DNA of 63,740 nucleotides, the filler included, from Globobulimina sp. (taxonomy: Eukaryota), in assembly GCA_003354225.1 (NCBI GenBank). It is 25 parts of 25 records of this genome, joined end to end, with 100 filler letters (N's around TTAATTAATTAA, not from the genome) between each part and the next. Parts side by side here need not be neighbours in the genome. Positions count along the whole stretch, not along the records: positions 12,779 to 15,233 come from PIVH01006601.1; 24 more parts are not named here. One strand, 5' to 3'. Within the stretch, counting starts at the first letter, position 1. The number at the start of each line of letters is the position of its first letter. Shown here one piece after another: positions 1-63,740 of the stretch. The notes beneath the pieces are model-generated. The model was not told where the DNA came from and did no database searches. It saw only the letters and a list, made by a program, of their open reading frames with translations. A program made the position numbers and the translations under genes.

Positions 1-10
1 AATTGTATTT

Positions 11-154
11 ATGATGAGTGAATGTAACAAAATTTGTTTTGTGGGAGAAACGATTCAAAACAATAACAAAAAAAGCCTCTGCCAAGCCATAATACATTGC
101 ACCAAGGTTTGAGTCAGGTGATCTTTAATTTGTGGCATGGCTGTTTGTTGATTG
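11..154. repeat. Left arm of an inverted repeat pairing with 2326-2456
   Basis: 11-66 is the exact reverse complement of 2401-2456 (56 bp). Gapped similarity continues inward (117-154 vs 2326-2362). Confidence 0.92.
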
Positions 155-260
155 CTGGTGTAAATGTAAAATCAAAAAGTTTTCAGCAGTGACCTAGTCA
201 GCTTTAAAACCCATATTTATAACAAAATAAAATAAAAAATATAATACTGTACATGTAATA

Positions 261-2204
261 TTAAAATTGGTCATAACCAGCTTTTAAAATTTTATTCCTT
301 CTCAAGACCCAAATACTAATCACGCAGACAACAACAAACAATGCAACACCTACACCAATTGCGATATAAACCCATTGTTCCCATTTATTCGATTCAGATT
401 GAGCACAATTTCCATAATCAGGTTCCTTATATTCCTTAAATCCCATTGGTACTTCCACAATACCTTCAGCTAAATAGCCGGACCCTGCAGATCCACCACA
501 TTGTTGATGTAGAAATTGAGGATGATTCTCTCCATCATATTGTACAAATTCTTGATAATATTGCAATGCTTCTTTTTCTGTGACATTTAAAAATACAGAA
601 CTATAATCCACATAACCCTGTGATATATTGCCTGATGCCCATCCATAGGATGCTGCCTTGACCCAAAAATCATTGATATCAACTTCTAAAAATTGAGAAG
701 TACATCGCCCCAAAACTGGAGCAGGGTAAACGTAAGCAAATGACAGACACATTTCGTCAAAGGTTGATTGTCCACCAAATACCAGATCAGATAGATTTGC
801 TTCGACCGTGTTATATTCACACTCCATAATCAACTCATCCCCGGGTAATACATGAATTTCTTGCTCTAAATTCCAAAGTTGCTGATAATCAAAATCATAA
901 TGTTGATTTTCATCAATATACGGCAATTCCACTCCGTCTCTGATATGTCTTAATTTCAATGCTATTCCTTTTGTATGGGCATGCAACAAATTTGCAAAAA
1001 TATGGATACCGTCGTCCGGCAAATATGAAGAAGTACAGAATGATGTACAGTGTGCACTCAATGTCACAGATTCGATATTTGGTGGAATAAATATATTCTT
1101 TGGGTTACTTGGCATTGCCGGCCAGATCATAGCGGCTTCATTCTCCCTTAATTCTGAAGTAAACCATATGCGAATACCAGACGAATCCACAATATCTGAG
1201 CGATATTGCGGATTTGTATAATGTACATCGTAAACAATATATTGTAGATTAGAATCGCCACTCATTGGTAATCCAACATGCGGTGGGAAGTAATAATTAT
1301 TTCCTCCAACAGCCCATGCGAACAAATTATTTCCTCCGTAACAATTGGATATATTGGACGGCATATTGGCCCATTCATTGCATATTTCGCCGGTTCCAAC
1401 CTCAGCTTCAATGACATGCTCTGACGGACAGGACTGGAACGAAAAATGATGGACAATTCCTTCGTTTACTGGCTCGACTAAAGGATCTATGCGGATTATA
1501 TGCTGTGTTTGGTTGAATACCGGTAATTTAAATAATTGACAGTAATATGTAGTATGATGGTCAAATGGCACAGAATAATTTGTCAAAGTGATATCAATAT
1601 ATGACGCATTTCCCATATCTATATCTCGATCATTTTCGCCTTTCAATAGATTCACTGATTCAGAACCTCTGTTTTGATTGTTATGCGGATCAATAATCCA
1701 ATCATTATCTGATTCTGTTGGCGTATTATCGCTCCATGCAAAAATTACTCGTGCTGTGCCAATTGGAATTTGAACGGAATTGTCATTGCATGGGAATATC
1801 AATCGTGTGAAATGCAAATAGGTTTTGGTGTTATTCGTCCAGCCTTCAATTAATTTTATATTTTCATTGTTATTTCCCATTAATTGTGGTGTTGCGCGAT
1901 TATTTCCAGTGTAACGATTCTGTAGAAAGACCTCTCCATTTACATCATCGATCCATCCCATTATAATATCAGAATTGATCATAAATCCATTCGTTGAAAT
2001 ACCAAAAGCAACCCAGCCAATGGTATTGACTTCTAATCCAACTTCAATTTCATCTCCTTCCTGCAATGTAGTCCAATACAATCGATATTGTCCATTGCCG
2101 TCGACATACGTTGAATGATCAAAGTGTTCTTCCCATGGTGCATAATTTGCATTTGATATGGTGAGTAGCAGGGAAAAAAAACAGATCACTGCTAAAGAAC
2201 TCAT
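261..2204 (-). CDS. DBH/MOXD1-like copper type II ascorbate-dependent monooxygenase (signal peptide, DOMON, Cu2-monooxygenase N and C domains, C-terminal TM)
   Basis: Intronless ORF. DOMON motif GWVAFGIS..M..SDIIMGW. Copper ligands VHH, DVHY, LHAH and DEMC. YDFDYQ motif. Hydrophobic N and C termini. ATG at 2204. Confidence 0.92.
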   Translation of the reverse strand: MSSLAVICFFSLLLTISNANYAPWEEHFDHSTYVDGNGQYRLYWTTLQEGDEIEVGLEVNTIGWVAFGISTNGFMINSDIIMGWIDDVNGEVFLQNRYTGNNRATPQLMGNNNENIKLIEGWTNNTKTYLHFTRLIFPCNDNSVQIPIGTARVIFAWSDNTPTESDNDWIIDPHNNQNRGSESVNLLKGENDRDIDMGNASYIDITLTNYSVPFDHHTTYYCQLFKLPVFNQTQHIIRIDPLVEPVNEGIVHHFSFQSCPSEHVIEAEVGTGEICNEWANMPSNISNCYGGNNLFAWAVGGNNYYFPPHVGLPMSGDSNLQYIVYDVHYTNPQYRSDIVDSSGIRIWFTSELRENEAAMIWPAMPSNPKNIFIPPNIESVTLSAHCTSFCTSSYLPDDGIHIFANLLHAHTKGIALKLRHIRDGVELPYIDENQHYDFDYQQLWNLEQEIHVLPGDELIMECEYNTVEANLSDLVFGGQSTFDEMCLSFAYVYPAPVLGRCTSQFLEVDINDFWVKAASYGWASGNISQGYVDYSSVFLNVTEKEALQYYQEFVQYDGENHPQFLHQQCGGSAGSGYLAEGIVEVPMGFKEYKEPDYGNCAQSESNKWEQWVYIAIGVGVALFVVVCVISIWVLRRNKILKAGYDQF

Positions 2205-2325
2205 TATGGAGTGCACGGTTTTTTTACAGTTTTCAAAACAAAGATAATAATCAGAAGAAAAATAAATTTTGTCAAATATTGTAAACTGAAAAACATTAGG
2301 GATACGTGATGTCGTGAAACGATAC

Positions 2326-2456
2326 CAATCAACAAACAGCCATCTTACAATTAAAGATCACCATTATGTCTTGGCATACATAGGCTTTCTTGATCGTATT
2401 TTATTGTTTTGAATCGTTTCTCCCACAAAACAAATTTTGTTACATTCACTCATCAT
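2326..2456. repeat. Right arm of an inverted repeat pairing with 11-154
   Basis: Reverse complement of the contig start. Runs to the contig end. Confidence 0.92.
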
Positions 2457-2556
2457 NNNNNNNNNNNNNNNNNNNNNNNNNNNNNNNNNNNNNNNNNNNN
2501 TTAATTAATTAANNNNNNNNNNNNNNNNNNNNNNNNNNNNNNNNNNNNNNNNNNNN
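2457..2556. other. Artificial contig linker (N44-TTAATTAATTAA-N44), first of 24 identical linkers
   Basis: The same N-run plus six-frame-stop 12-mer recurs about every 2555 nt. Contig lengths fall steadily from 2456 to 2452 bp. Confidence 0.98.
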
Positions 2557-5012
2557 GTTTCTTTAATTTCTTATCCACAAATTCTAAAAACATCTGTGCT
2601 ATTTCTAACGAACCCTGATTCGCCAACAAATTGGCATATTTGCAAAATATACCACTCAATGCAGCTTCGCCTACATTATACGTCTGTTTTTGCGCAGATA
2701 ATGATTTCTGAACATAAGGTGTATTCACATAGACCAATGCTTTCGTTATACATGAATTTAACACCAAATCGGTGGCTTTTTTATGGTCAGATATATTCCA
2801 TATCGTTATCAATGAGGAGATATTATGCGAACATAAAAAACATGCTATCGCACCTTGTAAATCATGCACACTTTCAACTATCCTCTGTCCCAATAAATTG
2901 CATAACTCATTAAACTCGTCACCTTACAACACAAAACAGTTAAAATGTATCAAAAGTAAGCAACGTTGACATTTTGGCATGTACGCCATGCTTCAGCTCA
3001 ATGTTTTCACTCAAAACCTTAAAACAATGTCAGCTGAAAACATGGCACACACTCTCGAACAAAATACCTGTTGTAAACGTCAATAAAATGGCCAAGGTCT
3101 CCTTCCACTTTTGCAAGTCTGAATTGACCACTAATTTATAATAATCACGCTCCGCAATGTATGAAAAGGTAGACGCTATAAACTGCTGTGGGTGTTGTTT
3201 GAAATATGATTTTTTAACCACATCCCATAAATCCTTATTCTCCCCTTCGTCTTTCCCATAATACGCAAACACCAACGCATCGGCAATATTGCCCGCATCC
3301 AATGATAACTCAATCGCCAACCTATAATTGCCAGTGATTATGGCATGGCGTACAGTATCATCCACATTGCGCGGCATCTCAAATCTGCGTTCAATACGCT
3401 CTGTTTTTTTTTGTCGCTCATCGGGTTTGTGGATGATTTTAAACTCTTCCGTGGATTTTTTGTGTGCCAGGTTCGGCGACTTCGGTTTCGACGATAATGT
3501 ATTAAAAAAATCCTCCGCATCCGTGTCAGAATCGTGATCATCTCCAAACAGATTATGATCGCTGGACTCGTTGTTTGTATCCACTGTTAAAGGCTGCTTT
3601 GCCGTTTCTTGCATATTGCGTTGTTTTTGCAATTCTTTTTTTTCAAAACCGAGATATTTTATGATATCATCTCTGCAGTTTCCTTCATGGAAAAACAATT
3701 GAATCATTTCCCAGATTTGAATCTCAAATTCAACCTCAGATTTATTGATATTCCCTATAGCCACAAATGGCTGTTTCTGCTCCTCTTCTTCGTCACTTTC
3801 AGATTCAGAGATTCCTAATTCAGACAATATATCCTTATCACTCTCCACATTCACCTTTCAATTCAACAAAAAAAATAAAAAAAATGCCAAAAAAAGCGTA
3901 TTCCACACCTTCTCTTTGTGCGTATCGACCGCTTTCAACGTCAAACTCCGCAAACTCTTCAATTTATTCTCAGTAAACAGCATCAAATCCTTCGGCGTGG
4001 ACAGCGAATTCAACGTCTTTTTAAACTGCTTTGCGCGGGCGATCATCGCTTGCGATTTGGGCAGAAACGCCACATTGATCTCTGGCGGCACTTTTAATTT
4101 CCGCTTGGTCTTTGCCGGCGTATTGGCGCTGCCGCCACTGTCGCTCTTCAAGTTGCTGCTCGATGTGGACGCAGATATAACGTATTCATTGCCAAACGAC
4201 ACCACTTTGCCGCCAAAGCCGAACTTGGCGCCACATTTTTTGTTCAGCCATTTGGGGCAATACTTGACCCCGAAATAATTCACATTGTACAGCGAGATTT
4301 TCTCCGTGCTCATGGTGGCCAGTACGCCGCCACGGTTGTTATTCCATTCAATTTTCAACTTCGGATCCTTATTAAATGAAAATTGATGGATCAATTTGCC
4401 ATTATTGCCGTTCCAAATGTTGCCTAAACACACATCATTGTCGTATTCGTGCGAAGTCAACAACAAATTGCCGTCGATGTTATTCCACGACAAATCTAAT
4501 ATGCTCCCATGAGTGTTTTGCGTGTGGTCTCGTAGATACATTTTGGGAGATTTGGGCTGTTTCAAGTCCCAAATCTCGGCCTCGCCCTTCACGTAACACA
4601 CGGCGAGTTGCCGCGCCTTGCACGGATTCCACGAAATGGCCACCGCTTTGTCGATATTCTTGGACTCGAAGGTCAGCGCAACTTTTTTGTTGCGCAAGTC
4701 GTAGATTTGCGTTTGGCCCACACAGTTGGACACGGCCAAGATGTATGAAACGTTGTTGTTCCATGCCAAGGCCGTCGAGTATTTGGGGTACGACGACATT
4801 GTGTTGGAGGACGTGTGCCGTTTGCCAGTGGGCGGCTGCTGCGCGAAGGGCTTGGACACATTGGTCAAGTCCCAGATGTATAGCCTGTGAGTGTGATGAT
4901 GTGTGGCTGTGGCCTTGCTATCCTTGCACGTCATAACGGTGTATATTGCTTAACTTTTCGCCCACATCGCACGTGGCGAGGAACGTGTTTTGCGACACGG
5001 TGGGATTGAACT
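2557..5012 (-). CDS. SEC31: COPII outer coat protein Sec31, internal fragment, spliced
   Basis: WD40 repeats, then PKWL..KCGAKFGFGGKVV, ADALVFA, WKETLAILLTF, GAIACFLCS and YANLLANQG. GT-AG introns join the three ORF pieces. Confidence 0.92.
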
Positions 5013-5489
5013 NNNNNNNNNNNNNNNNNNNNNNNNNNNNNNNNNNNNNNNNNNNNTTAATTAATTAANNNNNNNNNNNNNNNNNNNNNNNNNNNNNNNN
5101 NNNNNNNNNNNNGATCTTTAACTTTAAAACTTTATTCACTTCCTCGTAGTAGAAATGGTGTTAATATTTGCATACCCTTTTTTATAATATTATATGCATA
5201 ATATTACTCTCCGTAATATTTCGCATCTGTAATATTAAATATTATAAAATCAGACTTTTTAAAGTTGAAAACATCTTTTGAGAAATCAATCAACAAAAAC
5301 CATTTCACAGGAAGCAAAAATTAAATTAATTGGGTTTGCAAAGAGAACACAAACTGTACAATTGAAAGATGACAAAAAAATTTGAAAACCCAACATGACT
5401 ACTAATATTTAACAGTAGTCATGACCCAATGCAAACTTTATATTTTTTTTTATTATTTTTGTTTTAATGGCCTCAATTTAGCACTATAG

Positions 5490-7568
5490 CTAGTCTTGAA
5501 AAGCTTTTTGTGTTTCGGCCTCATTTTCTTCTTCTTTTGCAGCATCATTTTCTTCTTCTCGTCCAACAGAACCATAAACAGGTCCTTTATCATTACTTTT
5601 TGATATTTTTTCCATCTCCAACTCATCTCCACTTTTTTTAATTGAATTAATTTCCAAATCAATCTCCAAATCTCGATCAGACTGCAAATCTTCTTGAATC
5701 GCAGCACAGCAACAACAAACCGCCCAGCTACAAATATCAAATAACACCATCGACGAATCGATTTTGTAATATAACTTAATATTTCCTCGATTGATGCAGC
5801 ATACTATCATATAAAATAAATAAAAGGCCAACCCCATCTGCAAAATAAAAAGAAAATGGTAAAAAACCAAAATATCCAATACGCAGAAATCCATAAATGT
5901 TTCCAATAATTATCTTCAAAATGTGTATCAGAAGTATTGTTTGTATGTTTAATCATTTTCAATCGTGTTCTCATTTGAAAGTATGGCGGACATAACAGCG
6001 CAAACACAACAATCGGAAACTTCTTCACACATTCAAATAAGTCATGTGTCCAATACACCAGGTCCTCCACAACAATATATCCCTTATGAATGCATAAGGT
6101 TTTGTAAGTAGCCAATACTTCAAACAATAAAACCACACAAAAGGGCAAGGCAGCCACCAGAGAGGCGGTCTGCAGTGCAGTTAAGGCGGTGCTTCCCCCG
6201 CCGCCCGATGCCAATAATACCGCTGCTAATACACCTTCCGAGACCGCCCAGAATGTCCGTTGTATTTTCGGCGGCGAGGGGTTGCCGCCAGCCGTTAAGA
6301 TATCGATTACATGCGAGGCAGAGTCGGATGACGTTATGAAATACATTAACATCGCGATAATGGACAACACCGAGATTAAATTTGCTAATGGCAAGGTGTT
6401 GTAGGCCGCAAATAGCATATCTTGCGTAGTGGTATAACACGACAATCGCACGATTTTATGCCCTTCGTATTCAGAAAACCACTCACTTTCATCATATGCA
6501 TTGCCATCCAAATCAGCACATTCCACGCCATTTTGTATTGAGCCTAATTCGTTGTATAAGCCAACGCCGCCATACACCGCAAACCAAATACATGTCATTA
6601 GGGTCGGAACCATCATGTTTCCAATGATAAACTCTCGAATTGTTCGACCGCGCGAGATTTGAGCTATAAAAATACCGACAAATGGCGCCCAAGCAATCCA
6701 CCTATCGAATGAATTGCAATTATATACAACAAATAATACGTATACGAACATACCATGCCCAATAAAATACAGTCCAGCCCGCATGTGTTGAATGTCAGTT
6801 CTATTATCCATTGGAAATGATAACCAACCGCTTGGACGAATAAATTAAGGATAAAAAAATGATCCAATACGAGGAACATGTAAAATAAATTAATGAATGA
6901 AAAACTAAAATTTACCTCCGATAGTCGCCGAATTCCGTAATCTAAGCCAGTCAGCACCGATAATGTGGCAAATGCGGTGATGACGAACATTGTAATTAAT
7001 TGATTGGTCAAATTGTCCTCGATTCCAAACACATACTTTAATCCGGCAATGATTGCTAATGTACCAAAACCTAAACTGGTGGCCACACCAAACATTGTTC
7101 CGATGACTGAGGTTAAGTCAATTAAACAGCCAATAAAACCATTGGCGTACTTCTCGCCAATCAGCGACATCAAACACACACTCTCTCTCAGCGGCTCATT
7201 TAATACATGATGGTGGTATGCCAACGGCAATGCGGCTGCGCAGTAACAGGCTGACGCTGTAAACCCCTTATTATTGAATAGAATAATTAATTCATTTGCA
7301 GTCGATATTAATATATTACATACCCAATGGAACCAAGTGATATTTAATGCTTCCATGGCTTGCTGGTTTGTAGTTAAATGGTACCATCGCGAAGAGCCGC
7401 TTTGCATAGTATCCAAATGATAGACTGGTTCATAAATACCAAAGAAATACAATCCAGTCCCCAGACCTGCACTGAATAACATGCTAAACCAAGTGAATAA
7501 GGGATATTTAGGTGGTTCGTCTTCTGGCCCTAACTTAATATCTCCAAAAACGGAGAACATGAAATATA
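5490..7568 (-). CDS. BCCT-family betaine/carnitine/choline transporter with a Cys-rich PLAC8-like tail. 5'-partial, spliced, two apparent frameshifts
   Basis: Motifs FGDIKLG, WFSMLFSAGLG, FHWG (after intron 7267-7323), [46 protein letters not shown] (intron 6702-6753) and YFITSSDS. Confidence 0.9.
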
Positions 7569-7668
7569 NNNNNNNNNNNNNNNNNNNNNNNNNNNNNNNN
7601 NNNNNNNNNNNNTTAATTAATTAANNNNNNNNNNNNNNNNNNNNNNNNNNNNNNNNNNNNNNNNNNNN

Positions 7669-8563
7669 AAATGACTGTGTATGTTGCGCATCAAACAAAA
7701 GTTGATAAAGAAGGTTGCCGTCAAAACATATCAAGCCATGACTGTCTGAATAAATATATTCGCGGTAACCCTCTGGCAAACTGCTCGGATAAAATGAATG
7801 ATGATAATTTCCAAACTGCATATATTATTATCTACGTAATGAGCTACCAACAAATTATAAAATATTACAGTACCCTAAGCCATGTGTTGTGCGGCACGAA
7901 TGTTTCAAAGGTCATGATTTGTTGACAGCTGTTATTGAGTTCAATTGTGGGGAAATATGACATGGTCGCACCATCATTGATGATTGCTGAATAACTCTGA
8001 GATTTGTGCGTAAAAACACGACTCAAATTGTCAGAAAGATATGAAGGAACTGGGATATTCTCAACAAAACAGACGTTTTTGAGATTTGTACGTTTGGCAA
8101 TAGGTCGAGATTTGAATAATATGGACTTATCTTGTTTGAAATCGATATATTGCAATGTGTGGTTGCATCCATACTGAGTGGTAGTTGAGAGAATAATTTT
8201 TATTTCACCAACAATGTAATAATATTTCATAACCATTTGAATAATGGATAATGGCACAATTTGCTGAAAGGCGGCATGTTGTTCAATTGCGCGAATGTAC
8301 GCAAATACTAAAAGTTCATTCATTGATTCCAATAATTCTGGTTTATTGCCATTGGACTTATTTGAGGTTGTTTGTTGAGGCCAAATTTCAATTTCATCCA
8401 TAAAATAAACGTGCATTCCGCTGTCAGATTGTAATCTAATTTTGATTTGATTTCGCTTGTTATCAACATCCGCAATTGTACCAACATGCAAATGTGATGC
8501 GGGATCAGTGGTATCTTCTGGGTCTGAATTGAATTCCACTTCATGTCCCACAAAAGCTTCCAT
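7669..8563 (-). CDS. Hypothetical protein, probably spliced at its 3' end
   Basis: 232-aa ORF with an ATG start and the helical motif LLVFAYIR...VPLSIIQMVMKYY. Confidence 0.55.
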
Positions 8564-8613
8564 TTAACGATGATTAGAATGTGGTGAGCACTTCAAAAAA
8601 CTTAGTACTTTGC

Positions 8614-10123
8614 ATGTCAAACATGATGCAACTGCAACAAGAAAATAAAGTTTCTATTTTTGAAGAGCTATCGGAAGATGAGTTGGATGACATGCACAGC
8701 GATAAAAATGTACCCAAATTCAAAATAGTGGTTGGTATTGATTTTGGTACAGATTCATCAGCATTGGCTTATGGTATCCTTGAAAGCGGTGGAAAAGGAA
8801 CAGTGTATATTCATAATTTATGGACAGATGTTAAACTTACACAAAAACCCAAAACAGCTGTTCTTTTTGATGATCGCGGACAACTACAAACCATCGGCAA
8901 TCGTGCTGTTTCGCAATACATTAATGCATTACATAAAGATGGATGGAGACTATTTGAAAGATTCAAAATGAGTTTATACGGTCTCACACAACAAACGCAT
9001 ACTGACTGCAATGATGAAAAGTGTTCAAACGAACTGGCGTTTATAACATATTTACAATATTTAAAATCTGAAGCAATGAAATTTATTCGTCACATCGAGA
9101 AAAAAATATTTTTGAAACAAAAAACAGTAATCAATGATGATGAAATCAAATGGATTTTAGCAGTTCCTTCCAATTTGAATGAAAAGAGCAGAGAAAAAAT
9201 AAAAAGCTATGCAATTAAAGCTGGACTCACTAAGCCTCAAAGCGATAACGCATACATTTCAGATCAATTTGAAATTGTCACAGAAGTGGATTGTGCTGCA
9301 TTGTCCATTCAAAACGCTGCAGTGAGAAATGTTGAGCCAGAACAACATGGCCATAAACATAAAACATTATACATTCATGAACCACGAATTGACATCAACA
9401 CCAATTTGAGTAAAGGCGATAAATATATATTATTAGATGTGGGCGGCGGAGCGTGTAATGTGGCGTATCATGAAGTAACCGGAGACTTTTCTGTCAAGGA
9501 ACTAATACGTTCAACCACAGGTACTCAGTGTCTCATATTCTAAAATAATATGGAAATGATATCATTTTTACTGTACATGTTTAGAAGGAACATGCGGTGC
9601 GACGCGAATTGATGATCACTTTGAATTGATGCTAGAGACTGTATTTGATAAAGAATGGATGCGGGAATTTAAAATTAGTGACCCTGCGATGTATAAGCTT
9701 CAATTGCAAAATTTTACAGCAAAGGCTAAGATTTCATTTGATGGCAGAATGGATGGAAATAATTATAATGCACAATATGATGAGGTGACAATGGTGAGGA
9801 AATTTATTGGATTTGTTTCACAGAAAATTGAAAGTGAACATGAACATAGTTTCGATGATGAAGAAACAGCGTTAAATTCGTTTTTAGCAACACAGTGTCA
9901 AACCTTTTTTGAGGAGAAGGATCTGATACAAATATATGAATTGAATGGTTTTTTTACAATGAAAATGCATATAAAACTGTGGGAGATGTTATTCAATGTG
10001 GTAATTGATAGAATAATTGGGCATTGTAAGAAAATATTGGATGTTAAGTCTGGCATTTTGGGTAAATGTGATTTTATATTCATTGTGGGTGGTTTCGCGA
10101 ATTCCGTTTATTTCCAACATAGA
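8614..10123 (+). CDS. Divergent Hsp70-superfamily (HSPA12-like) ATPase, 3'-partial
   Basis: Motifs VVGIDFGTD, LFERFKMSL, KWILAVP, LLDVGGG and FIVGGFANS.Y. GT-AG intron near 9521-9588. Confidence 0.85.
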
Positions 10124-10444
10124 NNNNNNNNNNNNNNNNNNNNNNNNNNNNNNNNNNNNNNNNNNNNTTAATTAATTAANNNNNNNNNNNNNNNNNNNNN
10201 NNNNNNNNNNNNNNNNNNNNNNNGAAACCATTGTTATTTAATTCAAATTATTTGATAAAGATGAAGAAATACTTGAAATGTATCCCGGGTATAATGAAAC
10301 ACAAATATGTAGTTATTCATCCCATTACTAGTAGGGGGTTGTTCTTATATTGCCAGTGAAGTAACATAATCATGAAATAAGTATCAAACGTCGACAGACA
10401 ACAACTTCATACTAAAACAATACAAGAATAGTTATTTATTAATT

Positions 10445-12375
10445 TTAATCAACATCAACTTCTTCCACTTGTTCAGTTACATCCTCCTCCTCTTCCTCCT
10501 CCTCATCATCATCATCATTCTCAATACTTGAGACTCTCTCTGCTGTTTCATTATCACTCTCATCCTCTGACTCACTATCCGTTGCACTCCCAATTTGATC
10601 CGATTCTGTACTAAGACTTTCTTCCTCATCCTCATCCTCATCATCCTCATCATCCATATCTGCGAACCTTACACCGCGTCTACAACAAACACAAATAAAA
10701 TGCCCTCCGTTTTTATAAAAACACATAAAAACACAAACCTTCTGTGATACACTCGTTGTTCCACTTGACTGCTTTCCTCCTGTTCTGGCTCATCATCATC
10801 ATCCTCATCCTCTTCTTCATCCTCTTCTTCATCCTCTTCTTCTTCCTCATCCTCATCCTCATCCTCCTCCTCATCCTCCTCCTCATCCTCTTCATCATAT
10901 GTCTTATTTGACTCATTGCTATTCGAATAGTCCGATTTTATGGAACCTCTCCTTTGTGAAACATCACTGTGTGCCGATATGTGTTGCAATGTTAACCTCG
11001 GCACCAAAATGCGTCCATCTTTTCTGCGCTTACTATGTTTCATTTTATATCTCGCCGCTTCCTCATTCTGTTTATCATCACAATCATCCACATTCTCTGC
11101 ACATTTATCATCCAATTCATGCTTAATTTTATCCTTTCGTTTTTTACCGTATTTCCCATCATATTCCCTGGCGTTTCCACTCATTGCATTGCGTGGAAAC
11201 ACTCCGCAAAATGAGGGATGATCATAACTCATATATGACGGCAATATCACCTGTGATAATTCACTCATATTTGGATGGCTTAAATCATTCATTGTGTCAT
11301 CATCAGACTCACCATCCACATCACCATCGCCATCATCATCCGATTCGTGATTCGAATCATTGTTAATTTTATTATTTTTGTGTGTGAATGTATTAAAGTT
11401 AAGAGTTGGCAATAAATTGTTGGGCGAATGGTAATTATGCATCATATATTGATTAAAAGTACAAATCAAACAACATTCCAACACATAATGGGATATTTTA
11501 TATTGTTGCTCTAATTTGCTGGCCTCGTGATAGTACCATCCGACATTGGTACTGCATCGCTTACAAAACACGTCAGAGACCACATGCATACCGGTATGCA
11601 ATTTGCGCGTGGCTTTGGGTCCAATGTCGATATTAAATACGGATTGGATGAGGAAGGAGGGACCAGTACGACCATGAAAATTTTCATCCATTACCAATGA
11701 TTTTTTGGTTAAATGCATTCCACAGCGAATACAACAATATATTTCAGCGCCATCAATGGCCAAATTGTTATTGGTTTCAGTTTGTTTTTGGTTTCGTTGT
11801 TTGTCTTGAAATATTTTGGAGAATATTTTATAATTTCGTGTATTGTCATTGTAGGCGATATCATCTAAAACTGATTTATAGTCATTGTAATTCAAACTGT
11901 TGCAATCGATATCTATTATCATATTGCAATTGGTTGCATCATTCGTATTATCGGTTAGGTTGTCCATATTGTGGTTGCTTTCTGTGATCATATTGTCGTT
12001 GTTGTTGTCGTTGTCGTCGTCGATTTCTGTTTTGATGTCATTGTTATTGTTGTTGTTGGAATCAGTGTTTGTTGCGGATGAAGTTGAAGGACCATCGTAA
12101 TTCAATAGATTTATAGCGTATTTATTTAATTCATAGTAATAATTTAATTGATTGTCTAATTCGTCAGTTAATATGGTGGAATTTTGATTGTTAAATGAGG
12201 ATTGATGGTTGTTATTAGTTTCAAAATATTTTCGATTTAATTTTTTTTGGTATTTTGTTAATTGTTTTAGTTTATTTTTACAACAAGTTCGAAAGTGTTG
12301 ATATAATTTCTTTTGATGATAACCAAGGAATAACTCATCTTCTTCGCCAAGATCTATTTTAAATAGCTTACCCAT
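10445..12375 (-). CDS. Yippee-domain protein with Asn-rich and Asp/Glu-rich extensions
   Basis: YCCIRCGMHL, NFHGRTG, RKLHTGMHVVSDVFCKRCSTNVGWYY..A....QQYK. An intron near 10668-10738 links to the acidic last exon. Confidence 0.85.
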
Positions 12376-12778
12376 TTATAATAAAGCTAGAAATTAAAGG
12401 ACTCAAAGAAAAATAGGTGAAAAGGTTCTCACTGCAGTCTGAAAAACTTTTAGGAGATAAATCTTTGTCTACGTCGTTAGATGACATCGTTTCCATACTT
12501 TCCATTTATGATTTATTATATTGGTTTACTAGTAGAACCAATGAAAATAAATAAACAATTTAAACATGAATTTATATGTGGTTTGAGAGTGCAATGATAC
12601 AATAATTATTATTAAAAAAAAAAGAAAATCATTGTCCATTAGAAGAAAATCCTTCGATCATTAAAAAACTAATTGGAGNNNNNNNNNNNNNNNNNNNNNN
12701 NNNNNNNNNNNNNNNNNNNNNNTTAATTAATTAANNNNNNNNNNNNNNNNNNNNNNNNNNNNNNNNNNNNNNNNNNNN

Positions 12779-13062
12779 ATAGTTTTGTTGTTTTTGCTTT
12801 CCCCCTTTTTAATTAATTTGATTTGTGTGCTGTTGCTTTGTGATGAGACATAACATTTTTTTTTTCTGGCGAGCGAAGCGAGCCAGGCACGAGCACGAAG
12901 TGCGAGTGTCCTTCGGAGTTCGGATCTGACTGATCACAAAAACGAGTGAAAAGATGTTTAATAATTTATCATTTATTTCATTCGAATTTTTGGGTACTCC
13001 ATTTTTGGGTACCCATAGTTTTGTTGTTTTTGCTTTCCCCCTTTTCAATTTGATTTGTGTGC
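12779..13062. repeat. About 236-bp repeat unit bounded by a ~48-bp direct repeat, with an internal GC-rich hairpin cluster
   Basis: 12779-12830 matches 13015-13062, with the first 31 bp identical. Hairpins at 12866-12925. TTTTTGGGTAC occurs twice. Confidence 0.75.
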
Positions 13063-13200
13063 GGAGGATATTTTATTTCTTGCTGTAGTATTATGTCATA
13101 GTATGTGTTACTTTTAGCGACAAAAAAAATGACTAAATAAAATATTGTATGTGTTACTATATTAATTAAATTGGCCCGAAATATACAAATTGTACCGTTT

Positions 13201-14881
13201 TTAGATAAACCCAACCATATTCATTATGGTAGAACACAACCCTCCGACCATTGCTATAAAACCAAATACAAGAATTACTACACATAATAATCTCATATTT
13301 CTTGTCAACACACGATCTTTCTTTGAAATTGTCATATAAAATATTACAGGAAACACAAATAAAACCAACATGCCACAACTCGCTTGTACCAACGCTAAAA
13401 TTTGAGCGACGTCATTAACGAATAAAGATATACACCAAACACAGGCATTTATCACAAAATAAACAACTCTCTGCGCTGCATTTGATCTAAACAAAGTCGC
13501 GGCACTTCCATCCGCACGATAAAACACTAAGTTTTTCATTGAAATTTTAACATTCCAAAATAACAACGGATATGAACCAATCATATTGAACGACATTAAA
13601 ATTCTTAATAACGCCACAATGCTGGTATTGCTTCCATTATCTAACGACTCAATAACATTTTGTTGCACATCTTCACCAAATGTGAAATAAGCAGTGACGA
13701 TCATAAACAAATTCAAAATCAATATCAAAGCAAAACTAATTGCGGTTACCTTCCAAAGTGGACAGTCGTTGCACATTAATATCATAATTAAATAATAGAA
13801 TTTATAGAATACGATAGCAATCATCATCAGGCATACAATGATTACTCCGGTGCGCAATATCCAGCGTCAGAAAACGTTGTTGTTTCTGGATATTATGCAC
13901 CGATATATATTTTTTGTAAATTCTATTATTTCACTGTCTCATGTGAACAACGTCCAATTTTGTTACCTTTGCCATTGAAGCAACGGATCTATTCACTAAT
14001 TCACCATATAACGGAGCTGTATTAAAATGCGCAAAAAAAGCAGCAGAAAAAACACCAAATGATTCCAACCAAAACCACAGAACCATCGATGATCCATTAT
14101 ATGTATTCGCCCATTGGACAGATTTATGAATAACTGGAGTCACAAAGAAATTGTAAGAAATATATGCCACTGTAATCGCAGTAGCAACCATTCCAACAAT
14201 TGATGTAAATTTTAAATTATCCAAACGAGTCAACAACGTCAATGGGAACAAAACAGCAAACATAGTTACTGTCAAAATGAAGCATTTTGTAGCTATAAAT
14301 GACGTAAATGAAGTAATATGTATTTCTGTTATAATTTGCTCGTTGATAAATATGCCATATTCAGACAAACCGTTCGATATAAAATCACCAATATACACTA
14401 AAAATAATACGCAGCACATGATGGAAAACACAATCAATACGAAATCAGTAAATAATGCAAAGTTTTGCCCATAAATTTTTAGTCCAATGTCTCTAAATTC
14501 GAATACTCGCAAACGTTCAGCAGCTTTCACCAAAAATATCCAACAGATAAAAGAAAAGATCATGGATATGAATAAGAGAAAGAGTGTGGGTAATAAGCCA
14601 ATATTGGCAGTGGCCCACGGAAGGTTTAGAATGCCGATACCCACGGCCGATTTGACAATGCTAAAGCCAATGGACCAGGGCGATGCGCGTCTGCCAATAA
14701 TATGTGATAATGTCGGATCATGCAATAATTTGTGTAGTGGCACTTTGAGGTCTGAATATGAGGGATCATCGCTTCTTGTGATTGGTTTTGGTTTGACACT
14801 CTCCAATGGAATGGATCCGTAATTATTCTGTGCTAAATCATTGCCTACGGATTTAAGTCGATCGTAGACTTTGATAGACAT
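13201..14881 (-). CDS. Amino acid transporter (Aa_trans / SLC38-like), two exons
   Basis: Motifs IVKSAVGIGILNLPWA, FPLTLL..LDNLKFTS, AFFAHFN and AYFTFG. Removing intron 13750-13966 joins the two ORFs in frame (MAK|VTAIS). Confidence 0.9.
13750..13966 (-). mobile_element. Introner-like intron (TIR element with a target-site duplication)
   Basis: GTTACCTT occurs at 13745-13752 and 13962-13969. Imperfect TIRs lie at 13753-13776 and 13941-13962. Confidence 0.65.
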
Positions 14882-15055
14882 CTCTTTGCAAAAAAAAAAT
14901 GAGAAAGTTTTTTTCTTGACTACATCAAGAAATAATCAAACCACAAGGTGTTGTTCGGAATGTGTTAAATGTATTATTAATAATAAATTTGTTCGACAAC
15001 ATCAGCATATAAAGCAAGATTAATACAATGATATCTGATGACAACAACCATTCAT

Positions 15056-15232
15056 TTATAATATTTTTACAGCGTTTGTTTTAAAATATAATGAGACCGC
15101 AGCTCTGTATGATCCATCTTGAATGGCTAATGAATTACCAATAATTTCATCATTGATTGCAAATTGTAATGTTTTTGTGTCAAAATCTAAACACATTGTA
15201 ATAATGTCATTTTCTTTTGCTCTCCGCTTAAA
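15056..15232 (-). CDS. 3' end of a SPRY/B30.2-like domain protein (not in the ORF track)
   Basis: Manual translation: ENDIITMCLDFDTKTLQFAINDEIIG...GSYRAAVSLY..., then stop. Confidence 0.65.
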   Translation of the reverse strand, partial: FKRRAKENDIITMCLDFDTKTLQFAINDEIIGNSLAIQDGSYRAAVSLYFKTNAVKIL

Positions 15233-15333
15233 GNNNNNNNNNNNNNNNNNNNNNNNNNNNNNNNNNNNNNNNNNNNNTTAATTAATTAANNNNNNNNNNN
15301 NNNNNNNNNNNNNNNNNNNNNNNNNNNNNNNNN

Positions 15334-15912
15334 ATAAAAGATATTCTACAAAACAAACTGTACCCTTTATGTGATGAGACTGATTTTCTTTGTTTGATTC
15401 ATGGCGATGCTGTGATATCTAATGTATTGTTCCCCAAACAAGTGAATTCTGAGAATGAAAGTGATGAAAAGTATATGGAGGAATTTGGTGTAATACCATG
15501 GAAATATAAACGATGCATTTTTATTGATTGGCAAACCTATCACATTGGCTGTCCTTTTTTTGATTTAGTATCTTTATTTGATTTTATATGCATCGAATAT
15601 GGGTCAGAATTGGAAGAGAAATTATTTATTTGCTATCTAGATTATTTAATGCGTTTTGGTGTGGAATTGAAAGGAGTGCATTCTCTAAAAAATGAAAACG
15701 ATTTAGATGTTTATTATAAAATGTATAATTATTGTCAGATATGGGCCTTTTTGGTGGAATCTTCTGTGTGGTCAGGACACTTTTTTACAACACACCAATC
15801 AATCAAATCAATTCAACACCAAAAGGACAAACAAACCATGAAAATGCAACAAAAGGTGAAAAAACGACTGACTATGATGAGAGAGTTTTATCTGAAATCT
15901 AACATCAGTTAA
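15334..15912 (+). CDS. APH/choline-kinase-like (EcKL-type) phosphotransferase, 5'-partial
   Basis: Brenner motif LIHGD....N followed by FIDWQ....G.P..DL. Confidence 0.75.
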   Translation: MKDILQNKLYPLCDETDFLCLIHGDAVISNVLFPKQVNSENESDEKYMEEFGVIPWKYKRCIFIDWQTYHIGCPFFDLVSLFDFICIEYGSELEEKLFICYLDYLMRFGVELKGVHSLKNENDLDVYYKMYNYCQIWAFLVESSVWSGHFFTTHQSIKSIQHQKDKQTMKMQQKVKKRLTMMREFYLKSNIS

Positions 15913-15951
15913 TTTAAAAACGTACTAGTAGTCGATTTTTGTACATTCCTA

Positions 15952-17787
15952 ATGTCGGATGCTTTGGTAGCAGCACTAGAATGGCTTTTGATTACAGTCT
16001 TAGTAGTATTCTCTGGTTTATTTTCAGGATTAAACCTAGGTTTAATGAGTTTAGATACGTTTGGATTAGAAATTGTACTGTCGTCCGATAACGAAGGACA
16101 TATAGCCGCAGCCAAGAAAATTAAACCCTTACGTACCAGAGGAAACTGGTTGTTATGTACCTTATTATTGGGCAATGTCGGTGTAAACTCAGCTCTCGCC
16201 ATCTTATTAGCAGATAAAACAGATGGAACCGCTGGGTTTTTAATCTCCACCGCATTGATTGTAATGTTCGGTGAGATTATCCCTCAAGCAATCTGTTCTC
16301 GGTACCCTTTAGAAGTAGGCTCGAAAACGATTTGGATCGTGTGGCCGATCATGTTTTTATTAGCACCCATTGCCTATCCAATTGCTTTTGTTTTAGATAA
16401 AATATTAGGCGAGGAATTAGGTACAATTTATTCCAAAAGAGAGCTAACGAAAGTCGTGGATTATACGGCCAAATATCGGCCGCAATCTATGGACGACGAC
16501 ACTGCCGCAATGTTAAAAGGTGCGTTGTTATTAAGTCGCCGAAATGTGCGCGATGTTTATACAGAAATGAAGAACGTTTATTGGCTGAATGAGAATGAAA
16601 TATTATCCTTCGATGTCTTGACGAAAATATTCAAGTTAGGACATTCCAGAATTCCTGTTTTCAGATACGAGGAGAATGGGAATGTGCCATATTGCATCGG
16701 GTTATTATACGTAAAAGATTTGATTTTGGTCGATCCCGATGACAATATCCCAATTACGAAAATCTTAGAAACATTCGACCACCATCACTCACCGATAGAT
16801 GTCTGGAAATCTGACAATTTGCAAACAACACTAAAATTATTCATCGACACCTGTCAACATTTAGCATTCGTGAAAGAAAATGTCATTCGTGAGATGGACG
16901 CGGAAGTGGAAGAGGCCGGGAATGAAGATGTAGAATTCCAATATGTCGGTATTATTACTTTAGAAGATGTGATTGAAGAAATATTAAAACAGGAAGTCGT
17001 GGACGAATACGATGAAACGCACAAAATAAATTGGGATAATTCCATACTAAACCAAAATAATAATAAAAAATCGTTTAACAAGCAAAAAACACCCGTTCCA
17101 TATATGGCTCCAATACGACAACAACAACAACACCAAGAATTTGTCCCTGTTATGGTTAAGATTTTGAATGAGAATAAAAAAACGTTTATCGGCTCACCGT
17201 ATATGATGGCACAGCCATTTATGAGTAAAGGTATTGAACAGTCATTGTCCTCTTTTAAATCGCTGAAATTAAACAAAGAAAAGGAAATCAGCGTAAATGA
17301 GGATGGCCAACCGGATGACTTTGGCGATGATATCAGTTTTGTACCACAAACCGTCGACGAATCTAAATCTGACGATATGTTTAACATTGATTATGACGCC
17401 GAACAACAACCAAATGATAAACTTAAAATTCCTCACTCAACTGCGCGGATTCGGAGTATTCCTGAAATTAAATCGTATTTAGAACATTTTATACCAAAGT
17501 TATCCTTTACAACCACCATTTTATGCCTATTTATTAAACCTTTATTCATTTCTGTCAATATATTTTTTATTGTTTATCTGTTTCATGCGGAAATGCTGGC
17601 CAACCAATTGATGATTTCTTTAAATTTCGAAGGGACGTTTTTGCGCAAACAAGCCATAAAAGTTATGATCGTCGTAGAGTTTGTTGGTTTGATGATTTTA
17701 TTTTTGTGTGCAATTATTTCGTTTTTTAAACACAATTATGCCATCACCGTCGATTGTATTCGTTGGACCGGTTCGTGGTCCATATTT
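15952..17787 (+). CDS. CNNM/DUF21 plus CBS-pair metal transporter, 3'-partial
   Basis: Motifs FSGLFSGLNLGLMSLD, LLCTLLLGNV, FGEIIPQAIC, GHSRIPV, VKDL and GIITLEDVIEEI. Confidence 0.93.
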
Positions 17788-17887
17788 NNNNNNNNNNNNN
17801 NNNNNNNNNNNNNNNNNNNNNNNNNNNNNNNTTAATTAATTAANNNNNNNNNNNNNNNNNNNNNNNNNNNNNNNNNNNNNNNNNNNN

Positions 17888-19614
17888 TCATCAAATGTTC
17901 TCTCTTTCATAACTTTAATCAGCATCTCACCTTCAAACCAAATTTTTGTATAATATTTGCATTTTAAAACAGCTTTTAATAATTTATGTTTCCGTCTGTC
18001 CATTAACTTATCAATTAATAAAAACGATGCTTTCCTATTTATTTGCCCTCTGTATAATGGCAACAAACAATTAACAATTTTTGCATTTGTTTGAGTCAAA
18101 ATACATTCAACAAATTTATCTGCAGCATTATGACCTGATTTATCCGTAAATGTTATCTTTAAATTCCGAAACAACGTTTTATATTCAGGCGATAAACATA
18201 TTTTATCCACAAAATATGTAATCCAATTCATCTCTCCTTCAAATATCCATTCTAAACAACTTTTGATTAGCTCACCGTCTTCGAAATTGTCATATAAATA
18301 GTTATAACCTGCTTTGTCACATATTAAATTTGAATAAATTTCATTCACAATCTCAGTGGGGATATTTCTTAATGATTCTTTCAAAATATTTAATAAATCA
18401 AACCTGATATCCTTTGTCATTTCTCGTATTAAAATAAAAGTTGGACACCATTGATAAATCAAATCAATATTCTTATTGCGCTTTTTTTGGTCAATTAATT
18501 TTTTTGGTATCTTATTCCAATGAGTTAATAAGAATTGTTTTCTCCATTTTTGCTGGCTGAACGCAGGGAATTTATTCCGATATCCATATCTTGTCGATTT
18601 AGCTAACAATGAATAGTGATAAGGATAATACTCAAACCATTCCAATATGGAACAGTCACTCCATATCAATTCACGTAGAGCCTCGAAAGGGGGGATAACA
18701 ATGGTTTTGTCTGGATTATCATTCCAAAAACCTCCAAAATATATAACCGGATGCGACGGATTGTACGCAGATGACCAACGATGTACATTTTGTGGGAATA
18801 CACTAATCAGCGCTGGTTTCATTGGCTCGCCACTCCATGAAAATGAATAATTTATAATATGCAGTATTTTTTTGGCGATTTCTTTTGGAGTAAACATATT
18901 TTTCATGGCAGCGGATAAATGATATATTGTTCGAAATCCACAACTTTTATCGCCATTATTTATTGAATGTTGATATGGTTTCTCTGTCTCGACGTTTTTT
19001 TGCCATTCATGGTATATTTCAGTTAATTCTTTTGTAACTTGAGATTGATTATATTTTGGAAATGGATTAATTGTTGGATTTACGCCAATATCTAATAAAT
19101 AATCAAGTAATTGTAAGCATTTTATCACTAAATTCTTGTCTTTTTTATTTTCTTCATCATTTGGATTGTTATGCATGTAAATAATAACCAATATGACTCC
19201 TATTAAATTGCAAGGAACTGTATCGAATGTAGTGCTGTCCCACTGTCCCATTATAATGTATTTTAATTCTATTGGATATTCAAAATGCATTTCATAATAA
19301 TCATTCAATGATTCCTTGCATTCAGTTGTATGTATTGATTGATGTTTGCTCATTTTATTCAAATTTGCTCTAAATATATCCATTGCTTGTTGCATATTTG
19401 ATACATGTTTTGTGTCCGTTTCATTTTCATTTCCATTTTGAGCATATTCACTCAGCGTAGATAAACATGTTTCTATTGCACCAATAAATGATGTGATGCA
19501 TGCCTTGAGTTCGCATGGAATTGATGTAGTTTTCGTTTCATTATATTCAACATCATCACTAACATCGTCTTCTGGCCTCTTGTTAACAACATACGGCTTG
19601 TTAATCTCACTCAT
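17888..19614 (-). CDS. Hypothetical protein, 3'-partial
   Basis: Open frame of about 575 codons from an ATG. No family recognised. Confidence 0.7.
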
Positions 19615-19669
19615 GCTCTTTCTTAGAAAAATTTTCTTAAAAAAACAGAAAAACTACAAAGTCCTCAAC

Positions 19670-20341
19670 ATGGCAGAGATAGACACTTCAGTCAGCGTTA
19701 AGGCACCAGTTTTAACAACATTACTAAACAATGCCACAAATGCATCACCGGAATCCAGTGACATAACTGATGCTAAGCATGGTGATAGTAATGACAACAA
19801 CAGTTTAAACGCAAGAAACACAGTATCCATCCCTCAAGACGCAATATGTCGCATTTGCCGTGGCAGCCATAGCGATGATAAACCATTATATCATCCATGT
19901 CTATGTTCTGGAACAATTAAATACATTCATGAGCCATGTCTCTCTGAATGGCTTCAAGTTAATTACAATAATAAAACATTTCTGTCGTGGCGCAATTTCG
20001 CAAAAACCACCACCAAACTCATAGCATTCAGGCACTAATAAATGTGAAGTCTGTCAACGAGAATACGAATATAATTTAGATTGGGGATCAAAAGAGAAAA
20101 ACCTCAAAATGATGAATATTGTACGCAAAAGAGATTTTATTTATTATTTTATAAAGACAGTGTTGCACTCTTTGCTGAGGTCATTGCGTGTTTTATTTGT
20201 ATTATTTTTATGGTTTCTTGTGTTTATATTAAACACCTTAATGATATCACCATTTCTGCCCACAAAATTAATAAATTTTATATTTTTCCCATCCGACACC
20301 ACTCAGTTTATCGCCAAATATCATGCCAACCTATTCATTGA
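19670..20341 (+). CDS. RINGv (RING-CH) membrane E3 ligase, MARCH6/Doa10-like, 3'-partial
   Basis: CRICR...LYHPCLCSGTIKYIHEPCLSEWLQ|HSGTNKCEVC after removing intron 19958-20024. TM helices follow. Confidence 0.88.
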
Positions 20342-20441
20342 NNNNNNNNNNNNNNNNNNNNNNNNNNNNNNNNNNNNNNNNNNNNTTAATTAATTAANNN
20401 NNNNNNNNNNNNNNNNNNNNNNNNNNNNNNNNNNNNNNNNN

Positions 20442-22114
20442 TCCGCCGTCCTCTCCACCACGTGGATCATAGTGCCCCGGTGTTCGTGGGACGCGGTGAT
20501 ATCCAAAAAAGTGATATCCAGAAATGAGTTACTTACTTCATATCCACCTAAATAAAAATCGTCATATTTATTTTCAACCAATTCCGTATTGTTAATCACT
20601 CCAAAAATAACACCTTCTTTACTAAATTGAACAGCATGAATTAAGCCAACTGCATCCTGATAAACATTCAACTGTTTTATGTCACCAATCTCACCAACGA
20701 TACCATGAAATGATTCAATGTCTACATTTAGAATATTATCAGCTGATATTTTCATATTATTCACAGTATAATTATTGCCATACATATCCCCATAAATGCG
20801 ATCGCCTTTAAACTCATAAATAAATTGTATGCCATTAATTAAACTAAATCTATCCAGCTCAATCCTGGAAGTATTCAAATCTTCATATATTGTCATAATT
20901 GAATACCATATGTTTGCATCAATAACGGGTAAAACATTCCATTCTTCGAAATGTGCCATATTATCCATACTGTATTGATAGTTATAATCAGCATAAAAAG
21001 TATTGCTTTCTGTTAATTCATTATATTGATTCAGATTATTGACACCTATATCCTCTACAAAACCTACTCTGACTTCGTCTGTCAGAAATATAACAACCAC
21101 CGTCAGAATTGTTACTATTACACTCCCGCAATAACCGCATGCAAAACCCTTTCCAAGTCACAAAAATAACATTATTTGATATTAAAGTTTTTGAATAAAA
21201 ACAAAGAGAAACAAACCCATTCGGATATATCATCTTGTAATGTTACCAGTAATTTCTTTTTTGTCACAGCATTAATATCGTCTTTTGCATCTGGAAATAT
21301 TTCCGCAGTCTCATGTTTTTCCATTAACTCGATCTCTGAGCGGCTATCCACATTTTGATTTCTTTCCAATCGTTTAACCCTCCAATGATTTTGAACAAGT
21401 TCGAGTAAAAACGCATTATAAAATATCAAGGATAAACCGTAAGGAATAGTACTTATTACACCCCACATTCCAGCAAACAGCCAAAACGTTTCTGAGCCAA
21501 AAAATATCCAACACATCATCATAATTTGTGCAATAACTGCTGTAATTCGATATAAATATATTTTATAATTTGCATAATCTGCCAAGCCACTAAATAATAT
21601 GTATGCGATCGCTTGAAATCCACTGCTTATAGATATCATTGACGATGCATAACTTTCTGGTTTTAATTGCCAGGAACCCAATGATACTCGCAATGTGTAA
21701 TCAGAATTAATTGCTTTATCATTCCAATCACATCCATACGCCGTGTTATTTAAACACGAATAACGGGTTGCCACTAAACAATTAATTAATATTAATATTA
21801 AATAAAAGTATGACATGTACCAGCAACTTAACTTAATGTCAGGAACACTGGAAATACGAAAGCCAGAGCAACACCATTTGTTGGTGAATTAGCCCAATCA
21901 AATAGCCACCTTTTTTTTATTAATTATTAAATATGCAGAATTGCAGATTAACATTTTTGTAATGGACATACCAAGAAACGATTTCTTTGCGTGTTGTCAT
22001 TTCTACATATTCATTTGTTGCATGTTCCATCTGTTCAGCATTATAAGTACTGTCATCTGGCGTTTCTTTATCTTTTAATTGAAATAATGTTTTATCAACA
22101 CCTTCTAGTGCCAT
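20442..22114 (-). CDS. Atg22/UMF1-like MFS transporter, spliced, 3'-partial
   Basis: KEIVSW / LFDWANSP across an intron, plus SGLADY, FYNAFL..LV and DDIS. Confidence 0.72.
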
Positions 22115-22518
22115 GATGAAGCTTTAAGTGATTTTCTAGTATAAAACTTTTTAAAACTTTTGTTGTTGTTGTTGTGTGTAATTAAACAAAAAAGGCGGCT
22201 GTGTCACAAATTTAGCGAATTATTATCATCATAATCACTAAATTTATATTAACATCATATACCAATCTGATACGTATACAGTATGATCTAATTATTATAT
22301 GATAGATTCTAATATATATGATCCCTGGACATCAAAAATAACGCACAACTTCACAAACTGGTATAAAAAACATCTAGGGTTCAAAATCAGCTTTTATAAG
22401 ACCAGCTGCAGACACATGATGCCTAGTGTTGCAGCTCGAGCTTATTTGACAAATTCAAGGAAAAAAACATTCTTATTCTGTGAGCCGGCTCGAAACTGAG
22501 TATAAAAACTGTGCGATC

Positions 22519-22895
22519 ATGTCGGTCAATGACGAATCAAATTGTGAACATTACGACTCATGTTTAGGATTTGAAGATGATAGAACCGTGACTGCATTAG
22601 GTATTGGGGTTTTATTAGTGGTTATTTTTTTATTTATCGCATCTCTATGGCATCGAAATTCAAATTTGGAACATTTATTATTTATAACGTCTCGATATTA
22701 TTTATATTTTTATTTTGTCTGCATAATAAATTTCATTATAATTTTAGTATCAGTCTCGTTTTTTAATTATACAAATTATTATTCGCAAATATCAGTTGGT
22801 GGCACATTAATATTAACATCGGCTTCGACAATGTTAATAAACATAATTGGCTGTAAATATTATCGCTCATATTTAATTATGAAGAAATTATCTTT
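22519..22895 (+). CDS. Multi-pass membrane protein, 3'-partial
   Basis: Three hydrophobic helices. The frame is open to the contig end. Confidence 0.5.
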
Positions 22896-23232
22896 NNNNN
22901 NNNNNNNNNNNNNNNNNNNNNNNNNNNNNNNNNNNNNNNTTAATTAATTAANNNNNNNNNNNNNNNNNNNNNNNNNNNNNNNNNNNNNNNNNNNNTCTGA
23001 TTGATACAATACACACACAATAACAAACACACAAAGCAAGCAAAATGACGACAGAGTTAGTGTGCTGATGTCAACTTGACATCTTCGAATACTAGGTTGA
23101 AAACCACTCTAGCTAACCCTAAATGTAGCCTAATGTAGGCGCAAAAAACTTAGTCAATCACAAAAGAAGTGTTTGGAAGTGTGAACCTGATATCGCCATC
23201 AATAAATCCATTACTTCGCATCAACAAAAAAT

Positions 23233-23473
23233 GAGCCTACACAAGTTAATTAGTCACTATGTGACTATTTAGTGACTATTTGTGACTATTTGTGACTTTT
23301 TAGTGACAAAAACGAAAATGAACAACTATTTAGTAACTATTTCAATACAAAAACGAAAATATGCAACTATTTAGTGACTATTTCAATACAAAAACGGAAA
23401 ATGGTAACTATTTAGTCAACTATTTAGGAAACCTAGGCAACTATTTAGGCGACTATTTAACTTGTGTAGGCTC
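23233..23473. mobile_element. MITE (241 bp) with 23-bp TIRs and an 8-bp TSD
   Basis: GAGCCTACACAAGTTAA(T/A)TAGTC at both ends, inverted. CAAAAAAT at 23225-23232 and 23474-23481. Internal (G/A)ACTATTT repeats. Confidence 0.88.
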
Positions 23474-23710
23474 CAAAAAATATATTTAATTTAGCGGCAA
23501 AAAGATATTACAGTCCAAAGTGATGACGTTAAAGTTGCAGACCTATTATAATGATTAAGTGTTACACACACATACATATTGCGAACTACCCATAATATTA
23601 TTGACAGAAAGAAAAAAGATGGATGACTGTAATTAAATTACAAAAACAAAGACAAAGACCTACAGATTATTAAAAATAAGTGTGTTAAATATGTCACATC
23701 AACTCATTTA

Positions 23711-25449
23711 TTAACCATATATACCACCACCCATATTTGAAGGAGGAGGTTGTCCGCCAACACCCATATTATTCATATTTTGCGGTGCGAAGCCACTTTG
23801 TTGATTTTGTCCAAACATTTGTGGATTACCGGGACCCGCAATCATTAATCGAGTACCAACAAAATTCTTTGCCGCAGCATTTATCGCATCATTTTTAGCG
23901 TCTTCTTGTTGTTTTTGATCATCTGCAATTTTTTGTTCTTGTTGTTGTATTTTTTGATACAAAGTATCCAATTTATCATTAAATGTACGAAAGGTTTGAA
24001 CCATATACGGCATACAGAATTGTGTCAATTGATATCGCCACGATAGCTCCAACACAATATCTGGTCGAATTAAATTATAACACGTAAATAGACACGCCGC
24101 GAAACATGATTTTGGGCATTTAGCCGACGACGCTAGATTCTCAACGAAAAATCGTAATAATTCCTCCGCTAACGGTGGATCTTGAGATAACTGCGCCGTT
24201 TCCATGGCGTCTTGCCATAAACCATCTTGTTTGGACAATGCAATGGAAGTCGTCCATCTCTTATTGGTTCGATATAAATGAGCCGCAATACGGCGAAACT
24301 CCAATAATTGATGTTTTTGTAATTGCTGTGCTAATGCAATCTGATCAAACGCATCATAATCTTGTATAGATTCCCGTAATTGTCTGTAATTTTCTTCCTG
24401 TACTAATAACTCATTCACAGCTTCATTGACCACCGCAATATTATCTCTCTGTACATGCAATAAATATTGTTGAATAAGGGATAAATTGCGCGATAACCGG
24501 ATGGTTTGAACCACTCTCTTATGGTCTAATTTGGTGGATAATTCAATCAATAATTCCGATAAATATAATGGCTGTTCGCGTAAATAAAAATTAATGGCCC
24601 GGTAAAAAACTTCCGTATTACTGACGCGTACAATGATCCCTTTAAATTGTTCATGGTCCCAACAAGTCGGCGAATGCTGAATCATGGAATCTGCCGCATT
24701 GTCGAATTGATCATAGTGTGTATACAAAAACACAGTCTCTTTCCAATGCAAATTGTCTTTGCACGCTTGCAACAAAGTTGGTATATTCAAGCGCGACCAG
24801 AACAAATTGATATGTTCCATCAATTTGATTTCCTTATACTTCGCGTACAAAATACCTAATTGAGTATAAATGCCTTGATGGGCCCGATCTAAATTAATTC
24901 CCTGCTCCAATAAGTTGACCAACTCTGCAAAATGTCCGCCAATCTCATACTGCCGAATTAAATCATGCAAATGGTCCATAAACACGATGATATTCACGCC
25001 GCACATCTGCGCCAAGCGGAATTTGTGCGCGTCCACGCAGGCATAACACACGTCTTTCCACGTCTGGATACTGTTTGCTTTCCGCGCCGCGTCCACGGCT
25101 TCTTGGTACGACTCCAACCGCACCAAACACGACGCCAATTTCGCATAGTTGGAGATCTGCAAAAATATAATCTTGGCCGAAGCGAACAATTCCTCCACAA
25201 ACAAGCGGTCGCCCACTTTGTCCAATATCGCAGAGTGCGGAGAGGAGATAAACTTCTCCAAAGCCGCCAAATCCTCCACGTGGGCGTAGGAATAAATAAG
25301 TTCGCTGTCCACCGCCTTATCCCTCACTTTGCTGCGGGCCATGGTCAGAAATTTAATCAGTTCCTGATAAAGGCTCTGTTGTGCGAACTTATTCACCGCC
25401 AAAATCACGTCTTGATAATGCTGCGCGTCATCCGCTTTCAAAAAGGACT
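23711..25449 (-). CDS. CLTC: Clathrin heavy chain, C-terminal part
   Basis: Motifs AVDAARKANS..TWK.VC.ACVD..FRLAQMCG, HINLFWSRLNIP, LLEFRRIAAHLY and CFAACLFTCY.LIRPD.VLEL.W. Confidence 0.97.
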
Positions 25450-25549
25450 NNNNNNNNNNNNNNNNNNNNNNNNNNNNNNNNNNNNNNNNNNNNTTAATTA
25501 ATTAANNNNNNNNNNNNNNNNNNNNNNNNNNNNNNNNNNNNNNNNNNNN

Positions 25550-26395
25550 ACCATCAGTAATATTAATTTTTGCTGCGAAATATTTGACAATATTTTGAGT
25601 TATGTGAGGAAAGACACCAACACAAACCTAAAAACAATAATTATTGAATCTAATGAATATAAGGCCATGAAAAAGGCAATCAATACATTCGCTGCAAAAT
25701 TTCGGGAAATGAACATATTTGTTTCAATGAACGTCCCTAATATGAGTCATATTACTCATATATATATCGAGACTATTGATGACCAACAATTGTGTCACAT
25801 TCGTATGGATTTACGGATAAATCTATTGCAGTTTGTGTCTAAACTAGTTATTGCTGATAATGGCAATATGTTTTTCAGTTATTTTAAGGATATTAACAAT
25901 GAAATAACAACTCGAATTCAGATGCAATTATCAAATACTAATGATCACAATCTTAAATTTAATATATATTGTCGTCAGGTGAAACGTGTAAGAATTTATT
26001 GGAAAAATGTTATTGAAAATATCAATGAAGATCTATTTAAATTGTTTTTTCATTCAGAATACGAATGGATAAAATTTGAAATTGTGAATCAATTATTTCC
26101 AAATCTTAAATTATTACATGTATTCAACATACGTTTATGCTCACAAACATTGGATAACATTTTAATTCATTTAAGGACGGAAAAGACAAAATTGGAACAC
26201 ATAATGATAAAACCAAGCATCCATAGTCAGATAAGCATTGCAGAGGCGGTGACTCAATATCAAGATCTATTCAAAGCAATAAAATTCGATATTACATCGC
26301 CTACAATGAAAAAATGCATCAACAAAAAAAGGAGCAAAAATAAGCGATGTATTGAATACAAAAGCATAGGACTGGTCATCCAAAAAAACAAGTAA
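25550..26395 (+). CDS. Hypothetical protein, 5'-partial
   Basis: Open frame of at least 266 codons in AT-rich DNA, starting near the contig edge. Confidence 0.6.
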   Translation, partial: TISNINFCCEIFDNILSYVRKDTNTNLKTIIIESNEYKAMKKAINTFAAKFREMNIFVSMNVPNMSHITHIYIETIDDQQLCHIRMDLRINLLQFVSKLVIADNGNMFFSYFKDINNEITTRIQMQLSNTNDHNLKFNIYCRQVKRVRIYWKNVIENINEDLFKLFFHSEYEWIKFEIVNQLFPNLKLLHVFNIRLCSQTLDNILIHLRTEKTKLEHIMIKPSIHSQISIAEAVTQYQDLFKAIKFDITSPTMKKCINKKRSKNKRCIEYKSIGLVIQKNK

Positions 26396-26695
26396 CAATT
26401 ATTATAATATTTATTTGCCCAAGCTTCGCCTGGTAATTTAAATATCAATATAACATTAAAACAACAATCGATACTATTCCTGCAGATGTTACCTCAAACA
26501 TTATTTCACTTCACTTCACTCAAGTAGGACAGTTTCATATTTCCTACTTTTCCTACTTTATATAGTGAACGAATGTTAAAGGGCGATGTGTAACTAGTGT
26601 ACTGAGAATATAACGTGCTTTAGCATCAGTGCAGTGACTGGAGAAAATATATTCAAACCATTTGACTGGTTATGCGATGTATTGAAAGATGAATA

Positions 26696-27263
26696 TTGAA
26701 AACGAATAATATAGCTATAGATACTGAGAGTAGCGATATTGATGTTGCTTCTATATTAACCGAAGATGATTTATTTTCAAAAAACGAAGTCTATTATGAT
26801 AATAACTATGATTTATTGTATTCGATTCCAAATACTGCATCAGCAAATTTTTATGCATTTAACAAATATCCAAAGGATTTTCCGTTACTTTATTACGAAA
26901 ATGTTGGTTTAAATATTATACGATATGCTCGATATATTGTATTGAATAAAAGCTTATATGGTCAAGACTCAACCGAGAATTTAATATATTTCGATCATTA
27001 TATTTCATATCAAATACCATTCAAAGAATATCTGTTAATTCTGTTTCGTTTATTGTGTTAATATTACAAATTATATTAACATATGCATTTTTTATGATAA
27101 TTATTTGTATTGGAGATTGAAGGACAATGAAATTGTCAAATCGGTGCGAGAGCGCGAACAAAATAATAATAATAATAATACATCGGGCAATGCATCAGCA
27201 GCGGTCTTCGCGTCGCCGATTATGCGAAAGCAAAGTCATTTAACTGAATCGAAAGCAAATTAA
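26696..27263 (+). pseudogene. Frameshifted fragment of a probable membrane protein
   Basis: The 121-aa ORF appears to continue in shifted frames as SFIVLILQIILTYAF and then YDNYLYWRLKDNEIVKSVRERE...ESKAN stop. No GT-AG intron evident. Confidence 0.4.
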
Positions 27264-27719
27264 GTCAGTAATTCAATACAATGTGAACGGTATCGATGAA
27301 GGTTAATGATAAAAATGTATCACAGACTGTTAAAAGAAAGGCATACAAAGCAATTGTCGGCATCACAATATAGCTTTGAATAACATACAATGCCGTATTG
27401 TAACGAGCTAACATTGTTGTGATTGATTGCATGAACTGTATCCATTGTAAATGTAGGAACAATATATTTAAATATGCAATAAAAAGATGGATCTTAATTT
27501 AATGCACAGTAATCGCAATATTTAACCAATCTAAAATAAAAACTGTACAGCCACGCATATAACTGTTTATTTACAAATACTTAAACACACCATTTCCACC
27601 GCACACTATAAAACAACATGTAGTGCTTCGTAATTCAAATGAAAGAGCTTATTCCTTAAATTGATTTCAAATAATAATATTTACAAACAACAAAAAATTA
27701 AAACAAACCAAACAAACAA

Positions 27720-28003
27720 TCACATACATTCAAAAAGTAATAAATCTCGCCTATCTCCATCAAAATCACTTGTTTGTTGTATTGATATTTTTATTTTTGG
27801 ATATTTAATATTTAATGATGATGAGATTGATGAATAGACATAAAATAACCAACTTCGTCTATCTCCACCTTCTTCTTCTTGATAATCCTTCCAAATCCCA
27901 TATAATGAACACTTGATTTTATTTGTTTTTCTTGTTTCACTTAAAATGTCCAATAAACCACATAATGAAAATTGATATGAACGACCTCCATAACCATCCG
28001 TAC
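27720..28003 (-). CDS. 3' end of a hypothetical protein
   Basis: Frame open from the contig edge (TDGYGGRSYQFSLCGLLDIL...) to the stop at 27720. Confidence 0.45.
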
Positions 28004-28103
28004 NNNNNNNNNNNNNNNNNNNNNNNNNNNNNNNNNNNNNNNNNNNNTTAATTAATTAANNNNNNNNNNNNNNNNNNNNNNNNNNNNNNNNNNNNNNNNN
28101 NNN

Positions 28104-30557
28104 TTCCTTTATTTTTAGTTCTTTGACCAATCGATTTAATACAACGCCGCCAGTCACAGCCTGATGATATAAGATATTATGTTGTTTTATGAGAGATATC
28201 CATTCATTCTTTGGTTGCACACCTAATATGTTATAAAATTGTTGTTGATCTAAGATTGGTTTATTATATTTTTGTAACGTATATAGTAAATGATCAATAT
28301 TATTATTTACATTCTGTTCAAAATTTTTGGTTGATAATATTGGTAAATATTGGTTTATTAATAAAATTTCTTCTTCATTCTTATGTTGCGATATATAATC
28401 AACTAATATTCCAGTGATAAATTTAAAAAAATTATTGTATGACGCTCGAATTGTCCATAAAAGACCGAGTGACTTTGAAAATGAGTGAGCCACACTTAGT
28501 GCCATTGTGGTGGAGGTCTGACCATTATATTTCGGCAATACATCATCAACAACCAACACCATACTCAGTCCATGATATATTTTCATCGGTGCTTTTGAGT
28601 GTGGCCTCAACCGCGGAATGGGCATTGCGTGAAACAACGCAGTTTCATACAATTTTAATGCCCAAAAATAAAAATCACGTTTCCTTTCTATCGAAGCATT
28701 TTTCCAATGAGCTCTACGAAGTTTTGCTTGATATTCATTTGTGTCGGTATAGATTTTCAATGCCACTAATTCTTCCAATTCAAAATATTTGTTTTTATTT
28801 CTATTTAATTTGTAAAAACATTCCAATTCAAAACTTAAATATAATTTTCCATTTATTGTCGATTCCTTATTTTCAATGATTGAATCTCGCAATGTTTTAT
28901 ATTTTGGTTCTTGTCCATAAACAAACCAATTTAACACTGATTCTCCGAAATTTAATGTTATCGGTTTGTTATCTTTTTCTTTCGATTCATTATTATTATT
29001 ATTATTATTGGCAACATTGTTTTGTGGAATAACTGGAGTAATAAAATGTGTTTCGCCGCCATTTTCTTTTTTTAATCGATAAAGTTCTTCTTTTGGATGC
29101 AATGCATAACAATGTAAGGCACATAATGTTGATTTAATAATTTCATTGATGCCATAATCTGCCTCTTCCTCTTCCTCTTCCTCCTCAATATAATCATCGT
29201 TGATTTCTATTTCTCGTCTTCTCATAATGTGTTGTTGCAATATTTTACAATGTTTTAATTGACAAAATCCGATTTTTTCTACAATATATTTTTTTACCTT
29301 ATTTTCTTTTTCTTTTTTACAAAAATCGTGTTTGCATATAATATGATCATAGGAAGCTAATAATTGTTCAATATTTATTTTGTTGTTTTCAATTTGAAAG
29401 TTATTTTTTGCATTGAATGTGTTGAATACACTTAAAATATATTGAATAGAATGACATTGTTCAAAATCATTGATTGTGTTTGATGTACAAACTTGTTTTT
29501 TATTTTCAAGTGCGGGGCCGACATAAAATAATAACATCGCATTTAAAATAATAAGATATGCCTTGTCTTTGTTTTTTGATAATAAAAATTCTTTGATATT
29601 TGAGCTATTTGCTTCATTTTGTGTACGTTGCACAATTCCAATATCATCTAAAATCGATTCAGAATCATATTCGTTTTGCAGCAAATAAGCATTAATAAAT
29701 TGAATATCACTTATTTTTAATCCGTGTGATAACATTTCTTGATTTAAAATCTCTCGAAAACAGAACATAAAATTTCTTTTTTTTGCACCAAACTCTTCAT
29801 ACAATATTGCACGACTATAATTTACCGAAATGTGGGTTGTTTTGCTAAATATTTTATAAAATGCATTGAATATCTCGTCATTTAATGTGACACTCCATCC
29901 ATACTTATATCCTTTGCCATAAATCAAATCTAATATTTGTGTACCGGATTTATTCTTATCTTTGACAAATAAGCGAGTTACAAAATGTGTTAACATCTCG
30001 GGATAAAAACGAATCGCATTATTTTCACCATACAGCAAATGACAAACAATTTTACTTTTAAACATATTGTAATTAAAACCAATAAAATGATGAAAATGTA
30101 ATTCTGCAAAATGTTTCTCGCTCGCTATCACATATAATGTGTCATATTCATTTGTTCCTCGTCTTCGTCGATCGATAATTAATGTTAATTTTTTCATTTT
30201 CTTTTTCTTAATATCCACGATATTATAATACCGCATAATTTCTGTTTGAATGTCAATATTTTCTTTTAACAATATTTTAACAAAATTATATGCATTTTTA
30301 TTAACTAAATATTGTTCAATGCTATTAATCCTATATTTAAATCGAATATTATTATCATAAACGGATACAATCGATTTGGGAATGACAAACACTTTCAATT
30401 GCAAATATTCATTGTGATTCAGAATAAGATTTAGTTTTAAATAATTGACAAAATACGAAATTGTAAAATGATAATTAAATATCTCAAATAAATCATCATT
30501 CACTAAATAAGCTGCAAATAATTTATCATTGCCATCATTGCCATCCTTCATTTTGAT
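28104..30557 (-). CDS. Large protein with an ADP-ribosyltransferase-like domain, partial
   Basis: Open frame of more than 810 codons. VALKIYTD, IYHGL, GQTSTT...VAHSF and ISQHKNEEEILL appear in ART motif order and spacing. Confidence 0.7.
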
Positions 30558-30657
30558 NNNNNNNNNNNNNNNNNNNNNNNNNNNNNNNNNNNNNNNNNNN
30601 NTTAATTAATTAANNNNNNNNNNNNNNNNNNNNNNNNNNNNNNNNNNNNNNNNNNNN

Positions 30658-31708
30658 ATAGATCTTCATATAATTACATGTATACTCAAACACTTTAATT
30701 TGGTAAAACAAACAGCAGGATATATTTAGTGTGAAGAATAATATTGCCTCCTATACTTTAATAAAACGCAACAAATGTTTTTGGTGCATGCACGCTGAGT
30801 GATGCACGTGATTGTCAATCTTGCGCACATTATAAAAGTCTCTGTGCGGAATGGATTTGACTTCCAAGACTTCGACATGGTCATTGAGCCACTGATGGAG
30901 TATGAATCGGGAATGCAAGATCTTCAAACGTCTGTAACACATTGTTTTAGCAGGCCCCAAAGACACCAAATCCATAACGCGCTGCAGATCCAATTGGTAT
31001 TCAAAAAAAGAGGGGAACTCAAATAACTCTCCATTCGAGTTCTTGGAGATAATGTGCATTATTCCTTTCTCGAATTTACATTCATACTGTTTCTCAATGG
31101 AGGCAGGAAAGTGTTTCTTTTGACTTTCTACATCAAGGGAGATGGCACCGTCTGATAATAGACAGCCAATATGGTCCGTTTTGCTTGGTTTGTACACATA
31201 TTTCTCACGCAATTGGCAGATTTGCTGGATTTTTTGAGTCACTATTTCGGTTTCTTCCTGTGTGGGGACAGTGGAGTTGATGTTGTATATATTCATAGTT
31301 TATTACATGTGGTTATAGTGTATGGAGCTTAACATCAGGTTCGCAAATGTTGTCTCTGTCGACGGTGCGTATGGATATCTTGAACCAATCCGGTGTGTAA
31401 TGGTCTGATGAAGCACCGATGACAGGATCAGTAGCATCGCCTCCGACGGTGACACGTGGCGTGAACTGTCCATCGGGCTTTATGGATTGAGATCTGACAC
31501 GCCGAAACCGTGACATTCGCGTAGATACACTGTGGATGCGTGGCAATTCTGTCATGGTAGTATGTGCACGATGTTTCATGAGATTTTTATCTGCAAACGA
31601 CATTCTTTCGCTCTGGTTGTCAGTACTGTTATATGCATTTGATGTCTGATATGTCTGATTGAGTTTGGCGAATGTTTTGCCTTTTTTCTCAGCTAATATA
31701 GACGTCAT
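30658..31708 (-). CDS. AMPD: AMP deaminase, N-terminal part, spliced
   Basis: GPAKTMCYRRL..L..RF.LH..LN and PHRDFYNVRKIDNHVHHSACMHQKHLLRFIK. Intron 31258-31333. Confidence 0.95.
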
Positions 31709-31913
31709 TAGTACTAGCTCACTTGGTGAAAATCTTAGAAAATCTTAAAATGTCGAGTGTTTGAAAAAGTAAAATTAAAACACAAAAACAAAGGGTCCGG
31801 ATATACATTAATTAAACAAGATGTATCAATGGAAGAGAATGAACATAAGAATGACGACTACGAGGTTGCATGGGAAACATTATCGTATGCAATCATTAGC
31901 CTTTGGTAACATA

Positions 31914-33111
31914 TTAATGCACTCCGGTGATTTTGTAACACGTTGTTATCGGATGCCTTCTAAACATTGCCGGCATATGTTGTTTACGTAACATTTTTGC
32001 AGAATTTGATTTTGGCGGTTTTGCAGAGTTTGATCTTAGTCTGGTTCCTCTGTTGCGGGTGTTGTTTGATCCGATTTTTGATTTCTTCTTCCCTTTTGGT
32101 GCTGATCTTGGTCTATTTGATATTATTTGTTTTGAATTCATTGCATTTTGCGTCTGTGACTGTGACAAATTGTTTGCACCAATTCTTGATTTAAAAAGAT
32201 TTGATTTGTAAGCAGTTAATCGTTCTTCTGATGTGGCTTTAACTAATCTTCTTGATGGAAATGCTGCATTTGTATAACGTTTCTGATGTAAATTGGTCAT
32301 TGAACTGGTATTTGATGTATATCTTCGCGGGCTTGGTTTTGTTGAATATAAAGGTGTCGAACCTCTACGGATTGGACGTGTATTATATTTTCTTTTCGAT
32401 GATTTCGTTGTTGACGAAGCAAAGCGTGGATTGTTTGATACCTTTATTGGGTCATTTGACCGTCCGATGACTCTTAAACCTGGAAATTGGGATTTTTGAT
32501 TCACATTTAAATTATTAATAATATCGTGATTATTTATTGTATATATCGGTGCTAATTCAGTTGGCGGTAAGTTATGTACAATTTTTTTATATTTATTATT
32601 ATTATTATTATTTTTGATTGGTTTTTTAAAATTATTATCAAAAGCATGATTTGTTACAGATTCGTTTTTAATATGCAATGCATTCAATGTGTTTGACAAA
32701 TATGATAATGTTGAATCTAAATAATCCGTCGATTCGTGTGAATAATATTTGGCCTTTTCAATATTTGGCAGTTGTTCATCACTGTTATTTGTTGTTTGTA
32801 AAGATTTGTTATTTGGTAAAACCGTAGGTGTCGATGGGCGGAGTTTAAGTATCGATGTTAATGGTTTATTGTCGGAATTATTATGTATATTTATTTCATG
32901 ATTGGCAGTTATGGCAATGGCCGTGTCATTGCAAACATGTACCAATTGTTTTGACCAACAAATGCCTTTTTTGTTCAATTTTGAGATAGAATTTGTTTCT
33001 TCGTTATCGTCACAGCGAATACTATGACAGTTTAAAAATGTATTAGTAACAACTGCTTCTTCTTCACTTTGATGCGTTGGATTGCACCATCTATCATCAA
33101 TAGTGGTGAGT
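31914..33111 (-). CDS. Hypothetical basic low-complexity protein, 5'-partial
   Basis: Open frame of more than 350 codons, rich in S/N/K/R. Confidence 0.6.
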
Positions 33112-33211
33112 NNNNNNNNNNNNNNNNNNNNNNNNNNNNNNNNNNNNNNNNNNNNTTAATTAATTAANNNNNNNNNNNNNNNNNNNNNNNNNNNNNNNNN
33201 NNNNNNNNNNN

Positions 33212-35664
33212 ACGTTTGAACAATTCATCACATTAATAAAACACGTCAAAGATACAGAAAATATACATATTAAACTATTAGAGGTTATGTACAATTCAAT
33301 GACCAAAAACCAGATGAAACTATGCCATGATAACCATTATACACTGTGTTCCTGGAACTTATTGATTCAGCAAAATAAGCACAACTCCATTTATTATGAG
33401 GCTGTGAATGATCCGAATGATATATTACATGTCATATTTGATCCATTACTGACAACATTTTGCTTGCTATTCGACGTAGTAAAAGAAAACGAGAAGAAAG
33501 GGATAATAATTGACAAATTGACGCAGCTCATATTGACTGGTTTATATAATTTGGCAGTCTTCATTGCCAAATGCAATAAATATGACAAGATGGATTTATT
33601 CATACTACGCTTGTGTCAAATGACTGGTTTGCATGAAATTGGAAATATAAAATGCGGATTGAAATACAGTCAATCTTTTTGTAAAAAAGAAGCGTCGCAT
33701 TTATTGTTGGATATTATTTATAAATTTGGTGCGGATATTATCACCGAAGAAGGATGGAATTACATCTTATTATTTGTGATGCAGTGCGCGCGATTATCAC
33801 TTTTGCCGTTTACAATGTATCAGTTGGACGATTTTGTATCGACGGTAAGTTGGCGGGTCGCGCTTTGAATCGATCGTTTAAGTATTTGTACACTGTGGAC
33901 GCGTCGTTATTGATTAGCGAACAAAAAGAAATCAAACAACAGCAAGAGAAGCAAATGGAAGAAACGCAGCAACAAACGTTGTTTGGTACACTTGTGTCGT
34001 TTTTGGATGTATTTCAAAGCCCAAGCGATGATTTAAAAGAAAAGGAGAAAGAAAAACAACTCTTAAATTCTGCGCAAATAATATTGACGGATTATTGTAA
34101 AATTAATATGTTATTTAAGAAATCGTCGTTGTACAGCATCGAATCGGTACGCTATTTAATTAAATCATTGATAAAACATTCAAAGTTTGGGTTATTGCCA
34201 TTGGGCACAAATAATATCGATATTAAAACCTATGATGTTGATGGTGTTACACATACGATATACATTGATAAGTTGAGCATGTTACCGTGTATACAATGCA
34301 GTTGTTTGTGTATACAGTTTTTGACCTCGATATTGTTGCATAATTGGCAACGTATTGAGTACATTTGGGATTTAATAATAACACATTTTAAGCAGTTATT
34401 GCAAATCAATATGAATGAGAAAGAGAATAAAGTGGATAAACAATTATATGAAGCCATGTTGGAATCGCTGGTCATTGGCATTTTGAAGATTTGTGTGCGT
34501 GGAATACAATTACAATGTACACAATATACACAATGTATTATGTCATCAATTACCTTAATTTCGCATTTATTTGTAGATATATTTGAAAATTATAAAAACA
34601 TTTCATATCAAATTGCAGCGGCAATTAATCGACTAATAAAACAGATTTGTACTAAGAAATTATTATATTTAAGACATAAAACATCGACAATCAGCACGTC
34701 ACCGTCATCTTCCATATCCTCGCTGTCCTCATTATCCTCATTGAATTCAATGAGGGAGCACCATGCGCGACGACTGTCGGACTATAAATGGTGGAGTGTG
34801 CTTCCATGGCATCATATATTTATGATTATAAAATTGGCAGCATCCAAATATACAACGATTGATATTTCGGCGAGAATGTTTGTAAATATATTGGGTGTAT
34901 TTGACGATCATGACAGTGATCAACCATTTATTAAAGAGGACAATATGAATAATATTAAAAACAAAAACGAGTTCTATTCGAAAATTGCGTTTCTACCAAA
35001 CAGCCCATTTGAAAATATGCACCATGTCATTGAGATATTTGCCATATTTATAACAGCGAAATTTAATGCGAGTTCTGTGACCTCCTTAAAAATTATGATA
35101 ATTAAAGCAATTTGTAATGTTTTGCAGGAAATGGAATATTTTTATGAGATAATAACAAGTAATACAAATAAACATGAATCCGGTCCCGGGGATATTTATA
35201 ATTATAAAGAGATTGAATTGAAAATATTTAAATATATCCGAGTATTCATAATATATATCATTAAGTTGTGTGGTTCGCTATGCTCTGTCATTCGAACCAA
35301 AGCGTTGTTGTTGTTGGAATATATTTTATTGCGATCAAACATTTCAAAGATATTTATCAATAAAAATACTCATTTTACTGTCGATATGATATTAAATGTA
35401 TTGTGTTCTGAATTGATTATGACTCAGTTGTCTTCGTTAAAAAAAATAAAAAATAATCATTCATTTCAATTAATTACACAGTCGCGAATATTTAGCATAT
35501 CATTGTTATATCGATATTTTGTGCAAAACTTAAATCAATTGAATTATGATACTAATTTTAAGGATTTTTGGATGAAAATACTTTGTTGTACGGATATTAT
35601 GTTGGAAATGAAGTTAGACCCAAAATATGATGAACTTTATGTTTCTATTAAACAAAACTTAAAA
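33212..35664 (+). CDS. GBF1/GNOM-like large Arf-GEF, region C-terminal to the Sec7 domain
   Basis: LCQMTGL, FGADIITEEGWNYIL...LSLLP...DDF, CKINMLFKKS, ILLHNWQRI..IW and F..FWMKIL resemble the HDS domains of GBF1. Confidence 0.65.
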
Positions 35665-35764
35665 NNNNNNNNNNNNNNNNNNNNNNNNNNNNNNNNNNNN
35701 NNNNNNNNTTAATTAATTAANNNNNNNNNNNNNNNNNNNNNNNNNNNNNNNNNNNNNNNNNNNN

Positions 35765-36478
35765 GATGCAAATAATTATAACAACGATATTATTAAAATG
35801 GAGTTAAACGTTTTTACGAAAACATTAAAATATTATAAAAACAATTGTGATTTAGGCGTTGCATTCGAGAATATTAATTTTATGAAAAATGCATTTTGTT
35901 TAGCAATTGCACTCAGTGGTCATATCGAAGCAAAATTAATGAGATTCCAGATTAGTCTCAGTAAGGATGAGCATAATGATAATAATAAGGCATTGCAAAT
36001 GGAAGAAGAGAAGGAATGGCATAAAAAACTAAAGATACAAAATAGAAAATTACATAAATTGTTTGAGGAAGTAAATGAATGTATAAAATTAACAGAAAAC
36101 ACTTTAAAAATACAAGCGGCGGAAATGAATGAGTTACAAATCCAAATACAAACATTAAACAATGCGTGCAAACAGGTTGAAAATGAAAATTTAAAATTAA
36201 AACTCGAATTTAATGCATTAGAGTTGCAAGATATTGATGAAATAAATTATGAGAGATGGGATACCAAACAATTAATAGATTGGATAATTAATTTAGATGA
36301 AAGTTATAAAGAATATCAACATTTATTACAAGAAATATTATTTCAACAAAAAATGGATGGGTCAGGCTTGCCATTTATGGTAGCAAATGATATAAAAAAT
36401 TGGGGAATTACAAATTTCAAACATCGTAAACATATAATGCATGAAATTGAAGCTCTTATAAACAAAAAAAAAAAATAA
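35765..36478 (+). CDS. Coiled-coil protein with a C-terminal SAM domain, 5'-partial
   Basis: YERWDTKQLIDWI...Y...MDGSGL...DIKNWGITNFKHRKHIMHEI. Confidence 0.8.
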   Translation, partial: DANNYNNDIIKMELNVFTKTLKYYKNNCDLGVAFENINFMKNAFCLAIALSGHIEAKLMRFQISLSKDEHNDNNKALQMEEEKEWHKKLKIQNRKLHKLFEEVNECIKLTENTLKIQAAEMNELQIQIQTLNNACKQVENENLKLKLEFNALELQDIDEINYERWDTKQLIDWIINLDESYKEYQHLLQEILFQQKMDGSGLPFMVANDIKNWGITNFKHRKHIMHEIEALINKKKK

Positions 36479-36615
36479 AACCGCAAGATGTCAGAATTTC
36501 TTAATTTTTATTGAACATCATTTTGTATAATAAATCTAAATAAAACTTTGTCTTGACTTTGCAAATCGAAAACATTCCATTCACACAACAATAACACAAC
36601 TGAAGTACAAACTAA

Positions 36616-37544
36616 TCAGTTATTTCTGTAATAAAATGGTTGAATCATTTGCAAGTCAATTTTTACATTAATAACACCACCATTTTTTAATTTGATGTCT
36701 CTTATCATAGCAGAGTCACTAGGATTTGATATATTGCTTAGATCAATCTTAACATAATCCAATACTGATGAGTTAGCGTACAGTTTGTGATCTAGTACTT
36801 GAATATACAAAAATTCTTTTTTTATATTACAAATATCAAATTTATAACACTGTCCATATTCTACAGATTCTGCACCATATTTAATATCTGTTTCATACAT
36901 TTGATGTCCTAAACCTAATTTAATTTTCGGATTACATAAATATCCTATTTCTGATTTTAGGCCATACGCACCAATGAAAGTCAAGTTTAATGCTCCAATA
37001 TTTGTTTGATAGCCATGCATTTTGTATGATTTTGTTTCATGAATTTTTGATTCAAAATCTATCCAATTATTCTTCAGTATTGAACTGGTTAAAATTTGTT
37101 GCAATGTGTCATCATAGCTATATTTATCATATTTATCTTTTTTTTGTTCACATTCAGCGTCAAATTCCTCCATTTCGTATTTATCTTCAATTGCTTTACA
37201 TAATTGCGGGTTAAAGTTTTGATGCAGTTTGTGAACATCTGTGGTTGTCATAATGTAACAAATAAAAAAATAACAGAACGAGATAACAGACGACATGACA
37301 TACCTTGACAAAATTCAAAGTAAAATCCATATCCCCTTTTCCTGATAAAATTGTAAAAATCTTGCGAATAGATACTATTTCCAGTTAATGCATCTATCAT
37401 TCGTTGATGCTGATATTTCTTTTTTTTCTCATCAACTTCTTTGTTATATTCATCTACAGTTTGCTGAATATTGTTTGCCGTCTTACTACCTATTTCTTTA
37501 CATTTATTGAATGCTTTACCAGTGTAATATTTGATGCTTTGCAT
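36616..37544 (-). CDS. C2-domain protein, two exons
   Basis: Intron 37239-37303 joins the ORFs in frame. G.LNLTFIGAYGL...NPKIKL...LYIQVLDH...LDYVKIDL. Confidence 0.7.
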
Positions 37545-37697
37545 GGCGTATTGGAAAATATTGCGATGTTTGTATTGCGAAATTTGGCGGTGATTGTTTC
37601 TTGCGAAAACACGAAAACGCGCAAAATCAATTAATATCAGCTGCAATTTTCCAGAAAACTTTTTCTCAAAAACTAAAAAACATTTGCAGCATCGACC

Positions 37698-38217
37698 ATG
37701 GCACCAGCTTCTCCTGCAGAATATGGGTACATTATTGCAACTGTTGCAATATATGGAATTGGAATTTCATTTGGTTTTTGGTGGATCGTAATGTACTGTG
37801 TAAGATTTATAAATCATCTCCGATTGAAGCGTAATGGGAAGGTCGCACAATGCGAGATCACCGAAAGAGATCAAGAAGTAGAATGTACAGAGTTTGACGA
37901 TGACGATGATTGTATTGGTATATGTGATTTATGCACTACAATATTCGAGAGTATCGACGACAGAAGAGCCGGATTACATCTTTCATGGATTGCTGTGGAT
38001 AATGAAAGTGTAAAATGGAAATGTAAGAAGAAATTAAAAATGCCATCAAAAAAAATGGACAAATACAGATACAATGAGGAACATAAAATTCTATACTTGC
38101 CAGGTCATCATTCGGTGAATGAATTTGAAGATAATTGGTGTTGCTTTGATTTCAGAGATTTATGGGTTTCTATTATTTTGGGTTCAGTACTTGCGGCGTA
38201 TATTTCCCTATATATTT
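37698..38217 (+). CDS. Membrane protein, 3'-partial
   Basis: ATG start, N-terminal TM, beta-rich loop and a second TM. Confidence 0.6.
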
Positions 38218-38317
38218 NNNNNNNNNNNNNNNNNNNNNNNNNNNNNNNNNNNNNNNNNNNNTTAATTAATTAANNNNNNNNNNNNNNNNNNNNNNNNNNN
38301 NNNNNNNNNNNNNNNNN

Positions 38318-39450
38318 GACGGTGTATCATTCGTAATGGATTTGATCGCTTCGCTTTGGGTTTGCTGTGAATTCGGTTTGGGTTTTTTTGTACGGCGTGT
38401 ACGGCGATGGGTTTGTTGTTCCTCATTTTCGGAACGTTTCTTATCTGACTGTGGTGAAACAGTATCATCCATTTCATTTTTGTCTGCTTTATAGAATACG
38501 GATCGCTGTCTTTTTGGTATTTTCATGTCAATATCTTCTGTTTCTTCTTCATTAATGGTCGTCAACGGTGTTTGTTTCGTGGTTGGCGTGGTATTGTCAT
38601 TATTTTTCATCTCGACGTCTGCGGAGTTATCTGTTTTATTTTTATTATGATTGTTACTTTGCGTTGATTTCGGCGAAGGAGTCTTTTGCGTTTGTTGCGA
38701 TTTGGATCCACTCAAATCAGGGAATTCATTTTGTTCTGATAATTGCATAATGTCTTCGGCTTTGATATCATTGCCGTCGTCAGTTAAATGTACTGCTGTT
38801 TCATCATCGGAAGAATGAGAGCTATCATTCCCTGCAGCATTGACGGCGACGGTGGTTACTTTGGTTGTTTTTAAATAAAACGGCGAATCTTTCAATGAAT
38901 ACTGTGCCACTTTGACATAATTTTGCCAATCTGGAGATTTCCGAAAGGCAGTGACTGAATTAATTGATACTTTTCTGCAGAATGCCGCCAATAACACTTT
39001 CTCACTTCGTTTAATGTTCGCCGGTCTTTGGGCTGCTTTCTGATATTTATATTTAAAACGATCTAATATCATTTTAAACGATGCCGATGCCGTCGGGATA
39101 ATATAAACGAACGTGCTGGATTTAATCATATTGATTACCTCTTCGTAATCTTGTTTATAAAAATTGGTTGGCGCCTTCGTGGGACATTTCAATGGTGCTT
39201 TCATCAACGATGGGGACATCACGAACAATTTACTATTCTTCTTTACTTTCTTCGCAAATTGAATATATCCGGCTGGGGACAACGTCATCGCCATATTGGT
39301 ATGATCTGCTGTGTGAAATAGGTTTGCTTGTTGGTTGCCGACTGTGTTTGTGTTTTGCGGATCGCCTTGGTCTGCTAAAAGTAATGCAAACAAAGAAAGG
39401 CAGATAAAAGTAAAGTTTACTAAAGAAAAGCAAGTAAAATAAAAACGCAT
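38318..39450 (-). CDS. Hypothetical protein, 3'-partial, start uncertain
   Basis: Open frame of about 377 codons with a disordered, basic C-terminal half. Confidence 0.55.
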
Positions 39451-39476
39451 CTTTGTTTAATCAGAAAGTCATAACA

Positions 39477-40604
39477 CTACGTTTTATATTGTACCAATAT
39501 AAAACTTCGAATTAACATTTTAATTCTTAAACTTGGATAAATTTTATATTTTATTTGATTATCAGTCAATGAAATTGCGGCCAGTTTTGCTGATCTTGCT
39601 AATTTTCTCTGTGATGTCATTACAAAATCATGTGTTTGATGCAATTGAGTGATCAAACTATTTTGTTTATTTTTGCATTTCTTTGCGCAGTTTGCTAAAC
39701 ACAAAGGAATGCGGTATTTATTATGATCATAGGAAGGAATTATAAATGCTTCATATTGTTGGGGTATGATACTAAACATTATCAAATCACTTGTATTCAT
39801 TCCACAAACTGCACATTTCTCAAATGACAATGCATGTTATTTATTTTTAATATTTTTAGCATTCTTATTTTGAATATGTTTTGTTTTATTTCGTTTGTTA
39901 TTGTTATCAATATATTTATAACACATTTCTAAATATGATTTATTATTTTGATCATCCATTAAACTCATTAATTTCACAAATATTTGGTATCCTTTCAAGG
40001 CATCATCAGCTGCATAAAGTATTTGTTGTTTATTCAATTTCCAATTATCCCAATTTTCATGAAATCTGTAATTTTGTGCGAATATTTTATATTTCATTGC
40101 TTTCTGCAGTAATAACAATGACATTGATTTTAATGATAAACTTGTTTGCTTTCTTAGTTTGTCATTATTTTTAAATAAGTCATCTTTTTTGTTGTTTGGC
40201 AGTAATGTTTTAAATATATTGTTAATATCAACACAACCAAACACATCAATATTCCAATCACTTTTTAACTTATTCACATCTCCAAATATACCAACCCCGC
40301 ATTTCAAAATTCTAACATCGTTAAGAACACTCATCAAATTGGACGGGATTCTTTCGAGTAAATGTAATCGAACCAAAATTATTAAATTACAATTTCCAAT
40401 TTGTAACAAAGAAACTTTATCATCACTCCATTCACAGTCTAAACCGATAATGTTCGGACTGTGCGATTGTAATTCATTTATTAAATCTGTGCATTCTTCC
40501 GTTGTACGTGCAATCTTTATCATTGTCCCATCCATTGAAAAAGACATAATTCTAGATTTGAAAAAGAAAATCCATGCTATAAATGTGCCAATTGCAACAA
40601 TCAT
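39477..40604 (-). CDS. EXD2-like DEDDy 3'-5' exonuclease with an HNH-like C-terminal region, interrupted by an in-frame TAA
   Basis: N-terminal TM, GLDCEW, LLQI, KCGVGI..D, W...L...Q..YAADDA. The same frame continues after the stop at 39837-39839 as KCAVCG......IIPQQY......DHN....LC..C. Confidence 0.8.
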
Positions 40605-40870
40605 ATTAATGTCAACAAAATCATATTAATCATAATGGGCCAAATGCAGAAAATTTTAGGTCTGAAGTGAAAACTGTTTGTAGAGATTTTTTGTAGAATT
40701 ATGCACGGTAGATACACCCAACGAGACCAAGTCAAAGACTCGTTAAACCATTGGACACATTGCAACAAACNNNNNNNNNNNNNNNNNNNNNNNNNNNNNN
40801 NNNNNNNNNNNNNNTTAATTAATTAANNNNNNNNNNNNNNNNNNNNNNNNNNNNNNNNNNNNNNNNNNNN

Positions 40871-40961
40871 TTTTACTCCACTAAGTGGGGTAAAAGTGTT
40901 TTTCGTTTCTAATTTTACTCAACTAAGTGGGGTAAACGGGTCAAAAGGAGTGGAGTAATTC
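40871..40961. repeat. Tandem palindromic repeats, possibly a transposon subterminal region
   Basis: TTTTACTC(C/A)ACTAAGTGGGGTAAA at 40871 and 40913, each a near-palindrome. A degenerate third copy follows. Confidence 0.6.
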
Positions 40962-41763
40962 CACTTTTACCGGCCTTTTTTGGGTAAAAAATAATTATAT
41001 AGGCAAAAATGCATAAAATTTTTAAAAATGCAAAATTCATCTTGTAACCTTGCCTCTTGCCTCTGTTTCTATCTTGCCTCCTGGTATCGCCTCACAATGC
41101 AACTCTGTTGCCTGCCACCCTAATACATGTTATATATATCATCATATATGATCCCTTGACATGCAACTATAAATAACATGCCATCAAAAACTTACTTGCA
41201 ACGCATGCCGGATTCCTTGGATTCCTTGACCATGACTAAACAAACTAATACTTGCAACGCATGCCGGATTCCTAAACAAACTAATAAAGCGTACAAGTGC
41301 AGTAAATCAATCATATGGTATTGCTGAAAACAGGTGTGATATGTAAACAGGTGTTTTTATAAACAACCCATTTCAGTCCACTCGATTGACATTTATTTAA
41401 TATATGACTGGATCATATGTATATCTTATCGGGAACACACCTGTATTTATTAAATAAAATAATGTGTTTTTCATATAATGTTAAAAACGAAAACTTTACT
41501 TTAAGCGTTTAGATTTCTAAAAAAACATGCTCGTAAGTATAATAAACTAATATACCTTATAATTAACATTTCATATTTCATCATGCATTAAAAAAATGTT
41601 ATTAACATTATCAATAAAATGTTATCTTTTAACATTTTATTTATAACATATTTTCCTTCCGAATTAATGAAAAAAATTAATTAGTGCAAATCTGACAGTC
41701 AATTGCACTCGATATAAACAACTAGTTCCAAAAGTTTATGACTGAAAAGCTAGGTTCTTCATC

Positions 41764-43253
41764 ATGTCGTTTCCCAATATTTTGAGTTTGATATTGCAGA
41801 TAAATATTATCCAAAGCCAATATAATTATTTATGTGATTTCGAGACAAATTTTATTTCCAATGATAGGGGTGAATGGTCTTTTAATGCTGCAAATTGTTC
41901 TGTTACTCAAACAAACACTGACATGCTGAGTACACTGTCTCCCAATGGTGCTGTTGCATGGATGGGTGGCCAAAGTGACACATTATTATGGACGGATTAT
42001 ACCATAGAAGCCACCATCAACGCAGCATCTTACAGTGGTGTCGTTGTGACTGCAGGGATTATATTTCGTGTTCAAGCTGATGGCGTTGCGAATAATGGCG
42101 GAGACGTTGGTAGGTTTTATGAAGCAATGTTACTTTATTGGGATGGATATAGAGTACATTTGAGGGAATACACCAACGCTGGTTATACCATCAAAAAACA
42201 AAACAATGCAGCCAGTTGCTCATACAATACAGACTATGTATTGCGGATTGAAGTCACTGGCTATGATATTGATGTTTATTTGGATAATGATTTGCTATTT
42301 TCACGTCAAACATCAACTACATATCCGGTCGGGTCCGTTGGTATTCGGGTAACAAACACTTACGTCACATTCAAAACATTGTACATTACATTTCCAAGTA
42401 CAGCGCCTACCACTTCTACGCCAACAATTGCTACTGATATGCCAACAACAGTTATGCCAACCACTTCTATGCCAACAACATATGCACCAACAACGTATGC
42501 ACCAACAGATATACCCACAACATATGTACCAACAACATATGTACCAACCACGTATGCACCAACAACGTATATGCCCACAGTGACCAGAACTAGTCTAAGC
42601 ACTACAAAGTACGAAACCACATCAGAACCGACTACAATTAGTACAATATCGACAGAGAATGAGATGAAAACATGTTTAGTATTTAATTTGCGTTTTAATT
42701 TTATTTTTTATGTATTGCAAACGTTATAGCTATGCATATAAACAATGCAACACATAATGGATGGAAATCATGGAATTCCATACTGATTATTGTTACACTT
42801 GCTGTGATCATTGTGTTTGTTGCGAGTGTTATCACGGTTTTATTGCGTTGCTATAAAAATAAAAAATATGTAAAGAAACAGGAGATAACAATACAAATGG
42901 AACAAATGAACAAAACACATGTTATTGAACAAGTTAATATCGATTGCAATGCAAACACTAAGGACTTGGATTCCAATGGATTGGCAGCAATGGACGAAGA
43001 AGACAACAGTCACAGTCATAGTGTGGAAGATATGTATAAAAATATTGATAATGTGACTGTGGGGCAACATGCAACAAAACAAGACGTACATAATACATGT
43101 ATCGACGATGGGAATAGTAGTACCGATGAAATGTATAACAATGTCAATACAAAAACACATGCAACATCAGCAGGGATTATAGAAGATGAACATGCTCAGC
43201 ACAATAATGCAAAAGAGGGATATACTCAACGCAATACTCTTGGTTCAGTTTGA
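41764..43253 (+). CDS. Type I membrane glycoprotein: signal peptide, ConA-like/DUF1080-like beta-sandwich, PTT mucin stalk, TM, acidic tail
   Basis: WTDYTIEA, AGIIFRVQ, Y.LRIEV.G..I.VYLD and GSVGIR motifs. 15-bp PTTxx repeats at about 42404-42580. Probable intron near 42675-42730. Confidence 0.75.
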
Positions 43254-43543
43254 CAAAAATATATGTTTTTCAGTATGGATATATTGGGAGCAATTTCAAT
43301 CTGTATATAGTATTTGACACTATNNNNNNNNNNNNNNNNNNNNNNNNNNNNNNNNNNNNNNNNNNNNTTAATTAATTAANNNNNNNNNNNNNNNNNNNNN
43401 NNNNNNNNNNNNNNNNNNNNNNNATAGGAAAAATAGATGGAGAAAATCGTGGTGCGCAGTACTTAAATTCAAACCGGGTCGGGTCTTGGCTTTTCCCAGT
43501 ATTTAAGAAAATACAAAGATAATTAATCTGTAGTAAGGTGGAA

Positions 43544-44332
43544 ATGAAATATCTATTTGTTAGTATATTGGTATTAAATAGTCTGGCAACTTTTTGTCAT
43601 GCAGAAATACAATTGTCTAAATCAGACGCACATATTATAGCCAACAAAATATGGCAAAATGAAGGAGATGGAAAAGATCTGTATCTAGCGCAGTGGAACA
43701 AAGGAGAAACGTTTGCTTCACTTGGAATGGGACATTTTATTTGGTATCCGGTCAATATCAGTGACCGCCCGTATCGTGAGTCTTTTACCAAATTATTAAC
43801 CTACCTAGAAGAAAATGGTGTAATACTGCCCAATGGTATCACACCCAATACACCATGTTTATGGCCCAATCGAACATCTTTTTATAAGGATTTTGAATCT
43901 CCAAAAATGCAGGAACTCCGACAATTTCTGAAAACAACCTTTTTAGAACAGACACAGTTCATGGTTTTACGTCTGCATCAATCATTGCCTCAGATCATTG
44001 CAGCAGCCCCAAAAAAACATCAACCTTATATCAAAAACCGATTTGAAACTATCGCGCAAACACCAAACGGGGTTTATGCCTTAATGGATTATGTCAATTT
44101 TAAGGGTGAAGGGGTTTTTAAAAGAGAACGCTACCAAGGCTATGGGTGGGGACTCCTACAGGTATTGGATGCAATGCCTGAGAACAGTGAAAACAATATT
44201 CTTGCTGATTTTGTTAAAGCCGCTGATTTTGTATTAACAAGGCGTGTAAAGTACGCACCAAAACAAGAAAGTCAGTGGTTAGCTGGGTGGCGTAAACGAC
44301 TGCAAACATATTTGGTACATACCAGTGATTGA
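43544..44332 (+). CDS. Bacterial secreted hypothetical protein, possibly lysozyme-like
   Basis: AAGGTGG RBS, signal peptide, no introns. Motifs IWQNEG, SLGMGHFIWYP, DYVNFKGEG and WLAGWRKRL. Confidence 0.8.
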   Translation: MKYLFVSILVLNSLATFCHAEIQLSKSDAHIIANKIWQNEGDGKDLYLAQWNKGETFASLGMGHFIWYPVNISDRPYRESFTKLLTYLEENGVILPNGITPNTPCLWPNRTSFYKDFESPKMQELRQFLKTTFLEQTQFMVLRLHQSLPQIIAAAPKKHQPYIKNRFETIAQTPNGVYALMDYVNFKGEGVFKRERYQGYGWGLLQVLDAMPENSENNILADFVKAADFVLTRRVKYAPKQESQWLAGWRKRLQTYLVHTSD

Positions 44333-44701
44333 ATCTATTTAATTTTTATTAAATGGCTTTAATCTCCAATAAAATGGGACCTCACATATTTAAAATTAGA
44401 ATCTAAAAATTCGAAATTGAGATTGTTGACCGTAACGGATCATATTGGGATGCTGCTTAAAATCGGATTTTGAGAATACGAAAATCTGAAAGAGTCGTTT
44501 CAGATCATAAGTGCACACTTCAGAAATATAGGTTCGCATTTACATGTCTGGAGAATATTGATACGATCTTAATACATTCACATTCAGTATGGGTTTTGCC
44601 ACCTAAGTTCAAGATTTTTGATTTCAAAATCCTCTGGATAAATCTATAAATATAGTTTTTTAAAAATGCACCGAAAATATCAAAAATATTTAAGACGATT
44701 C

Positions 44702-45463
44702 ATGAAAAACATGCTAAATATGATGATATCTATCATACTATTTTCTATAGTAGTTTTTCCCCAAATCTGTTTTGCTGAAAAAACTTTAAAAATAGCCTTC
44801 GGAAATGCGTTGCCACCATGGGTTAATCCTGAAACTGATCAAGGAATACTTATTGATATTATCAAAGAAACTCTTGAACCAGCAGAATATATAATAAAAC
44901 CTGTTTATCTTCCCTATGCAAGGCGCCTGATATCGTATAAGCGACACCTTGTTGATGCTGTATGTGACATTAATCCTAAAATAATGGATGAGTCCAAACT
45001 CGAAGGCCATTTATCTGCCATCGCGTATGCATACGAAAATATTGGTGTCTCCTTGAAGAAAAACAAATACAAATTTTCTAAGATAAGTGACCTGGCTAAT
45101 TATCGCGTTCTTGCGTGGCAAGGGGCTAAAGAAACAATAGGTGGCGAATATGCTATTATGGCTCAAAAGAATAGGAATTACAGAGAATTAGCAAGTCAGA
45201 AAACCCAGATCATCCTACTTTATATGGGTAGAGAAGATGTTATTCAATTAGACAGGCAGATATTCAGATTTTATAAAAAGAGAGTATCAGAAGAAGGAAA
45301 ATTTGATACAAGTCAGCCCGTTGATATTTTTCCACTATTCGGAAAAAATAAATGTGGTTTTTTATTTAGAGAGAAATTTACACAAATTACATTTAACAAA
45401 AATCTTGAAATAATCAAAGAAAACGGCCGTTATGATGAGATTATAAAAAAATATAGTTACTAA
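44702..45463 (+). CDS. Bacterial periplasmic substrate-binding protein, family 3 (amino acid ABC type)
   Basis: Signal peptide. LPPW....DQGILIDII, LPYAR, ISDL, LLYMGR.DV...D and FNKNL..IKENGRYDEI.KKY. Confidence 0.88.
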   Translation: MKNMLNMMISIILFSIVVFPQICFAEKTLKIAFGNALPPWVNPETDQGILIDIIKETLEPAEYIIKPVYLPYARRLISYKRHLVDAVCDINPKIMDESKLEGHLSAIAYAYENIGVSLKKNKYKFSKISDLANYRVLAWQGAKETIGGEYAIMAQKNRNYRELASQKTQIILLYMGREDVIQLDRQIFRFYKKRVSEEGKFDTSQPVDIFPLFGKNKCGFLFREKFTQITFNKNLEIIKENGRYDEIIKKYSY

Positions 45464-45539
45464 ATTATTTCTGAAAATATTGTAAGTTTTAGCAATGAAC
45501 AAAAAGGTAGAGATTAAATTAGTAAACCAGGAGAATAAA

Positions 45540-45876
45540 ATGGAGTTCACACTTGATGCAGCGTATGAAGATTATATCAAGATAAATGTATCAGGTATGG
45601 TTGTGAAGTCTGAAATAATATCAGTCATATCGCAATTACTTGAACACCCAGAATACTTGGATAAACATTCATATTGGGATTTTAGAAAAGCTACAATGGG
45701 TTTATCTATAAGTGATTTGAGTGAAATTGTTGGAATTTTGCGTCTTTATAAACCGAAACAAAGAAACTTTGCAAACAAATCAGCGCTACTCGTATCAGGA
45801 CAAATGAACAGTGCCATGGTGAATGTATTTGCAACAATGACAAAAATGCTTCCATTTAACTATAGGGTGTTCAAGG
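45540..45876 (+). CDS. Bacterial small STAS/SpoIIAA-like hypothetical protein, 3'-partial
   Basis: AGGAG RBS at 45529-45533. I.VSG, WDFR.A, K.ALLV and YRVF pattern. Confidence 0.6.
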
Positions 45877-46099
45877 NNNNNNNNNNNNNNNNNNNNNNNN
45901 NNNNNNNNNNNNNNNNNNNNTTAATTAATTAANNNNNNNNNNNNNNNNNNNNNNNNNNNNNNNNNNNNNNNNNNNNTTCACTAACTATTCTAATTCTGTC
46001 TATTCAGTACTCGACGATCAAATTCCCACTTTAGTCTTATACATTCTTGTTAGCAAAAAAACAATATTGCGCAAGCTAGTTCAGTCACATCATACAAAA

Positions 46100-48428
46100 A
46101 TGAAAAGAAAAAGATATGATTTAGATGATCCACGTTCGTCATATCGTCATCAACAACGCGGTCGCGGTCGTGGCCGTGGCCGTGGCAGAGGTCATGGCCA
46201 TGGTCGGGGCAGAGGTAAGATCTATAAATATTGATCCAATTAAATCTTGACAATTTGTAATATGTGTTTTTTGGTGCAAGGATATAACAATAATAACAAC
46301 CACAACAATGCCATGGAAGAACCCATCGACCGCGAACAAGAGAGAATGTCTCGTATTCGCCAATTATTAGTTCGAATCGGAGAGCGTTCCTCTTCCACAT
46401 TAGCGCATAATTTGGACCAATTAAGCACGGCCTTATTAGTGGACATCGAGCATTATCGCACATTTATCATTTCCACGCTGTTCGAATGCATCGTTCATTT
46501 AGCCGTTAAAATACCAATCTACGCCACGTTGGTTGGTTTAATAAACCACGTAAAAGAAGACTTTGGTAAAGAAATCGTCAAAACCTTATCCAAAGAACTT
46601 ATCCTAAGTTTCTCCCCAAACAATAACCAAAAAAGCCCTCTCAAATCCATAATAGCTGACACATCGAATCAACGCGGATATTTAATAAATAACGCACCGA
46701 TTATCGACTTCAATCGCATTCGTCTATTAACCCGCTTTGCGGCGTGCTTATACAACACAAATATCATCCCATTGTCCGATATGTTAAACATCATTAACTT
46801 CCTACTCAAACAAGGCGGCATTGACAACCAATACGAGCACAGCCCCGATATCCATCATTTCATCAAACAGCATACGTGTTATATTATAATGACAATATTG
46901 ATCTGGTCCTCCATCAATATCTCCGCCGATACCCACCCAGAGATCCATAACTGCCTCGAAACCTATCTCGCGGAGCGAGCCCATACTGGCAATGCCTACG
47001 CCTTCAAACCATTTAAAAACATTCAAATCGATTTATTAGGCGACATCTGGAAGGTTTACACCGCGAATCCGTTGAAACCCGCAGAGATTAAAAGTATCCA
47101 CAGTCCCCACCGCGAATTCCAACGTTTAAAAAAGAAATACAAACATTCATTGTATGCAGAGGCCAGCGCTGCGAGTCCAGAATGGGATAACATCGCTTCG
47201 TGGGCCGGTCTCAAATTGTCTCTCTATCCCATATGGTTGGAGTTTGGTATCGCGTCGTTGCTGGAGACTGACAAGGAAAAAGAACACGGCATTTGCCAGT
47301 ACATTGTGCAGGATTACATCCATGACATCATCGAGTACTTCAACCAAGACGTCAAACTATGCGCGGAGCAGTTGATCAATCTGCCCTGCTCCTTCGAGTC
47401 CAAATATGTCATCGTCGAAGGCATCATCTTCAAAATGCTGTGGTTGCCGTGCAGCAAATATCACTATATCTTCTTCGGCAAGATCATCATTGAGTTATTC
47501 CGCAAGCAAACCAAGGTCTGGCCGCGTGTGGTGGGGCCGATCATCAATGTCATGTTTCACAGCTTGGACTGCATCGATATTGAATGCCGCGACCGGCTAT
47601 GCGAATGGTTCAGTTTCCATTTGGCCAATTTCAACTTTCAATGGCCGTGGGAGAACTGGTCGGCGATCACGGATTCGGCGGGCACTGCGACGTCGAGCAT
47701 TGAGTCGGCGAAGTTGTCCTTTGTGCGGAGTGTGATGCTGAAATGTATCCATTTGTCGTATTATGACCGGTTTTGCAAGACTCTGCCGGCCGATATTATC
47801 AATATTGTGCCGTGCAAACCCGATGGGAATTATAAGTATCAGAGTGATAATATCTATATGGAGCTATGTCGGATGTTAAATCAACGGCAATCTTGCGATG
47901 ATATCTATAACCATTTGGAGACGCATTGCGATAGCATTGAGAAGCAAATTGAGATCTTATTTTTGTGCATTTTGCATGTGGGAAAGTCGTCGTGTTCGCA
48001 TGTTTTGTCTTTCTTGAAGATGTATGGCAAGAAACCATTGAAACAGCTGTTAGCAAACGAGAATAGTAAGGAAAATAAGGAAGGCGCTGTGAATGAGAAT
48101 GAGTTGATTATATTGCAGTGTTTATTTGAGTATTGGTGTAATTCTCCCATTCGAATTGAGATATTGTCGGACAAATTGCATGCAATGAACTATATTTCTG
48201 CGCAATGTATGATTCGGTTTTTATTTTTGGAGAGGAATTTGAAGAAATTGTCGCAACAAATTTATTGGATCATCACCAGACAAGCCATTGACCGCATTGT
48301 TAAGACTACGCAAGGAATGAAGAGAGGTATTGATAAATTTGAAAATGACATCAAGGAATTGAATAAAAATCTAAATTCTGACTTCAATGATCAAGAAATG
48401 ACTATTGTTTCCAAGCAAAATAAAGAAA
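46100..48428 (+). CDS. NCBP1: Nuclear cap-binding protein subunit 1 (CBP80), 3'-partial
   Basis: Exon 1 reads MKRKR...RG repeats. Intron 46215-46280. Motifs KIPIYATLVGLIN and RDRLCEWFSFHLANFNFQWPWENW, plus LSYYDR and GKSSCSH. Confidence 0.93.
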
Positions 48429-48528
48429 NNNNNNNNNNNNNNNNNNNNNNNNNNNNNNNNNNNNNNNNNNNNTTAATTAATTAANNNNNNNNNNNNNNNN
48501 NNNNNNNNNNNNNNNNNNNNNNNNNNNN

Positions 48529-50234
48529 CACCGCCGCTGCCTGGAAGTGGGCCCCAGTACGCGTCTTCTATTTCATCTGCATCGTCATCATATTCAGATG
48601 GTTACCCTGCCGATACAAACCCAAAAGTTACCAATTTTAGATTGAGCTTTTCAAATAATTACAACATTGATTCAAGAAATGCTTCTGTATTCCAGTCCGT
48701 ATTATCAATGATCGATGTTGTAAACTTATCAATTGGTTTAGGTATAATTGTTTTCCTTGTGGTATATATACAAAAACAAAACTAAATAATAGGATTCCTC
48801 TCTTTGCCCTATGCTATAGGTTTGTACGTAGTTGTGTATCTTTTGAATTTTACTATAAGTGTATACTGTGTACGTGTATACACATAAGCTGTCGGAGGTG
48901 GTTGGCGGGCGATTATTGGATTGACACTCGTGATGTTAGTATATCATCATTGCTGTACACTTTATACCCAATTATTAAATAAACGATCAATTCGTTCACT
49001 TCAATCATTAACAAATCCATCCTATTTGCAATTTTATCAGATGCAATCATTAGTATTTATTTTATCTGACGAAAAAACAACATGTTATTATTACGCAATA
49101 TTAATATTTTCTATACTTGAATCCATTGGTGTTGCATGTGTGTATATTGTATTTGTGTGGGATAATTTAGATTTTTTGTTATCTATTTCGGAAAAAAAAA
49201 ACGACATAACTACAATTCTAGTATCAATTAGCATGATATTACCCGCACTCTTAATTCCCAGAATCGATAAAATATACTGGCTGTCATATACTACATTTAT
49301 TGGCGCGGTAATCTTAATTTTTACGGTTGTTTCGTTTCAGTTTGTTAACAATCAAAAATATGCACTGCATCATCATCAAACAAGTGACACAACAATAACT
49401 GGTCAAAGTGGTCAAGGATTTGTGACTTCGATTGGAATATTTTTATTTTGTTTCAACTCAAATTCGTATTCATCATTTCCTGTTATTCAAAATAATTTAG
49501 ATTCGAAATTATTTAAACATATTTTATCATATTCACATTTGTGTATATTTATTATCTATGGAATAATTGGAATATGCGGTTATTTGCTGTATGGAGAATA
49601 CACAAAGCCAATAATTTTAGAAAATATAGTTCAACAAAAAATCGAACCAAACCATAAACAAAATATTGCTATGTTTACAGATTTGTTATGTATAATATTT
49701 ATTATTTGTATTTGGTCGTCCATTGTACCGCTAATCATACAGATTAGCAATTTTATTGAATGCAATGTAATTTGTGAATACTTAAAAAATAAACAAAAGC
49801 ACCAAGCGAAACATTACAGTCATCAAATTATGAAAAAGAGTTTAAAGCAAAAAGCAAGGCACATAATGATTCATCAAAAAGCAAGCGGTGATCAAGAATC
49901 ATCAAATTTGGCAATCAATAAACATAAACCATTAGTTCTACCAACAAAAAATATTATTTTGACTAATAACACCAAAAGACTGTGCAGAATTATTTTATTG
50001 TTTATTATCTTCGGAATTGCAGCAATGTTCAATAATAATTTAACTTTTTTTGAATCTATGGTCGGAATTTGTTTTTCTTCAATTACAGTTATTGTATTTC
50101 CGTATTTTCTCTATTTAAGATATTGCTGGAATTCATTAGCTTGTTTTAATAGACTGGTTAATATTTTATTGTTTATCTGTATTGTAATTTTGTTGACTGT
50201 TTTATTTGTTGCTTCAATAATTAATATTTTATAA
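48529..50234 (+). CDS. Amino acid transporter (Aa_trans / AVT1-like), spliced, 5'-partial
   Basis: Short upstream exons NLSIGLG and FLSLPYAI. Motifs IGIFLFCF, FPVIQNN, ICGYLLYGE.T and multiple TM helices. Confidence 0.8.
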
Positions 50235-51080
50235 ATAAAAGAATAAAAAGATAGTATACAATACTTATAACTTATTTTGTTTCTTCGCTTTTTTTTTGTA
50301 ATATTTTAATAATTTAGTTAGTATATAGTTACACATTAATTTCAATAAAAGAAAAATATTCCATTATTGTAAATAATTTGACGGTTGCTTTTATTTTTGA
50401 ATTTATCGATATGGATAGGTTTCAACAAACAGTAATCAAACACCAACCTCAAAAACACTTTTAACAATGAACAAAAACTCTTTATTAATATCTCAAATTC
50501 AATGAAACATTCGTTATAAAGTAACGTTCTTAATTCTCGTAGACATATGCATGGAATTGTGGCGGAGCTTCGGTTTTTAGCGTTATATTTTTATTGGTGA
50601 ACTTTAACGGTCAAAGCAAACCGTTTCTAGTGACTGACAAAGGTAATAGCATATTATTCAAAATTATATAGGTTCTCTTTGTTTCCCAGAAAGAATAGAA
50701 AATTAGAAATCTGATGTAATCTAAATCAAAAACATCTTTACTAAAAACTTGAAAACTCACCTTTCTCTAAACAATTCATCCTTCTTCCATTTCTCTCACA
50801 ACTGATTAAACTGTGGTTTCTAAATTCTAATCAATATAAATAATAATAAAAGAATTAGCTGTATTTATTGTGAGTTGCAGCCTGCATTGAAACGAAATAT
50901 TGTGAGATTCTCAAGGCATCAAATTATCTTATTAATAGTTAAGAAATGATTATGCAGCAAATTTTGCAATTTATAAATGTNNNNNNNNNNNNNNNNNNNN
51001 NNNNNNNNNNNNNNNNNNNNNNNNTTAATTAATTAANNNNNNNNNNNNNNNNNNNNNNNNNNNNNNNNNNNNNNNNNNNN

Positions 51081-51246
51081 AAAATAAATTAAAGTATCAT
51101 TTTCCGATTGATAAATCAAACAATTTAACCTGACAACTTTTCCAACTTCAAAAAAACAAATAATTTGAAGTTTACATTGTGCTTAAGATAAATATAGACG
51201 AAAATGTTATAAATTGGGAACGGAAAATGATACTTTAATTTATTTT
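51081..51246. repeat. Foldback unit with 26-bp perfect inverted repeats, containing a 54-bp arm that pairs with 53093-53146
   Basis: 51081-51106 is the reverse complement of 51221-51246. 51106-51159 is the reverse complement of 53093-53146. Confidence 0.88.
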
Positions 51247-51610
51247 CCTGGAGATGATATGATCGGGCCCATAAAACAATCGGAATATAATAAAATTAAA
51301 AACATTACTTCTTATAAAACATTTGAATATTAAAAAATTTGAGTTATTTGTCCTTTTTTTTATTTCAAAGATTTAGATTTCACAGTTATGAAGTTGGCTC
51401 CTTGCTAGTATGTTCACAACTGTGATCTTAAACATTACTATATTGCGGGGGAAATCACGGGGGGTGGATAGTCCCTGGATATATTATAGGATCATATGTG
51501 TATTTCTTATCGGGAACACTACTGTAGAGCATTCAGACCGAATGCATCGACGATATGTATTGTTGCTTTGTAAAGGATCAGTGATTATCCACAAAAAACA
51601 ATAAATATAC

Positions 51611-51964
51611 ACAAATATCGGCTGTGGCATCGAAACAAATCTCTCCCAAATCTTCCCTTTTACACCAATGCCCATCGGAATCTATCAAGGAGAACATTAT
51701 TTAAAAACAGAGGAGTTATGGCACTGGAAAACAATTAGTAATTGTGCCTTATGACAAATGTATATTGGCATTCGTAAACGATTGTACATTTGATATGAAT
51801 GGGAAAAGATGAAGATATGAAACATGCAAAATGTGTGTGCCGCCGAATTACCATTCAAACATTATGGTGAGAAAATATTTGTTGTTTTATATGCAAAAAA
51901 GGCCATTGAAAAAGGTGCAGAGTTATTAGTGTATTATGGACAATATTATTGGAATAATATTTGA
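51611..51964 (+). pseudogene. SET-domain methyltransferase pseudogene (not in the ORF track)
   Basis: Pieces in different frames: IGCGIET...PIGIYQGE, then ILAFVND, then IFVVLYAKKAIEKGAELLVYYGQYYW stop. Confidence 0.75.
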
Positions 51965-52108
51965 GCAACAAGACAATGCCTTCCACTATTGGATGTAAAC
52001 GATTATTATCATTTTTAATTATGATGATTTTTGTTTGGTTTGCAACTGTAATGATAGATTAAAATTACTAAACTAAACTAAACTAAAAAAATGAAGATAG
52101 ATATCCAC

Positions 52109-52332
52109 AATCAGTGGTCATAAGACTTGATGGTTGAATAATAAATTTATTTATTTTTCTCTTTATAATGATCAAAAATCAGTGGTCATAAGACTTAATA
52201 TTTGATATAATAAAAAATTATCAGCAAAATCAGTGGTCATAAGACTTAATATTTGCATGTAAAATATACTTTTCTTTTGTCTTTTTATAATAATTATCAA
52301 AATCAGTGGTCATAAGACTTGATATTTGATAT
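52109..52332. repeat. Four copies of AATCAGTGGTCATAAGACTT with variable AT-rich spacers
   Basis: Identical 20-mers at 52109, 52177, 52228 and 52301 (periods 68, 51, 73). Confidence 0.9.
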
Positions 52333-52350
52333 AAAAAAAAATTTAAATCT

Positions 52351-53007
52351 TTAATTAATACTACATGATCCTTCCATGAAATCATAAACTCGATTGTAGG
52401 ATTGATATCCGTCATCCACTACTAACCGTCTCGAATATTCTTCGAAGTCATCCAAATTTCCATCTTCTTCGAAGTCATCCCAATTTCCATCTTCTTCGAA
52501 GTCATCCCAATTTCCATCTTCTTCGAAGTCATCCAAATTTCCATCTTCTTCGAAGTCATCCAAATTTCCATCTTCTTCGAAGTCATCCCAATTTCCATCT
52601 CCATCCAATACAATATCATTCCTCCAATATTCAGCGCCATTGATAGGTTTGATATATAAGCTATCAATTGTTATGTAGTCTGGAGTGAATATTGCTGTTT
52701 TGCCTTCCCAATACTCAGAAGCATAACCAATAATATCACCATTAATACATTCATATTCTGCTGCGTTCCGTAAATTTTGGTACGCAGTACATTCATAAAT
52801 AAGTTGATTATGCAATAATGTTATACTTACTTCAGAAAATAATGTTGCTTCTCTAATTTGAATACCAAAGTAATCAATGAGATTTGTTTGACCGCCACAT
52901 GTTGTAGGTTGTGCAATATCTTCTGCGTTGTCTGCTGGCTCTTCCGAACCTACTAATGATATGAATGTCAATAATGATGACATTAACAATGTGTTGAAAT
53001 TCATCAT
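52351..53007 (-). CDS. Secreted acidic protein with 6 x DGN(W/L)DDFEE repeats
   Basis: Signal peptide. 27-bp tandem repeat at 52438-52599. RRL motif after the repeats. Confidence 0.8.
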   Translation of the reverse strand: MMNFNTLLMSSLLTFISLVGSEEPADNAEDIAQPTTCGGQTNLIDYFGIQIREATLFSEVSITLLHNQLIYECTAYQNLRNAAEYECINGDIIGYASEYWEGKTAIFTPDYITIDSLYIKPINGAEYWRNDIVLDGDGNWDDFEEDGNLDDFEEDGNLDDFEEDGNWDDFEEDGNWDDFEEDGNLDDFEEYSRRLVVDDGYQSYNRVYDFMEGSCSIN

Positions 53008-53092
53008 GTTTTAATTGAATTGAATTGACGATTAAGTTTTGGAAACGAAAATTTGTGAAGAGATTAAGTGAGTGGATTTCTTTGGGCTTTGG

Positions 53093-53146
53093 TTGTTTTT
53101 TTGAAGTTGGAAAAGTTGTCAGGTTAAATTGTTTGATTTATCAATC
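53093..53146. repeat. 54-bp perfect inverted repeat of 51106-51159
   Basis: Direct sequence comparison. Confidence 0.9.
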
Positions 53147-53632
53147 TGAATTATGATAATTAAAGCTAAATTTAGCGAGACAATTGCATAATTGTCGGCT
53201 TTAGTAAGTTTGCACTAAATCACTGCAGCTGGGGAATTTCGGCATAAAATATTTTTATCATAAACTGGAGATATTTTATGATAAAAAAAACGGTGATTCA
53301 AAGTAATTGCTTTTGCACATCATATAATATTAAACCATATATTCAGTTGAAGAATAAAAACAACACAGCCATTCACTATAAAATCTACATTGATAATATT
53401 CCTCTCCTCCAATTGAACCCTTCCATAAATAATCCCTCGTTTCGTGGCCTTTTGTGTATACCATAATTTCAAATAACATACAAAGATATCATGCAAAATA
53501 TGGAATATTGTACTACGAGAGAGAGAGAGAGANNNNNNNNNNNNNNNNNNNNNNNNNNNNNNNNNNNNNNNNNNNNTTAATTAATTAANNNNNNNNNNNN
53601 NNNNNNNNNNNNNNNNNNNNNNNNNNNNNNNN

Positions 53633-55055
53633 TATTATTGCCATTGTCATACTGCTCAAGTAATGCATTAATGTCATCTTCATTTATTTGTGCGCTTAAC
53701 TTGCGCACTCTTTCCACACTCATTTCAATCGCAGATTGCTGTTTGATTGCCGTCGCCGTCGCCCTTGCAACTGGCACCGATGCAGACAATGGCGATATAG
53801 AGATAGACACAGACACAGATTGTGGTGATGGTGAATGTGGGGTAGATTGACGGGATAAGTTACTGGCCACAGAATTGATTGAGTTATGTCTCTCGGCAAC
53901 ACGCAATTTATTATTCATTAACACGGGCTGTGCATTGACTACATTTCTATCATTTAATTTAAACAAATCGAAGCTATTATTGCTTTTATTTGGATTTTTA
54001 TGGTAATTTATAATCTCATCATTTGTATACATTATACAGTCTCTTAACCGCTGCAATGAATCGTCTTTGTGATCATTGCGTTGTTGCTGATTATAATGAT
54101 ATAAAAAGCAATGGATTACATTCAATACATAGAACAATTGCGGCTTAAATGATTGGTTATGTATATTTATCATACATTTGCAAGGGGTTTGTATGCATTT
54201 ATTGGATTGTGAGTGCTTTATAATAGAGGCGATTTCCAAAGAAATAATTCGTAGCTCAAAAATGTTGTTATTATTACAATGTATCTCCAATAAATGACAA
54301 TAATCATTAATTAATGATTTTAAATCGTATTTATTTCCTATATTAAGCTCATTGTTGATGATATTCCATGCCTCAAATGCATGGAATGAGTCCTTTTAAA
54401 TATGGAAGCGTTTGATTGTATATCCGATCCTTGCACATATATTGTATACCTTTGATGATTGGAGCATTTTGTGATGATAAATCTGCGATATTTTAATGAT
54501 ACGTAATAGATTTGGACAGGATTTAGTCGGTGTACCTTTTGTGCATTGTGCATTCATGAAATTTATTTCGTTTTCTTTATAATCGTCATCACGAAAAACG
54601 TTTGTGTTTGATGCATTTTGTACGCGTATTTGTTTAAATTGCTTCTCAAGAGTTTGAATACGTGTTTTAAGCATTTTTATTTCCTCACTACTACATTGTT
54701 TAAGGATATCTATTTGCCGTTGTAATTCATGATAATTATCCATATTATTTATGTTATTACTATTTGCATTTGCAGCATTTGATGGATTTGCATTATTTAC
54801 ATTGCCATATATCATTTGATTGCTTTTTATTGGGCGATTTTTTGGTGATGAATTATTTGATGGAAATACTGGATTTAAATTTGAATGCGATGTGATAGAG
54901 GTTTCTGTATTGAATCCCCTGTAACTATACTGAAATTCTGGTTGTTCTGAGTTTGTAAAATTGTGCTGTTTATCAGTCTTTACATCTTGTCCTAGCAAAT
55001 GAACATCGTTCAATTGAACGCGGTTTGGTACATTAGATTGGAAACAATTTCCCAT
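53633..55055 (-). CDS. Hypothetical protein with an MGNC N-acylation motif, probably spliced, 3'-partial
   Basis: MGNCFQS start at 55055, a coiled-coil segment, and a second ORF at 53633-54290 on the same strand. Confidence 0.55.
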
Positions 55056-55095
55056 TCTACCCAAAAAAACCCTCAACAACCTTATATTATTCAAC

Positions 55096-56084
55096 ATGGG
55101 TTTAACATTATATCTGTTAATTATATCATTTTTAACATTTATGTGTGCGCTCTCAAAATCAAATGCGCTCATTGGTTGGCTAGCGTTATATGCAACATAT
55201 ACACAAGCATTGCTACGGCCGTATATGGTACAATATTTACCGAATGCATTAGTGGTTTTCATTTATAGTTTCTCTCGGAACATATATTTAAAATGTTTAG
55301 CGAAATGCAGAGTTTATAATTGTAACCATTTGCATGATGACGCAGAAAGTCGTGAAATTACTGTGATGGGTTTAACATTTCGAAATGATTTAGGAAATGC
55401 AGCTGGTTTGGATAAAGATGGCTCGTTATTGAATTTAGCATTTGAAATGGGTGCGGGGTTCGGTGTTGTTGGTACTGTATTAAACCGGAAACATAGCGGC
55501 AATTTGCCTATGATGAAATTATTTAATTGTATACCGTTGGGTCGGTATAATCCGTGGGTACCATTACCATTTTCGCGAAGTGGCTTAAATTCATTAGGTT
55601 TACCATCAAAAGGCGTTGACGAAGCAATTAAAAATATATTAATGTTTAAACAAAAGAATCAGAACAAGATTAAAAAATTTCCGATCGGAGTTAGTATTAT
55701 GGGCCATCCGTTGGATAACAATGACCCTCCAAAGAAATTGCAAGGTGTTCTGGAATGTGTAGAAAAATGTTGCTCCTCACAAGCCGCGGATTTCATCGAA
55801 ATAAACGAATCGTGTCCCAATGTGCAACATGGTGCGCACGGCCAATCTCAAGAGGAAGTTAGGAAACTATTAAAAGAGCGATTAAGTGCAATTATTAATT
55901 GTCGGAATGCTATTTGTAAACAGAAAGATATTAAAAATATACCAATTTTAGTGAAATTAGGTTCTTTGGGTGATGCTGAAAGTGAAATAATCGAAGGTAT
56001 TAAATTTATCGCAGATTGCAATGTCGATGGTATTGTTGCAGTAAACACACAAAAAGATTATGAAACTTATTTGCCAAATTTACC
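55096..56084 (+). CDS. Dihydroorotate dehydrogenase, 3'-partial
   Basis: GLTFRNDLGNAAGLDKDG, GFGVVGTV, NSLGLPSKG, FIEINESCPNV, PILVKL and DGIVAVNT. Confidence 0.9.
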
Positions 56085-56247
56085 NNNNNNNNNNNNNNNN
56101 NNNNNNNNNNNNNNNNNNNNNNNNNNNNTTAATTAATTAANNNNNNNNNNNNNNNNNNNNNNNNNNNNNNNNNNNNNNNNNNNNAAAATAGTTAAAATAT
56201 AACATATAAAATATATATATTATAATAATACACATTGACATATGCAG

Positions 56248-58448
56248 CGAATCAGAAGCAGCTATGATGAGCAATAAATTGCAAGCATCCGATGAGCAGC
56301 TAAGAGAGAATAAAAATATTATAAATGGTTTGAATAATGAATTGATGCAATTTAAACAAAATAATGAAGCCTTACAAAGACAAATTGATAATTTGCAAAC
56401 TGAAAAACAACAGATTCAAACTCAAAACGAGAATGAAAAGCCAGTACAAAATGAGATTGGCATTCAAACGAATCCAAACGAGCAAAATGAAGATGAGAGC
56501 GAACAAAAAGAAGGTAATCAAGCTTTGGATGCAAATGATTCACAAATAAGTTTAGAGAAATCAGCATCAAATGAAATGGAAGCAATCAAGGTACTGTTTC
56601 TGGCTTTGTTCATATTATACATTTGTAGCTGATATCATCCATACTTTAATAAAGAAACAATGCAAAGAAGAAGTGTCGAATTGGAAGTTAATGTATCAGG
56701 AATTAGAAAAAACATTATTTGAACACGTGACACAAAAACAAGAATTAAGCGAAGAGAGTGAGAGATTAAGAAATAACTTAAAAATCAGAGAGGAACAGTT
56801 AGAAAAAACAACTCTGAAAATAAGTAACTTCATGAATGATATTGAAATCTATGAAAATAATATCAATGAATTAAAGCATAAATTACAAAATGCGACAACC
56901 ACAAAAACAAAAACAAATGAAAATAATGATGAGAAATGGAAGAAAATCATTGCTCAAAAAGACAAAGAATTTTCCGAGATTTTAAAGGAAGGCGAAGAAT
57001 GGGCTTCAAACTGCCATAACTTAGAAAGCAAAATTAAAAAACTCTTGGATGGATTGACAGACCGAAACGAAGAAATCGATGATCTAAAACTCAAAATCAA
57101 TGAAAAAGAAGAACGTATTACCAACTTATTGGAAAATATCAATGCGAAAAAAACTGATACACAGTCCATTGAGGAGAGGAATAAATTGTTATTGAAACAT
57201 AATCAAGATACAAAATTAGAAAATGTACAGTTGATGGAACAAATAATTGCTTTAAAATCCAAAATGAAGCATGTTGAAAATGAGCGGGATGAATATGTTG
57301 AAATGATCGAGGAAAATAAAGACATTGTCAACAAATTAAATATGAAAATCAACCTCGAACGAGAAAGCATTCAAAGTTATAAATCTACGAAAGAGAAAGA
57401 GGAACATTTATTGAATGAATTGCGCGAATTACGCGAGGAAATGCAGCGCATTCAAAGTATGGAAAGGAAGAAATATGAACGGTTACAGCGGGAGAAAGAA
57501 GACGAGAAAAAGTTGCGTATCTCGGCAGAGAAACGCAATGAAGAATTATCGTTGGAGATCAGTAGCAGTACACAGCCGTTGTTGCGGCAGATGGAAAGCT
57601 TAAAAAATTCACATGTTCAAAGACAAAAAATATGGGGCAATTTAGAAAAAGACTTGCGAGCTAAAATAAGGATATTGGAGAACGATTCGAATGAGAAAGA
57701 TAATAAAATGAATGCGATTTTAACCGATTTGGAAGATTATAAAATGAGGCAAAGTAAGATGGATATTATGAATAAGCGCTTGAAAGAAGAAAATAAAAGT
57801 TTTAAAGCAAAATGTCAGAATGTGGGGGATCAGTATGAAGAGATTCAAATAAAATATGAGGATGTCATGAATGATTATGAGATTTATGTGGAAAAAGTGA
57901 ATAATTTGGAAAGTGATAAGAAGAATATATCGAATCAATTGGTTAAATTTAACAAAGATTATGATTCGGAAAGGAATCGGTTGCAAAATATTTTGAATGC
58001 GGAAAATAAAAAAAGGGAAGAATTGCAAAAAACTATTACGATTTTACAGAATAAATTGCGGCAGTTTGAGAGTTATGGGGTTAATGTTGTAAACAGTGAG
58101 AAAATAAGCACACCGACGAAAGATAGCACTGATTTTTTGTTGATGAGTAATGGTGACGGCAATGGGAATAATAATATGTGGACAGTATCGAGAATGAAGA
58201 ATGAGTTACGACAGAAAGAGAATGATTTAAAATCGTTGAAAGAGAGATTGATACGGATACAGACAACAAATGATACGTTTTCCGACGAGATCGTTAAATT
58301 GAAATCACAAAATGAGACTTTATGTAAATATCATAATTTATACAAACATCAGTCGAAACAAATAAATGCATTGAAATTAAGATATGAAGCTGCTATTGAT
58401 ATTGTTATGGAAAAAGAGAAACGAATCCAGGAATTGTCACATATTTGA
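56248..58448 (+). CDS. TMF1: TMF1/Sgm1-like golgin, 5'-partial
   Basis: Long coiled coil with ILKEGEEW, RNEELS.EISSSTQPLLRQMESL...W..LE and RYEAAIDIVMEK. Intron 56591-56628. Confidence 0.8.
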
Positions 58449-58479
58449 TTAGGTTTATTTTATTTTTTGTTTTTTTCCC

Positions 58480-58567
58480 AAGATTACTGAACTTCATTGC
58501 TTAAAAATCTTTTTACTCTCACACTTAAAATTAACTTTTTCTAAAAGCAAGGAAGTTCAGTAATCTT
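58480..58567. repeat. 88-nt hairpin with 23-bp arms and one mismatch
   Basis: AAGATTACTGAACTTCATTGCTT pairs with AAGCAAGGAAGTTCAGTAATCTT. Confidence 0.85.
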
Positions 58568-58898
58568 TGATGGCTTCCAGTTCCAAGAAACAAAACAGTG
58601 AGATGACAGTATCATCGTTCATTAGAAAAATTTCTCNNNNNNNNNNNNNNNNNNNNNNNNNNNNNNNNNNNNNNNNNNNNTTAATTAATTAANNNNNNNN
58701 NNNNNNNNNNNNNNNNNNNNNNNNNNNNNNNNNNNNCGTATTAATTAAAAATGAGATATTTGTGTTCTTTGTATGGCTATGATATTGATATGCAAATGCC
58801 GTATATGCCACGCCCAAACTTATTAGATAATGCATAATTTATTCAATATTACAGAATTTAAAAATATATCTGTCGGATTTTGATAATTATTGTCGGGT

Positions 58899-60961
58899 TT
58901 ATTTAATATAAATGATTGCCAAAACGTACGCAAAAAAGGTATTTTTTAAATCCTGTAATCTGATAATATAGAAATGTAACACTATATACCTTAAACATTG
59001 TCCATTTAAATCTGATTTTATTTGTGCTCCGGAAATGGTCCATTGTTGATTTTTTGCATCAGAGTCAGTGCTCGATTTACAAGCCCATTCATCGATATTT
59101 GGCCCTGATTCGCCAAAAATATCTAAACACGAATTATCTGTGGATTGGAACTCTTTTCCTTGATATGTCCACTGTTGATGCCTGTCATTAGCATTACATT
59201 GTGCTGTTTTTACGGGATCACTGTTACCATTCGACACCACACATCTTGCATTGCCATAAGCAGTCGCCTGTAATAACTTCGTTGACGAATCATATCTCCA
59301 CTGTTGATTCTTGTCATTACCGTCGCAGCCGGCTATCATTAACGAAGTGCCATTGACAGCGGTCAATGGTATCTCATGACCGAGTTGAATAGGACTAACA
59401 TTGTGTATGTTTTAGAAACATTTACAAATATTAACAGAAACAAGAAACGCACCTTTCCATCAACGGATATTCGCCATATTGAGATAAAATATTATGTAAT
59501 TTCATTAAATGAGTTTTTTTAGGCTCATTGGCAAGGCCGTCAGCATGGTAATTTACACCATCAGCGTAATAATTTGAAATTCCTGATCCTGCAGTCCATG
59601 ATACATGATTTCCACCGTACCACATGTAATAATTATGATGTGCTGCACCGGCGGCGAACCAAATGGCTACGCTATATGCCATATCTTGGGGAGACCTATT
59701 TGCCCAATTCGCAGAATTTGGATCATATGCACTGATGTAAATATATTATAATTGATTATTGGAAGCTGTGTGCATTAATACGAAAATAAACAACATACGT
59801 TGTCCAATCCTTGATATTCAGTCAAAAAATATGTTGTTTATGTAATAATTTATAACAAAAAAAAATACCTGGAACCATCCTTCGTTCTGGATAGATATTT
59901 ATAATATTGATATGGATGTATTTTTAATATGAAAAAAAAACAAATACCTCGGTCCATCCTAAAGGTTGTCCCGGATACTTTGAACCATGTGATTTTGCAT
60001 AATTATAACAATTATTGCCATTGCAAGTATTTATTGTGTCTGATGCACTCATACCATTGCTATTATTGGTACAATCACAGAGGTTTCAAATGCAAATTAG
60101 AAATATATACCTACCACATCACCCAACTTACGTCCATATTTAATGAAGTAACTAATCGGCCACACCAATTTATATAGGCTTGCGAGCCTCCGTATTCATT
60201 TTCGATTTGTGCGAGTATGATAGGCCCGCCATTTCTGGCTAAATATGGTTCTGAGATCCTTGCAATTTCTTCAACAAACGTTTGCATATAATCTTCCCAC
60301 TGAATATGTAAATATATTGGTATATGGTAAGTAGATATATGTAATATATTAGAAACTGAACAGGTTTATTATCTGCACGGAATTCTATGCCAGGTACATG
60401 TAATAACCATGTTGGTAAACCACCAAATGACCTTTAAATTAATAATAGGGTTATAATTATATATATAACATAATAATTGACATACCATTCAGCACAGACA
60501 TATGGTCCAATACGCAAATTAACAAATAATCCGACCTCGGCTGCCATTGCTAAGAAACCTGTTAAATTGGCACGGCCCTCGTAATTATATGTATGCTTAC
60601 CACTAAAATCATATTGCTCTTCATGTAAATTCCAAAATACATATATTTCTGCATGGTTTAATCCATCATTTAACATTTTGGTTAAAATATCTTTCCATTG
60701 CCCTGGCGATAAACGAGGATAATGCACTGTGTATTTATGAACATGTCATATATTTTATGGCACATTAAATTGGTAGATTTACATACCCGATCCGCCCAAT
60801 AATAGGGTTCTTTTGCCATTTATAACCCAACTACGCTCATCTGCTGCAACGGTGTAAGGTTTACCCCCAAGATCTTTATAAAGTAAAAATGGTCCAGTTT
60901 CTACTTGTGATTCACATGAGAGAAACAATACAGCTACAAAAAAAGCAAATGCTGCCATCAT
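58899..60961 (-). CDS. GH35 beta-galactosidase with a ricin-B lectin domain, many exons, 3' end uncertain
   Basis: Signal peptide. HYPR, YVFWNLHE, LRIGPYVCAEW, QIENEYG, WTENEGWFQ (spliced), NYYMWYGG and QxW repeats. Confidence 0.93.
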
Positions 60962-61016
60962 TATTCTCTTTCAGTTCTACTGAAAAGTGAAAACCTTCAA
61001 TCTAGACACAGAGACA

Positions 61017-61188
61017 ATGGAACATCAAATTGACGTTTGTTTGTCCCAACTCAATTGCAATGCAGTCACCTCACGAAGAGAAATTAAATTGATATTAAAA
61101 ATATTGTCAAACATAATAAATCATCCAAAGGAAACAAAATATCAATGTATCCATTTCGATCGAATAATTAAAAAACTTAACAATAACT
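61017..61188 (+). CDS. PUB-domain protein, 5' fragment
   Basis: LILKILSNIINHPKETKYQCI matches the PUB L.KI..NI...P...KY..I pattern. Confidence 0.65.
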
Positions 61189-61288
61189 NNNNNNNNNNNN
61201 NNNNNNNNNNNNNNNNNNNNNNNNNNNNNNNNTTAATTAATTAANNNNNNNNNNNNNNNNNNNNNNNNNNNNNNNNNNNNNNNNNNNN

Positions 61289-61620
61289 TGTGTGGTATGG
61301 AGTATGGGGGCAATTGCAATATAGTCTTCATTGGATATATCAATTAAAGTGTTGGATAATATGTCATCTGTGGATATCTGCTCTGTTCCCAATGGAGGTG
61401 GTGTGTTTTGGTGGTTGTTCGGGTTACAATGTAGTGAATGTTCGGCAGATTCGGAATCAGAGGATGTTAAAGGAGGAGGTGGGTCGTTTAACTCATAGGT
61501 TTTTGTGGGAGGTGGCGATGGTGTTGGACCTGTTGGTGAATTGCAGACATTGTTAACGTTTTTGTGGATTGAGTTGGAGGCGTAATTTGATAACAAATGA
61601 TAATCAATATTTTCATTCAT
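61289..61620 (-). CDS. Pro-rich hypothetical protein, 5' fragment
   Basis: Open from the ATG at 61620 to the contig edge. Confidence 0.4.
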
Positions 61621-61759
61621 TATATGGTTTATTGATGGCGGAAATAATACCCACGACACTTGAAACATCAAACGTTTTGCAGAAATACCTCACGTTGACA
61701 TGGTTTGTCCATTTAGTAGTGAAGTATTTCAAAAAACGTCAGGAAATTAATTCGCAAAC

Positions 61760-63682
61760 ATGATCTCTGTTTCAACTGACTGGCTATCAGCAGTTTTAAT
61801 GGTAAAAATGTATTTATGTTTTAATTTTTTTGTCATGTTACTACAATTATTGGACAGTGTTTTACATATTTTAGTTTTATACAAATTATTCTATTCATCA
61901 ACATTCATATCCTGTGCAGCATTGTTATTTTCATTTATATTTTCTCAAATATTCAAAACAATTTGTTTCAATGCAACATCAAATGACACAGTCTCAGATT
62001 TGAATCTTTTATTGGCGCCATTTGGAAATATATTATATTTATTCAAATATAAAAAGCATTTGTCATCAATTTTGGAGTACACTCGCATTTATCAGTTATA
62101 CTTAGAATACAATCGTTTATTAAGTGTCTATTATTATAATAATAAAATAATTCAAATAAATAACATCTCGCTTTTTGCCAAATGCTATATCAATCATTAT
62201 GGCAATTCCTTATTCGATTGTTTTTTGCATGAAATATTTGAATCGTTTCCTTATCTCATAATACTATTTTTGACCGTGATTTATTATCAAGAATATAATA
62301 TATTTATATATAACCTATCAATCATAATCAGTTTATTCTGCATCATTTGTCAAATTTTCGTGTTTGTTTCCTCCAAATATCACATGCATCGATCTATTTT
62401 ATTCATCATTTACACTTTGATTGTAATCAATGTATTGATGCTTTTATCCCTCGTCTCATTCTTGACGTGTATCACTTGCATCGACTCCAACTCGTACAAT
62501 ATTAATATAAATCATATATATTACCTAAAATATAAATATTTAACGCTGCCCTTCTCCACTTCCATGTGCATCTTATATATATTGCGCAAAATATCCATTT
62601 CTTATCATAATAATCGGCCCACGCAATCTTTCAAACAATTTGTATTTTGCATCATCTATTTATTGATATCAATCGGCATATACTTTATTTTATTTATTCT
62701 GTCGTCCAATGTGTTCGATATATTTTTATTGCCGCCCATATGGTTCGCATTCATTATCGATAGAATTTATAATCAGCGCTTTTATAACAACCGTGACGAA
62801 AACAATAGATTTTGGCGATTAATTATTCAATTTATTGTTGTTACCGATAAGGCCGAGGCAGACGAAGCCATTTCATATGAAAAAATATTCAAAAAATTAT
62901 TTGCCGTAAATTCGATTTTATCCTCCAAACAGCAATATTTTCCAAATAGAAAATTATCGCAATGGATGAACAAAGAATACGTTAATATTTATTATAAGCA
63001 TTTTAATTTTAATTTTAATAAATTTGAAAACAATAATTTTAAACATTTGAAAAGAATTAAAATATTTAAAATGGTTTTCATTGATGAATTTTTCATTTCT
63101 TATTTTTCGAATCGTGATACTTTGAATAATATTCGTCAATTTTTTTACGATTTTGTCAACTCGATAAATATTTGTAATGTTATACATGATAATCACATCA
63201 ATTTATTTGCGCAGATTATTTATTTTTGCGTCTATTATTTCACGATTTATATTGGTGTGACCACATACATTTTATCACGCATTTTGACGTTGATATTTCC
63301 CATTTTATATTTCCTAAATTCAAAATACGACGATTTCTCATTGTTACCTATCATTATCACGTATTTGTATTTTTTTTTCATATTTCTATTTCTTATGATT
63401 TATTTCAAAAGTTTATTTATTAAAATCACAAAAATAATATGGTATTTAGCACCGGGTTATTATTATAAAAATGAAATGTATCTCCGGAAAATACAAAATT
63501 ATCATAAGACGTATGATTTGCAACAATATGTTTATCAATGCATTGTATGGTACTATAATTCACATAAAAATGCTCCATTGATTGCAACGTTTTTAATTCA
63601 AAAATTTGGAATTGATATCACTTCGGTTGTTGTCATGTATTTGCCATCCTCATATTGTCAAGAAATTCAAATTGAGTCATAA
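61760..63682 (+). CDS. Multi-pass membrane protein, weakly XK-related
   Basis: 640-aa ORF with about 9-10 TM helices and a FESFPYLIIL motif. C-terminal FGIDITSVVVMYLP. Confidence 0.7.
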   Translation: MISVSTDWLSAVLMVKMYLCFNFFVMLLQLLDSVLHILVLYKLFYSSTFISCAALLFSFIFSQIFKTICFNATSNDTVSDLNLLLAPFGNILYLFKYKKHLSSILEYTRIYQLYLEYNRLLSVYYYNNKIIQINNISLFAKCYINHYGNSLFDCFLHEIFESFPYLIILFLTVIYYQEYNIFIYNLSIIISLFCIICQIFVFVSSKYHMHRSILFIIYTLIVINVLMLLSLVSFLTCITCIDSNSYNININHIYYLKYKYLTLPFSTSMCILYILRKISISYHNNRPTQSFKQFVFCIIYLLISIGIYFILFILSSNVFDIFLLPPIWFAFIIDRIYNQRFYNNRDENNRFWRLIIQFIVVTDKAEADEAISYEKIFKKLFAVNSILSSKQQYFPNRKLSQWMNKEYVNIYYKHFNFNFNKFENNNFKHLKRIKIFKMVFIDEFFISYFSNRDTLNNIRQFFYDFVNSINICNVIHDNHINLFAQIIYFCVYYFTIYIGVTTYILSRILTLIFPILYFLNSKYDDFSLLPIIITYLYFFFIFLFLMIYFKSLFIKITKIIWYLAPGYYYKNEMYLRKIQNYHKTYDLQQYVYQCIVWYYNSHKNAPLIATFLIQKFGIDITSVVVMYLPSSYCQEIQIES

Positions 63683-63740
63683 AGAGTAACAGTAATTGTC
63701 TTCTTTTTTTTTTTTGGTTTCTTGTGTGATTCATAAATAA

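Follow-up and report, generated by a model that had tools for sequence, protein, structure and literature searches.

The window, the whole 63,740-nt stretch of DNA analysed here, comprises 25 unrelated contigs (2456 down to 2452 nt, ~61 kb) joined by linkers of the form N44-TTAATTAATTAA-N44. One of these, a single 2455-nt assembly contig at positions 12779–15233, encodes an Aa_trans (PF01490) amino-acid transporter of 487 aa on the minus strand, running from 14881 to 13201 and interrupted by one intron. Exon 1 (13967–14881, minus strand) comprises 305 codons from the ATG and ends in ...SVASMAK, and exon 2 (13201–13749, minus strand) begins VTAISF... and comprises 182 codons plus the stop. Profile PF01490 matches exon 1 over profile positions 2–224 (87.7 bits, E 8.5e-25) and exon 2 over positions 232–409 (70.6 bits, E 1.3e-19). 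With both scores above the gathering cut-off of 25.6 and the profile covered along its whole length, it is a member of the Aa_trans family.

The intron occupies 13750–13966 on the minus strand, is 217 nt long and has GT..AG borders; translation continued into it meets a stop after 10 codons. Both exons are collinear with two foraminiferal orthologues, P0001 and P0002 (69% and 44% identity), which align without a gap across SMAK|VTAISF, with no residue gained or lost. Coordinates, splice borders, Pfam matches and orthologue collinearity agree with the initial annotation of this intron as the only one in the gene, and its statement that splicing restores MAK|VTAIS without a footprint agrees with the restored frame. 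A search of metagenome contigs for orthologous loci returned 199 pattern matches, none of which was confirmed by tblastn.

The junction repeat and the fold-back element

Both junctions of the intron lie within a direct repeat, GTTACCTT, found at 13745–13752 and 13962–13969 in two copies that are 100% identical and 217 nt apart, as initially reported. In gene orientation each copy reads AAG|GTAAC. In the upstream copy (13962–13969, minus strand), a putative target-site duplication (TSD), exon 1 ends with the codon AAG and the 5′ splice site reads GTAAC; in the downstream copy (13745–13752, minus strand), AAG forms the 3′ splice site and exon 2 opens with GTAAC (Val-Thr). The duplicated AAG|GTAAC thus provides both the GT and the AG, which upholds the earlier proposal that the TSD supplies both splice sites. 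The repeat measures 8 bp; 7 bp is a second possible length, should the terminal C/G pair (C5 of the intron pairs with the G at −5) be part of the element.

Between the repeat copies lies a MITE-like fold-back element of 209 nt (13753–13961), non-coding and with stops in all frames. The intron consists entirely of this element and one copy of the repeat, and the arms of the terminal inverted repeats (TIRs) start immediately beside the repeat. On the 3′ side of the intron the arm spans 13753–13776 (plus strand CCAAAGTGGACAGTCGTTGCACAT) and on the 5′ side it spans 13941–13961; their alignment has 18 matches, 2 mismatches and 2 one-base gaps in 22 columns (~82% alike). The imperfect TIRs described earlier are thus present just inside the repeat, as is the 17-bp-arm hairpin at 13848–13902, with 17-nt arms (13848–13864 and 13886–13902) that are 88% complementary and enclose a 21-nt loop. 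To these we add a third nested pair that the initial annotation did not list, a subterminal inverted repeat whose 20-nt first arm (13790–13809) is 90% complementary to its partner at 13912–13931. With three nested inverted-repeat pairs, the whole 209-nt element is an imperfect palindrome.

The palindrome is reflected in predicted folding. The intron RNA has a fold of −67.7 kcal/mol (z −7.19) and the DNA fold a z of −5.48, in each case with 0 of 200 shuffles as good. The fold-back alignment score is 23 (versus a mean of 9.9, s.d. 2.55); of 4406 stretches of 209 nt drawn at random from the window, 8 scored as high. The end-anchored TIR score of 9 is not exceptional, ranking about 13th among 4077 pairs of 8-mer repeats. 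Three other such pairs, 39343/39631, 30193/30547 and 25883/26170, also have high fold-back scores, without terminal TIRs by the anchored score. No Rfam family was detected on the contig even at E ≤ 1, nor any tRNA, and the intron hairpin is accordingly no known small-RNA gene.

In form the element is MITE-like: short and non-coding, with TIRs flanked by an exact 8-bp putative TSD. A scan of all 30 ORFs of at least 200 aa in the window revealed no transposase Pfam domain at E ≤ 1e-5, and the element termini match none of the superfamily motifs tested. The 8-bp repeat has the TSD length of hAT-type and other 8-bp-TSD superfamilies, 7 bp being also possible. The termini, CCAAAG... and CAAAAT..., do not appear to resemble the YARNG ends of hAT elements.

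The intron was compared with 12 others in the window, all predicted by joining ORFs. Among these 13 inferred introns it is an outlier in length (217 nt versus 38–147 nt), in folding (z −6.6 versus −2.4 to +1.8) and in the length of the junction repeat (8 versus 0–5). The lengths of about 40–80 nt initially given for the other introns are roughly right. A 98-nt intron at 21246–21149 (GTAACA...GGAAAG) was considered as a relative for its similar ends and rejected, as it lacks a TSD and does not resemble the element in sequence.

The junction repeat by itself is modest evidence, because the whole 8-mer is shared by 2 of the 146 AGGT pairs that lie 30–400 nt apart in the window, namely this one and a pair that spans a contig linker. 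AAG ends 9 of the 13 inferred introns, so that three of the eight repeat positions match an apparent local splice consensus. We estimate that the repeat alone would arise by chance in roughly 1 in 2000 introns. The case for a transposon lies in the coincidence of the repeat, the abutting TIRs, the palindrome and the intron borders.

The same assembly contains an unambiguous MITE, at 23233–23473, with an 8-bp TSD (CAAAAAAT), which shows that this genome has seen the movement of elements with 8-bp duplications. At 241 bp it resembles the intron element in its TSD length, its possession of TIRs, its size class of about 200–240 bp and its lack of coding capacity. In contrast, the two share no sequence similarity, and the 23-nt TIRs of the MITE are much better kept (96% complementary). 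It also has internal tandem sub-repeats, and its site is non-coding, downstream of a clathrin heavy-chain fragment.

Absence of the 217 nt from other contigs and a proposed origin

Contigs from two other public sequencing runs lack exactly the 217 nt of the intron. A 489-nt contig of run X2 (study P2; 2 other letters) and a 1330-nt contig of run X6 (study P3; 56 other letters) each skip precisely this segment, and a second, low-depth X2 contig, about 12% divergent, joins across the same 217 nt. In the DNA-like run X1, a 567-nt contig (1 other letter) runs through the intron, and run X8 yielded no bridge across it. The joined X2 and X6 contigs represent either spliced RNA or intron-less DNA; both runs are without cover over 14906–15067 as well as over the intron, a pattern that is not in itself evidence of RNA. 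On either reading the 217 nt are absent to the base; precise removal, a property of Introners, restores both the frame and the collinearity with orthologues. Elsewhere on the contig, an X1 joint at 14260/14504 (depth 3.7, 13 other letters between its sides) is taken to be a low-depth assembly oddity.

With moderate confidence, we favour an origin in which a non-autonomous TIR element inserted into an exon at an AG|GTAA target, such that splicing removes the element together with one copy of the target. A ~209-bp MITE-like fold-back DNA transposon would have landed in the transporter coding exon at the target AAGGTAAC, and filling in of the staggered cut would have left this target on both sides of the element. 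The proto-splice site AG|GTAA would have been present in the target by chance; with it, the upstream copy would offer a GTAAC donor and the downstream copy an AAG acceptor. The spliceosome could then excise the element and one target copy, 217 nt in all, to restore the original frame without a footprint. Neither splice dinucleotide would derive from the element, which would nonetheless have to furnish the branch site.

Predicted pairing of the arms from intron position 5 to −5 would fold the intron into a 217-nt rod and bring the splice sites close together, which may explain the tolerance of an intron that exceeds the usual size three- to fivefold. Whereas the anatomy of the locus, the exact gap in contigs of other runs and the collinearity with orthologues are observed, transposition as the origin and this help from the hairpin are what we infer. 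The insertion is probably old. The residue after the junction is Ile in both orthologues (K|I) versus Val in the window (K|V), a difference hinting that the GT-bearing target may be lineage-specific.

Further copies and other explanations

Transposons are normally recognised by their copies, and the failure to find a second copy of the element counts against a transposon reading. In the ~61-kb window of 25 contigs, blastn with word size 7 returned no copy beyond the element itself (best foreign match E 0.14 over 27 nt), and each TIR arm, searched with as many as 3 mismatches allowed, occurs once only. The window consists of unrelated ~2.45-kb contigs, so absence from it says little. In JGI metagenome contigs the TIR core was matched at no fewer than 116 loci (at least 116); none among the matches listed extends past the seeded 18–32 nt, and with likeness confined to that seed these loci were rejected as chance matches. 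In X1, the summed depth of matches at least 80% alike is 7.9–8.3 on the element versus 5.4–5.5 in the adjoining exon 2 bins, 4.8–18.6 across exon 1 and 60–109 on a genuine repeat of that contig. This measure is not a copy number and serves here solely to cap the amount of similar sequence. Among the loose ends listed, none falls at an element border.

These results bear directly on the initial description of the intron as an Introner-like transposon insertion belonging to an intron-generating family. Introner families consist of several sequence-similar introns at unrelated sites (Gozashti 2022, PMC9860276), the threshold in that study being at least four such introns at non-homologous sites in the same genome. 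Many of these families, not all, have a TSD and/or TIRs (PMC9860276). Signs of DNA transposition are present here in the 8-bp repeat and the terminal and nested inverted repeats, and the Introner-like TSD/TIR anatomy holds on both borders; the part left unsupported is the family, with no similar introns among the 12 others inferred, 0 other copies in the window, none in the metagenome contigs and little extra depth in X1.

We think it unlikely that the intron belongs to a true Introner family, as a copy of a multi-copy non-autonomous TIR element with similar introns in unrelated genes. Its anatomy is that of published TIR/TSD Introners, splicing restores the frame, the window is a small sample, and the divergence of the arms means that an old family could fall below the 80% likeness used for X1. 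Set against this are the lone occurrence of the element and of each arm, its depth far below that of the real repeat, the lack of loose ends at its borders among those listed, and the 12 other inferred introns, none of which has a TSD or any similarity to the element. Carried further, the same reading would make the intron the first sign of a foraminiferal (Rhizaria) Introner family of TIR type, in which a fold-back MITE with a 7–8-bp TSD makes introns wherever it lands in AG|GTAA, a suggestion we regard as doubtful. It would be joined, just as tentatively, by a role for the hairpin in letting a spliceosome tuned to 40–100-nt introns handle 217 nt, and by other copies that are either less than 80% alike or too few for one low-depth run. 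On present evidence the element is a solitary or very low-copy insertion, not a demonstrated member of a spreading Introner family.

An ordinary and possibly old intron, its 8-bp repeat a product of chance and consensus and its palindrome either formed in place or an invader of an older short intron, appears quite improbable. At donor and acceptor junctions alike AAG|GTA does resemble the local consensus, chance alone should yield about one identical 8-mer among the 146 AGGT pairs, and the single-copy state of the element in the window and X1 would fit. However, no sequence of an older intron remains, the entire intron running from TIR to TIR plus one repeat copy, and insertion into an older intron would have placed the TSD inside it rather than across 3 nt of exon 1 and 5 nt of exon 2. 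The joint chance of repeat and fold is very small, by our estimate about 5e-4 × 2e-3 per intron. Weak evidence against this reading also comes from the window itself, where a distant paralogue (23% identity) has no interruption at the intron site.

A break-repair origin was reportedly proposed for new Daphnia introns by Li et al. in 2009. Here a staggered double-strand break would have been repaired with palindromic filler DNA, independently of any transposase, and the repeat would have arisen from overhang fill-in. This would explain a short direct repeat exactly at the borders, a single copy in the window and X1, and termini of no recognisable superfamily, but we consider it very unlikely given inverted repeats that start at the extreme ends of the insert and are nested throughout, a hallmark of TIR elements unexpected of filler DNA, and given a genuine MITE of equal TSD length in the same assembly.

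Relation to known introns of transposon origin

In 2016 Huff et al. reportedly described Introner elements in Micromonas pusilla and Aureococcus anophagefferens. As portrayed in PMC11282704 and PMC9860276, the elements of both species are, like the one in the transporter gene, short, non-autonomous and MITE-like, with TIRs and TSDs, and form spliceosomal introns on insertion; those of Aureococcus share the 8-bp TSD as well. Micromonas elements differ in having a 3-bp TSD and in contributing the 5′ GT/GC themselves, only the 3′ AG coming from the TSD (PMC11282704), and Aureococcus elements differ in carrying both splice sites and adding 12 nt to the transcript (PMC9860276). The transporter intron, by contrast, takes both sites from the TSD and leaves the transcript length unchanged. 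The Micromonas and Aureococcus elements form high-copy families.

Derivation of both splice sites from the TSD is not new in kind. Introners of Florenciella sp. co-opt both from the insertion site (Gozashti et al. 2022, PMC9860276, Fig. 2E), and there, as here, the element lacks splice dinucleotides, duplicated or adjacent target sequence supplies both, and mRNA length is unchanged. The transporter element differs from these families in being single copy, with no family shown, and in its host, probably a foraminifer. The nonconventional introns of euglenids also have TIR-like ends that pair, TSD-like repeats at their junctions and a suspected MITE origin; their borders are non-canonical, without GT..AG, in contrast to the canonical GT..AG of the transporter intron (PMC11282704). 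A further likeness is to single insertions made harmless by splice signals in or beside them, which have TSDs at the junctions and TIRs inside, as here. We file the transporter intron in this class, from which nothing essential sets it apart; its only particulars are the host group and the full reliance on the TSD for both splice sites.

The insertion of transposons is now regarded as a major origin of new introns, with nearly all of the evidence drawn from multi-copy families found by similarity. This single case illustrates a minimal route, in which a TIR element with a long enough TSD lands in AG|GT and yields a perfect intron; by that route, intron gain needs no specialised element. The rod-like fold suggests that short-intron genomes may favour palindromic elements among their new introns, because folding brings the splice sites effectively closer. 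The host lineage is apparently Foraminifera (Rhizaria), which goes unmentioned in the main texts of two large Introner surveys: 'Rhizaria' is absent from that of PMC9860276, and 'Rhizaria' and 'foraminifer' are absent from that of a 2025 survey. Genomes of this lineage are barely known. If the full assembly holds further copies, Introners would be extended to a new supergroup; as it stands, the transporter intron is a tidy example of a known process.

The transporter gene and its 217-nt intron

The transporter gene and its intron lie on the contig at 12779-15233, one of 25 pieces ordered strictly by falling size from 2456 down to 2452 nt and separated by linkers of 44 N, TTAATTAATTAA and 44 N (for example 12679-12778 and 15234-15333). 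The window is a string of size-sorted small contigs from a fragmented assembly, not one chromosome stretch, so results for the rest of it cover ~59 kb of unrelated assembly samples, not neighbouring genes. Likewise, two genes with a linker between them are not neighbours, and open reading frames or repeats spanning one are artefacts. Genes are truncated at the linkers, as in the clathrin heavy-chain fragment at 23714-25447.

Open reading frame and Pfam analyses placed exon 1 on the minus strand from the ATG at 14881 to 13967 and exon 2 from 13749 to a stop at 13201, with matches to PF01490 (Aa_trans) at profile positions 2-224 (E 8.5e-25) and 232-409 (E 1.3e-19), respectively. Of 1143 candidates from a database of 5.8 billion proteins, just two proved to be relatives: the orthologues P0001 (484 aa, 69% identity) and P0002 (479 aa, 44% identity). 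Their accessions are labelled as the foraminifera Bolivina argentea and Nonionella stella, so the window too probably derives from a foraminifer. Protein alignment with both is ungapped across the exon junction (SMAK|VTAISF versus SMTK|ITTITF and KMRW|ITVITF), and no further gap points to a second intron. Read-through translation meets a stop 10 codons into the GT..AG intron (13966..13750, minus strand), so that the last 182 residues depend on removal of its 217 nt. No orthologue of the gene was found in JGI metagenome contigs. A second Aa_trans gene on another contig (48888-50231, plus strand; ~23% identical to P0001) is uninterrupted at the matching position.

Contigs from four public sequencing runs (X1, X2, X6 and X8) were placed on 12800-15200 at 80% likeness. 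A 567-nt contig of X1 (organism A, identical sequence) continues through the intron, covering 13436-14002. A 489-nt contig of X2 (organism B, another study), with 2 other letters, omits exactly 217 nt, and a second, low-depth X2 contig with ~12% divergence has the same joint. A 1330-nt contig of X6 (organism C, a third study), with 56 other letters, also omits exactly 217 nt, its joint ending in CT..AC on the plus strand, or GT..AG in the gene; X8 contigs do not bridge the site. The contigs of X2 and X6 thus lack, from 13966 to 13750, the 217 nt whose removal the initial annotation predicted. Such joined contigs stem from spliced RNA or from insert-free DNA; in both cases the 217 nt behaves as one removable unit, consisting of the element and a single copy of the repeat. 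In the case of DNA, the insertion would be polymorphic and a transposon reading favoured even more.

Two further features emerged from these placements. At 13744, adjoining the downstream repeat copy, the near-identical X2 contig has T where the window has G, a synonymous change (ACC to ACA in gene orientation) showing that X2 and the window represent different strains or alleles. Within exon 1, a 56-nt stretch at 14017-14072 is shared, with 9 other letters, by longer contigs of X6 and X8, runs guessed to be RNA, which differ from the window on both sides of it. Loose ends with a near-identical consensus occur at both its edges in all four runs, and a paralogous gene, or a motif conserved at the DNA level, is the probable explanation.

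Anatomy of the putative insertion

A repeat search returned two copies of the direct repeat GTTACCTT (pair D7) at 13745-13752 and 13962-13969, and both intron junctions read AAG|GTAAC in gene orientation. Directly inside the copies lie the terminal inverted repeat (TIR) arms at 13753-13776 and 13941-13961, which match in 18 of 22 aligned columns. A second inverted pair follows at 13790-13809 and 13912-13931 (20 nt, 90%) and an innermost one at 13848-13864 and 13886-13902 (17 nt, 88%), making the entire insert one imperfect palindrome with ~40 nt extra in one arm. The predicted fold of the intron RNA reaches -67.7 kcal/mol against -39.0 ± 4.0 for shuffles (z -7.19, with none of 200 as good), its pairing spanning position 5 to position -5, and the DNA fold gives z -5.48. 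The intron, repeat, TIRs and central hairpin thus all agree with their initial description.

Judged on sequence, the 209-nt element at 13753-13961 has the anatomy of a non-autonomous TIR transposon, a fold-back resembling a MITE: short and non-coding, with inverted ends and a 7-8-bp duplication. A clear-cut MITE of 241 bp (23233-23473; 23225-23481 with flanks), unrelated to it, lies ~230 nt past the stop of the clathrin heavy-chain fragment, on a different contig. It has 23-nt TIRs (23233-23255 and 23451-23473, 96% complementary), and an exact 8-bp target-site duplication (TSD), CAAAAAAT; tandem sub-repeats of ~10 and 41 nt lie inside it. No second copy occurs within the window and blastn detects no sequence relationship to the intron element; its presence in the same assembly indicates that elements duplicating 8 bp have been mobile in the Globobulimina sp. 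genome.

Origin of the intron

A transposon origin of whatever copy number is quite likely, and a solitary transposon-made intron whose TSD supplies both splice sites is, somewhat less securely, the reading we favour. The insertion target, AAGGTAAC, contains AG|GTAA; once duplicated, its upstream copy would become the donor and its downstream copy the acceptor, and splicing would delete the element with one target copy, restoring the reading frame. Every one of the 16 bases in the two copies is codon or splice site and is now under selection, so a perfect TSD does not imply recent insertion; divergence between the arms speaks against a young insertion. At the residue with which exon 2 begins, both orthologues have Ile and the window has Val, which is compatible with a GT-bearing target, and hence an insertion, specific to the window's lineage.

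The initial annotation had also assigned the element to an intron-generating family. Anatomy and the 217-nt joints uphold the transposon-like insertion with a TSD forming both splice sites; the family assignment is unsupported. The mark of an Introner family is a set of similar introns at sites that are unrelated (PMC9860276). Within the window, blastn at word size 7 gave self-matches alone, those between the inverted arms included (best foreign match, E 0.14), and each TIR arm occurs there once at up to 3 mismatches. Nothing like the element appeared among the JGI matches listed, and 30 scanned window ORFs of 200 aa or more contained no transposase domain. Summed X1 depth is not a copy number and leaves some filtered records out; it serves here solely as a ceiling on the amount of sequence with at least 80% likeness. 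It was 7.9-8.3 on the element versus 5.4-5.5 in the exon 2 bins next to it (4.8-18.6 in those of exon 1), and 60-109 on a true repeat of the same contig (12800-12961). Little extra depth is thus seen on the element, and membership of a diverged or low-copy Introner family is improbable. The repeat itself, downstream of the transporter gene, comprises ~50-nt direct copies at 12779-12835 and 13016-13062, 237 nt apart and flanking a GC-rich core. It has no Rfam match, and its depth across 12779-13062 (60-109 in X1, up to 153 in X2, versus about 5 on the gene) marks a dispersed or tandem genomic repeat.

Chance resemblance is also unlikely. Taken alone, the 8-bp junction repeat is modest evidence, because AAG, three of its eight bases, fits an apparent local consensus: 9 of 13 introns inferred in the window by joining ORFs, 12 of them putative, end in AAG, versus the usual YAG. 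An intron of 38-44 nt probably joins two ORFs, overlapping around 6667-6844, of a BCCT-family (betaine/carnitine/choline) transporter at 5810-7566 (minus strand). Of 146 window pairs of AGGT with a spacing of 30-400 nt, 2 agree over the entire 8-mer: the intron pair and one that spans a linker. The end-anchored TIR score of 9 ranks no higher than about 13th among 4077 8-mer repeat pairs. Random 209-nt stretches average 9.9 (sd 2.55) in fold-back score, and only 8 of 4406 reach the element's 23. Against the other inferred introns, the 217-nt intron is an outlier in length (38-147 nt elsewhere), folding (z -6.6 versus -2.4 to +1.8) and junction repeat (8 versus 0-5). What makes chance unlikely is the agreement, to the base, of the repeat, the TIRs that abut it, the palindrome and the borders of the intron. 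A repeat landing in an older intron does not match this layout, as no intron sequence exists beyond the TIR-to-TIR span and the repeat, which itself covers the final 3 nt of exon 1 and the opening 5 nt of exon 2.

Relation to known transposon-derived introns

Described elements obtain their splice sites in different ways. In Micromonas, TIR/TSD Introners with a 3-bp TSD take the donor from the element and AG from the TSD (PMC11282704). Aureococcus elements, with an 8-bp TSD, carry both splice sites and lengthen the transcript by 12 nt; in Symbiodinium a 4-bp TSD supplies the 5′ splice site, the 3′ one being part of the element (PMC9860276). Florenciella elements, reported to carry neither and to co-opt both from the insertion site, work in the same way as the window's element and are closest to it in splice-site recruitment (PMC9860276).

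The main texts of both Introner surveys lack the term 'Rhizaria', and that of the 2025 survey lacks 'foraminifer', although their supplementary species tables may list more. Among the papers found on Introners and foraminifera together, no title or abstract reports such elements in foraminifera, and a 2026 rhizarian genome paper describes no Introner signal detected in its species (PMC13746701). Single transposon-derived introns are known in many eukaryotes, according to a review (PMC11282704), and the window's intron belongs to this class, a new case of a known kind. Its significance is moderate: an additional instance of a known process.
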